Positions 1 through 64,000 of a stretch of 64,000 bases of DNA are shown here, piece after piece. The position numbers and the translations under genes are program-made. The notes below the pieces were generated by a model. The model was not told the origin of the DNA and did not search any database. It worked only from the letters and a program-made list of their open reading frames with translations. Source of the DNA: Schmidtea polychroa (taxonomy: Eukaryota); assembly GCA_044892525.1 (NCBI GenBank), contig CM097885.1:9426001-9490000 (forward strand), given 5' to 3'. Position 1 is the first letter of the stretch. The number at the start of each line of letters is the position of its first letter.

Positions 1-534
1 AATATATGGCCTCTTGGTAATGCTTAATTCCATAATAATAATTGGTATTTAATTTGTTAATACACAAATACCTGGAAATACTGATAAAATAACGATAGTT
101 GCCCTAAAACAAATTGCTGTATAACGAATCACTTATAGTCATAAAAAGCTGTACATAATAATAGCATTTACATAAACATAACATGACTTTAACAACATTA
201 TAAAGCATTTCATTTTATGGTCAACTATCTAGAAAACGATTTTGGCCGCAGAGTAAAGAATTAGTTTAAAGTATTATGGAAAAAGTTTGTTAACTAACAA
301 TGTTTTAATATTACAGAATTTGTAACATTTTCTAAAATAATTAAATAAATTTTTTCTGAAAATATTCAACTGAGTTCTGTCCACTTTGATTTAAAAATAA
401 ATACAAATTTGATTTAATATTTGTCAATTTTTCTTTTAATGACATTTTAATATTCAATAACGATAGATCAATAAATTTGTGGTTATATATAATTTACTGA
501 TTCATAGGGAAAGCTAATCTATAACGGTTGTTAC

Positions 535-3500
535 CAGGCCCGTACCGTCGGGGGGGGCCCAGGAGGGCCCGGTCCCCCCAAATAAAAAAACGGACATGAA
601 TAAAAAATGATGGTTTTACTTCAAGGTGAAAATGAAATAAACAATTACATTTATTCATGTACCATAAATGATCTAATAAGCACTATATAATGGGCCGAAT
701 CCTAAAGAAACCTTTTAATTAAAGTCGGAGCATCGTTTTAAATTTCACTAAATAAAAACTTTCTCGTATCCTAATTAACTGAGACTTAATCATTTTCTTA
801 AGTTAAAAAAGATTCTCTAACAAAACTTTCAATGGGTGGTGAGGTCTTTTAAATTAGTAAAGCAATGTTACATGTCGCGAAATTTCTCAGATGTGTACGG
901 AATTCAAACCCCGGAGTGTGTCTATAAATTTCCCCAAATCGTTAAAGGGTAGTGCTGGACAATTAAAATATTAGCCTCACAGGATTGCTTAACACCAAAT
1001 GTTAACAGCGCAACAATTGTCGATACCAAACGTTGTCGACAACAGTTGCTCTGATGTGAATCACTGCATTACATTCAATATGTTTGATAAAAGAAAAATT
1101 GCTATCGTGCACACATGCATTGACATGGGTGTGCATGAGTTGCACATGTAGAGGTTTATGTAGTATGGACGGGGGTAGGATGTTCCATCTATCTGCCTCA
1201 CTGGAAGAGACTGGCATGTGAAGTCGGTGGCGTGGGTAGGGTGCGTGCTGTCTGCTTTCCTGCCTCACAGGCAGTAACAACGCATGGAGGCATGATTGAG
1301 TGTCAGAGCACGGAGTGGGTGCATTGTGGTCTTTATACGATGGTAGAGAGATAGGCCAATGAGAGCACATCACATGTCATTATACTCAACTCACTCCTAT
1401 GGCAGAGTGACATGTTAATTGATCATATTTTGTAACATTATTTTCATCGTATTAGAACATGTCGACACAAAAGAGTATCATGAATTTCTTCCAAGTCATT
1501 CCAAAGAATTCTGTGACATCAGTCACTTCATCCAGTGATAGTATCTCTGCTACTATGTCCTCAACTTGTGCTAGTCCTTCATCTGTACCTGCTATTTCAT
1601 GTATCCGTGACAGTGCAGTGATGTCCTCATCTTCTTGTGCACCTGCTAAGACTCTGTCATCTACTAAATGTGATCTGGGTGAAGAAATGCCACGCCAGCC
1701 AACTGATGTAAATTTCCCAAAGACTTCGTTTGGTTCAAGGGAACGCTCATTTTTGTCTGTGTGGTATAATGGAAGACCATATTTGGAGTACTCTATTGAG
1801 AAAGATGCAGTCTTCTGCTTTTGCTGTAGAAAATTTTCATTGCCCGGCTCTGCTGGCGAAAGTGCTTTCAGAACAGGAGGATTCCGAAATTGGAAATCGG
1901 CTCTAGAAAAAGGTTTTCAAAAGCATGAATCTTCTGCTGGCCACATCCATGCCATGGAACGCTGGAAAGAGAAACAGCTGACATGTGAAAAAGGTGAGGA
2001 AGTTTGCACTTTGATTAATGAAACACAGCTGAAGAACAACCGTTATTATGTCAACGAAATCGTTGACGTTGTAAAGTTTCTTGTGACAAATGAATTAGCC
2101 TTTCGTGGTGACAGTTTCAGTAGAGACGATATTGATGAGGATGATAAGCTTCCGTGTGGTCTATTTTTACGTCTCTTCGAATACACTGTTAAGAAAAATC
2201 CTGAGCTGGCTCGTACCATTAAAACGATTCCCAAAATTGCCACGTACACATCACCTCGAATTCAAAATGAAATTATCGCGTTAATGGCATCAATAGTGCA
2301 AGAGTCAATTGTTAAGAAGTGCAAGTCTGCGGATGTTGAATATTTTACTCTGAAGGTGGATGGTACCAAAGATCGAACAGGGACTGAGAATGTGTCGATT
2401 GCCATAAGGTTTGTCTCAGCAGGACAACCTCAGGAGCACTTAATCTGCATTTCCCGAACAATTGCTCTCAATGCAGAGGCCTTCACAGATGTAATTTTGA
2501 CAACCTTGAAAGAGGCTCAGTTGGATCCTAAAAATATAATTTCCTAATGCTATGATGGAGCCGCTGTTATGTCTGGTCAGCATGGTGGGGTGCAGGCCTT
2601 GCTTCAGGAGCGTCTACAAATAGAAATTCCGTATGTCAATTGCTTCAACCACAAGTTGCATTTGGTTGTTGTGTGTGCCGTTTCTGAGTGCCAAAAACTG
2701 CGGGACTTCTTCGACATATGCAGAAACTTATACACATTTTTGTCATATCCTAAGGTTGCGGCCATATATCACAGCGATAAATTGACACGGCTCATGGAAC
2801 ATCGTTGGACAGGACACTTGCAGACGACTCAGGCAATAACAACTAATTATGATACAATTGTGAATTTGCTTGAGATGTGTTCTAGTAGACATTCTCACTT
2901 TTCAATTGATATTCAATTAGAAGCTACTGGACTCTTGCATCGAGTCAATGAAGTGGAGTTTCAGTTCATTGCACACATGGTGCTCTCATTGCTGACTATC
3001 CTTGAAACAGCCAACAATAGCTTGCAGGGTCAAGCAATGGACCTTTCTTCAGCATGTGATGTTATGGATGCCGTCATAGAGCGCATTCACAGCCTACGCA
3101 ATGAAGAGGAATTCCAAGTTCTTTTTGGGAAATTCGAAGGTCAAATGAATATGGAACAGACACCAAAAAGAAGAAGAACTCAGATGAACTCAAAATTAGA
3201 CAACTTCATTGTGTTCGGATCTGTGGGACAGCCAGAACACCAGGCCTTGCCTATCAGATGCGCATATCGCCAGATGTATTACGAAGTCGTTGATAGGACT
3301 CTGCAGGAACTAACAAAACGCTTCGGTGTCACCAACAGAAGCCTTTATAAGTCTCTTGCATGTTTGAAGACTGATCACGCAAACTTTTTGAATATTGAGG
3401 AGCTAAAGACTTTAGCGACACTGTGTGGCGTGGACCTAAGCGAAACCCAACATGAATTTGAAACTGCAAAGGTTTTCCTATTGAAGAGAGCCAGTACTGT

Positions 3501-4198
3501 GACAAACGTTCATCAGTTAGTGCAAGAACTGTACTCATACCGAGATGCTTTTCCATCTGTCTATCGTCTTGCAGCTTCTGCACTGACAATCGGTGCTTCA
3601 ACTGCCACATGTGAGGCGACTTTCAGTACTTTATCTCGTGTCTTAACTCCCTTTCGTACGTCGATGAGCCATTCTCGTAAAGCCAACCTTGTATTGCTCT
3701 CATTTGAAAGTGACATCAGTAATAACATCAAATCTGATGAGTTTCTTCGGCGGTTTCATGAAATGAAAAATCGTCGACTGCAGCTATTTTGAGTCATGTC
3801 GATATCTCACACACGTAATTTCTTTTTTCTGGATCTAGTTCCTGTGTAATTTCTATTGCACTCACCTTTAGTTTTCAAATCTGTGTGACTGTGTGTTCTG
3901 TCTTTGTATGTCCAATTGTCCGTCGTGCAAATACATGCAGCTATTTGTTTTTTGTGTTTGTTCCTAAAAAATGTGCGAAAATCATTTCCTATATACTAGT
4001 ATATACAATAATGTAACAAAATAATGCTCAGACAAAATGTCGATTTTGCTTTCCTTTTTTTTAAATTGAACATTTCGGAGTGCAAAGTGTGAGTAGTGAC
4101 TAGTCTGTTTTCATAAAATACTTAGTTTACACGAGAATTACTGGCCCCTTTAATGAGAGTCTGGGCCCCCCGTCAAAAGGTGTCACGGTACGGGGCTG
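535..4198 (+). mobile_element. Complete hAT DNA transposon (ZMYM1/TTF zinc-finger type)
   Basis: TIRs caggcccgtaccgt (535) and acggtacggggctg (ends 4198), 13/14 match. Perfect 8-bp TSD gttgttac at 527-534 and 4199-4206. Internal transposase; visibly more GC-rich than the flanks. Confidence 0.97.
1459..3792 (+). pseudogene. hAT transposase with a single in-frame nonsense codon
   Basis: ORFs 1459-2547 and 2569-3792 are in the same frame. TAA at 2545-2547 replaces the Q of the usual (Q)CYDGAAVMSG motif. Also has TTF zinc finger (FCFCCR..HESSAGH), DGTKD, CFNHKLHL, RW and CEATFS dimerisation motif. Confidence 0.93.
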
Positions 4199-5092
4199 GT
4201 TGTTACATTAGACCAGTAATGCACAACCTGGAGTAAGTTCAGTAAACTTTCAAATTTATAACCAAATATATTTGAAAAAAATAAAATTAGTTTTCAACTG
4301 TAGCCAATAGAAAAAGAAAAAAATATATATCTTTTTCCTTACAATATACAATATAACATTAAACTGAGATTTCTATAATACAAGTTGGTTTGTAAATCTA
4401 TGGAGGATTTATGACTTGTAATCAGTTATTTTCATTCAATTTATGAATTTTCTTTTTTCTTGTAATTTTTGCAATTGAAGTGAGTTTTAATAAATTTTAA
4501 ATTAATTTTTTTATGTTTTCATCATTTTTTTATTTTATCTGCAACTCATATTTTTAACATGTGTCTCACACCAGTGTCTTTGGCATTGAATTCTTAATTT
4601 TAATCTGCCAACTTTTTCAAAATAATACAATTTTCACAAAATTTTTATTCCATGAATTATTTATACGTATTAAAAGTTGACATACATTTTTACTGTGTTG
4701 TGTTTGTGTATGTTTTCTACCACTTTTCGATTTCTATATAAAATTTTTATTCCATGCAACATTAAAGTTTTACACCCAGGTAAGTTTGTTGGTTTCGATA
4801 ATATAACTTAATTGATTTTTTTATTTTATAGAAGTTTTTATTCTATGCGAACGAATATTCCAGTTTTATTTCCTGTTAGTGTGACCTTGAATTTTAATAA
4901 TGTTAATTAGTGTTAATTATTTTAATGCTTTACCAAAAAATAAAATAGCCAAAACAATTTTTGTAAATAAAATTGATTAACATCTATTAATTTGATATTT
5001 TTATCTTTTATAAAGAATATAGTAGAGAATTAATAGAAGATGGGGGTTTATTCACCGTTTTACAGTATAAGCATTTTACAATTCATTTTTAA

Positions 5093-5327
5093 CCCTTTCG
5101 CGGACGCACTTTTTAGTTGCTGTTCCCAGAACGTCACTTGCCATATCTTTTACATTTTTAAAACAATATAACTTTTCACTGGGACACTTTTTTATACTGA
5201 ACAAATTTCCATAGACATTAAATGCACACAATTCATATAAACTCATATTTCGTGGCGTGTATAGCCGTCATGATTTTATTAGCAAAATAATTTTTGACGT
5301 GTATACACGTCATTGTCCATTAAAGGG
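5093..5327. mobile_element. piggyBac-type MITE
   Basis: TTAA-ccctttcgcggac ... gtccattaaaggg-TTAA. Confidence 0.8.
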
Positions 5328-6509
5328 TTAAAACTACTTATTTATAAAATAGTTTTTTTTAATAGGAAATTATAATTGTGTTCAGGGACGGCTCTTCCAT
5401 ATAGGCGAAGTAGGCGTCCGCCTAGAGCGCTCAATTTTGTAAGGCGTAAAAATATTTTTATAAATTATTTCTTGAATATAGAAAAATTTTTTTATTTATT
5501 TAAATATGCGTTTGATGATTTAACATTTTTTTATAATAAATTTATCTTCAAATAATGATAGAATTTAGCTGTATTCTAGCTCAAATTTGGTGAAGTCTCG
5601 TAAGGATTTGTATGCATTTCTTTGAATTATAAAATCAAAGAATGTTTTTTGTGGAATTTTAAAATACAAATGTGGCCATGTCTCCTAAACTATATAAGCT
5701 AGCCTCATCAAACTTTGCAAATTAGTCAAGGTTGGTCAGGTTAAGTTAGGCAAAGTTTGGTTTGGTTAGCTTACATAGTTATATAGATTGAAACGTTATG
5801 TTTCAGTTGACATTCTTTAGGGTAGCTCTTCATAAAAGTTTAAAAAATTTCTTTGGCCTTTTTATCCAAAAGTTAAATCAATATAAACATGGATAAAGAG
5901 GACAATCAAAATCACTTACAATATGGACGATTTGAATAATTTCTTCTGGTAATTCCAACGGCAACAAATGTTCATTCCACAAATCAAATATATTTTCTTT
6001 CCTAAATTTATGACATTGAAACAAATTTATTACAAATGCAAATAATGAATTTCAGAATATAGGATATAATTGAGAAATAAAATCAAGAATATAATAATTA
6101 AAATTTTTTTGTAGTTTTTGACAAAATTTAACAGTGAAAATAAATATTCGATTTCTTCAATAAATTTTAAAACATTATTTTCAATGTCAAAAGTATCTTG
6201 AGGAGTTTTAGAAAATTCATCTGGACGTGGTAGCTACACTAGACAGTGTTGCTCGAGTATTTGTTGAATACAGTAGATGAGAATATTTTCATAAGTTTAT
6301 TATTTTTCAAAGATATTTAAAACAAATTGTGTCTTGAGCACGAAAACATCAAACACTTCATTTTACAAACAACTTAAATTTACTATTTTGTATCACAAAT
6401 TTATATTATATATCTAATTTTAAATAGTTAATATATTATTCCAAATTATTATTTACATAGAATACTTATATTAAATGCTTAATAAATCAATTTTATAGCA
6501 TTTATTAAA

Positions 6510-7740
6510 TTATAAGCGCAAATCAAACATTCGTCTCACGATATATTTCGACAGTTTTTCTGTCATCATCAGGTAGGATATAATATTTATAGGAATTATA
6601 GATTTTTAAACAAATTTATTAATTGTATCAATTATAATAATTATATTTAATTTTTTAATACAAATATTTTAATCTTTAAAATTATAATTGAAATAATAAC
6701 AATTTTAACAATCAAATATAAAATTTTTACAATATTGAAATTTATAAACAACAATCAATACATTCAATATACAAAAAATTATTTTAAAACATTTAAAACA
6801 CAAATATTCACTGCATTCTGCACATTAATTTTCGGATTCAATGACTTTATCAATAATGCTTCAAAAATTACACATTTCAATGATTATTGAAATTGTTTAA
6901 TAAAATTATAAAATAAGACATTTATTTTACTCTTACAGTTTTAATGTGCTCACTAATATTGGTCAATGTCTTCGGTTTATAATGTTCTCAAGCTCGAATG
7001 CAGAGATGAAGAGAAGTCTCTCCAATGTATGTGGCTTTACACTCATTACATCTAAGCTGATAAACGAGATCAGAACACAATTCAACTGGAGTTTCAGATT
7101 TATTAATAAACATATTGCATACTTTACATGAATTTGAAACAATCCTATAGTTTAAATTCCCTAACTTCCATTTATAATCCTAAAAATCTTTTGAGTACGC
7201 CAATCATCTTTACATACACTATTTAATTTATTTAACTCATCAAACTCACACCCAAATTTTCTCAAACATGGACTCTTAGTATTTTTATTAAATTTATCTA
7301 CAGTCTCCTTTACGATAATTAATAAAAAGGATTTTGAATAACCATTCTTCATAAACAATTCAACCAGACAAAGAAAATGAACGATAAATCAATCCCTTCA
7401 CCATATTTCTCTAATACTTGAATTCCAAAAGAAAATAGCACAAATAGTAGCACAATTTATAAACGATATCTCCAGGATAGTAATGAATTAAATACCAGAT
7501 AATTGAGGCATGAAATAAACCAACTGGATTCTGTAAAATCAATACCAAAAAATCAGGGTACAAAAAATTAATAAGAAATCCAGCAAAAGATAAAATCATA
7601 ATCAGCACATAATTCGCCCGTGGATGCAATTTAATGAAAGATGGATACGAGAACAAAATTGCTAATATTGAAATATCGAGGCATATTTAGAGAATATAAA
7701 TAATATGATAAATCATTATTCATATTTTGAAACATTTTTG
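6510..7740 (-). mobile_element. Degenerate Penelope-like retroelement (GIY-YIG endonuclease remnant plus terminal repeat)
   Basis: Minus-strand fragments resemble YIGET...R..EH and EALLI...NPKIN. Hammerhead motif in the terminal repeat; related copies at about 10830, 19450 and 34170. Confidence 0.8.
6535..6577 (-). ncRNA. Minimal type I hammerhead ribozyme motif (Penelope-associated)
   Basis: Minus strand reads cctac-CTGATGA-t-gacag aaaaa ctgtc-GAAA-tatatc-gtgag. Confidence 0.65.
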
Positions 7741-7779
7741 AAATATTTAAACGAAAAGTTCTTTCTTAAAATTTTAAAA

Positions 7780-8645
7780 CACGGTAGATGCGTTACTGAC
7801 AAACCTGTGTAATTCGAAAAAAAATCATTTTTATACGGAAAAATTGTGTAAAACGAAAACGACTATAAATAAGCTTTTTTAGATGTTTATTGAACACAAA
7901 ATATGGCTAATACATTTAAGAAAATATAAAAATATAATTTAAATCATAGAAAACATAAAAATAGTTAATTTTATTTAAAAATAAAAAATCTATTTCATAG
8001 AAAAAATATCAGATTCATCATTGGATAACATAATCTCATTATATTCTCCTACAGTTGCTGTATTAATTTTAGTCGCAGTTTGTTGAGACTTTTCAGGAAA
8101 AATGTCTGGAATAAGCATTTGTGTTTTATTTCTAGTCATATCTTTGTAGACTTCTTCATACTGTTTATTAACATCTCTTTGAAATTTGAGAGCTCGTTCA
8201 ACATTCGGATCATGTTCTTGAAAATAGTTTCCTAATTTTCTTCCTAATACAAGTTCCTCGTGAACGACTTTTGCTGTGAATACACTAGGTTCATAGTCTT
8301 CAACGGCAGATTCAGCATCATATTCGTTTTCACCAATAATTTTGACAATTTAAATTAAGTCATCTTCATGTAATTCCTGGTCTTCCATTATTTCAGCAAT
8401 ATCAACAAAAATAAAAAGTTTAAAATGTATAGGTAAACAATGATGATATTCGTTCTGTTGTTTAAAATTAATTAATTAGACACATAAAATTTTGCATTGA
8501 ACACTAAAAAGAGGAATTCCCATTTTCTTTGTGTTTTTATTATCATTTTTATTACGGTTTTATTAATCATTTTCTATATGATTTTTTGAAATTTTTTATT
8601 TTAAAACTGTGTAAGATCGAAAACGTGCAAAACGAGGGATGTAGA
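7780..8645 (-). mobile_element. pogo/Tigger element remnant (TIGD1-like C-terminus)
   Basis: Minus strand about 8000-8410 reads ...FQEHDPNVERALKFQRDVNKQYEEVYKDM...QMLIPDIF, with an internal stop upstream. Element ends are approximate. Confidence 0.65.
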
Positions 8646-8829
8646 AATGATATGTAGGTGTAATGTAAGTAAATGATATCCGATAGAAAATAATTGTAAA
8701 ATATTCAATTATATAATTTCGAGAAATAAAATTAGTCAGTTAAAAAGTTATTATTTTAAGATAATCTTTTCAAGGTCTATTTTAAAGAGAAATTAAAATA
8801 ATGCAGTTAATTTATTATAAAATATAATT

Positions 8830-24038
<15,209 letters not shown>

Positions 24039-25094
24039 TAAACTAAATGAAGCGCACCAATAGTTATATTAAATAGATTCAATAAAATCTCAGGTCAGGT
24101 GAAAAAAGTTTAAAAATTAGCGACTTTTTAATCAGTTATAATATATATGAATGACTTTTATGTATCTTTGAATGGATATCACATAAATGAGGTATGATTC
24201 CAGAAGGTATGAATCCAACTGGTCCATTCTGCCGACAGGGCAATACGAAATTTGTGCTAAGCCCTTAGTTATGATTTATATATAAAAAGGTTTTACATAG
24301 AATTGAAAAGGGGCTTTAAAACGCTTTTAAGACAATTTTACTATCGAAAACAAACATAGATCTAATATGGGAATAAATTGCAGAGAATCAAGGTTTGTTA
24401 ATCTCTAATGTCCACACAACGTTCGAATTTGTAAAGTTATTTGGAAGTCAAAATATGTAGTGAAAATTGATCCCTTTCAATAATTGAAGACGTTCGCATA
24501 AATGACTACGACATAACTAGATCATTAAGAAATCAAGATGATGTTGGATATATGGTGGTGGACTTTAAAGGGCTAATTGAAACAGCCTGATCTTTCACGT
24601 CAACTAAAAGGACAGCTTAAATAAATGATGAATCTAACTTACTAACCTTATAGTTTAGATACTGCAAAAAATGGTTACCATTTCTTTTGGTAATTACAGC
24701 ATTGCTCAAATCTTACGTCTTACACAAGAAAGGATTCGTTCTTTACTTTAAAGTTTCAAAAAAATTTCATTAGATTAAATTGTCTGTTGACTTGTAAAGT
24801 CTGCTAAATATTATAATACAAAAATGTTGTTAAAGTAATTGCAAATCCATGCATCAAAATGTTAGACGATAATAATCCAAGGGTTCATGCCATGGTTATA
24901 TATTTATTATTTATACAGTATTTTATCTTTGCACTTTTCACATACGAAATCATTAATAAGCGACTACTTACATGTTTTCAATATGTTGTGCTGTTTATAG
25001 GTGTTTGTTTCATTAATTAATTAATTAAATAAATAATAATAATTTTCGTTATTAATAATAAATTGAGTACGAATCAGTAAAGAAATGTTTTATG

Positions 25095-26334
25095 TTGATA
25101 TTCACAAATTTTCGGCACAGCCATTTTCAAATGATTACAATAATTATTTATTAATTTTAAGAATATGGAAAAGTGAAATTATGTGATGTCAAATTAACCT
25201 ACTTTCCGTGATTGATTGAGCTGAAATTTGACAAGTAGATTCGTTGTGAAGAACACTGCATGCTATCAAAATTTCAGACCGATTTGTTCACGGAAAGTGA
25301 GTTAATTAAAAAAAATATTGATATGCCAAATCTAGTGTTATTTCCTTGTTTTAATATAAATTCTTATCTATTCATTAACTTCGAATTAAAGAGATAACAT
25401 AATTATATCTAAAATATGTTGAAATTAAGAGAGTAAAATATTGAGAAAGTTTCAAAAATCATGTATTTTATGGTTGATTTTTTATTTAGTTGAACGATGG
25501 TGGATAGTTCGAATTTTTTTTTTCAATTAATTTTCACATCAAATATTTTATGGCTTCAGAAGAAAGTTAATTCTAGATTAAAGATTTGTTTTAATTTTCA
25601 AAAAATAGTGTTTAATTTTTCTCAATTTATTCTGGTAAAATGACGCAAAATTTGCAATTTTTCTATTAAAAAATAATCTCTTTCAAACACCCTTTTCAAA
25701 ATAAAAAGACTATTTTTGTCCTGTCTTAGAAACACTTATGTAATTGTTCACTAGAGCTGTTTCCAGTTTATTTTTATTCTTTCACACTATAGATCAGAGA
25801 TGGCGAACCTTTTACTGTTTGCGTGCCAATAAAAATTTATTTTTAAAAAATCAACCATAAAAACATGGTTTATGAAACTATATTTCACTCTTAATTTCAA
25901 TATATTTTAGATATAATTACGTTATCTCTTTAATCCGAAGTTAATGAATAGATAAGAATTTATATTGAAGCAAGGAAATAACATTAGAGTTGACATATCA
26001 ATATTTTTTAAATTAACTCACTTTCCGTGAACAAATCGATCTGAAATTTTGATAGCATGCAGTGTTTTAGACAACAAATCTACTTGACAAATTTCAGCTC
26101 AATCGATCACGGAAAGTAGGTTAATTGGACATCACAAAATTTGCGTGGCACATACATACAACCATCAGTGAAGTTAATATAGAGAGAATAAAAATTGCGC
26201 AAACATAAAACTTACAATTAATTTCATCCAATAAAATCAGTATAAAATTATTTTCACTTTCCATATTCTTAAAATCAATAAATAATGATCGTAATCACTT
26301 GAAAAAGGCTGTGCCGAAAATTTGTGAATATCAA
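25095..26334. repeat. Long inverted-repeat (foldback) structure
   Basis: 25095-25180 is the inverse of 26250-26334, and about 25184-25485 is the inverse of about 25845-26134. Confidence 0.85.
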
Positions 26335-28326
26335 AATAATACAAAGAGAGTAAATAATTTTTCAGGCCAAATTTCTTTTAACTCTATCAATAGTGTGAAC
26401 CTCTGAATACTATATCTACATATTATCACCCATTCATTACTGAGCAACTAATTAAAACAAATAAAGACTGAATTTTTCCCAAATATTTTTGTTAAATGAA
26501 TTCAAGAGCATTTGGAATGCAAACTTTAGAAATAAAAATGACAACATAAAATGCATTAAAATAAATCTTTTCTATTTCAAATTGTATATAATGAAATATT
26601 TTTATTTATTGGGGTGACCAAAAGGTCAAGTCGAATTTGTTTAGTACCTAGCATTTTTGCGTTTTCTAGTTTACACTTCAATAACTTTTAAAAAATGTAG
26701 TGTTACATAGAAGTAAAAAAAATTGACCTATTGTTGTAATGAAAATAAATGAAATGTTAAAAGAAAATAAAAATAAATTAAATGCATATAAAAAATAATG
26801 AAATTTATTGATAATAAAAGAGTTGAGAAATAATTAAAGAAACGTTCACTTTTGTTTAAATTTTCTTGAAATCATTGTTTGGGAAATGAATGGCATAAAA
26901 GTATACTTTCGAAAAGATGATTTTATAATTTCCGCAAAGAAAAAAAAAATTTACGCACATAGAAAGTGATGAACATGGTGATGGAGATGGTGTTGTAAAT
27001 GAATGAATTATTTAAAGGTGATTTGAAAAGTTAAGTGGGGAATTTTAGTTCTGTTCCTTTAACAATACTAGCCTATAATAAATTTTGAAATTAAAAAAAC
27101 CATACTGCTAGCGAGTAACTATTTTATTTTTTAAAAAGAAATTTCAACACAATAATTATAATGTATTTAATATTTAAAAAATAAAAGTATGTGTGTTTGT
27201 ATGTCCTGATATATAAACTTCAAATTATGGGTAAAATTTTTTTTTTTATTTTCAAAATTTTTATCCGAAAATACCGCATTTTAGACGATTTTAAAAATTT
27301 ATTATTTTTTCATTTTCTCTTTGTTGTCTCATTTTATTATTTTATCCTCTCGGTACGGTATATCTGAGTAGGGTAAGGTAAGGTGGGATTGTGATTTCTG
27401 TACAGAAAGGAAAAAAATAAAAGAAACTTTCATGTAATTATTTTTTTGTTAGTTTAACATTACTGTATGGGGCAGTTTGTAATATTTTTTAATCTTCGGG
27501 TAGCCCTGCTAGTTATTAATAATCATAAATTTTATTGCAATAAAATTTTTACTTTAATACTATAAAAATGATCAATATAAATAAGATTTAACATTCCCTA
27601 AAAATTTAATTAAGATTAAATTTATTGTAATATTCAATAAAATTTCTAATGGCACACTAGTTTCAAGACCATTTGGCTCATATTAGTGCCATGGAACAAT
27701 TCGATATCACAATATAGTGATAATGTTGATTTAGTTGCTTTAAAGATCTTTGGATTCGATATCTTGTACATTATGCAATGCAAACCAAATAATCTCAAAA
27801 CTAGTTTACTATTAGAAATTACACCGAATATCACAACATATATATTATTTTAACTAATTTAGTCGTTTTTCAACTGCTTAGTTCATATAAATTTAGCATT
27901 AAACATATCGTATGAGATTTCGCCCAGTGAAAATAAATAACTTTTAATTATTATTTATTAGAATTTTGGAAAGGCGAATCAGAGGAAATTTAACATAAAT
28001 TTTGAGTTTAATTAGATAATCAATCAGCATAGAAAAACAAACCGAATAAAATAAAATGTAATAATTTAATAAATACCAAAATCAGAATGCTCGGCATAAA
28101 AAAAATCAGAAAAATATATTTGAATTCACCGAATTCATTGATTTATTTAAGTGCATTTCTTTCTTAGTTAAAAACAGCGCAAAAAAATAATTCAAAAATC
28201 ATTTATATTTGTAAAAGCATGCTGACGTCATACTTGTAAATCACAATGGGCCTCAGATTTCTGTAGAAAAGTATTGATATTAATTAATAAATCACAATAA
28301 ATTTTCAAAAATAAATCAATCAAATG

Positions 28327-28456
<130 letters not shown>

Positions 28457-29173
28457 GTTAATTGGCCAAATATTGAATGAAAATTAATAAATAAAATATG
28501 ATAGACATATGTTGAGTGTAAATTATAAACGCTTCATAAAATTCATTTTATTCTGTTTTACTTTTTTGAAAATTTAAAATGACCTTGAAAATTAAAAATT
28601 TAATTTGTAATGAGTCGGCGAACAAAAGATTGAGCTGATAGAATGAATCGCAATTATCAAAAGGCGAGAGTGGGCGAGATAATGTGATATCGTGTGCACT
28701 TCTGTGTGGTTTGACAATGCGATTTTTATTGATTTTTAATTAATTGAATTTTAGTCACTGTGAACTATTAATGATGTTGCCATTGTCAAATTTAATGGAT
28801 TTATTTTTAGAATTTTAATGATTCGCATTTCTGATCGGCATTTATGATCAAAATAAGCCACCTCATTCTGGACTCGGATGCTAAGTAGGATCTTTTGTCA
28901 AAGTATACAAATTTGTGACAATTATTAATAAATCTTTACAAAGTAAATAAAAATCTTACAAGATTCAGGGTTGTAAATTTTTTTGAGCAATCTAGATTTA
29001 ATTTTTAATTTGTTGATAATTAAAATAAATTTTATTAATTATTTGAATCTTGAGCATAGTCAGATTTTGTTTAGGAAATGATATTAGTGGCAATTACTGA
29101 CTCATTGTATTCTTTAATCAATAAATCCCAGCACATATTAGATATCACAAACAATTAAATCGTTATAACTACA

Positions 29174-30293
29174 ATAAGAGTTTGATTTTCACTACCGGTT
29201 TACCAGTAAATTGTCAAAAAACATTCGGTAAATTTACCGGTAAATTCGGTAAATTAAAAATCCTTGCTAGAAATTTTATGTGTAAAATATCGTATTTATA
29301 AATACCTAAAGGTGAGAGTTACGAGTCCTTTACACGATTTACAAAAAGTTATAATTTTTATAAATAAATTACTTTATATTACATATTTTTAAGTTAATTT
29401 GTTTGTATTTTGTGCGAGTTTTGAAAGGTAAGGTAAGTTTTTATGTTACTATTATGCTATTACATTTGATATTAACGTGCCACTTACCAAATCGAGTAAC
29501 TCCATGTTAAGCAATATTTGACAGACCCTAATTTGGTTTTTTCGAATCAGGAAAACTACGATATTTTTCATATCACCAAAAAAGCAACAATAATCAAAAG
29601 TTCGATTATTGTTGTTGATAGTCAGATTCAGTTAAATCATACTGATTTGGATACCAATTTAGAGTCAGATAATAAAAATATTGACGCTTCTACAGTAAAT
29701 GTAGAAATGCCTATAAAACAGAAATTATACGATCTGATAAAACAAAAAACAGAATGCCAGGAATGATCAGTTCCACAACAAAAAAAGGCAATATATTGTG
29801 AAAAAAGAATTGAAGTACTTCCGCCAAGAGAAAATACGAGGAAAGTATATTCAAATGGTATATGATTATTTGATGACAATTCGTCCAACAAGTGTTGATT
29901 CAGAAAGGGTATTCTCGGGCTCTGGGTTATTTTGTACAAAAATAAGAACAAAATTAGAAGATATCACTTTAAATAATTTAAGTTTTTTGAGGAGCTATTT
30001 TTAAAAAATGTTAATAAATAGAAAACTATTAGTTAATAAAGCTATTTCTGTGTCATTATTAATTTTTTACTTAATTTTTATTTGTTTCTAAAATATTATT
30101 ATAGTTTGTTTATATTTTTAATAATATATTAATCTTCATATTTTTTATATTTTATATTTTTGAAATAAAAATCATGAAATGAAAATTTAAACTTGTTTTT
30201 TTGTCAACTTTATTTTATCTTTTAGAAAAAAAAATTTGCCGGTAATTTCCTGATTAACCGGTAAATGTAAAAATCGGTAAATTTACAATCCAT
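29174..30293 (+). mobile_element. Internally deleted hAT element
   Basis: cggtaaatt subterminal repeats at both ends; remnant IRPTSVDSERVFSGSG (hAT dimerisation domain). Ends approximate. Confidence 0.78.
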
Positions 30294-30329
30294 ATTCTGA
30301 ACAATACGATAATAATATTCACTATCAAA

Positions 30330-30701
30330 ACAATTAATTTCCTTTATCTTCTTTCTCAAATAATATTAATTATGTTGTCATAATAATGGTTTTTAGATAC
30401 CGGGCTTTTCTTTAAGCACTTTTCCATGTAATCTTTGATAATTTCTTCCTCATTTGTTTATTCATTATTTTTGGTATGCCTTACGAATTTTCATATTTAA
30501 AATTGAATAATTAACTATTTATTGATTTACTGTAAATTTGCGTTTCGATACCTTTCCTAATGAACTATACACTCTTCAACAATTCTGCCCCCCCAACACT
30601 ATGTCCATTTGCTATCAATTTTCTATTCCCAATCACCTTTATTTCATTTCGTTTTCACCCAATCGTTATTTTAAAATAATTTAAATTTTATAATCCCAAC
30701 A
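30330..30701 (-). mobile_element. Partial LTR related to 45918-46895
   Basis: Minus-strand start tgttgggattataaaa resembles tgttggggttataaaa at 45918. Confidence 0.5.
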
Positions 30702-31072
30702 ACATGAAAGGAAATGAATTAACAAATAATTTTATTGAAAAATTCAAAAAACTAATTAAATTTCACCATATAGTATCAAGTGTAAATTTTAAAAATGTTC
30801 CTAAATTCTCAATGAAAAAATAATAAAATTTTTGAAAAAAAATCTACAAAAAAAATCAATAGGAGAACAGAAAAGAACATTTGCTCATTAGTAGTGCTAG
30901 GAATGAGTCAATTAGTCAATAATTCTGCCTGGGGTGAAACCGTTCAATAGAAATTGACTTCACAATTGATAAACCAATGAAAATCAATCAACAAACCGGT
31001 TAAGTTTTAGGACAAATTTTGAAATTAAATCCCAATTAAATAATCCTTAAATTCTCAGGAAAGACCTGATAA

Positions 31073-31591
31073 CAGTGACCTAATTAAGGGAGTGGTGCAT
31101 AGGGAACATTTGCCCCCCCCCCCAAAAAAAAATTATAAAAATTTGAAGAAATTAAAATCAAACCGACTACTGCTGTAGATTCATTAGCAATATGTGATCC
31201 AATTTTTTATAAAAATATTTATATTCTTCTCACAATTTTTGCTACTTTGCCGGTATCAATTTGTACAGCGGAGCGTTCTTTTTCATCACTTAAATACCTG
31301 AAGTCATATTTAAGAAATACCAAGGATGGAAGAAGGTTAAACGGTTTGGGCTTGTTTTATATTCATCAAGACTTTAAAATCAGTCCAGATAAAATACATT
31401 CTGAATTAATGAAGGGACAAAGACGAATTAATATTATATTGTAATATACATTGTTAATAATTAATAATAAATTTGTTAATTATCTTAAAATATTTTTTTT
31501 CTATTTTTCCGTGTCAACTTTTAACATTGCTCGATGTATTGCAATAATTAATAATTTTGCCCCTCCCCCGAAGCTGAAATCCTGGCTATGG
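31073..31591 (+). mobile_element. Short hAT derivative with transposase C-terminal remnant
   Basis: Starts cagtg; ttgcccc subterminal motifs at both ends; LPVSICTAERSFSSLKYLKSYLRNT. Confidence 0.78.
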
Positions 31592-32110
31592 AAATTGTAA
31601 AAGAAATCAATCACAACAATAGAAAAGGCCAAAAATAGACATTCATACAACGCCAGTGCCATTGTCACATGTACCCTAGACCAAACCTCCCAATGAAAGT
31701 ATCGAATTCATTTCGTATAATCATAGCGAACAATTATTGGTGTTTTGTCAATCAACAATCTGTGCGGCTAAAATATTTTGTTTTCACATGAAATATTTTC
31801 TTAGACAAATGAATCACGTTCTCTGTGTGGCATAAATGTGCACCTCTTACAAGCGGTTCGTGTGAGATCGTTCAAACAGCTAGATCATACTCAACATTCT
31901 TCAACAAATCATTCGGATCACGTGAAGTTTTTAAATGAATTTGAAATTTGATCCATCAAATATCTATTAATAAAATCGCCATTAGTGCAAATAATGATTT
32001 GTTTTAATCATATGTCAGGTCTGTGGCACCAAAATTAATTTGTTTGAAACGATTAGGAATTATCCAAGGAATTATTTTGATTGGTTCCTTGCAAATGGCA
32101 CTTGATAAGT

Positions 32111-32178
<68 letters not shown>

Positions 32179-32333
32179 CGAAAATTTGTTACAATAAACA
32201 ATTAAACACGTTTTTTACGAACAAGTATTTTAAATAAAATTTTGTTTTATCAAGGACCTCACAGGCAAACTTCAAATTCCGGCGAACCAATCATAAGTCA
32301 GACTACCCTTTATTTTATATTTATTCTATAGAG

Positions 32334-32998
32334 CAGTGCTTTCCAACCTTTTCATGCCTGTGACACACTTTTTAGACTTCCATCATTTCGCGATACAGCA
32401 AATCAGTTTTACCAGAAAACCTTACAACTTACGCCGTATGGTAAACCGTTATACAAGAGACAATGAAACATATTTAAATATAAATATCGAAATAAATAGC
32501 AGAAAAGGATAGTTCATGACTGAAAACAAGATTTAATGTGAATGGTATCGTTTATAAGTAACAATATGTAATTAATTAAGAATTAAAAAATTTGAATAAA
32601 GCCAATATATATTTACAATTTTGATGAGATATTTGAGCTGGATGGGAAGAACACAACCTTTGAATATTTGGTGGAATATTATTCTTTTCGGCTGAACGCT
32701 AAAAACACGGAGAATAAATGTAATTTAATGAAGTTTATGTGAAAAAAAAGTCTTTTGGTTGGTTCTTTTTCTATGTTTAAATAACGAATTCCGACGATTA
32801 ACTAATAAATAGGGTAAACAAGCGTTCTTGCAGCTAAAACACGACGGACTATATATGTGTATTGTATTTCAGTCTAACAATCGTTAAAAAGTTTATAAAA
32901 TTAAGGGACTCTGTGGCTTTTCATTATGTTCATGCGACACACCTATGCAGCGCTGCCGACACACTAAAGTGTCGCGACACACCGGTTGGAAAGCTCGG
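32334..32998 (-). mobile_element. Charlie/Buster-like hAT MITE
   Basis: cagtgctttccaacc ... ggttggaaagctcgg; flanks ctatagag/ctatatac; gacacac subterminal repeats; minus-strand C-terminal remnant PPNIQRLCSSHPAQISH. Confidence 0.78.
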
Positions 32999-33089
32999 CT
33001 ATATACAGTACAAATATTCAATAATTTTCTTTTTTATTTAATTTTGCGGATTTTAAAATTTTCCCACGAATACACATATTAATTATTAA

Positions 33090-33273
33090 CTCTTTATAGG
33101 GCAAGGCTGAAATTGGTTAATATAATAACCAATTGCTTTAAGGTCGATATTTCTAATATCGCCTATATTGTTCTATCTGCTTGAAGTTATATTATTTTAT
33201 CTAAGCAATAAGTATTTTAAAAGATATCAGTTAAAATTCGAATTCCGAAATAATCAATTACTCCTATAAAGGG
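33090..33273. mobile_element. piggyBac-type MITE
   Basis: TTAA-ctctttatagg ... cctataaaggg-TTAA. Confidence 0.75.
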
Positions 33274-34159
33274 TTAAATAATTAATGGGAAAATTTTTGC
33301 ACCATATTTCAAACAAATAGTATAAAATATTTTAAAAGAGTATTTTATTTGGATAAAATTAAATATCAATTGTTGCTTTGCTTTTATTATGGCTATTTAA
33401 AATAAATTAATTTTTTTTATTGTATATTTAAACGAACAACTTTAATTCAATGAAAAAAGAAAACAAATATTCATATTTTCGATTAAAAAAAATAATGAAA
33501 TTGAATCCACAAAAAACAATACTAAAGAAAAAATTTTTAAAGAAATTTTTATAAAAAGATTTATGATAATTTAGACGTAGGTCGACAGATGATTAAATAT
33601 TTATAGTTTTTGCTTTATTCATTAATTTTGAAAAATATTGAAGATTGAAGAGACATAATTCACATACATTTTGGCAGGGCGTTTAAATGATTCAAAATCT
33701 ATATAGATAAAAAATTTATTTTGATGACCCAATTCAAAAATTCAAGTAACCCCAGTTTTGAATTTGAACAAGTCAGCTGTTATGTATATGATCAAATTTG
33801 ATAATTTAGGGATTATGAAAAATATTAGTTCAAGAAAAAGGACCAAGGCAAAGTGTGAAATCAACTGTCTTTTTAAACGGCGTTAAAAGTCTTATAAGTC
33901 TAAAATAGGTTGATCATTTTTTTGTCCCGTATTTTGACTACTGTTCAGTGATAACATTTAAAAATAAATAATTTAAAAAAAAATAACATTTAAAAATTAT
34001 AAGTAAAATATAGGTTATGTATATTCTATATCAAATATGTTTAAAATATTATAATTAAGATTAATATTACATCATAACATTCATAAGATATGTAACGATA
34101 AAATAAATTAATCAATATTAAACATATATTTAATTATAATATTAACATGTGTTAATCTT

Positions 34160-34560
34160 TGATTAAATAGTTAAACAAGCATGGTAACGATTTAATAATA
34201 AGAAAGTGCCACTCAATCATTCGATTTGCGATATATTTCGACAATTTTCCTGTCATCATCATGTAGAATAGAATAACTATAGAAATTATAAATTTTTGAA
34301 CAAATTTATTTAATTTAAAAAATAACAAACTTTATTAATAACGCTTCACAAATTACATGTTTTCAATAAATATTGAAAATTTGTAAAAAATTTTAAAATC
34401 ACGCATTCATATTTTTCTCTTACAGCACTTATTGTGCTCACTAATATTAATTCGGTCAATAATGTTCTTGAGCTCGAATACAGAGTTGAAAGGAAATCTC
34501 TCGAATGTACGTGGCATTACATCCATTACATGTAAATTGATAAACGAAATCAGAACTCCG
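34160..34560 (-). mobile_element. Penelope remnant (GIY-YIG fragment, mutated hammerhead core)
   Basis: Homologous to 6510-7090. Confidence 0.72.
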
Positions 34561-36273
34561 GTTGGATTATGTTTTCAGGAGAATGTTAGGAGAAGTCCTA
34601 TACAAAATTAGTGTGCAACAAATAATGGTTGAACTAGGTATGAAGTCCAAAAATGTCTCCTTAGGTTCTTATGTCTCCATATTTACAACAAATCAAAAAG
34701 AAAACACATTGAATTGGGAAAACCTTAATTGCAAACAATTCGGCTTTTCACATGTGCGTTCTTTGTATGTTTTTGTGATATATCAATTCGAGGAAAACAA
34801 CAAAATATTTTAAAAATACTTATTGTATATGATAACATACAACTTAATTCTCAATACAGCCTCTGGGACTTCATCAAAGAGGCTATTACTCAAATTAATG
34901 AAACTTGGAAAAGAAAATTAAAATTTTTATGATTATAATTATCAATTGCAAATGTCAGAGATGGAGGAGAATATCAAGAAGATGAATTTATGATCGTTTA
35001 TGATCAGGTTTTGATGATAACTTGTCAAGTCATTCGATTTTTATAATGATGGTTGATGTGTACACCAATTATTTGTGACTCACCATTTTTGCGAAAATGA
35101 ATTTTATTTTATGTAATTTATTTTAGACATTTTAGAAATGGCTTACAAGTAACATTTTTAATTTCAAGTAAATTTTAAGGCTTGAATTGTGATTTCATAT
35201 AATTATAAGATCACTATTCAAGTTCTTAAATATTACTTTTAGTCAACATTTGCATTATAATTTATTTTTATTACTTTTTTCAGCATTTATTAGGATTTTA
35301 TGTTTGAAATTTATTTTGTAATTATTTCAATTTAAAGTAAGTTAAATAAATATTGAATTATAATTAATTAAAGAAAGTTTTGATAGACAAATCTGAAATT
35401 CTAAGGAATATTTAACTTAATTTTAGCTTAAAAAAATCTTACAGTGATATTTCGTCATTTTCATGACAGCTTAACGTAGTTTCTTTATAAATAGATTTTA
35501 AAAGATTTTCAGCGACCTTTTTTCTCTCAAAATTGTCTGAAATAAAGTTATTATAGAAATATATCTCAACGGCGCGTTTCTATATATCCAAAGTTTCGGT
35601 GTATTTTTTAGTATTAGTTAGAAGTATTTAATTTTTTTTATCACTTTTTCGATTTCTATAGTGAAAAGCGTATCTCATTGCACTTTCAATGAATACATCA
35701 GCGAGTTTGTATGTTTTTATAATATAAGATTATTGAGATTTTTCTTATATTATAGAAATGGTGTTTCAGTGGTTTTTGGTGTATGAAAAGATGTTGCAGA
35801 TAAAACAGTCATTCAAATGACATTACTAACAAAATTATTATCGAAATTAGTTTTAAAAGATCTAATGAAATGGCATCGTCGATTAAAACTTTCATAGTCC
35901 AAAAGATTTCAGAGTAGCGACAAATAAAACGGAATTTTTGTTATCGAATTTCACTATTATGTAAGAGCAAATTTATAACAATTTCACTGAATTTTCAATT
36001 TAATTAATAAATAAATAACGATTTTAAACAGTGAAATTTTGTAATTCTATCAAGAGGATGTTAATACAGTTTCTCTGAGGAGGGTAAAAAGTTTACCCTT
36101 GTTGCACAATAAACAGTTAGGAATTGTGAATTAAGAACACAGGAAACTAGGACCAAGGATATAACTTTGTTTTAATAATGTAGTGAGACTTGCACTTTAA
36201 AAACGCTTATTAATATGTAATACAAAATAATAGCACAAAAATATTGGAATCAATATTGTAAATTAATATTATT

Positions 36274-37286
36274 TGTTGGGTTAATGAGTTTTTGGTGAAA
36301 TGTAGAAGTTACCAATCGAATCTCTGACTCCACAGCGTGCTTTATAGGATCCACAAAATGACAATTCTCAGACAATATAAACCTTTATTGATTATCACAG
36401 TTGATTACACGAATTATAACGACACGATCGATTCAACACTCAAGTAGGCAATTATACGGAGCTTATTAGAACATTATGCGAGGAATAGCTCCCAATGTAT
36501 AATTCCCAAATACTCTAATAATTACTAGTCACTGATTTGACTCAATAATTGGATAAATCGGTTTCGATTGTCCTTGTGTTTTGACTTGACTTGATTAGAT
36601 ATATTCTGATTCTTTTATTTCAATTAAACTTTCGTCACACCGTTGTATCTTGATATCGGTTCTCCACAATATCACGTCACTTATTCAATTTATATTTTCT
36701 ACTACATTCAACAACTTTCAATTACAATTCGAATTCTCCATTTCTATTTTTAAATATCGTGCAGCTTTCCGATTTCAATTTTAACACCACTTCACTTATG
36801 ATTTAATTAGGATGACTTTCGCTTTTATAGTTCGACATCGTCCGGCACTCGTGATAATTCGTTTTTTCCTATTCTTGTCTCTGGCACTTTCCCATTTTCT
36901 TTTTTCAACTACCGTGTTACTCCTGACAGTTCGGCACTCGGGATAATTTGTCATTTTTTTCATTTCTGCTTCTGGCATTTTCCATACTTTTCCCTAGCTC
37001 CCACGTTACGTCTGAAAGTTTGGAGATGCCGATTTTGTTTTCGTGTTTTGTTCTTGGTTTCCAATTTTTGAATTCCTTTTTGTTTTCTTGCACTTATTAA
37101 TTTTAGTGACATTTCTCCGTTTTATAGTAGAATTTCTTTTGTTTTGTTAAAACTCCCTCATTTCTCAATTTTTTCCTTCGGTTTTCTTCTCCAAGATTCA
37201 GAATGCTATCTCGATCACCTTGTCGGTTTTCCCCAAAGTTATTCTAATTATTTATAATATTATTTACTATTTAGGTATCCTCAACA
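36274..37286 (-). mobile_element. Solo LTR related to 9778-10664
   Basis: Minus strand begins tgttgaggatacctaaata (identical to the 9778 start) and ends acccaaca; TSD tatt on both sides. Confidence 0.88.
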
Positions 37287-37827
37287 TATTTATCGATTAT
37301 ATAGTGTATACTGTTTTAAGCCTATTTAAGTCATGTTGCCAATTAACCTCTTACCTATGAATTTTGAAAAAGATTTTATGCTTACGGTGAATTTATTTTT
37401 GATGAAATGTCAAGACAATTTATAAAATATTTTAAAATAATGTGAAATGCTTTGATACACATTACTCAATAATTTTTGAACTACATGAATCAGTTCAGGT
37501 TGATGTTGGTGTATTTTCCAAACACATTTTGTGAAAATCAAGCTAAAGCGTCATATTACGTTCCGCACAAGAAAATGATTATTTATGAAAGTTAAAATAT
37601 AATCATAAATTTTTCATTTTTATCGTTTAATTACATGCTAATTATTAAAATCAACCGATGAGCATTTAAGTCGATCTCCTTCATTTTCTTCAGGTGCAGT
37701 TGATATAATGTATTATTTATGTTAAAATGTAATTAAATTTTTTGTGGAAAATTACTCACGTAAATGAAAAAATTCAATATAATCGATGTAAAATTTTATA
37801 AATTAATAATTGAATTTATTATGAATA

Positions 37828-37916
<89 letters not shown>

Positions 37917-37921
<5 letters not shown>

Positions 37922-38335
37922 TTTATCTTATTTTATTGTTAGACATCCGTAAAAAGATATTTTACTTCATTACTAGTTTAAATTGCTAAATATTTACATA
38001 TGCATTTGTAAACAGTTTCTGTGTATGACGGTGTCTCCCGAGGCGAAGAAGATTTTTCATACGCCATGTTTACAAGTTTGCAGATAATTTTTTCTGTGAT
38101 TTAGCGAATTTACAAGTGATGTGATTTCCAGTGTAGCAGGTAAGTTATGCAATAGAGTTGAATCAGCAATATTGTATACTTATCTGGCGCGAAGAGAAAT
38201 CTTCGCGTCTCCTGAACAGTACTGATGAGAGACAAAAAGCTCGAAACAAGTCTACTATTGGGATTTTCACTGGGTATCACAAAGCCTGTAATGTTTATCT
38301 TATTTTATTGTTAGACATCCGTAAAAAAATATTTT
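37917..38335 (+). mobile_element. Retrozyme-like unit: 372-bp monomer with about 46-bp terminal redundancy, inside (TAA)n
   Basis: Direct repeat taatgtttatcttattttattgttagacatccgtaaaaa at 37917 and 38289; internal hammerhead; (TAA)n on both sides. Confidence 0.7.
38215..38259 (+). ncRNA. Type I hammerhead ribozyme
   Basis: Stem I aacagta/tactatt; core CTGATGA (38222-38228); stem II gag..ctc; GAAA (38243-38246); stem III c-aa-g; GUC cleavage triplet ending at 38252. Confidence 0.82.
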
Positions 38336-38351
38336 AATCAATAATAATAAA

Positions 38352-38555
<204 letters not shown>

Positions 38556-39169
38556 AATAGTCGAGTTCTTAAGCGTTGGAAACGGAATGGATTGACCAAC
38601 ATTAGTGAGCGTTTTTGGAAGTGTAACAGTAAAAAATTAAGTATTGCAGATTAGATCTTTAAATTCTATAATTAATATTCAAAGTTCCCAGTCTACAGGG
38701 ATTTTGAATGTATTTAAGTAATTTCACTTGTATATTTAATATTTGGGATGATGTTTTTTGTAACAGTTTTTAGTAAAAATCAATTTTTAATTTTTAAATT
38801 AATTTTTATAAAAATTGTAGTATGAGAATGTTAACAATTTTTGTGAGTTTTTAAAATTAAAATAAGTTTTATATGATTAAAAAAATGTTTTTCAAAATTT
38901 TATTTAAATATTTTTTTTGATACAATTTGATTACGATTATTAGTTGTTAATTTATTTGAATATTATTATTTTCATTTAGTTATGAATGATATGATTCTTA
39001 GCCTGAAGAAGAATGTTAAACGGTCGCAATATATAGCAATGTTATATTTTATTATACTTAGTTGGCGATTTTCTATTATAAAAATATTGCCTTCTTTCTT
39101 TGATTATAATAATAATAATAAATGCTATGTTAATGGAAAAGAAATCAGTGGTGAAAATTGAAAAAAGTT

Positions 39170-39705
39170 CTTAATAATAAATAATAGTAATAAATAATAA
39201 TAATAATAATAATCAATAATAATAATTAATAATAATAAATAATAATAATAATCAATAATAATAATTAATAATAATAATTAATAATAATAATTAATAATAA
39301 TAATTAATAATAATTAATAATAATAATTAATAATAATAATAATTAATAATAATAATTAACAATAATAATTAATAATAATAATCAATAATAATAATCAATA
39401 ATAATAATTAATAATAATAATCAATAATAATAATCAATAATAATAATTAATAATAATTAATAATAATAATTAATAATAATAATTAATAATAATAATCAAT
39501 AATAATAATAATCATTAATAATAATTAATAATAATAATCAATAATAATAATCATTAATAATAATTAATAATAATTAATAATAATAATTAATAATAATAAT
39601 TAATAATAATAAACAATATTAATAATCATTAATAATAATTAATAATAATAATTAATAATAATAATTAATAATAATAATCAATAATAATAATAACAATTAA
39701 TAATA
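39170..39705. repeat. Compound (TAA)n-derived minisatellite
   Basis: aataataat(t/c) variant array. Confidence 0.9.
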
Positions 39706-40269
39706 ATTCTTGCTGAACCAAAAAACTTTATTGAACCATTTTCAGATCAATTTATTCTCCAGGTTAAAAAGATTCCTACACAAAACTGATTATGCAATTA
39801 TTATATAATCTCGAATAATTATCAGAGTTATTCCAGCTGCCACTCCGAATTAAAAATTTATATTTATTTACAAATTTCCCCACAAAACAAATCACAATTC
39901 GAAAATTTCCCACTTGAAATTGAGAATTTTATATATCAATAAAATTTAATTAATTAAATAAATAATTTTATTTCAAAGCCACCAGAAAAGTTCAATTCAA
40001 ATTCTATTCAATTTGCCACTATAATTTTGTTTTGATGTAAAAATTAAAAATAAATTCAAGCGTAATAAAAATAGCATAATGTTACAATTTTGAAAATTTT
40101 TAATTAAATTAGTAATTAAATTAATAATTAATAAAACTAAAATTTTCCTTACCATATTAAGCTACAATATAGAATAGATTATCAAATTATTAATTTTAGT
40201 GAAAAAAAATTCATAATTATAATATTATTAAAATTAATTAAATTATTAAAATAATTAAAAAACACTTAC

Positions 40270-42040
40270 CATTTTGGGTAGATATTCCTTCCCCCAGAAC
40301 TTTTGTAAAACATCATATTTCTTATAATTAATCGTGATTTTATAAAGCTTTTTCAGCTGATTAATAACATTAATCCAATAACATTTGCTAAATTAACTTA
40401 CATCTAAATTTTCTACATCAATATTTTCGTAAATCTAATATTAAAAAATTATTTTAAAATTAATTTTAAAATGTTTAATTTACCTGAACTCCTCTTTTGG
40501 ATTCCTTCGGAAATCTATAAACTTGACCGCTCTTAGAGAAAAATAAAAAATTAATAGTTTTGTTAAATATATTAATTGTATCACTTACTCTATTATTTAG
40601 AACTACAACATGTAGATTACCTTCACCTTTTATGAATAAATCAGACAATTGAAATGTTTCAAATTTCATTTCTACACAAGCAATTTTTAATAAAAATAAT
40701 GCTATTAAAAATTATAAATATATCATCTAAAAAGTTTGATAGATTTAGTATATTTAAAGAAATATTAAATTTATCAAAATTATTTTTTAGATATTTTCAA
40801 ACTGTTATTGCGTTTTAAATACAATTCAAATAACATAACTAAAACTTAATTTTAAATATCAAGCTTTATGTAATTTTAAAAATTTATGTTTTATTACAAT
40901 TATTGGAAATTAAATTAAAATGATAGTGTATTAGTGTAACTAAGTGTAGTATAACTTATAAAAAAAATAACGCGCTTATCAATTCTAAACCACTATTTCC
41001 CTAAAGCCAATTAAATTATCTCTTTCGATTTAATGTGTTTCTATCATATGGGTCACCAATTTATTCGTCGTTTTGTTATTTAAAATTCATATACTTAACG
41101 CTTAACCCGACATATAGACAATACTAATGACCAAATTTCAATTCAAGTAAAGGTTTATTTTAGCAAATTTAAATTTTTTTATTAAGCACGTCTTTTCGTT
41201 ATTATTTTGGGAGGTCTGTTGCAGCTCCTGGTTTCCCCTTGATCGGCATTCCATGCATCATTTTCCCATTTTCCGCGATGTTGTAATACAAAAAGTCTAA
41301 AATCTGTCACTTATTATTAATTTAAAAATTATATATGGATATCAGGGATGGAGAAATTCCGATATAACGTTTATTTAAAATTGTGGCGTGCATAATAAAA
41401 GTTTATCATTTATTTAAATCGTTTAAACAAACTATTAGAAATCGATCGTACTACCAGTTATTCTGTAGTCACTCCTCGAAACCTCTTTCCCGTTCGTCTA
41501 ATGATCAGATGTCTTTTCTCGAACCTCCATATTCGTCCTTACCTCTACTCGCTCAAGGACATGTTTCCGATTTTTCTTGCACTACGTACACTCCATCTCG
41601 TTCCATTCATTACAATTGGATATTTCGTCGGGAAACGAAGTTTCGAGTTTGACCTACTGGCTTCACTTGGTCTTCATTTTCCAGACCACCAGGGTAGATA
41701 CGACTACTCCCGGGTATATTTCTGTATGTTGTGCATGCATATTTTACAAAAACAAAAACAAAGAAAAATAAATTAATAATAATCACATTTAAACATTAAT
41801 AAATATAGAGAAATTATCTTATGGCAAACAAAAAAAATTAAATAAATAACCAAATAAAGAAACCGTTGTTCATCAATAAGATGTTGAACTATCATACTTC
41901 TGCACCATAGATGTTCACTCAAGTTATTTGTGCTTTCCAAGTAGCTCAAAAAGATTCTGTCTACTTTCGTGATTTGAGGTTAAAACCTTGTAATAGCAAT
42001 TTATGATTTCCTTCTGTTTCTCGCATAATCATCAATTCTC
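40270..42040 (-). CDS. Probable exons of a host gene transcribed divergently from the kinesin-like gene
   Basis: Open GT-AG-bounded segments ...QVYRFPKESKRGVQ|IYENIDVENLD|LKKLYKITINYKKYDVLQKFWGKEYLPKM separated by short introns; full extent unresolved. Confidence 0.45.
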
Positions 42041-43099
42041 TGAAATATACAATTTATATAGGTTCAATTTTTCAAAATCGTTTTTGCTCTGCATTTGTTT
42101 TATTTTTGTTGATAATGATAAATCCTATATCTCTACTTAACATATTATTTAAGTTCGCTTGAAATGAAAATGAAAATTAAATATTATTCGTAAAATAATC
42201 GTATGATTCGAATTAAACATAAAGGTTTACTGGCTTTAGGGCTTATTGAATGATAACACAATAAAAAAATAAAAATTCCTTTCAATACTAAACAAAAACA
42301 TTTTATATCAAAAGATCAATTTTATTTGGAACCTTACTTTTCTTAAATGTTTTCTTTAATTTCGATTTCTGAAAAGGTTTGTCTCTTTTCTGTATTTTGA
42401 ACTGCGCTGAATTGATTGTTAGCTTTTCGTTTTATTATTTTCTTTGTAATTTTGTTGATTTGGTCCTGTTGTAGCTTTGTCTTGAAATCTTTTAATCAGA
42501 AAGTTTTAATCATTTTCCAAATGCGGTGTTTGGGTTGCTTGAATGATTTGATTTTTTAATGGTCAATATCTTTTGGTTAAACAAATTATTTTATTTTCTA
42601 GGTTCTACCCAAAAAATGAAAATTGACAATGAAAAGAAATCAGAGGTGAAATTCAAAAGAAGTTCTTATTTTATATATACTGTAAAGGGTGGGGTTGCAT
42701 TTTTGCCGGTAACTTATTGTTTTAAAATTTCTTTCAATAAGTTAACAAAATATTTTAAATTTCCAAATACATCAAAATTTCCTTGTGATAAACTTTGTTT
42801 TCGTAATTTGAGCTTTATAATCTTTGCCTCAATTTAATCTTTGACATAAAGTATTATTACAACAAATCCTTGCAAACATAAATTAAATGCATGAATGTAT
42901 GCGAATATGTCTTTCATATATGCTAAAATGGCCTCTCACAAATAGTCACATACATTTTTATCAATTCGAAATGGTTTCTTCATCTATTAGTTCATTAAGA
43001 TATGACAAAAGCTTTCATTGGGAAAGCCAGCGCATTCATGCGTGAAGTAAAATCTGTTGATGGTAATTATCCATAGACAACCAGAGTTGCTCAAATATT

Positions 43100-43520
43100 A
43101 TTTAACTTCGATTTCTGGATAGGTTCCTCTCTTTTCTGAATTTCGAAATGTGGTGAATTGATAATAAATCAAATTTCTTGAGTTTAAAAGCCGATTTAAT
43201 AAAATTGAAAATCTTAACGGCCTTGTCCAAGACCCCTTTAAACTTTTCTGGAATTTTCTCAGTAGCGAAATCTACTTGATAATTAAAACAATGGTGCCAC
43301 TTAATTGAAAAATTATTTGCTCTTGCTCGTGTAATTAATCCATTTAGCACTTGCTCATTCTCTACTAATTTCTAAACAATTTGACCACTTAATTCCATTT
43401 GAAATTAAATTTATTTTCATATTATTCGGCGGCGGTGTGAATCAAACTGTGACAAAATAATATGTTTCATTAATTTTGTCCTGGAATTCATATATAATGT
43501 AACAAAGTAACCATAACTTA
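43100..43520 (-). mobile_element. Buster/Charlie-family hAT transposase fragment
   Basis: WHHCFNYQVDFATEKIPEKFKGVLDKAVKIFNFIK resembles the CxxH...VNFIK region. Confidence 0.65.
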
Positions 43521-44220
43521 TCATTACAATCTGTATTTTTATAAACAATCTTTTTTGTTAATTTAATTTATAACCAAAATAACTTCTTTTAAATTCTTTT
43601 AATTCTTTTAATTCTTATAATTCTTTTAAAAATTGTTTTGTTTCAATTTTTTATTATAAAATTTTCATAAATTTTTTTTATTATAATTTTTGAAGCAAGT
43701 TTTGTGAGTTTTTTCTTGGAAACTTAGATCAAAATTGGTAAATACTTCCTAAGCGAATAAATCACTTGAGTTCAAATAATTCAAATTCTCAACTATGAGC
43801 ATGAATTCAATTGACGGCCAGTTGTCATCCTTCATTTTTACCAACGAAGGTCAAACAAATTGTTCTGAGTTGTGAATTTGTGCCCAACATTTACTCAGGT
43901 CAGTACAAATCCGTTCGCATTAAATCTCGGGCGAGAATGGATGGGTTTTTTAGCTCCTGCTATATAGAAACTATATAAATTTTAAGTCTATTATCACAAA
44001 ATAAAGGAGTTGAGAGTTTATAATTAACAATAAACTTCTATAAAATTATTTGAAATTCTTTAATTTTTTTTTTAAAGGTGATATAACAGAAGTGTTTTTA
44101 TTAATACATATAATTTAAATTTTTTGCATTAATATTAATTTAAAAGAAAATTTAATGAAATTGTTTTATTTAATAAATTAAAAATATAATATCATAGTTA
44201 TATAAGTAACAAGTTTAAAT

Positions 44221-47200
44221 ATGAATATAAATATATACAGTCGAATTATAGCAAATAATGAAACAGATTCTTGTATACAACTGTCTAATGAATCAAATCA
44301 AACTGTAATAAATTGCTCCGATGGTTCTCAGTTGAAGTAATAATAACATAAATGGATTGTATTTATTTAATGGTCGAAGGGTAGCAAAATGTTTCACTGA
44401 ATTTGATGACAATCAAACAATATACGAGAACTGTATAGAAAATCTTATAAATGCAACATTGAATGGACTTAATTCGGCTTTCTTCTTGTTTGGTGAGCCA
44501 GAATACGATAAATCATATATTATAAACGGGAGTAATTCTAATAGAGGAATATTTTACATAGCTGTTTATTATTTATTTAATAAATTGAATGCAGGTAAAT
44601 AATTTATTATTTATTAGTTAGTCTACTTTTTGTTATTATTATCATAATTATTGATGAAAAAATGACCAAATCAAAAATTAGGAGGTGGGGTTGAGTCATT
44701 GATATTCTGAAGAGTACATAATAAAAGAGTTGAAAAACATGTAAGGGGTAATGTGAAATGTACATTCCTTCAATGGTTTTTATCCAATCACAGAGGAGAA
44801 GGGGTATGTCTCTATCAATGGTTTATCCAATCACAGAGGAGAAGGGGTATGCCCCTTTCAATGGTTTATCCAATCACAGAGGTGAAGAAGTATGCCCCTT
44901 TCAATGGTTTATCCAATCACAGAGGAGAAGGGGTATGCCCCTTTCAATGGTTTATCCAATCACAGAGGTGAAGAAGTATGCCCCTTTCAATGGTTTATCC
45001 AATCACAGAGGAGAAGGGATATGCCCCTTTCAATGGTTTATCCAATCACAGAGGTGAAGAAGTATGCCCCTTTCAATGGTTTATCCAATCACAGAGGAGA
45101 AGGGATATGCCCCTTTCAATGGTTTATCCAATCACAGAGGTGAAGAAGTATGCCCCTTTCAATGGTTTATCCAATCACAGAGGTGAAGAAGTATGCCCCT
45201 TTCAATGGTTTATCCAATCACAGAGGTGAAGAAGTATGCCCCTTTCAATGGTTTATCCAATCACAGAGGAGAAAGGGTAATAAGCCTCCTTCAATGGTTT
45301 ATTTAATTTACATGTTTCTCGCGTCAATTTTATCTTTTGTGCAACTCACTTAGTTTGTGAAAATATGACAAGTGGCTTACTGAATGGAGGTAGTGGAAGG
45401 CATATATTCTCGAGTGCCGGAGCAAGAGATGCCAAAATGGACACCTAATGTTTATTGAAAAATTTGCACCAGTTTTAGGAGAGGGGTTCCTTTTAATACA
45501 TTTATAATTTGGGATAATGTTAGAGAAATGTAAAAAATGATTTCCTTACTATATGACATTTACCATTATCTTTTAAATCTTAATAAAGAGTATGAAATAT
45601 TTTGAACGACTCCTAGACGCTTCGGGAGTTATTTTTATTTTCTCACATTCATAATTCTTTTTTTTTAATGTTTATTTTCATAAATCAACAGATAGAAACA
45701 TGAAGTCCTCATTCAAAGTGCAATTCTCTATCCTAAATGTCGCAGAAAATGTTATTTTTGATCTAACAAAATTGGATAATTCTTCAATTCATTTTGATAA
45801 AGTCAAATATTCAGAGACTGAAGGTCTTATAATTGAGGTTTGCTTTTCCACTATTAAATTTTATTGCATTATTTAACTATTAAAGGGTAACATCCCAATC
45901 AAGACCATATATAAATATGTTGGGGTTATAAAATTTTTAAAATTAAAATTGAATTATATTTGTAATTAAAGGAATGAGAGAAGGGTAAGACTGGTCAAGG
46001 AGAGAATTGACAATGCGAAGAAATACAATGGGTAGAAAGGCTCGAGAAGGTGCATCAGTATATGGGAAAGGCACAAAAAAGGTGAATTGAGAAAAATCGA
46101 TAAAAGATTCATAAATTCGAATTAAAGTCTGAAAATTGGTCATGTTGATAATAGATATCGAGGAATAACATGGTATTAACGGAATTTTCAGAAAGTGCTA
46201 GTAAGAGTGCGAAAAAGTGCGTAAAAGAGGAAAAACAAGAAAATTAAATTAATTAATTAATTAATTAATTAGCTAGTAGAAAGAAATCCCGAGTTGGGTA
46301 AACAAAGAGAAAAGTAAACAGATGGAAGATTTGGTCCCATTATCGTGTCACAGTGATTAATGGGAGAAGAACAAGAAAAAGATAGTGCGGGCTATTAATT
46401 ATCTTTGTTCGTTGGACCATTCTGGGTGACAGCCGAAATATGTCAGCAGATATGTTGAGTCAAATGTCAAGAGAGAGATTGGCTCGGCAATAACAACTTA
46501 TCATCCCGATTTCGAAGAGTATATAAGGAACCGACATTTAGCCTCATCTAGGAGTTAGAAGAAAACGAGGGTAGGCAAAGGAAAAAGACGAATTGGCAGT
46601 TTAGGGAAAAAGAAAAAATAGAACCAAGAGATACGTAAAAAGTGGAAAGGAATTAAACCGAAGGGAAAAGTTGGTCAAAAGAAGCTAGGGAATAAAAAGG
46701 TGAATATTATCTTTTGTCAAGGCATCAACACCGAGCGGAGAATCGGTCAAACTCTTAAAACTTTGGTTATTGATTATTTAATATCGAGAGAAATTTGTGA
46801 TTTAAATATACGTTGGGTAGTTATTGTTTTGATATTTACAATTAAAGGGACACGTGGAGTCAGAGGTTACCGACTTGAATTAATAAAACCCAACAATTAT
46901 ATTACCACATTATGGGACAAGGTATATAATATGTAGAAATTTATACATCCACTAATGTCATATCCACCATATCAAAGTAAATGTATCAATATCAAATATC
47001 AATATCAACAATATCAATATCTATTGAAAAAGCTATTGAAAATCAGTAAATATATCGATGTTTTTAATATATTTACTGATTTATAGTCTTCAAACTTTTT
47101 TTAATAAATTCAATGGAAAAAAATCAGTGGTGAAATTGGAAAAAAATTCTTATAATAATATCAATATCAACAATATTTTTTATTGCTGATTGTTTTTCAT

Positions 47201-47900
47201 TTTACTTGAGCGAGATCTCGCTATATATGCACAATTATTAATATAAAATGTGCATAGGTTGGTAAAAGATTCGATGAGCCAGTCGATTTATTTTGGTTTT
47301 AAAGCCCCATAACTCTATTATACTGATATTGCACGATGAATTAGAAAATATTTCACTTTATCTAGATTATCTATGGCAATTAATATATCTTATAGCTAAA
47401 TATTTTTATTTCTTTCACAAAAAAAATGGCACATTCTAGAGTTAAGCTTATGACCAAGTAACAGTTGGTATTGGGTAATAGCGTGACGTTTAAAACTGGT
47501 CGTAATGTCCTATCTGGACCGAATTGTTAAATGGGCCTAGAAGCTGAGTAACCTGAACATTACAAATAATCTATCGAGATTTTTCTTAAATAAATATATT
47601 TTTAAATTTTATATTTCATTATTCACCTGTTTGATATTTATTAAGGGTTTATCTGAAATTGATCTCGATTCAGCGGAAACTGCCATTTCTCTTTTTTCTA
47701 ATATTTGGAATTCTAAAATTACATCATTCAAATCAACCGGTACAATAATTATACAAATTAAATGCAATGTTAAGGTTATGAATTAATTTTATTTTTACAT
47801 TTTTTAATAATAATAATATTATAAGGACTTCTTTCGATTTTCACCTCTGATGTTTTTTCAATTAGCATTGTATTTATAAAATAAATAATAATTAATAATG

Positions 47901-47975
<75 letters not shown>

Positions 47976-48075
47976 TAGTCGAAAATTTTTTCATTAAACA
48001 CATTATTTGCAGCGAAAGGCTTAAATGATCACTTTATTGTTATAAATAATAAATGCTGCTACCACTTTATATTAA

Positions 48076-48151
<76 letters not shown>

Positions 48152-48267
48152 CATAATAATAATAATGTAGTCGAAAATTTTTTCATTAAATACATTATTT
48201 GCAGCGAAAGGCTTAAATGATCACTTTATTGTTATAAATAATAAATGCTGCTACCACTTTATATTAA

Positions 48268-48302
<35 letters not shown>

Positions 48303-51300
48303 TTAAAAAACTAAATGATAACCTTTTGCTGCCAAGTATGTATTCAATGAAAAATATTTTGATTATTAGACATTCCTTTACAATAAAAATATAATAATAG
48401 CTATCAAATTGTTGCTTATATAAACCATTAGAAAGATTATGAAATTCTAGAATTGAAAAACATTTAAAATTATTTAATAAATTCACATACAAATATTTTA
48501 AATTTAACCCATTTGATAATTAATTCAAATTTTAATTTAATTAATATTTTAAACAATTACCGTATATTTCGGCGTATAAGGCGACCGTCAGATAAGACGA
48601 GGTACAAAATTAGAGCAAATTTTTATGATTTATCATATATCGGTTGTAGAGGTATAAATACAACTAGTATAAATACAACTACCTGTACTGTAATACTTTC
48701 TTTTATATCGGTTGTATAAGACGACCCACAATTTTCAAGGGTGATTTTTTGACTTTAAGGGTCGTCTTATACGCCGAAATATACGGTAAATGATAATTTA
48801 ATCCTTTTGCGGCAAATGATATATTTAATACAAATTAAAAAAATTTCGACTATATGATAGCCCTTGTCGATTTCCTAGAATTTAGTTTCTTCTATTTTCA
48901 ATATACTTTTTGTTCTTCTCTATTTTCTTTTTATTTCTCTTATTTTCCTTTAACCAATGAAGCGCAGTGAGACCCGGTCAATTAGATAAGGTAGGGAATT
49001 CACCTGAGCGCCAATCTTGGACAAACAAATTAATTTAAAAATCTTCAAAATGTATGCCTAAGATTCTCGTGTAGAGAATTAATTGCAATAATCATAACGG
49101 TAGATAATTGCCCTTTCAGAACAAGTATAAAAAGGGAACTCAACAACAGACAAGTTGCAGTTCGTCGAAGACACAAGAAGGAAGTTTGGCGGTAGAGACA
49201 ACCAGCAATCGGAGGACGAAATCCAGTATTTGAAAGTAAAGTTTAATTCTCGTACCTGAAAAGATGATTGCCTCTTTGGTTGTCTACCTTTGCAAGCGAT
49301 ATTTATTCAGAGAGAAAACTGCAAATCTAGTGACGAATTTTAATTTTGATTGAAGTAAGAAAAAAGTTATTCGGTGTTGGGTTTCGATTCATTTGTTTAA
49401 ATAAGAACACGAGGAGTCAGAGTAAACCGCCTTGAAAAATAATGACCCAACAGAAGTTAAGAACTAAGAACTACATAAAAATATGTTATCTTTTTAATTG
49501 TTATTTTAACATTAAATTTTATGTCATTGGTAAATTATGAAGTTAATTCGTGTCTATGTGCGCTTTTTACTTTCTTTGTATTTGGGTTGTGTGCGCACAC
49601 AGACGCGGTAAATTGTCGCATTATTAGTTTATCTCGCGTCTGTGTGCGCTTTTTGCTTTGTTGATTTGGATTGTGTGCGCACACAGACGCGGAAAAGTGA
49701 GAAGATTATGTTTTGTTGGATCGATCTAAGAGTTTTTGATGAATCGAATTTTGGTTGTGCTTTGCTCATTCGAATTGTGAGTTGTTTTCAAATGGGTTTT
49801 AAAAAGGAGTTTTGGATTGTATTGAGTTTTGGATGGATGTTTTCGAATTGTGAGTTGTTTTCGAATGGTTTCCTGTTGGGAAAATATATGATTTTTGATA
49901 TTATGCGTAATAACTTAATGGAAAATAATGATGATGCCTTGAATGCTCTTCATGTTATTCGTTACAACTCAAGGGAAAATAATAATGATGCCTTGAATGC
50001 CGTTCATATTATTTGTTATAACTCAATGGAAAATAATGATGATGCCTTGAATGCAGGTCATATTATGCGTTATAACTTAATGGAAAATAATAATGATGCC
50101 TTGAATGCCGTTCATATTATTCGTTGTAACTCAATGGAAAATAATGATGATGCCTTGAATGTTTCTCATATTATTCGTCATGCTTCTGTTGGAAATACTG
50201 CAAACGAAACTGATGGTTCCTTTTTTATGACTCCAAGAGATCCTGATAACTTTAATAGTGTTTTTGGCCAACTAATATCAAATTTATTTGGTGGATTGCT
50301 GCCGCAGGATTTAGATCCGATTCGTCAGATTACATGTTTTCAGATCAAAGTTTTGACAAGTGTGTAACGAGTATTAAGAATCAATTTGAACAAAGTGGTC
50401 CTCCACTAGCAAATAAGGCAGATATTGAAAGATTACCAGTCAAGAAAATCACCGCAGCTAATGATACAGGTTTCAGTTGTCTGTCAGATTATGAAGTGGC
50501 CGATGAAGTGTACGAGTTGCTCCGCCGAGAAACGTGGACGATTACTAAGACGATACTTAGAATCAAGCTTCAAAGGACGATTAAACAGTCATATTAAATC
50601 TTGTCTAAAACATTTCTTTATTGGCCTTTACTTCATCGAAATCAACTCCTTTCGCCAAATCACTTTCAATCGATACAATTGCAAGATCAGGAAGCCTTGA
50701 TTGTCACATAGTAGATGGCAAATAGTTCTTTATAAACCTTTACTTTGAAAAACTCGACTCACATGAAGTCACAGACATACAGCAATATTTTCGGTGTCAA
50801 TTGTTTTGTGAAGACTAAATCCTGCTTCCAACGTTTTCTAATTTTCAAGGCAATGTAAGTGCTCTTCAGATGTCTCATGATTATGCACTTTCGGGTTCAG
50901 TTGCCACCACTTGTGAAACCCAGTCACAATTTTGGGTTTTGAGTCGGTAGCATTAACGTTACCGGCAAAGAGTCGGCAGTAAAAACAATATAATTCCTCA
51001 CTGACTGGAAAGTAAATCATCCATGTTCCTAACGCTTTCTCGCCATTTGGCATGACCTTGTAAAAACCCTCTTTTGATAGCTGGCGAACATTTCTTTTTG
51101 CTCTTAGATCTTGCCTTGTCACAATCTTTGTTCTGGAGAGAAGCACTTCCTCTTTTGATGATTACAACTCGCAAATCATATTATACACGCAGAACTATAA
51201 CACGTTATAACTTATAATTAACTGAACAGAGATATTTTTATATTTCAATAATATAATAAATTTCTATCGAAGGGCTGAAACAATGTATAAGAATAATTTC

Positions 51301-52291
51301 ATGGAGTGACAGAATCATTGTGATATTTTGTGACAGTGATATTTTGATATGGTGACGTCACCCGGTGCGGTCCGCATAGCCCGCTGCCTCTAGTGATGCC
51401 ACTGTATGAAAATAATAATTACAATCTGGTACTACTTGCTAGTATGCAACTAGATCATGAATACCGTCTGTATTCCACATCCACAGCAAACCATATAACC
51501 AACAGAGAAGTGTGTATTTAGTATTGGTGCTGGGGGATATTTAGTATATTTTAATAGAATATCCGAACGGTTATAAAATTTAAAAAAGTACAGGTTTACA
51601 GTCGCCTTTAGTAGGTTTCTTTATAATTCATATTTTGGTTGATTAACCACTTAATGTACGTGCCCGTGACATATACGGGCGCATCTTACTGGTAATTTTG
51701 TACGCGCCCGTGACATAGACGGGCGAACATTATATTTACTTATGATATTTACGTATAGCGTGTTTATAACGTGTTGGTTGAATTGTTTAATTATTTAATT
51801 ATTTTGAATTACTTTCTTTATTATATTATTTTTATTATATTATACCACAAAATTCAAAATAAATGAGTACATTAAGTGGCTAAATAAAAATACTGATATA
51901 TTTGTCATTATTTACTGATACTTAATTTTAATTAATAACCATTTAAAATTCTGCTAATTAACCTTGTCTAACTACATTTGAATTAAAATGCTGTTCATTT
52001 TTTCTCAAAGTCGGTATTATACTGATAATTTATATAGCTTAATGACGACATTAAATTGTAAATACTGATCCATTAAGTAGTAGCCATTTTTATGTAAATT
52101 AATTTTTAGACTTTTGGAAAAGAGCAAAATAACGTTGTAAGCCAATTTTCAATTGTATATTTTCCTGAGAACAACCTTGATGGGAAGTCTCCTACTCAAC
52201 GGACTCAATCTCAAGATCTAAACGGATTATTACAGTTACAAATTTTGCTAGAAAAACTCAATAAAACAGATGACCTCTTAGAGTACCACGG
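44221..52291 (+). CDS. Kinesin motor-domain-like protein with degenerate catalytic motifs (exons 44221-44336, 44380-44594, 45692-45837, 47646-47774, 52110-52291; 3' partial)
   Basis: Five phase-consistent GT-AG exons. Motifs follow kinesin order: NINIYSRI, NQTIYENCIENLINATLNGLNSAFFLFG, FKVQFSILNVAENVIFDL, GLIIEGLSEIDLDS, SQFSIV, LNGLLQLQILLEKL. Confidence 0.82.
44770..45303. repeat. 43-bp tandem minisatellite, about 12.3 copies (intronic)
   Basis: Unit tcaatggtttatccaatcacagagg(a/t)gaag(gg/aa)gtatgcccctt. Confidence 0.95.
45918..46895 (+). mobile_element. Solo LTR in intron 3 of the kinesin-like gene
   Basis: tgttgggg ... acccaaca; flanks aata/atta; cacgtggagtcagag near the 3' end. Confidence 0.78.
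47950..48300. repeat. Tandem duplication (192-bp period) bounded by (TAA)n
   Basis: gtagtcgaaaattttttcattaaa...ccactttatattaag at 47975 and 48167. Confidence 0.9.
48560..48786. mobile_element. pogo/Tigger-type MITE
   Basis: TA-ccgtatatttcggcgtataaggcgacc ... ggtcgtcttatacgccgaaatatacgg-TA; 27-bp TIR with 1 mismatch. Confidence 0.92.
48950..49452 (+). mobile_element. 5'-truncated LTR
   Basis: tataaaa box, cacgaggagtcagag and terminal acccaaca as in the other LTRs; 5' boundary approximate. Confidence 0.55.
49890..50525 (+). pseudogene. RNF115/RNF126-like E3 ligase fragment preceded by a 60-bp coding tandem repeat
   Basis: DYMFSDQSFDKCVTSIKNQFEQSGPPLANKADIERLPVKKIT...CLSDYEVADEVYEL matches the pre-RING/RING-H2 start. 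Frameshifted and truncated; about 4.5 copies of a 60-bp unit at 49900-50178. Confidence 0.7.
50525..51404 (-). mobile_element. Truncated hAT (ZMYM1-like) 5' end
   Basis: Minus-strand terminus cagtggcatcactag at 51404; TTF zinc finger WMIYF..ELYCFYCRLF..GFHKW..HETSEEH. Confidence 0.8.
51647..51879. mobile_element. piggyBac-type MITE
   Basis: TTAA-ccacttaatgtac ... gtacattaagtgg-CTAA; perfect 13-bp TIR. Confidence 0.8.
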
Positions 52292-53437
52292 GTAAAATCT
52301 TATTAAATTTCTAGCATATTAACTATTAAAATATTTCTCTAAAACACAAACGGTCCTTTGAGGTTTTTCTAATCAATTTAAATGTATTTGTATATAATAA
52401 TAGTAGGATATGCCACCTCCAGGACACTATCCCCCTTCCTAGCGGGGAAAAATATTAAGCTAAAAAAATTTTTTTTAAAGTTAAAAATATGTAGGTAAAG
52501 TCAAATATTTTGAATTTTCACTATTTTTCCATGGTTTCTAGCGAAATTTTTCTACGTTTTTATGAAATTGGACTGATTTTATCGATTTTTTCACAAATAT
52601 TTCTAAGTTTTTAGGTAGGTCAACTTACTTTAAACATGTGTCACCTCCAGGACAATATATAAGATATGTAGGTCAACTCAAAATTAAGTAGGTCAAGTTA
52701 AAATTAAGTTGGCCAAGTTGAAATTAAGTAGTTCAGGTTAAAAATATGTAGTTCAAGTCAAATTTTTTGAATTTTCACTATTTTCTCATGGTTTTTCGTG
52801 AAATATTTTAAGTTTTTATGTAGATCAAGTTACTTTAAACATGTGTCACTTCCAGGATACTATATAAAATAAGTAGGTCACAACTATATTGTTTTTTAAA
52901 GAAGTAGGTCAGGACTATATAGTTTTTAAATAAGTAGGTCAAGTTTAAAATAAGTAGGTAGTATAATTATTATATAATTATATATAGTATAATTATAGTA
53001 TATAGAATATAGTATAATTATTATACAAGTCTATAGTTTAATTAAACATGTCATACACTCTAAATGGGTGTAGGAAAAGTGACTGTGTGCGTGTATGTGT
53101 GTAAAGGGCAATAGTTAAGAATAAAATTATAAATTCCTAATGAAACACATATAAATTAGATAAAATTTATCAAAATTATATGTTTTAAGGTTAAAAGTGT
53201 GTGTGTGCCTGTACAGAAAAATATTAATAAAGAGCAGTAATTAAGAGCATCACTCGAAAGTCTACATGGTAGTCATGCACTTGGATTGCACATGCCTTTG
53301 TTAATCATGCACATCTATTGCACAAGTCCTTGTTTAACACGCGCGTTTATGCTTAATGATAAAATAAATACATATTCAAGATTTATTGATTAGTACATGT
53401 ACAGTCTACATCTAACACCTTTTCATTATATTCTCAA

Positions 53438-53724
53438 CTACGTGATCAACGCAATCGTTAAAATCATTACACACATGTTGTTCGATTTGTGTAGATTCAT
53501 CTCAGATAAACCTTCTTCAGTAACTTGAGAATCTTCATGTATTCTTGAATCATCATCATCAGAAGAAACCAATTCTTGTTCTAATGTATCTGCAACTGTA
53601 ACTATATCTCTAACTTTTATACCGGTTAACTCCTCTAATTGTTGAAACAAAAAGTTTATTAAATATTCTAAATAAAATTAGTGTACATTAAACACTTATA
53701 TGTTATACCTTTTTCTGACGACAT
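53438..53724 (-). CDS. Small acidic orphan protein, probably spliced
   Basis: MSSEK|gtataa..tttag|EYLINFLFQQLEELTGIKVRDIV...; a roughly 41-bp intron joins in frame. Confidence 0.45.
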
Positions 53725-53772
53725 TTTAAACATTTTCAAATGAAATAAAATTTGTTTATATTTTACAATGTC

Positions 53773-53978
<206 letters not shown>

Positions 53979-54033
53979 TTATTTCAAAACAAACAAAGTC
54001 TGATCAAATACATTTATTTAACTACTACATTTA

Positions 54034-54480
54034 TTAAAATATTTGTGAAATTCGCGCAGTTTTTATTTTCCAAATAGGAGAAAACACATCATTCTGATCG
54101 ACTTTATAGCCTTGAATTGTAATTGTTAGAAACCAGCTTTCCTGTTCCTTAAAGCCTATTTCTGCAAAGGCGTCATAATATCTTGCATATCGCGCATTGA
54201 AGAAAGCGTTTTGATTGCATTTTAGATTTGAATCTATCTTATTGAAAACTTCATCTATAGCTTTAATATCTATCATTAAGAGAGTTCCAGCTAGAAATTG
54301 GAATTGAGTTTGGTCCAGTTTGACTGATTTTACCAATCTTCTTTAAAGAAATAAATTTTGTAATTGTGAAACATCTGAACCGGTTGCACGATTTCTTCAA
54401 CAGCTTTTACTTTTTCGGAGTTTGATACTTTCTTTGTAATTTTGATTAATGACAAAATAAGTTTGAACAATCCTTTTATA
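54034..54480 (-). pseudogene. Orphan element gene, frameshifted upstream of ORF 54034-54336
   Basis: 100-aa protein-like ORF; upstream open frame ends in a different phase near 54335. Confidence 0.45.
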
Positions 54481-54795
54481 CCTTCAAAACATATCGATTA
54501 ACCAATCAGATTAAAGTATACCTTTGTTTAAATTATGCCTTTGTTTAAATTGCATTTAGGTTGCACTTATGAAGCATATTGTTTTCTAACTTAAATTATG
54601 TTCGATTATTACTATTTTATTAGTCTTATTACTATTTATTTTTTCGATTAGTCTTATAACTATTTATTATTATTACTATTACTAGTTTTATTACTATTTA
54701 CTACAAAGACAAAACAAAACAATAAATAATTAAACATAAAGATTTATATCGAGACAATTCGACTGAAATGATAATTTCGAAGTCTTTACTAAAGA

Positions 54796-55185
54796 CTATT
54801 CAACATATCTTTGGTAGCGGAAATGACAACAACTGCATCCAATAAAGCAGGGGTATTCTGGTTCCACTTCCTTCATAGTTCTTCCGATCTTCACATCCCA
54901 GAGAAGGGTATTAATAATATCAAATATCCAGATTCTGGTTTCGTTGTAGATTAAGTCTGGAATTATTGCAGCATCTCGATCTTTCAGGATAGCATACATT
55001 TGTGGATAATAGAAATGTAATCTTTCAAGTATTATTGCCTGATATTCATCTGTAAATAATATTATAAATCCAAGTAAAAATAAAATTTAAATTTATCGTA
55101 ATGTTCCATTTCTTTCATAGCTGTTATAGCAGAGCTTTGAATATTGTACATTTTCAAAAACTGTTAATAAATGAAGAAACATCAT
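54796..55185 (-). CDS. Orphan element gene with C-terminal Cys cluster (PCFIGCSCCH)
   Basis: Open frame from acceptor tttacag near 55050 to the stop at 54796. The upstream putative exon has a non-GT donor (tacg|ataaat), so the gene may be damaged. Confidence 0.45.
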
Positions 55186-55278
55186 GTTTTAAACGATCAT
55201 CGGGAAATTAGATATCGACCAATCAGAATGATGCATTTCAATTGCACTGAATTTGCAATCACTTGATATTTTAAATAA

Positions 55279-55670
55279 TTAATTAAGTGATAATAAAAAA
55301 TCTAAAAATTCTTTTCCTTTAATTATTGATTTTATTTCAGATATGATATTATCAACTATACATGTGTAATCAATATTTTTAATTCCAACAATTACTATCT
55401 TACCACTAGCGAATATATTGACACACATAGGGTTATTTTTTGTATATCTCAAAGCTGAAAATAATTCTGGTTCGTAAACGCATGGTTTTACAAGCAAAAC
55501 CCATATCAGAAGTTACTGTTATCGATTGTATTTCTAAATCATAAACATTATAATCACTAGCTATGATTATTTCCTTACACTCCATAATTCTACATTTACC
55601 AGTTTTGAAATAAATTATGGGATATGCAAAATATTCATTCTTTTTATACTCGGTGCCTTTAACAATGTAT
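55279..55670 (-). pseudogene. Minimal intronless TATA-box-binding-protein (TBP)-like gene, frameshifted near 55497
   Basis: Repeat 1 end PIIYFKTGKCRIMECK; repeat 2 LEIQSITVTSDMGF / CVYEPELFSALRYTKNNPMCVNIFASGKIVIVGIK, compared with TBP YEPELFPGLIYRM..P..VLLIFVSGK.V.TGAK. Confidence 0.85.
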
Positions 55671-56696
55671 TAAAACCTTAATTTTCACTTGACCTACTTA
55701 TTTAAAAACTATATAGTCGTGACCTACATCTTTTTTTAATTAAACAATATAGTAGGTAGTTAGTGGCTTACGGCAGCAATAGGGGGGGGGGTAAAAAATG
55801 TTGCAAACTTTTGATTGCATAACTTTTTCCGTAGACATTTTTTGATTACATAATTGTTGCCGTAATGCCCAATGTTTTCTGGGATTTTAAATACAAATTT
55901 TTTTTTTTTTTTTTTTCAATAAACAAGCCAAGGATAAATATTATTTGGGTGGGTCTCCTTGGTCCTGAGAATTTCAATAGAAAAAGGTAGTCTTCAATAA
56001 AAAAGCATGGATTTTTCACACTATAGTGAGGGGATCTTCTTGGTCATGAGAATTTCAATAGAAAAGGTGGTTTACATTAAAAAAACGCATAGTAAATTTT
56101 TAAAATAAAGCAAATTATGGGTCTAAAATTTAAAAATAAAGTAAATGATGGGTCTAAAAATTTAAGTAAATCAAGGTTCAGATTTATTTTTGAAATAAAG
56201 TAAATTATGGTCTAAATAAGTAAATTATGGGCTAAGATTTTTCAATTAAAGTAAATAATGGTTCTAAAAAATTAAATTAAAGTAAATAATGGTCCAAATA
56301 TTTTAAATTACAGTAAATAATGGTTCTAAAAATTAAATTACAGTAAATAATGGTCAAAAATTTTAAAATTAAAGTAAATTATGGTTCTAAAAATTAAATT
56401 ACAGTAAATAATGGTCAAAAATTTTAAAATTAAAGTAAATTATGGTTCTAAAAATTAAATTAAAGTTAATTAAGGTCAAAAATTTTAAAATTAAAGTAAT
56501 AATTTTTAAATAAGTAAATTAAAGTAATGTAATAAGTAAATTAAAGTAAGATTTTTAAATTTATTAACAAAAATAGAAGGTGTTTGAGAATTGAAATTTT
56601 TTAATGGAAATTTTAATGAATTATTTTTTAAGTAATTTTTAATAGAAATTTTTATGAATAATTTTCAATGGTAATTTTTAATGGAAATTTTAATGA

Positions 56697-56746
<50 letters not shown>

Positions 56747-56933
56747 TAATATTAATAATATATCAACCAAATACTATACAACACATAAAAAATTAACTAA
56801 ACACATAAAAATAACTAGACACATAACAAAACATATAAACATTAACTAAACACATAAAAATGAACTAGACACATAACAAACATAAAAATTTACCAAATAA
56901 CAAATGTAAAGATATAAAATTTATTCAATAAAA

Positions 56934-59900
56934 TTAGTCCTCATCGGACAAAATAACGTCATCGATATCGATGTCATCTTCTCCAAAATCTTCATTTAAT
57001 TCTTCCTCATCTTCTCCATCATTTTCTCCAACATTTTCTGAAACATTTTCTGCAACAATTTCTCCAACATTTTCTCCAATATTTAATTCACTTAATCTTA
57101 CATGCCCATATGCAAGACTAGTATTTTTCCCCACCCAAACCCTTTTGTCATCTTTGTTAGTTAGTGCTATTTTTGTGTTTTTAATTGTAAAAATTTGATG
57201 ATTTTTGCTTGTTATTTTAGTCTGAGGAACCGAAAAAATCTGGTTAGTGTTATAACAATCCAGGTATGACTGATGTTTTATGTCACTACCTTTCAATGTT
57301 ACACCTTTAGCCTTTTTTGTTTCCTCATCACTCAACAAGCTATAACATTTAGGTCTAAGAAAAACCCACTCCTTATATTTAAGACCTTTATTCTCGTCTT
57401 TGAACTTTCCAATGACTGAATCAAGGTTCTTACTATATAAGGAATGACAACTATTGTAATTGGAAGTATCCAATAAATTATCTCGAACCATTGCAGGTAA
57501 AAGAACCTCAAGTTTGCAGTTAATGACTTCGAGGAAAAAAGAATCTGTATCACCTGCAACGATATTAATTTTACAATTAAACTCATTGCGAATTGATTCC
57601 AGATCCTTATATTGCAATTCATACATTCTAAGTTTAGATAGATCAAGTACAGATTGACCAATGTAACTCGGTCTATCTAAACATATAGAATCGGAATTCA
57701 ATAGTGCTGCAATTAAATTATCTGCTATTTTAATAGATTTTTTAAAAGTCGGTTTTGACGAATATTTAACTAATTTACCGGCAGTTGTACAAAGACGAAG
57801 ATTCATTCTTCTCTTTAAATTTTCAACTGTTTTGCCGTATAAACTATTATTTAGCAATTTATAATAATTTTTATCTAAGCTATTTACGCTTTTTGATCTT
57901 AATTCGGTATTTGTATCTATATATTTTTTAAAAATTGGTGATTGCTTAAATCTTACACCCCTATTTACACGTGTTACTTTAACACCAAGTTCCAAATATA
58001 ATTTTAATAATCTCCAATGAATAACATAATTAGATTTTGGAAGATGAGTTAATAATAATTTTTCAACCTTAGACCCAGCAGGTTTCATTTTTTCAGCAGC
58101 TACAGGGAAATCATCCAACTTATCATGAAGCTCAGAAGGAATTACAAGATCAACTTCAAGTGTGTATCCATAAGACAAAGATTCAAGATTTAAATTCCTA
58201 CATTCATCCATTATTTTATCAAATCCATCAAGAACCCAACAAAATTCGCCACAAGGTAATGATTGACTTAAAGCCCAGCCATAAAGATTATTAATATCTA
58301 TATATAGTAACTCAGTGTTCTCGTCGGTTTTTACGTAATGCTTATTCACAAAAGTAAGACCGCCTCTTATTCCACCCTCATAAAAGCTAAACATTTCGTT
58401 TTCAGTTATGAGTTCAATTGGTTCATTTAAAGACATTAATGCAGAAGACCAAGACATGCCTGGAATTCCGAAATAATTCAATGGTTCCAATCTATTGTGA
58501 GCAATGGATTTCAACCGAAACTGATGAAAGAAATCAGCCAAAAGAAAACAATCAAGTTTTAGGTAGATCATCATATAATCTAATAAAGTTACGCAATTAG
58601 TTTCTACCCAAATCTCCTGAGCTTTTTCATACTCAAGCTCAGTGACACCCTCCCAGATTGGTGGTAATTCATAAGTAGTTTGGAGAATATCTAAAAAAGT
58701 GGCGAAATTATAAGGGAAGATTCCTTTTTCACTTACTATGGTGCCAGAAAAAGCAGAATTAGTAAAAGGCAAAGAATTCAAAGTTTTGACTGCTTTAGCC
58801 AAAGAATCATTGACAAATTGATACGAATCAATGAATCTTAGGCTAATTTTACCTAAATGAGCAATCAAAGATATAAATTTTTCCGTAGTTATTGGGATGC
58901 ACCCTAAATTCCAATTTTTAAATTTATTTAATCCATATTTAAGTATATGGTGCATATCGTATCCCTTCAAGTTGTGAAATACGATAGGCAAAATTTTATT
59001 TATTTTTCTATTTACGTTACATGTGCTACAAGCTGCACCCAAGTATTTCCCCATTAAATGATCGTGATCTCTAACAGGATCCACGATAGATTTCAAACAA
59101 AGATAACAAACCGTTGAATTAATGAATTGTTGTTGCTCAATTTTCGTTAATTTAATCATTGGTTTCCTACCCATTTTATAATAAAAAGGAAGAACCTTAT
59201 TTAATGCTATATCCTCTATAGCACTTAAAAAACTCTCGACGCAATCTAAACCTATGAACTGCTGATAAGATTTAGATCCGTCAAAGTTATTTACTAGTAA
59301 AAGACCAGCAGATATTGGCATGTGTCGCTGAAAATGATCATTATCAGAAGGTAAAATAACCTCAAAATCGGCATAAACTACAAAAGGAGGAGTTACTGTT
59401 TTCGACCAGTCAGTAAACTGTAAGAATTTATTTTGAGGGAAAGTATAAAGAGTTGTTCCTAATTGATTACGTTTGCATAATATTTCATGTTTTTCTAGTG
59501 CGTTTCTATTATTAAACCCATTCAAACACCGATGGGACCATAATGAACGTATGCGTGTAGGACAAGTAGTGTTGATACCACAATTCAATAACCTATTTAA
59601 ATTGCTTATAGCAACGTAATGGAAATTGTTCCCTTTATTTAATAATAGTAAATTAATTACAGTTCCATTTAAAACTTTGGAACGATGTATAATGTCTAAA
59701 TGTGGGTGTTTTAAAACGTAATTATCTATTAATTGTTTGTTATTGTCATAAGAAAAAACGTTAATTATTAAACCAGGATTTTTGGCCTCGAATTTTCTAA
59801 TATCTTTTAATTTCATGGGTAAGTCCAATGGATTATATATTAATTCAGATAAATTATAACTGGATGTCCTATTTCTAGCATAACTACTAACCTCATCATA

Positions 59901-60713
59901 TTTTAAAATAGCTAAAATGCTATATAAAAAACATGAATCATCGGTGTTTTTTATATTAATTAAACAATATTTATTTTTTAGATAAGTAGGTAGTTCAATG
60001 AAACTCCTACCACTTAATCTACTTAGCCTACTTATCTTTGTTATGGTGAAGTGAATTTCTGTTATTTTTTTTATGATCCAGCTACTTCCTAACTCTGTGA
60101 TATTACTTATTTTCTCGTTTAGTTCCCTAATGCCTTCGTCAAAAAATGATGCAGTTAAAGGCTTTGCATAATTTGAGATATTATTAACCTTTATTTCCCC
60201 GTCTTTTTCAAATTCGATTGTTATTCCGAATTGAATTTTGACGGAGCCTAATTCGTTAATAATATCTCGTAATTTTTTTATTAGTTGTTCAGGAAATATT
60301 ATTTCTTTTATATTTAAGTCGCTTGTATTTAAGCTTAATATTTGATGGGTACCTCTTAGATCTTTTTGTATTATTGGAACATTTCCACCTATTTGTATTA
60401 TATTTAATCCATCCCAAGAGTCAAGGGAAATATTATCTAATCCGACCTGGGATTCAACAACCAATCCATCATGGGATTCGACAACCAATCCATCATTGGA
60501 TTCCACAAAAGGCAATCCGACCTGGGATTCAAAAGAAGAAGTATCTAATTTAATTTTTTTATTTTTATTATTTTTTTCTATAGTTGAGGGTCTTTTAAAA
60601 ACACTATCTTTTTTAAAATTAAACCTATCTAAATGATTTTTATGTTTATTATAAAAAACGCTATATGTTACGGGGTCACTAGTCTTACATACGGGACATA
60701 TTTTAAAACACAT
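56934..60713 (-). CDS. polB: Protein-primed family B DNA polymerase (Polinton/Maverick-type) with endonuclease-VII-like zinc insert
   Basis: Intact 1259 aa. ExoI VVYADFE, CYLC..VRDHDH..G...GAACSTCN, ExoII FHNLKGYD, FIDSYQF, KGIFPY, ExoIII YLKLD, GIRGG, YIDINNLYG, KLLNNSLYGK, GDTDS, RPKCY, KAKGV. Confidence 0.96.
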   Translation of the reverse strand: MCFKICPVCKTSDPVTYSVFYNKHKNHLDRFNFKKDSVFKRPSTIEKNNKNKKIKLDTSSFESQVGLPFVESNDGLVVESHDGLVVESQVGLDNISLDSWDGLNIIQIGGNVPIIQKDLRGTHQILSLNTSDLNIKEIIFPEQLIKKLRDIINELGSVKIQFGITIEFEKDGEIKVNNISNYAKPLTASFFDEGIRELNEKISNITELGSSWIIKKITEIHFTITKISRLSRLSGRSFIELPTYLKNKYCLINIKNTDDSCFLYSILAILKYDEVSSYARNRTSSYNLSELIYNPLDLPMKLKDIRKFEAKNPGLIINVFSYDNNKQLIDNYVLKHPHLDIIHRSKVLNGTVINLLLLNKGNNFHYVAISNLNRLLNCGINTTCPTRIRSLWSHRCLNGFNNRNALEKHEILCKRNQLGTTLYTFPQNKFLQFTDWSKTVTPPFVVYADFEVILPSDNDHFQRHMPISAGLLLVNNFDGSKSYQQFIGLDCVESFLSAIEDIALNKVLPFYYKMGRKPMIKLTKIEQQQFINSTVCYLCLKSIVDPVRDHDHLMGKYLGAACSTCNVNRKINKILPIVFHNLKGYDMHHILKYGLNKFKNWNLGCIPITTEKFISLIAHLGKISLRFIDSYQFVNDSLAKAVKTLNSLPFTNSAFSGTIVSEKGIFPYNFATFLDILQTTYELPPIWEGVTELEYEKAQEIWVETNCVTLLDYMMIYLKLDCFLLADFFHQFRLKSIAHNRLEPLNYFGIPGMSWSSALMSLNEPIELITENEMFSFYEGGIRGGLTFVNKHYVKTDENTELLYIDINNLYGWALSQSLPCGEFCWVLDGFDKIMDECRNLNLESLSYGYTLEVDLVIPSELHDKLDDFPVAAEKMKPAGSKVEKLLLTHLPKSNYVIHWRLLKLYLELGVKVTRVNRGVRFKQSPIFKKYIDTNTELRSKSVNSLDKNYYKLLNNSLYGKTVENLKRRMNLRLCTTAGKLVKYSSKPTFKKSIKIADNLIAALLNSDSICLDRPSYIGQSVLDLSKLRMYELQYKDLESIRNEFNCKINIVAGDTDSFFLEVINCKLEVLLPAMVRDNLLDTSNYNSCHSLYSKNLDSVIGKFKDENKGLKYKEWVFLRPKCYSLLSDEETKKAKGVTLKGSDIKHQSYLDCYNTNQIFSVPQTKITSKNHQIFTIKNTKIALTNKDDKRVWVGKNTSLAYGHVRLSELNIGENVGEIVAENVSENVGENDGEDEEELNEDFGEDDIDIDDVILSDED

Positions 60714-61152
60714 TTTGACGCTAAAGTTGACTTATTTAACATTTTCATAATAATTTAATAAAAATAATGTGATGAACCCACAAAGAAATATCATTTTTCA
60801 TCAAATTGCAAAACAGTAATAACGTTTTCATAAAATTGTAACAAAGTAATAACATATTTCAGATAAATTTTCAACAGTTGTAAAATATTTAAGCAAATTG
60901 TAACAAGATTAGAAAATATTACAACAAAGTAGTAACATATTTCAGAAAATTTCAACAAATTTGTAAAATATTTATCAAATTGTAACTAAAATAATAAAAA
61001 TATTGCAACAAAGTAATAAAATAATAATGGTAATTAAGACAAATCAATACATTATTTCGAAGACGGACAACAAATTAAAAAGAATATTGTAACTAAAATA
61101 ATAAAAATATTGCAACAAAGTAATAAAATAATACAACATTTTAAACTCTAGA

Positions 61153-61565
61153 TCAATCCATTTTATAGAAAATTAAATTTTATCTATATAATATATGAAT
61201 AAATATCCAAGGAAATTACGTTAACGTATAATAAATACAAATTTATCGTAAAAACATGTGTGTATTACACACAAAACAAGATACATAATTTCTAATCAAT
61301 CCATTTTATAGAAAATTAAATTTTATCTATATATTATATGAATAAAATCCTAAGAAAATTACGTTAACTGTATGAAAAATACAAATTTATCATAAAAACA
61401 TGTGTGTATTACACACAACATACGAGACATAATGTTTAATCAAGCTATTTTATAGAAAATTAAATTTTATCTATATAATATATGAATAAAAATCCAAGAA
61501 AATTACGTTAACCGCGCGAAAAACTACAAATTTATTGTAAAAACATGTGTGCATTACACACAAAG
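61153..61565. repeat. Three tandem units of about 141-146 bp upstream of polB
   Basis: ttttatagaaaattaaattttatctatat...attacgttaac...aaaaacatgtgtg(t/c)attacacacaa, three times. Confidence 0.9.
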
Positions 61566-61683
61566 CATCAAACTGAAATTGTAATTGCGCCATGTTGTAG
61601 AGAATTAAATTCTGCCTATACATTGTTACACTTAAATCTCGATCAGACATGTGAAAAGAGACATAAAAGAGAAAGAACAGTAG

Positions 61684-62229
61684 AGTAGTATGATTGGGGC
61701 CATCCAGGCCATGTCCCCTCCAGACCACATATACCCCCTCCCCCCCCCCCCGGGAAAAAAATTTTTTTTTTAAAATAAAAGGTCAAGGTCATTTTTTAAT
61801 TTAATTTTTTGTTTTAATTAAGTGATCATTTAATTTTTCAAGGTCATATTTTAAAATTTAAATGTACAGAGTTCCCGCCAACAAATATTATTAAACGATA
61901 CCTCATCTTAAAGCTCGGTCTAAGACCTTTCGATTGATCCATAGAAGGTATCATCATCATTAATATTAACAAAGTTATTAACATTTAACCAAAAATCATT
62001 TTCAAGGTCATATAATTATTAGTGATCCAGCGGTGACCTGGTTTTCGTTTGCCCCAAAGTTATCGTTCCCATTATCCGAATTTATTATTTGATAGCTTAT
62101 TTTGAAGCTTAGTGCAAGATCTATCTACTGATGTATAAATATTATTATTAACATTATTTTACACACGGGGGGGAGAGGGTATATGTGGCCTGGCGGTGAC
62201 CTGGTCTGGATGGCCCCAATCATACTACT
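61684..62229. mobile_element. Module C: 546-bp non-coding mini-element with AGTAGT...ACTACT termini
   Basis: agtagtatgattggggccatccag at 61684 and ctggatggccccaatcatactact ending at 62229 (24/24 match), extending as an imperfect TIR of about 65 bp; internal aaggtca repeats. Confidence 0.82.
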
Positions 62230-62714
62230 CTTTTATGTCTCTTTTCACATGTCTGATCGAGATTTAAGTGTAACAATGTATAGGCAGAATTTAATTCTCT
62301 ACAACATGGCGCAATTACAATTTCAGTTTGATGCTTTGTGTGTAATGCACACATGTTTTTACAATAAATTTGTAGTTTTTCGCGCGGTTAACGTAATTTT
62401 CTTGGATTTTTATTCATATATTATATAGATAAAATTTAATTTTCTATAAAATAGCTTGATTAAACATTATGTCTAGTATGTTGTGTGTAATACACACATG
62501 TTTTTATGATAAATTTGTATTTTTCATACAGTTAACGTAATTTTCTTAGGATTTTATTCATATAATATATAGATAAAATTTAATTTTCTATAAAATGGAT
62601 TGATTAGAAATTATGTATCTTGTTTTGTGTGTAATACACACATGTTTTTACGATAAATTTGTATTTATTATACGTTAACGTAATTTCCTTGGATATTTAT
62701 TCATATATTATATA
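62230..62714 (+). repeat. Inverted copy of 61185-61669
   Basis: Near-identical reverse complement. Confidence 0.95.
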
Positions 62715-62721
62715 TTAATAT

Positions 62722-64000
62722 ATTAATATAAAAAACACCGATGATTCATGTTTTTTATATAGCATTTTAGCTATTTTAAAATATGATGAGGTTAGTAGTT
62801 ATGCTAGAAATAGGACATCCAGTTATAATTTATCTGAATTAATATATAATCCATTGGACTTACCCATGAAATTAAAAGATATTAGAAAATTCGAGGCCAA
62901 AAATCCTGGTTTAATAATTAACGTTTTTTCTTATGACAATAACAAACAATTAATAGATAATTACGTTTTAAAACACCCACATTTAGACATTATACATCGT
63001 TCCAAAGTTTTAAATGGAACTGTAATTAATTTACTATTATTAAATAAAGGGAACAATTTCCATTACGTTGCTATAAGCAATTTAAATAGGTTATTGAATT
63101 GTGGTATCAACACTACTTGTCCTACACGCATACGTTCATTATGGTCCCATCGGTGTTTGAATGGGTTTAATAATAGAAACGCACTAGAAAAACATGAAAT
63201 ATTATGCAAACGTAATCAATTAGGAACAACTCTTTATACTTTCCCTCAAAATAAATTCTTACAGTTTACTGACTGGTCGAAAACAGTAACTCCTCCTTTT
63301 GTAGTTTATGCCGATTTTGAGGTTATTTTACCTTCTGATAATGATCATTTTCAGCGACACATGCCAATATCTGCTGGTCTTTTACTAGTAAATAACTTTG
63401 ACGGATCTAAATCTTATCAGCAGTTCATAGGTTTAGATTGCGTCGAGAGTTTTTTAAGTGCTATAGAGGATATAGCATTAAATAAGGTTCTTCCTTTTTA
63501 TTATAAAATGGGTAGGAAACCAATGATTAAATTAACGAAAATTGAGCAACAACAATTCATTAATTCAACGGTTTGTTATCTTTGTTTGAAATCTATCGTG
63601 GATCCTGTTAGAGATCACGATCATTTTATGGGGAAATACTTGGGTGCAGCTTGTAGCACATGTAACGTAAATAGAAAAATAAATAAAATTTTGCCTATCG
63701 TATTTCACAACTTGAAGGGATACGATATGCACCATATACTTAAATTTGGATTAAATAAATTTAAAAATTGGAATTTAGGGTGCATCCCAATAACTACGGA
63801 AAAATTTATATCTTTGATTGCTCATTTAGGTAAAATTAGCCTAAGATTCATTGATTCGTATCAATTTGTCAATGATTCTTTGGCTAAAGCAGTCAAAACT
63901 TTGAATTCTTTGCCTTTTACTAATTCTGCTTTTTCTGGCACCATAGTAAGTGAAAAAGGAATCTTCCCTTATAATTTCGCCACTTCTTTAGATATTCTCC
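62722..64000 (+). pseudogene. polB: Second, inverted polB copy lacking its 5' end (corresponds to 59960 downward; runs off the window)
   Basis: Reverse complement of about 58682-59960, starting at INIKNTDDSCFLYS. Substitutions seen: HLMG>HFMG, KYG>KFG, ATFL>ATSL. Confidence 0.93.

Follow-up and report, generated by a model that had tools for sequence, protein, structure and literature searches.

The locus examined lies in a window of 64,000 nucleotides (the whole stretch of DNA analysed) from the AT-rich, 781-Mb genome of Schmidtea polychroa, and contains a gene related to the TATA-box-binding protein (TBP), in which the first-pass annotation had noticed four diverged motifs of a two-repeat TBP. 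All four motifs were located on the minus strand, split over two frames (55433-55669 and 55279-55512), and the product, with an X placed at the break, passes the curated cut-off of the Pfam TBP profile (E 3.7e-9; 36.7 bits against 22.9). The proposed relationship is real; an intact copy of the same family reaches 55.9 bits with PF00352 (cut-off 22.9), the C-lobe alone scoring. The window gene is also intronless and frameshifted, as had been described: a short deletion near 55490 breaks the frame, and with it the C-terminal lobe has lost its first helix. When aligned with other family copies, TBP homology ends at approximately 55625, and the adjoining 55625-55675 is an inverted fragment of another Polinton ORF, C3; the first ~35 codons of the gene are therefore missing. 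The window copy is a dead, 5′-truncated, frameshifted gene inside an internally deleted element (Table 1). This particular copy is of no functional interest, and its value lies in the TBP family to which it belongs.

Table 1. Features of the TBP-bearing element A′ and the nested element B (window positions)
Feature	Position	Strand	Remarks
Target-site duplication TATAAT, left of A′	52393..52398	.	Repeated after L075:3334
Left terminal inverted repeat of A′, AGTAG-type start	52399..52960	+	77-90% inverted match to L075:2972-3343
C10 remnant (small acidic protein)	53438..53677	-	Match to family gene C10
C5, broken copy	54034..54460	-	Beta-rich; SSB/OB-like by inspection alone, no database match
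C6 main exon, truncated (five helices, Cys cluster)	54796..55086	-	No clear fold match
TBP-like gene, broken	55279..55625	-	5′ ~35 codons gone; frame-shifting deletion near 55490
C3 scrap, inverted, at deletion junction; not TBP	55625..55675	-	86-90% match to L031/L033/L036/L038
Right terminal repeat of A′, inner part	55676..55750	-	Resumes beyond element B at L075:2955-3334
Target-site duplication CAATAT of element B	55745..55750	.	Repeated after L075:2954
Element B, left arm; B is a palindromic Polinton derivative with pPolB only, nested in A′	55751..61740	+	
pPolB of element B	56934..60731	-	Open over 1,265 codons between stops; differs from the TBP-family polymerase
Centre of element B, non-coding, between arms	61741..62165	.	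Bounds approximate
Right arm of element B, internally deleted	62166..64000	-	Continues to L075:2954

The host element, A′, is a ~3.7-kb internally deleted TBP-bearing Polinton that extends from ~52399 to L075:3334, contains C10, C5, C6 and TBP, and is flanked by a 6-bp duplication, TATAAT, whose AT-richness makes it weaker evidence. An intact, co-oriented pPolB had been reported 1.3 kb from the TBP-like gene, and an open frame of 1,265 codons indeed lies on the same strand 1.26 kb away, but the two genes do not share one inverted-repeat-bounded module as had been supposed: they belong to two nested elements, each with its own 6-bp duplication. Element B spans 55751 to L075:2954, with CAATAT on both flanks, within the right terminal repeat of A′; because B was inserted into this repeat, the 1.3-kb linkage of TBP and pPolB is an accident of nesting. 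A search with 55600-57300 returned 55 matches, of which only the window itself extends into the TBP part, the long matches starting at the terminus of B (55751; query 133-152) or deeper inside it. The possibility that TBP is a cargo of the adjoining pPolB element is ruled out by the nested insertion with its own duplication and by the absence of TBP profile matches from element B at 35 loci (0/35). These results show that an unrelated pPolB-only element was later inserted beside a dead TBP copy, and they illustrate that, in a genome rich in repeats, a gene may come to lie beside pPolB by an accident of nesting.

Element B is a giant palindrome, with pPolB in both arms at 13 of the 13 centres examined and arms that are 98-100% identical; no other core gene (integrase, ATPase or capsid) was found in it at these centres. 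A second pPolB piece lies in its right arm (62719-63999, plus strand), and the 40 best matches to its pPolB are ~100% identical. This young, high-copy Polinton derivative, unusual in form, with one intact pPolB to each arm and a variable non-coding centre, presumably borrows its missing functions from elsewhere. Within the window, a deletion in the right arm (62680-62720) joins 144-bp repeats straight to mid-pPolB, and part of the centre (61847-62131) resembles the left-end region of TBP-family elements at 75-83% (L046, L047, L049), which may be a sign of terminal sequence that is common to both or was captured. Elsewhere the window holds a hAT-type transposase with one stop inside (1456-3792; DUF4371 and Dimer_Tnp_hAT matches) and three tandem arrays (39030-39670, 44693-45365 and 49898-50200) with units of 13, 43 and 54 bp, respectively.

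A fixed TBP gene of a Polinton lineage

A genome search with the TBP yielded 2,321 first-look candidates, 40 of which were scored. An open ORF of ~153 codons was identified by a strict pattern in 26 of 29 other genomic copies, and one copy missed by this pattern (L005) is nevertheless open. An exact 33-base pattern of the TBP stirrup occurs 1,094 times in the genome, its reversed control not at all; this copy number is a lower bound, because ATPase starts number 2,212. The gene order of the carrier, termed family A, was read from 10-kb stretches around 20 copies, with the pVI and capsid labels inferred. A Bcl-2-like gene (C14) at the left end faces a series of genes of opposite orientation, C10, C5, C6 and TBP; beyond TBP follow the ATPase, C3, the integrase, a 360-aa ORF (C360), a pVI-like gene, the putative capsid gene, the protease and pPolB. 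Among the copies listed, TBP is head-to-head with the ATPase, and in the reverse test the same arrangement was found at 18 of 18 loci chosen by their ATPase alone (from 150 scored of 3,573 candidates).

The identity of the carrier is indicated by profile matches of its ATPase (Pox_A32, E 1.7e-7), its adenain-type protease (Peptidase_C5, E 2.3e-6) and its integrase (rve, E 2.6e-7, just under the cut-off, together with chromo). PF03175, the pPolB profile, matches at E 9.5e-8 on a relative in L041 and at 1.5e-21 on L132, and the family A pPolB is ~55-67% identical to that of element B over long aligned blocks. The putative capsid is a 407-aa ORF (C9) without a Pfam match, labelled from its size, its place before the protease and its conservation; C14 (L049:2402-2731) matches Pfam at E 0.004, below the cut-off. 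Terminal inverted repeats and a 6-bp target duplication were shown on the deleted window copy A′. The earlier proposal that TBP is a cargo of a pPolB-encoding Polinton holds in that the lineage encodes pPolB, although not in the element to which the adjoining pPolB belongs, and the carrier is not the small pPolB element that had been envisaged: it is a complete Polinton that encodes ATPase, rve integrase, protease, putative capsid and a pPolB of its own. Together, the data show that a large Polinton/Maverick lineage has a short TBP among its fixed genes.

The family TBPs divide into at least four subfamilies, which share ~52-62% identity with L008 and show dN/dS of ~0.2-0.4 when compared with one another, values that indicate purifying selection. 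TBP and ATPase have been reassorted between subfamilies, as seen in two pairs of copies (L101 and L206, TBP dS 0.03 and ATPase dS 0.30; L207 and L216, 0.26 and 1.2), and this discordance points to recombination at the head-to-head junction. C6 (L216:6060-6371 and relatives) is fast-evolving, with five helices and a Cys cluster. Its model (pLDDT 90.8) gave a best Z of 5.2, to unrelated helical proteins, and no BFVD match at E<=0.001, and thus lends no support to C6 as a mini-TFIIB; a word search found no C6 homologues, and C5 had no Atlas match. In a third Polinton family of this genome, distinguished by another ATPase (L224, L225, L240), no TBP occurs in the three stretches read; in L225, a PLA2-like domain is fused to the integrase. 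A poly(A) tail past C5 at an AATAAA/CA site (L215:7247), in run X3, which is RNA by guess, suggests that family A is transcribed somewhere; the two other tails in X3 follow A-rich runs without a signal and are likely the result of internal priming. Among four runs over L215:3850-7700, whose kinds are guessed or unknown, X1 and X6 alone extend over the TBP ORF.

Outside the genome, the search for TBP homologues gave 56, of which 55 have identities of 36-61%, and with the TBP profile 62 cluster representatives were retrieved at E<=1e-30. Of 26 metagenome contigs carrying the family, which are not all independent (L124 and L126 are near-identical, and several share a sample prefix), 10 also encode ATPase, integrase, capsid, protease or pPolB and 15 encode any family gene; the 11 lacking one are all <=3.0 kb. 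Polinton family genes were found at 0 of 56 weaker TBP loci, mostly of cellular or giant-virus type. The gene order around TBP varies among the metagenome carriers, and some of their ATPases are only ~40% identical. Deep TBP-bearing Polintons (L128, L129, L133) have additional genes of the PLA2-like, KilA-N and C2H2 zinc-finger types. In IMG/VR, the TBP alignment retrieved two giant-virus-type TBPs and nothing else, scans with the ATPase, capsid and integrase alignments found no TBP-less control Polinton, and the pPolB scan retrieved one distant viral contig, L241, without a clear TBP. Atlas matches of TBP fell below the recognition threshold (2100 against 2300), with uninformative taxa.

All Polinton TBPs fall into one clade in a tree of 76 rows (SH-aLRT 100), and this clade was recovered at 100/100 in a mixture-model tree of 40 of these rows; the window copy is placed inside it, beside L008. 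The outgroups comprised the host TBP, five host paralogue loci, cellular, archaeal and two giant-virus TBPs, with no TRF2 row, and the clade sits on a long stem that hides its donor. The canonical host TBP gene (L091) is intron-bearing. Five divergent host paralogue loci were also observed (L092, L093, L095, L096, L100), three of them intronless (L095, L096, L100), and no exon of the YEPELHP type, a TRF2-type motif, was found in the host. Given a clade separated at 100/100 from the host TBP and from both giant-virus TBPs, the family TBP is not a processed pseudogene of the host, the outcome that the first-pass annotation had named as refuting its proposal.

The TBP protein and the YATAAAC box

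The fold predicted for an intact natural copy (~153 aa; pLDDT 94.5) is a two-lobed saddle of the PF00352 type. It superimposes on an archaeal TBP with Z 12.6 and an rmsd of 2.5 Å over 141 of 153 residues and retrieves TBP with Foldseek at E 2e-9, the prediction itself possibly leaning on solved TBPs. The N-lobe helices H1/H2 are absent from the model: the H2 segment has 18 residues with 2 K/R, versus 33 residues with 8 K/R in the host TBP, and deeper Polinton TBPs (L128, L132, L133) keep the segment length with only 1-2 K/R. In an alignment of 109 rows, in which invariance is partly biased by the way the homologues were found, the equivalents of three intercalating phenylalanines, F116, F190 and F207, are present in 104, 108 and 108 rows, and the fourth, F99, is lost at a position that is variable (yeast numbering from Table 1 of PMC12529657, within the accessible part of that paper, mapped via alignment to the host TBP). 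The stirrup glutamates equivalent to E186 and E188 are kept in 97 and 107 rows, and the equivalents of N69 and P191 are also retained. On the DNA face, V122 is replaced by R in 104 rows, T124 by M in 108, L205 by N in 108 and N159 by S/T in all 109. The Polinton protein is a bona fide TBP fold that fails two canonical eukaryotic features, the four phenylalanines and the basic H2 of the N-lobe.

Residues I194, V203 and L205, all replaced in the Polinton TBP, are the TBPm3 altered-specificity sites, which contact the second base pair (PMC1636458). The N-lobe would be expected from these sites to read the downstream half of the box, where the Polinton box differs; the changes at T124, N159 and T215, which make up the central hydrogen-bond set, are just as compatible with weak DNA binding or none. 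In the part of PMC7221094 available, the C-lobe glutamates are assigned to TFIIB binding and the basic cluster of the N-lobe to TFIIA, TAF1, Brf, Mot1 and NC2.

The sequence TATAAAC is located 20-50 nt upstream of 2,033 of the 2,212 ATPase starts in the genome, although the spacers are dissimilar, and a strand-specific YATAAAC box lies ~25-42 nt before the ATPase, capsid and core genes. At the loci chosen by ATPase, YATAAAC was found upstream of ATPase in 16/18, C3 in 17/17, integrase in 15/15, the pVI-like gene in 12/14 and C10 in 12/13, and it stands 42 nt before the capsid ATG at all eight loci for which the start was found. It was not found upstream of TBP (0/18 genomic loci), C5 (0/16), C6 (0/12) or C14 (0/8), nor within 120 nt upstream of C360 (0/16) or the protease (0/14); the promoters of C5 and C14 combine CCAAT with TATAAA(A/T) instead. 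Across lineages, one of 18 TBP genes checked (in L131) has the box upstream.

In 11 metagenome contigs of TBP-bearing Polintons, TATAAAC occurs 45 times in the sense and never in the antisense orientation (expected, 13.4 and 8.7) and is the top non-microsatellite 7-mer, whereas TATAAAA, TATAAAT and TATAAAG are not enriched. YATAAAC is located 15-90 nt upstream of 30 of 67 metagenome ORFs (20 of them at 25-42 nt) against a background of 7.8%; the comparison sets gave 5/363 in control contigs and 0/29 in a TBP-less family, which is a single family with two copies, not end to end, and comes from a different lineage, so that lineage and TBP presence are confounded. One deep member, L133, prefers CATAAAC (14 sense, 0 antisense) over TATAAAC, and L241 has TATAAAC at 8/3 with CATAAAC at one ORF. 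The terminal Y-K-Q of the ATPase is spelt TAT AAA CAA in 9 of 9 sequences, including GC-richer ones in which these are minority codons, suggesting constraint at the DNA level. A role of TATAAAC as a poly(A) signal is disfavoured, since it is present before the ATPase at places with no gene further upstream on the same strand; the sole convincing poly(A) end seen uses AATAAA. In the box, C in the downstream half is an unfavourable base for a host-type TBP (PMC1636458), and TATAAACG retained 27% activity in a plant assay (PMC10005294). Host TBP can use boxes of the TATAAAC type at a reduced level, so that the viral protein need not be the reader of the box.

Proposed function and its alternatives

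These observations bear on the control of capsid and packaging genes in Polintons/Mavericks and on the question of a virus-like early/late cycle in these elements. On the evidence of residues and promoters, the Polinton TBP is probably a promoter-specificity factor for late genes that recruits host TFIIB and RNA polymerase II (Pol II), much as a herpesvirus mimic does. The intact TBP would be made early, from its box-less promoter, and would bind the YATAAAC box of its own element via a re-tuned concave face; the intact EPE stirrup would recruit host TFIIB and hence Pol II, and loss of the basic N-lobe helices would allow escape from control by TFIIA, TAF1, Mot1 and NC2. The packaging-ATPase, core, integrase and capsid genes would be switched on in this way as a late class, making the Polinton TBP a single-protein counterpart of the late TBP mimic in herpesviruses. 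We also lean, if only slightly, towards the fuller reading of an autonomous early-to-late switch in a widespread Polinton lineage, effected by one TBP of ~150 residues, with a new specificity for YATAAAC, use of host TFIIB and a shed regulator surface. An element-encoded TBP had been suggested to redirect or antagonise host transcription initiation; the box marks late-type genes of the element itself, which favours redirection.

That the protein acts instead as a decoy, titrating host TFIIB or the binders of the concave face and so damping host transcription, with host TBP reading YATAAAC, appears unlikely. A decoy would fit near-invariant stirrup glutamates beside a heavily altered DNA face, as well as the partial tolerance of host TBP for TATAAAC, but it leaves unexplained why polar residues are fixed at known specificity positions and why a non-canonical seventh base is kept on one strand even where the ATPases are ~40% identical; moreover, TBP without DNA binds TFIIB poorly. 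Retention of the TFIIB stirrup also speaks against a DNA-binding protein that does not activate, which might repress early host-type TATA promoters or bend the termini for replication or packaging, the box being an independent weak promoter for host TBP. The CCAAT and canonical TATAAA(A/T) promoters of C5 and C14 would be open to such a protein, and its lost TFIIA/TAF surface could block productive complexes; this role is nonetheless improbable, since the box marks a coherent virion/packaging set, avoids the TBP gene and is absent from the TBP-less family examined.

There is a slim chance that the protein activates with an unrecognised partner encoded by the element (a diverged TFIIB or an adaptor), as in giant viruses, rather than with host TFIIB. 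The five-helix protein C6 beside TBP is the feature that speaks for such a partner, but C6 was not seen next to TBP in the metagenome relatives, no TFIIB Pfam match was found among the family and metagenome ORFs scanned, and the glutamates that the Polinton TBPs keep tend to be lost where a viral TBP is accompanied by a viral TFIIB (PMC7221094, in its available part). A processed pseudogene or a recent capture of host TBP/TRF2, functionless in the element, has a negligible probability: the gene is intronless, the window copy broken, several host TBP paralogues (L095, L096, L100) intronless and TRF2 without a row in the tree, but the separate 100/100 clade is common to Polintons of other samples, and the copies, which number at least 1,094, occupy a fixed position and are under purifying selection.

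If the fuller reading of an autonomous switch is true, the Polinton TBP and its box would form a minimal natural orthogonal TBP-promoter pair, independent of the solutions of herpesviruses and giant viruses, and such 'transposons' would retain a real viral late programme, with the box predicting late transcript starts and the co-regulated gene set. The protein would be a natural altered-specificity TBP that keeps the TFIIB contact and drops the surface for TFIIA, TAF1, Mot1 and NC2, the reverse of giant-virus TBPs, and the family forms a graded series, from deep members that keep the N-lobe helices to derived ones that have lost them.

Comparison with known systems

The carrier resembles known Polintons, Mavericks and adintoviruses in its pPolB, rve and chromo integrase, A32-like ATPase, adenain protease, Bcl-2-like accessory gene, AGT-type termini and 6-bp duplications (PMC8502044 and bioRxiv 10.1101/697771, both in their accessible parts). 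In the accessible text of PMC8502044, the discussion of adintovirus genes omits TBP, whose sole mention there is a label in the legend of Fig. 5, and its supplement text gave no match for TBP. Beyond that label, no account of a Polinton TBP family or its box was found in the literature searched, which lies outside most subscription journals and Repbase, where prior annotation may exist.

Like cellular TBP (PF00352), the Polinton protein is a two-lobed saddle that keeps the equivalents of N69, F116, F190, P191, F207 and E186/E188; it differs in a core shorter by ~30 residues, in the loss of F99 and in its replaced DNA-face residues, and the sub-clade of the modelled copy lacks the H1/H2 of the cellular N-lobe. 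The TBPs of Nucleocytoviricota share with it an unconserved regulatory signature in the N-lobe, for which evasion of Mot1/BTAF1 has been proposed, and their structures match it in BFVD down to E 1e-7. Their TFIIB-binding glutamates, however, have diverged along with a co-evolving viral TFIIB (PMC7221094, as far as accessible), whereas Polinton TBPs keep both glutamates, and the two NCLDV TBPs in the trees fall outside the Polinton clade; from the ORFs scanned, the Polinton TBP does not appear to belong among the TBP-TFIIB pairs of giant viruses.

The closest parallel to the proposed working is provided by the TBP mimics of beta- and gammaherpesviruses, KSHV ORF24 (available part of PMC12529657), EBV BcRF1 and HCMV UL87. 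KSHV ORF24 likewise has a TBP fold, serves a nuclear DNA virus without its own polymerase and is paired with a non-canonical late TATA variant (PMC12529657); both it and the Polinton TBP change V122, T124 and L205, and a fold search gave a weak match between EBV BcRF1 and the Polinton TBP (E 8e-3). ORF24, however, is a multidomain protein of 752 aa that binds Pol II directly, reads TATT and works with other viral activators, and it is stated to be incompatible with TFIIB binding (PMC12529657), whereas the Polinton TBP keeps the TFIIB stirrup. Unlike ORF24, BcRF1 and UL87, the Polinton protein, at ~153 aa, consists of the TBP core alone, with neither an N-terminal Pol II-binding domain nor a C-terminal DNA-binding domain; compared with ORF24, it has lost F99 and the N-lobe helices, and its pairing with YATAAAC is seen as a sequence correlate. 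The Polinton TBP would resemble a herpesvirus late TBP mimic in its working and is not a member of that family.

What the first reader, a model, noticed from the sequence alone, without database searches (positions are those of the whole stretch)
58682..64000. Large recent palindrome centred on a TIR-bounded mini-element
Seen: 62230-62714 mirrors 61669-61185 and 62722-64000 mirrors 59960-58682, with only a few substitutions. The inner part of the mini-element's own TIRs (to 61752 / from 62166) is clearly more diverged, and the left junction has 14 extra bases (agaaagaacagtag). So an older TIR pair sits at the axis of a much younger head-to-head duplication. Inference: TIR-mediated panhandle or template switching during strand-displacement replication gave a snap-back/dimer intermediate that was integrated.
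Basis: partly seen in the sequence, partly recalled or inferred. Interest (0 to 1): 0.75.

Follow-up and report, generated by a model that had tools for sequence, protein, structure and literature searches.

The report
Mirror-image Polinton hinged on mini-Polinton
A virus-like jumping element (Polinton/Maverick) is stored here as two almost identical mirror-image halves joined through a 546-base miniature of its own ends, most likely a fold-back copy made while the element replicated, which gives a handle on how these elements copy themselves.

Summary
Observation confirmed: the arms differ at 4 of 1,764 bases (no indels), the inner parts of the central TIRs are far more diverged, and the left junction has 14 extra bases. 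The arms are a Polinton/Maverick: the left carries an open 1,259-codon protein-primed DNA polymerase (pPolB) gene; the right lost its first 251 codons in a 1,224-bp deletion sealed by a templated insertion. The 546-bp centre has canonical (AGT)2 Polinton ends, homologous to a third end at 52402. The family is very high-copy and diverse in public runs, yet both arms share near-private alleles and each has its own derived changes, so they come from one template and then aged separately. Best reading (0.58): a snap-back defective Polinton of about 17.9 kb, made by template switching at internal end repeats during replication (adenovirus precedent), then integrated. Prediction: right end near 70,280 with a 6-bp TSD. 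No read spanning the junctions was obtained. The scan noted similar palindromic Polinton derivatives elsewhere in this genome (unchecked AI notes). New variant of a known kind; interest 0.55.

The parts
52402..52960 (+). Polinton-type end (AGTAG start, C-run, AGGTCA subterminal repeats); inferred outer end of the left arm
   Evidence: motif scan; aligns with the centre's left and right ends better than 300 of 300 shuffles each; that it is the arm's end is inference
54034..54342 (-). ORF homologous to an accessory gene of full-length relatives L006 and L013
   Evidence: tblastn E 1e-12 and 6e-7
55279..55669 (-). TBP-like gene, broken into two reading frames
   Evidence: PF00352, E 1.8e-8, 3' piece; both pieces match the TBP-like genes of L006/L013
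55677..55753 (-). inverted partial copy of the subterminal repeats 52883-52954
   Evidence: 77 bp, 84%
56934..60713 (-). open pPolB ORF, 1,259 aa, with an Endonuclease VII-like insertion
   Evidence: (PF03175 E 1.8e-17 and 6e-11 on two pieces; PF02945 E 0.0013, below its curated cut-off)
58682..59960 (-). left arm, outer block visible in mirror (continues leftward past what the window can pair)
59961..61184 (.). 1,224-bp segment present only in the left arm (pPolB codons 1-251, upstream 83-bp repeats)
61185..61669 (-). left arm, inner block (144-bp tandem repeats)
61670..61683 (+). 14 bases present only at the left junction, bounded by a 4-nt microhomology
61684..61752 (+). left TIR of the central module (AGTAGT end facing inward)
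61753..62165 (.). 413-bp asymmetric spacer (loop), non-coding, with AGGTCA motifs pointing inward from both ends
62166..62229 (-). right TIR of the central module (AGTAGT end facing inward)
62230..62714 (+). right arm, inner block
62715..62721 (+). 7-nt templated insertion at the deletion junction (8-nt direct duplication inside a perfect 20-nt palindrome 62711-62730)
62722..64000 (+). right arm, outer block: pPolB from codon 252 on, without its start; runs off the window

Best explanation
A real, integrated snap-back (palindromic) derivative of a high-copy Polinton/Maverick family. Shown: the arms are one Polinton copy (pPolB, TBP-like gene, accessory ORF; no capsid, ATPase or integrase gene found in the window) mirrored about a 546-bp module with two inward-facing AGTAGT ends. 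Inferred sequence of events: (1) a mini-Polinton made of two ends came to lie about 1 kb upstream of pPolB, giving the element an internal inverted repeat of about 65 bp; (2) during protein-primed strand-displacement replication the displaced single strand folded at this repeat, or two nascent strands recombined through it, and synthesis copied back over the same arm, so that both outer ends are the 52402-type end; the 14-nt offset is slippage or end-joining at the TIR tip; (3) the mirror genome, having two functional ends, was integrated by an integrase supplied in trans; (4) the cruciform-prone insert then lost 1,224 bp from the right arm by synthesis-dependent end joining and each arm gathered its own point changes. 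Expected length 17,879 bp (19.1 kb before the deletion).
For: Arms 99.77% alike although laid family contigs are mostly 90-99% alike to the window (table 1); P(4 or fewer differences) is 1e-4 at 1% divergence and 0.06 at 0.5%. At 59359 (unique coding sequence) and 61434 both arms share a letter that 99.6-100% of contig depth in 4 of 4 runs does not show: one template. The arm differences have both polarities: at 58696 the left arm departs from all 4 runs and from 15 of 15 relatives, at codon 553 the left and at codon 593 the right arm departs from the 13-of-15 majority. Ends match the (AGT)2 motif of Mavericks (PMC8097293 passage). The centre folds as a panhandle, z -7.2, 0 of 100 shuffles. 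The 52402 end is homologous to both TIRs. Relatives L006/L013 carry rve integrase, A32 ATPase, TBP and a double-jelly-roll-like gene beside the same pPolB clade. The centre is as deep as the pPolB gene in organism-A runs (median ratio 1.10, 0.59, 1.15). Junction with a templated repeat fits SD-MMEJ (PMC2943611 passages). Adenovirus precedent (PMC2518115 passage). Predicted length lies near the 16.9 +/- 1.7 kb of intact vertebrate Mavericks.
Against: No contig or read spanning the right axis junction or the deletion junction was seen; the right end and TSD lie outside the window. No TSD flanks the centre (0 hits for 5-8 nt), so its origin as a nested insertion is unproven; it may be the native pPolB-side end with an inverted copy inside it. 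The centre/pPolB depth ratio is 0.07 in the organism-B run X15, and a palindrome would predict about 0.5 rather than about 1; summed contig depth is no copy number. Site 61434 lies in a 144-bp repeat, so mis-laid repeat units may inflate that figure. 52402 reads AGTAGG, one base off the canonical motif, and 55677-55753 shows that the arm is itself rearranged, so 52402-61669 may not be one unit. In a junction this AT-rich a short templated repeat can arise by chance.
Confidence: 0.58

Rival explanations
1. Chromosomal fold-back at this locus: an ordinary defective Polinton (52402-62229) was already integrated; a break or stalled fork at its 62229 end folded back on the inner TIR and copied part of the arm, and the event was closed by end joining (short-inverted-repeat-primed palindrome, ODIRA-like, or aberrant transposition). 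The palindrome is then a one-off scar, not a mobile unit.
For: Both junctions look like host alternative end joining (4-nt microhomology, reached by 4.4% of 11,539 possible 14-nt deletions; templated 7-nt insert). 62229 has the orientation of a native pPolB-side end, and relative L005 begins with a C-run about 1 kb before its pPolB. Polinton TIRs cause chromosomal inversions and duplications in C. elegans (PMC11414722 passages). Shared private alleles fit equally well.
Against: Unchecked notes describe many TSD-flanked palindromic Polinton derivatives of 11-18 kb elsewhere in this genome; the predicted full mirror has Maverick size; a chromosomal fold-back needs a second, unseen junction.
Confidence: 0.2
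2. The palindrome is the family's normal replicative or packaged form: the 9.8-kb half from 52402 to 62229 has Polinton ends on both sides, and fold-back at the centre converts monomer to mirror dimer in every cycle (rolling-hairpin-like), which re-equalises the arms each time.
For: Centre about as abundant and as polymorphic as pPolB in organism A; arms identical at all 13 other family-variable sites displayed in the paired region while the inner TIRs stay diverged; one unchecked note says polymerase-carrying relatives are built the same way.
Against: Close relatives L006 and L013 are ordinary multi-gene Polintons with no long self-inverted match (short-read contigs would however collapse a palindrome); this copy lacks capsid, ATPase and integrase genes, so it is a derivative; no monomer or hairpin molecule was observed.
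Confidence: 0.15
3. Library or assembly artefact (fold-back chimeric read, amplification chimera, mis-joined repeat copies).
For: No spanning read was available; the family is extremely repetitive; none of the displayed joints in four runs shows the axis or deletion junction.
Against: Arm differences are 4 substitutions and no indel, with derived states on both arms and one arm agreeing with the family where the other does not; the axis is an asymmetric 546-bp module with exact Polinton ends; a 1,224-bp one-arm deletion has a templated insert; two unrelated copies mis-joined would not share near-private alleles.
Confidence: 0.07

Closest known systems
Polintons/Mavericks (polintoviruses), as defined in PMC8097293 and PMC4196379 (passages read)
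   Same: pPolB with endonuclease insertion; (AGT)2 end motif; predicted length about 17-19 kb; relatives with integrase, ATPase, capsid-like gene; racket-shaped single-stranded intermediate is the standing model
   Different: Mirrored arms of at least 1,764 bp seen (2,988 bp of left arm spanned), 9.3 kb predicted, against TIRs of 46-1,447 bp; pPolB lies inside the inverted repeat; a second pair of ends sits in the middle; no capsid, protease, ATPase or integrase gene found in the window
Adenovirus genomes rearranged through non-terminal inverted repeats (Steinwaerder, Carlson and Lieber 1999; seen only as a citing passage in PMC2518115; the product structure, one genome end duplicated in mirror around the repeat-flanked cassette, is recalled)
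   Same: Protein-primed strand-displacement replicon; internal inverted repeat pair; replication-dependent rearrangement through it
   Different: Engineered and episomal, repeats much longer (recalled); here natural, about 65-bp diverged repeats that are themselves element ends, and the product is in a chromosome
Snap-back defective genomes of AAV (PMC8235507, listing and start of abstract only) and copy-back/snap-back defective viral genomes generally
   Same: One end duplicated in mirror, helper-dependent, core genes lost
   Different: Different replication enzyme; kilobase arms with a 546-bp structured loop; integrated and heritable
Polinton-TIR-driven rearrangements at C. elegans eri-6/7 (PMC11414722, passages)
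   Same: Polinton TIRs as substrates for inversion and duplication; pPolB plus TIR remnants without integrase
   Different: There host genes are inverted between copies; here the element itself is mirrored
SD-MMEJ / polymerase theta end joining (PMC2943611, passages)
   Same: [quoted passage not shown]
   Different: Explains only the secondary deletion (and perhaps the 14-nt offset), not the arms

Membership tests
Polinton/Maverick | [quoted passage not shown] | tested here: met
   PF03175 hits, open 1,259-aa ORF with exonuclease and polymerase motifs; 50-61% identical relatives
Polinton/Maverick | (AGT)2 or (AG)3 end motif | tested here: met
   AGTAGT at 61684 (+) and 62229 (-); AGTAGG at 52402; motif definition
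Polinton/Maverick | retroviral-like integrase | tested here: not met
   no tblastn match in window 1-56899 to the ORFs (80 aa or more) of 34 related loci other than the TBP-like and one accessory gene; relatives L006, L013 have PF00665
Polinton/Maverick | packaging ATPase, protease, major and minor capsid genes | tested here: not met
   absent from the window; in relatives: PF04665, DJR-like by Atlas features 0.97 (Pfam scan gave no hit), Peptidase_C5 weak in 1 of 2 tested. A full mirror would not add them beyond 64000
Polinton/Maverick | TIRs of about 50-1,500 bp at the element ends | tested here: not met
   inverted repeat is at least 1,764 bp and includes pPolB; range
Polinton/Maverick | 6-bp target site duplication | not testable with these tools
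   right end lies beyond 64000 and no genome is held; none around the centre
Polinton/Maverick | TP and vOTU domains at the pPolB N-terminus | tested here: inconclusive
   no Pfam hit for residues 1-338; Atlas neighbours unnamed; invariant Cys261 and His365 fit a vOTU by the domain order in PMC11161782; no fold was run
Non-autonomous mini-Polinton (MITE-like) for the 546-bp centre | TIRs with the autonomous family's ends, no coding capacity | tested here: met
   no credible ORF
Non-autonomous mini-Polinton (MITE-like) for the 546-bp centre | own TSD and independent insertions | tested here: inconclusive
   no TSD here, expected if one flank was replaced; no other copy in the window; flanks of other copies not resolved
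Snap-back/copy-back defective genome | one genome end duplicated in mirror from one template | tested here: inconclusive
   one-template origin of the arms supported; duplication of the outer end not visible
Snap-back/copy-back defective genome | helper-dependent replication or packaging | not testable with these tools
   no experiment possible

The most novel reading that the evidence does not exclude
In this Polinton lineage an internal pair of element ends works as a fold-back hinge: the 9.8-kb half (52402-62229) and its capsid-sized mirror dimer interconvert during replication, so integrated palindromes are frozen replication intermediates of the long-postulated racket model, and the many gene-less palindromic satellites reported in this genome descend from pPolB-carrying palindromes like this one by loss of genes under a genome-length constraint.
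Probability: 0.2. Interest if true: 0.8.

Novelty: new variant of a known kind. Interest (0 to 1): 0.55.

Why it matters
The accepted model of Polinton replication (a folded single strand copied by pPolB) comes from sequence reasoning. A palindromic copy keeps a record of the copying: where arm identity stops (between TIR positions 24 and 25), whether arms share copy-specific alleles, whether the loop flips, and whether length is held near capsid size can all be read from genomes. This copy is useful because it still has the polymerase and shows a concrete hinge, a pair of the element's own ends. I found no paper describing palindromic or snap-back Polintons in searches (listings; passages of the papers named); the library lacks most subscription journals and Repbase entries, and no supplements were read.

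Tried and rejected
Laying contigs of 4 of 17 runs (X14, X15, X16, X1) on 56900-62262: none of the 15 displayed joints (of 122), 12 displayed junction inserts (of 102) or 24 displayed loose ends (of 1,937) shows the deletion junction or lies at either end of the centre; the lists are cut and contigs drop rare forms, so this proves nothing either way. None of the four runs looks like the assembled individual (several displayed sites differ in 96-100% of depth in all four). X15 depth hints are contradictory: window-type contigs give about 66-79 over the left-only segment and 24-35 over the spacer (2:1, as for two full arms), while a second type gives 51.7 at both; not used. Viral-contig scans for pPolB relatives and for the TIR tip: nothing. 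Site 59295, first noted as private in my notebook, is not (65-99% other) and was dropped. 55751 as a further Polinton end: no better than shuffles against 52402 (109 of 300) or the right TIR (251 of 300), marginal against the left TIR (7 of 300); rejected. Selection test: 3 of 3 coding differences between arms are non-synonymous, probability 0.51 under neutrality; uninformative. Two independent insertions head to head: rejected by the shared near-private alleles. Polarity of the 14-nt offset (loss on the right or templated gain on the left) could not be decided. PMC3185507 and PMC13027316 gave only reference-list entries; PMC6431247 has no occurrence of 'palindrom'; PMC4689423 (ODIRA) seen in a listing only. 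Searches were for precedents; one found no usable paper on palindromic linear plasmids. Earlier-finding look-ups by near place, sequence and relatives were empty.

Full report
Observation. A self-comparison of the 64-kb window (27% GC) gives the two mirrored blocks as its strongest matches. Base by base, 62230-62714 pairs with 61669-61185 with 1 substitution in 485 bp and 62722-64000 pairs with 59960-58682 with 3 in 1,279 bp, with no indel: 0.23% (0.06-0.58%). Between the arms lies a 546-bp module, 61684-62229, whose ends are identical for 24 bp and then differ at positions 25, 29, 33, 36 and 41 and by a 2-nt indel, far more than the arms' rate allows (P about 1e-7). The left junction has 14 extra bases bounded by AGAG; 4 or more bases of microhomology occur at 4.4% of 11,539 possible 14-nt deletions in this region. 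In addition, 1,224 bp (59961-61184) are missing from the right arm and replaced by 7 nt that duplicate the adjacent 8-mer ATTAATAT inside a perfect 20-nt palindrome.

What the arms are. The left arm carries an open ORF of 1,259 codons (56934-60713, minus). Pfam gave no hit for the whole protein but PF03175 on two pieces (E 1.8e-17, 6e-11) and a sub-threshold Endonuclease VII hit: a protein-primed DNA polymerase. Its best relatives are unnamed metagenome proteins at 50-61%, and the nearest named ones are arthropod proteins at about 33%. Of 34 related loci, the two longest, L006 and L013, are multi-gene Polintons with rve integrase, A32-type ATPase and a TBP-like gene and a gene whose Atlas neighbours are double-jelly-roll proteins (0.97; Pfam found nothing for it). 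In the window only pPolB, a TBP-like gene broken into two frames (55279-55669) and one accessory ORF (54034-54342) match these loci; no integrase, ATPase or capsid gene was found. The right arm starts at pPolB codon 252 and so lacks the start and the region where the terminal-protein domain lies in other Polintons (domain order from PMC11161782 passages; not tested by fold). All genes point away from the axis. The host is eukaryotic, probably an animal (inference from hAT ORFs, microsatellites, and the homologues).

What the centre is. Both ends begin with AGTAGT, the (AGT)2 motif given for Mavericks (PMC8097293 passage), and face inward. A third end of the same build starts at 52402; it aligns with the left TIR region (score 51, best of 300 shuffles 40) and the right one (38.5, best 35) and shares AGGTCA subterminal repeats with the spacer. 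As a single strand the module closes into a panhandle (z -7.2, 0 of 100 shuffles). It has no TSD and no second copy in the window. It is either a mini-Polinton inserted about 1 kb upstream of pPolB or the native pPolB-side end with an inverted copy inside it; relative L005 begins with a C-run about 1 kb before its pPolB, which fits the second view for the 62229 end. I could not decide this.

Population data. Seventeen runs hold part of 56900-62229; four, all contig sets, were laid on 56900-62262. In organism A the family is very abundant and diverse (41,548 contigs laid in X14, of which 15,084 at 99% or more, 16,832 at 95-99%, 9,632 at 90-95%), with many internal deletions. Of 227 variant sites 40 were displayed, 14 in the paired region; the arms agree at 13. 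At 59359, in unique coding sequence, and at 61434, in a repeat and so weaker, both arms share a letter that 99.6-100% of the depth in all four runs does not show: the arms come from one template, not from two family members. At 58696 the left arm departs from all four runs and from 15 of 15 relatives while the right arm agrees; at codon 553 the left and at codon 593 the right arm departs from a 13-of-15 majority. Derived changes on both arms, all substitutions, argue for a real structure that has aged a little since the arms were last equal. The spacer is about as deep as pPolB in X14, X16 and X1 (median ratios 1.10, 0.59, 1.15) but not in the organism-B run X15 (0.07); summed contig depth is no copy number, so this only suggests that the centre is a common part of the family. 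The junctions themselves were not seen in the displayed rows.

Mechanism. The standing model has an extrachromosomal single-stranded Polinton folding into a racket and being copied by pPolB (PMC4196379 passage). [quoted passage not shown] The same geometry explains this locus: fold-back or recombination at the 65-bp internal repeat copies the arm back, leaving the spacer as loop; the switch must lie outside TIR position 25; the 14-nt offset is slippage or end joining at the tip; both outer ends are then the 52402 type, so a helper integrase can insert the product. If so the element is 17,879 bp long and ends near 70,280 before AATAAT, close to the 16.9 +/- 1.7 kb of intact vertebrate Mavericks but with arms far beyond their 46-1,447-bp TIRs. 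The right-arm deletion has the repeat signature of synthesis-dependent end joining (PMC2943611 passages), though short repeats are common in such AT-rich DNA. Shown: arm identity, one-template origin, Polinton ends at the axis, the deletion. Inferred: extrachromosomal origin, integration as a unit, the outer boundary. I give this 0.58, a one-off chromosomal fold-back 0.20 (Polinton TIRs do rearrange chromosomes: PMC11414722 passages), a regular monomer-dimer cycle 0.15 and an artefact 0.07.

Earlier notes. Before looking I favoured a local duplication. Unchecked AI notes on this genome describe gene-less palindromic elements of 10.9-17.7 kb with Polinton ends and TSDs, one saying that polymerase-carrying relatives are built alike. 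They moved me to treat 52402 as the outer end and the palindrome as a mobile unit; I tested only the homology of that end and the abundance of the centre, and the notes are not counted as evidence.

Verdict. Real in the sequence, probably real in the chromosome; a defective derivative of a Polinton, not a complete member (integrase, capsid module and short TIRs fail). Palindromic Polintons did not appear in my literature searches, with the limits of that library; the mechanism has clear precedents in other viruses. New variant of a known kind, interest 0.55; 0.8 if the hinge proves to be a regular step of replication (probability 0.2).

Noticed in passing
window 55279-55669 (-); L006 11333-11779; L013 10321-10764: TBP-like gene (PF00352) in this Polinton lineage, intact in the two relatives, in two frames here; one search found no paper on it for animal Polintons; earlier notes report it repeatedly.
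   Followed up: partly
window about 14333-14410 (+): A more diverged relic of the 52402-type Polinton end (78% over 51 bp, E 1e-4), with no partner end found.
   Followed up: no
window 25086-26343: A separate foldback/MITE-like element with about 90% identical arms (25176-25484 vs 25844-26142; 25086-25181 vs 26249-26343); related short matches near 14169-14257.
   Followed up: no
window 55737-55761 and 59958-59997: The non-coding junction at 55750 shares a 15-nt exact match plus a nearby 11-nt match with pPolB coding sequence right at the deletion breakpoint 59960; may be chance in AT-rich DNA or a preferred break site.
   Followed up: partly
window 56934-60713: The open pPolB carries several changes nearly private to this copy, some at positions conserved in relatives, as expected for a copy no longer under selection.
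   Followed up: partly
runs X14, X16, X1 versus X15: The window-like subfamily occurs in organism B as long contigs with 0-2 differences at low depth, and in organism A in a huge diverse cloud; near-identity across two labelled organisms could mean recent transfer, close kinship or mislabelling.
   Followed up: no
window 1459-3792 (+): hAT transposase in two ORFs (DUF4371, hAT dimerisation).
   Followed up: no
L006 13480-13974 (+); L012 2926-3511 (-): Relatives carry extra host-like genes: a ubiquitin-conjugating-enzyme-like ORF in L006 and dual-specificity-phosphatase-like ORFs in L012 (resemblance recalled from the printed sequences, not scanned).
   Followed up: no
L004 1-1516: A relative begins with a C-run and short repeats followed directly by only the 3' half of pPolB, another 5'-truncated derivative.
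   Followed up: no
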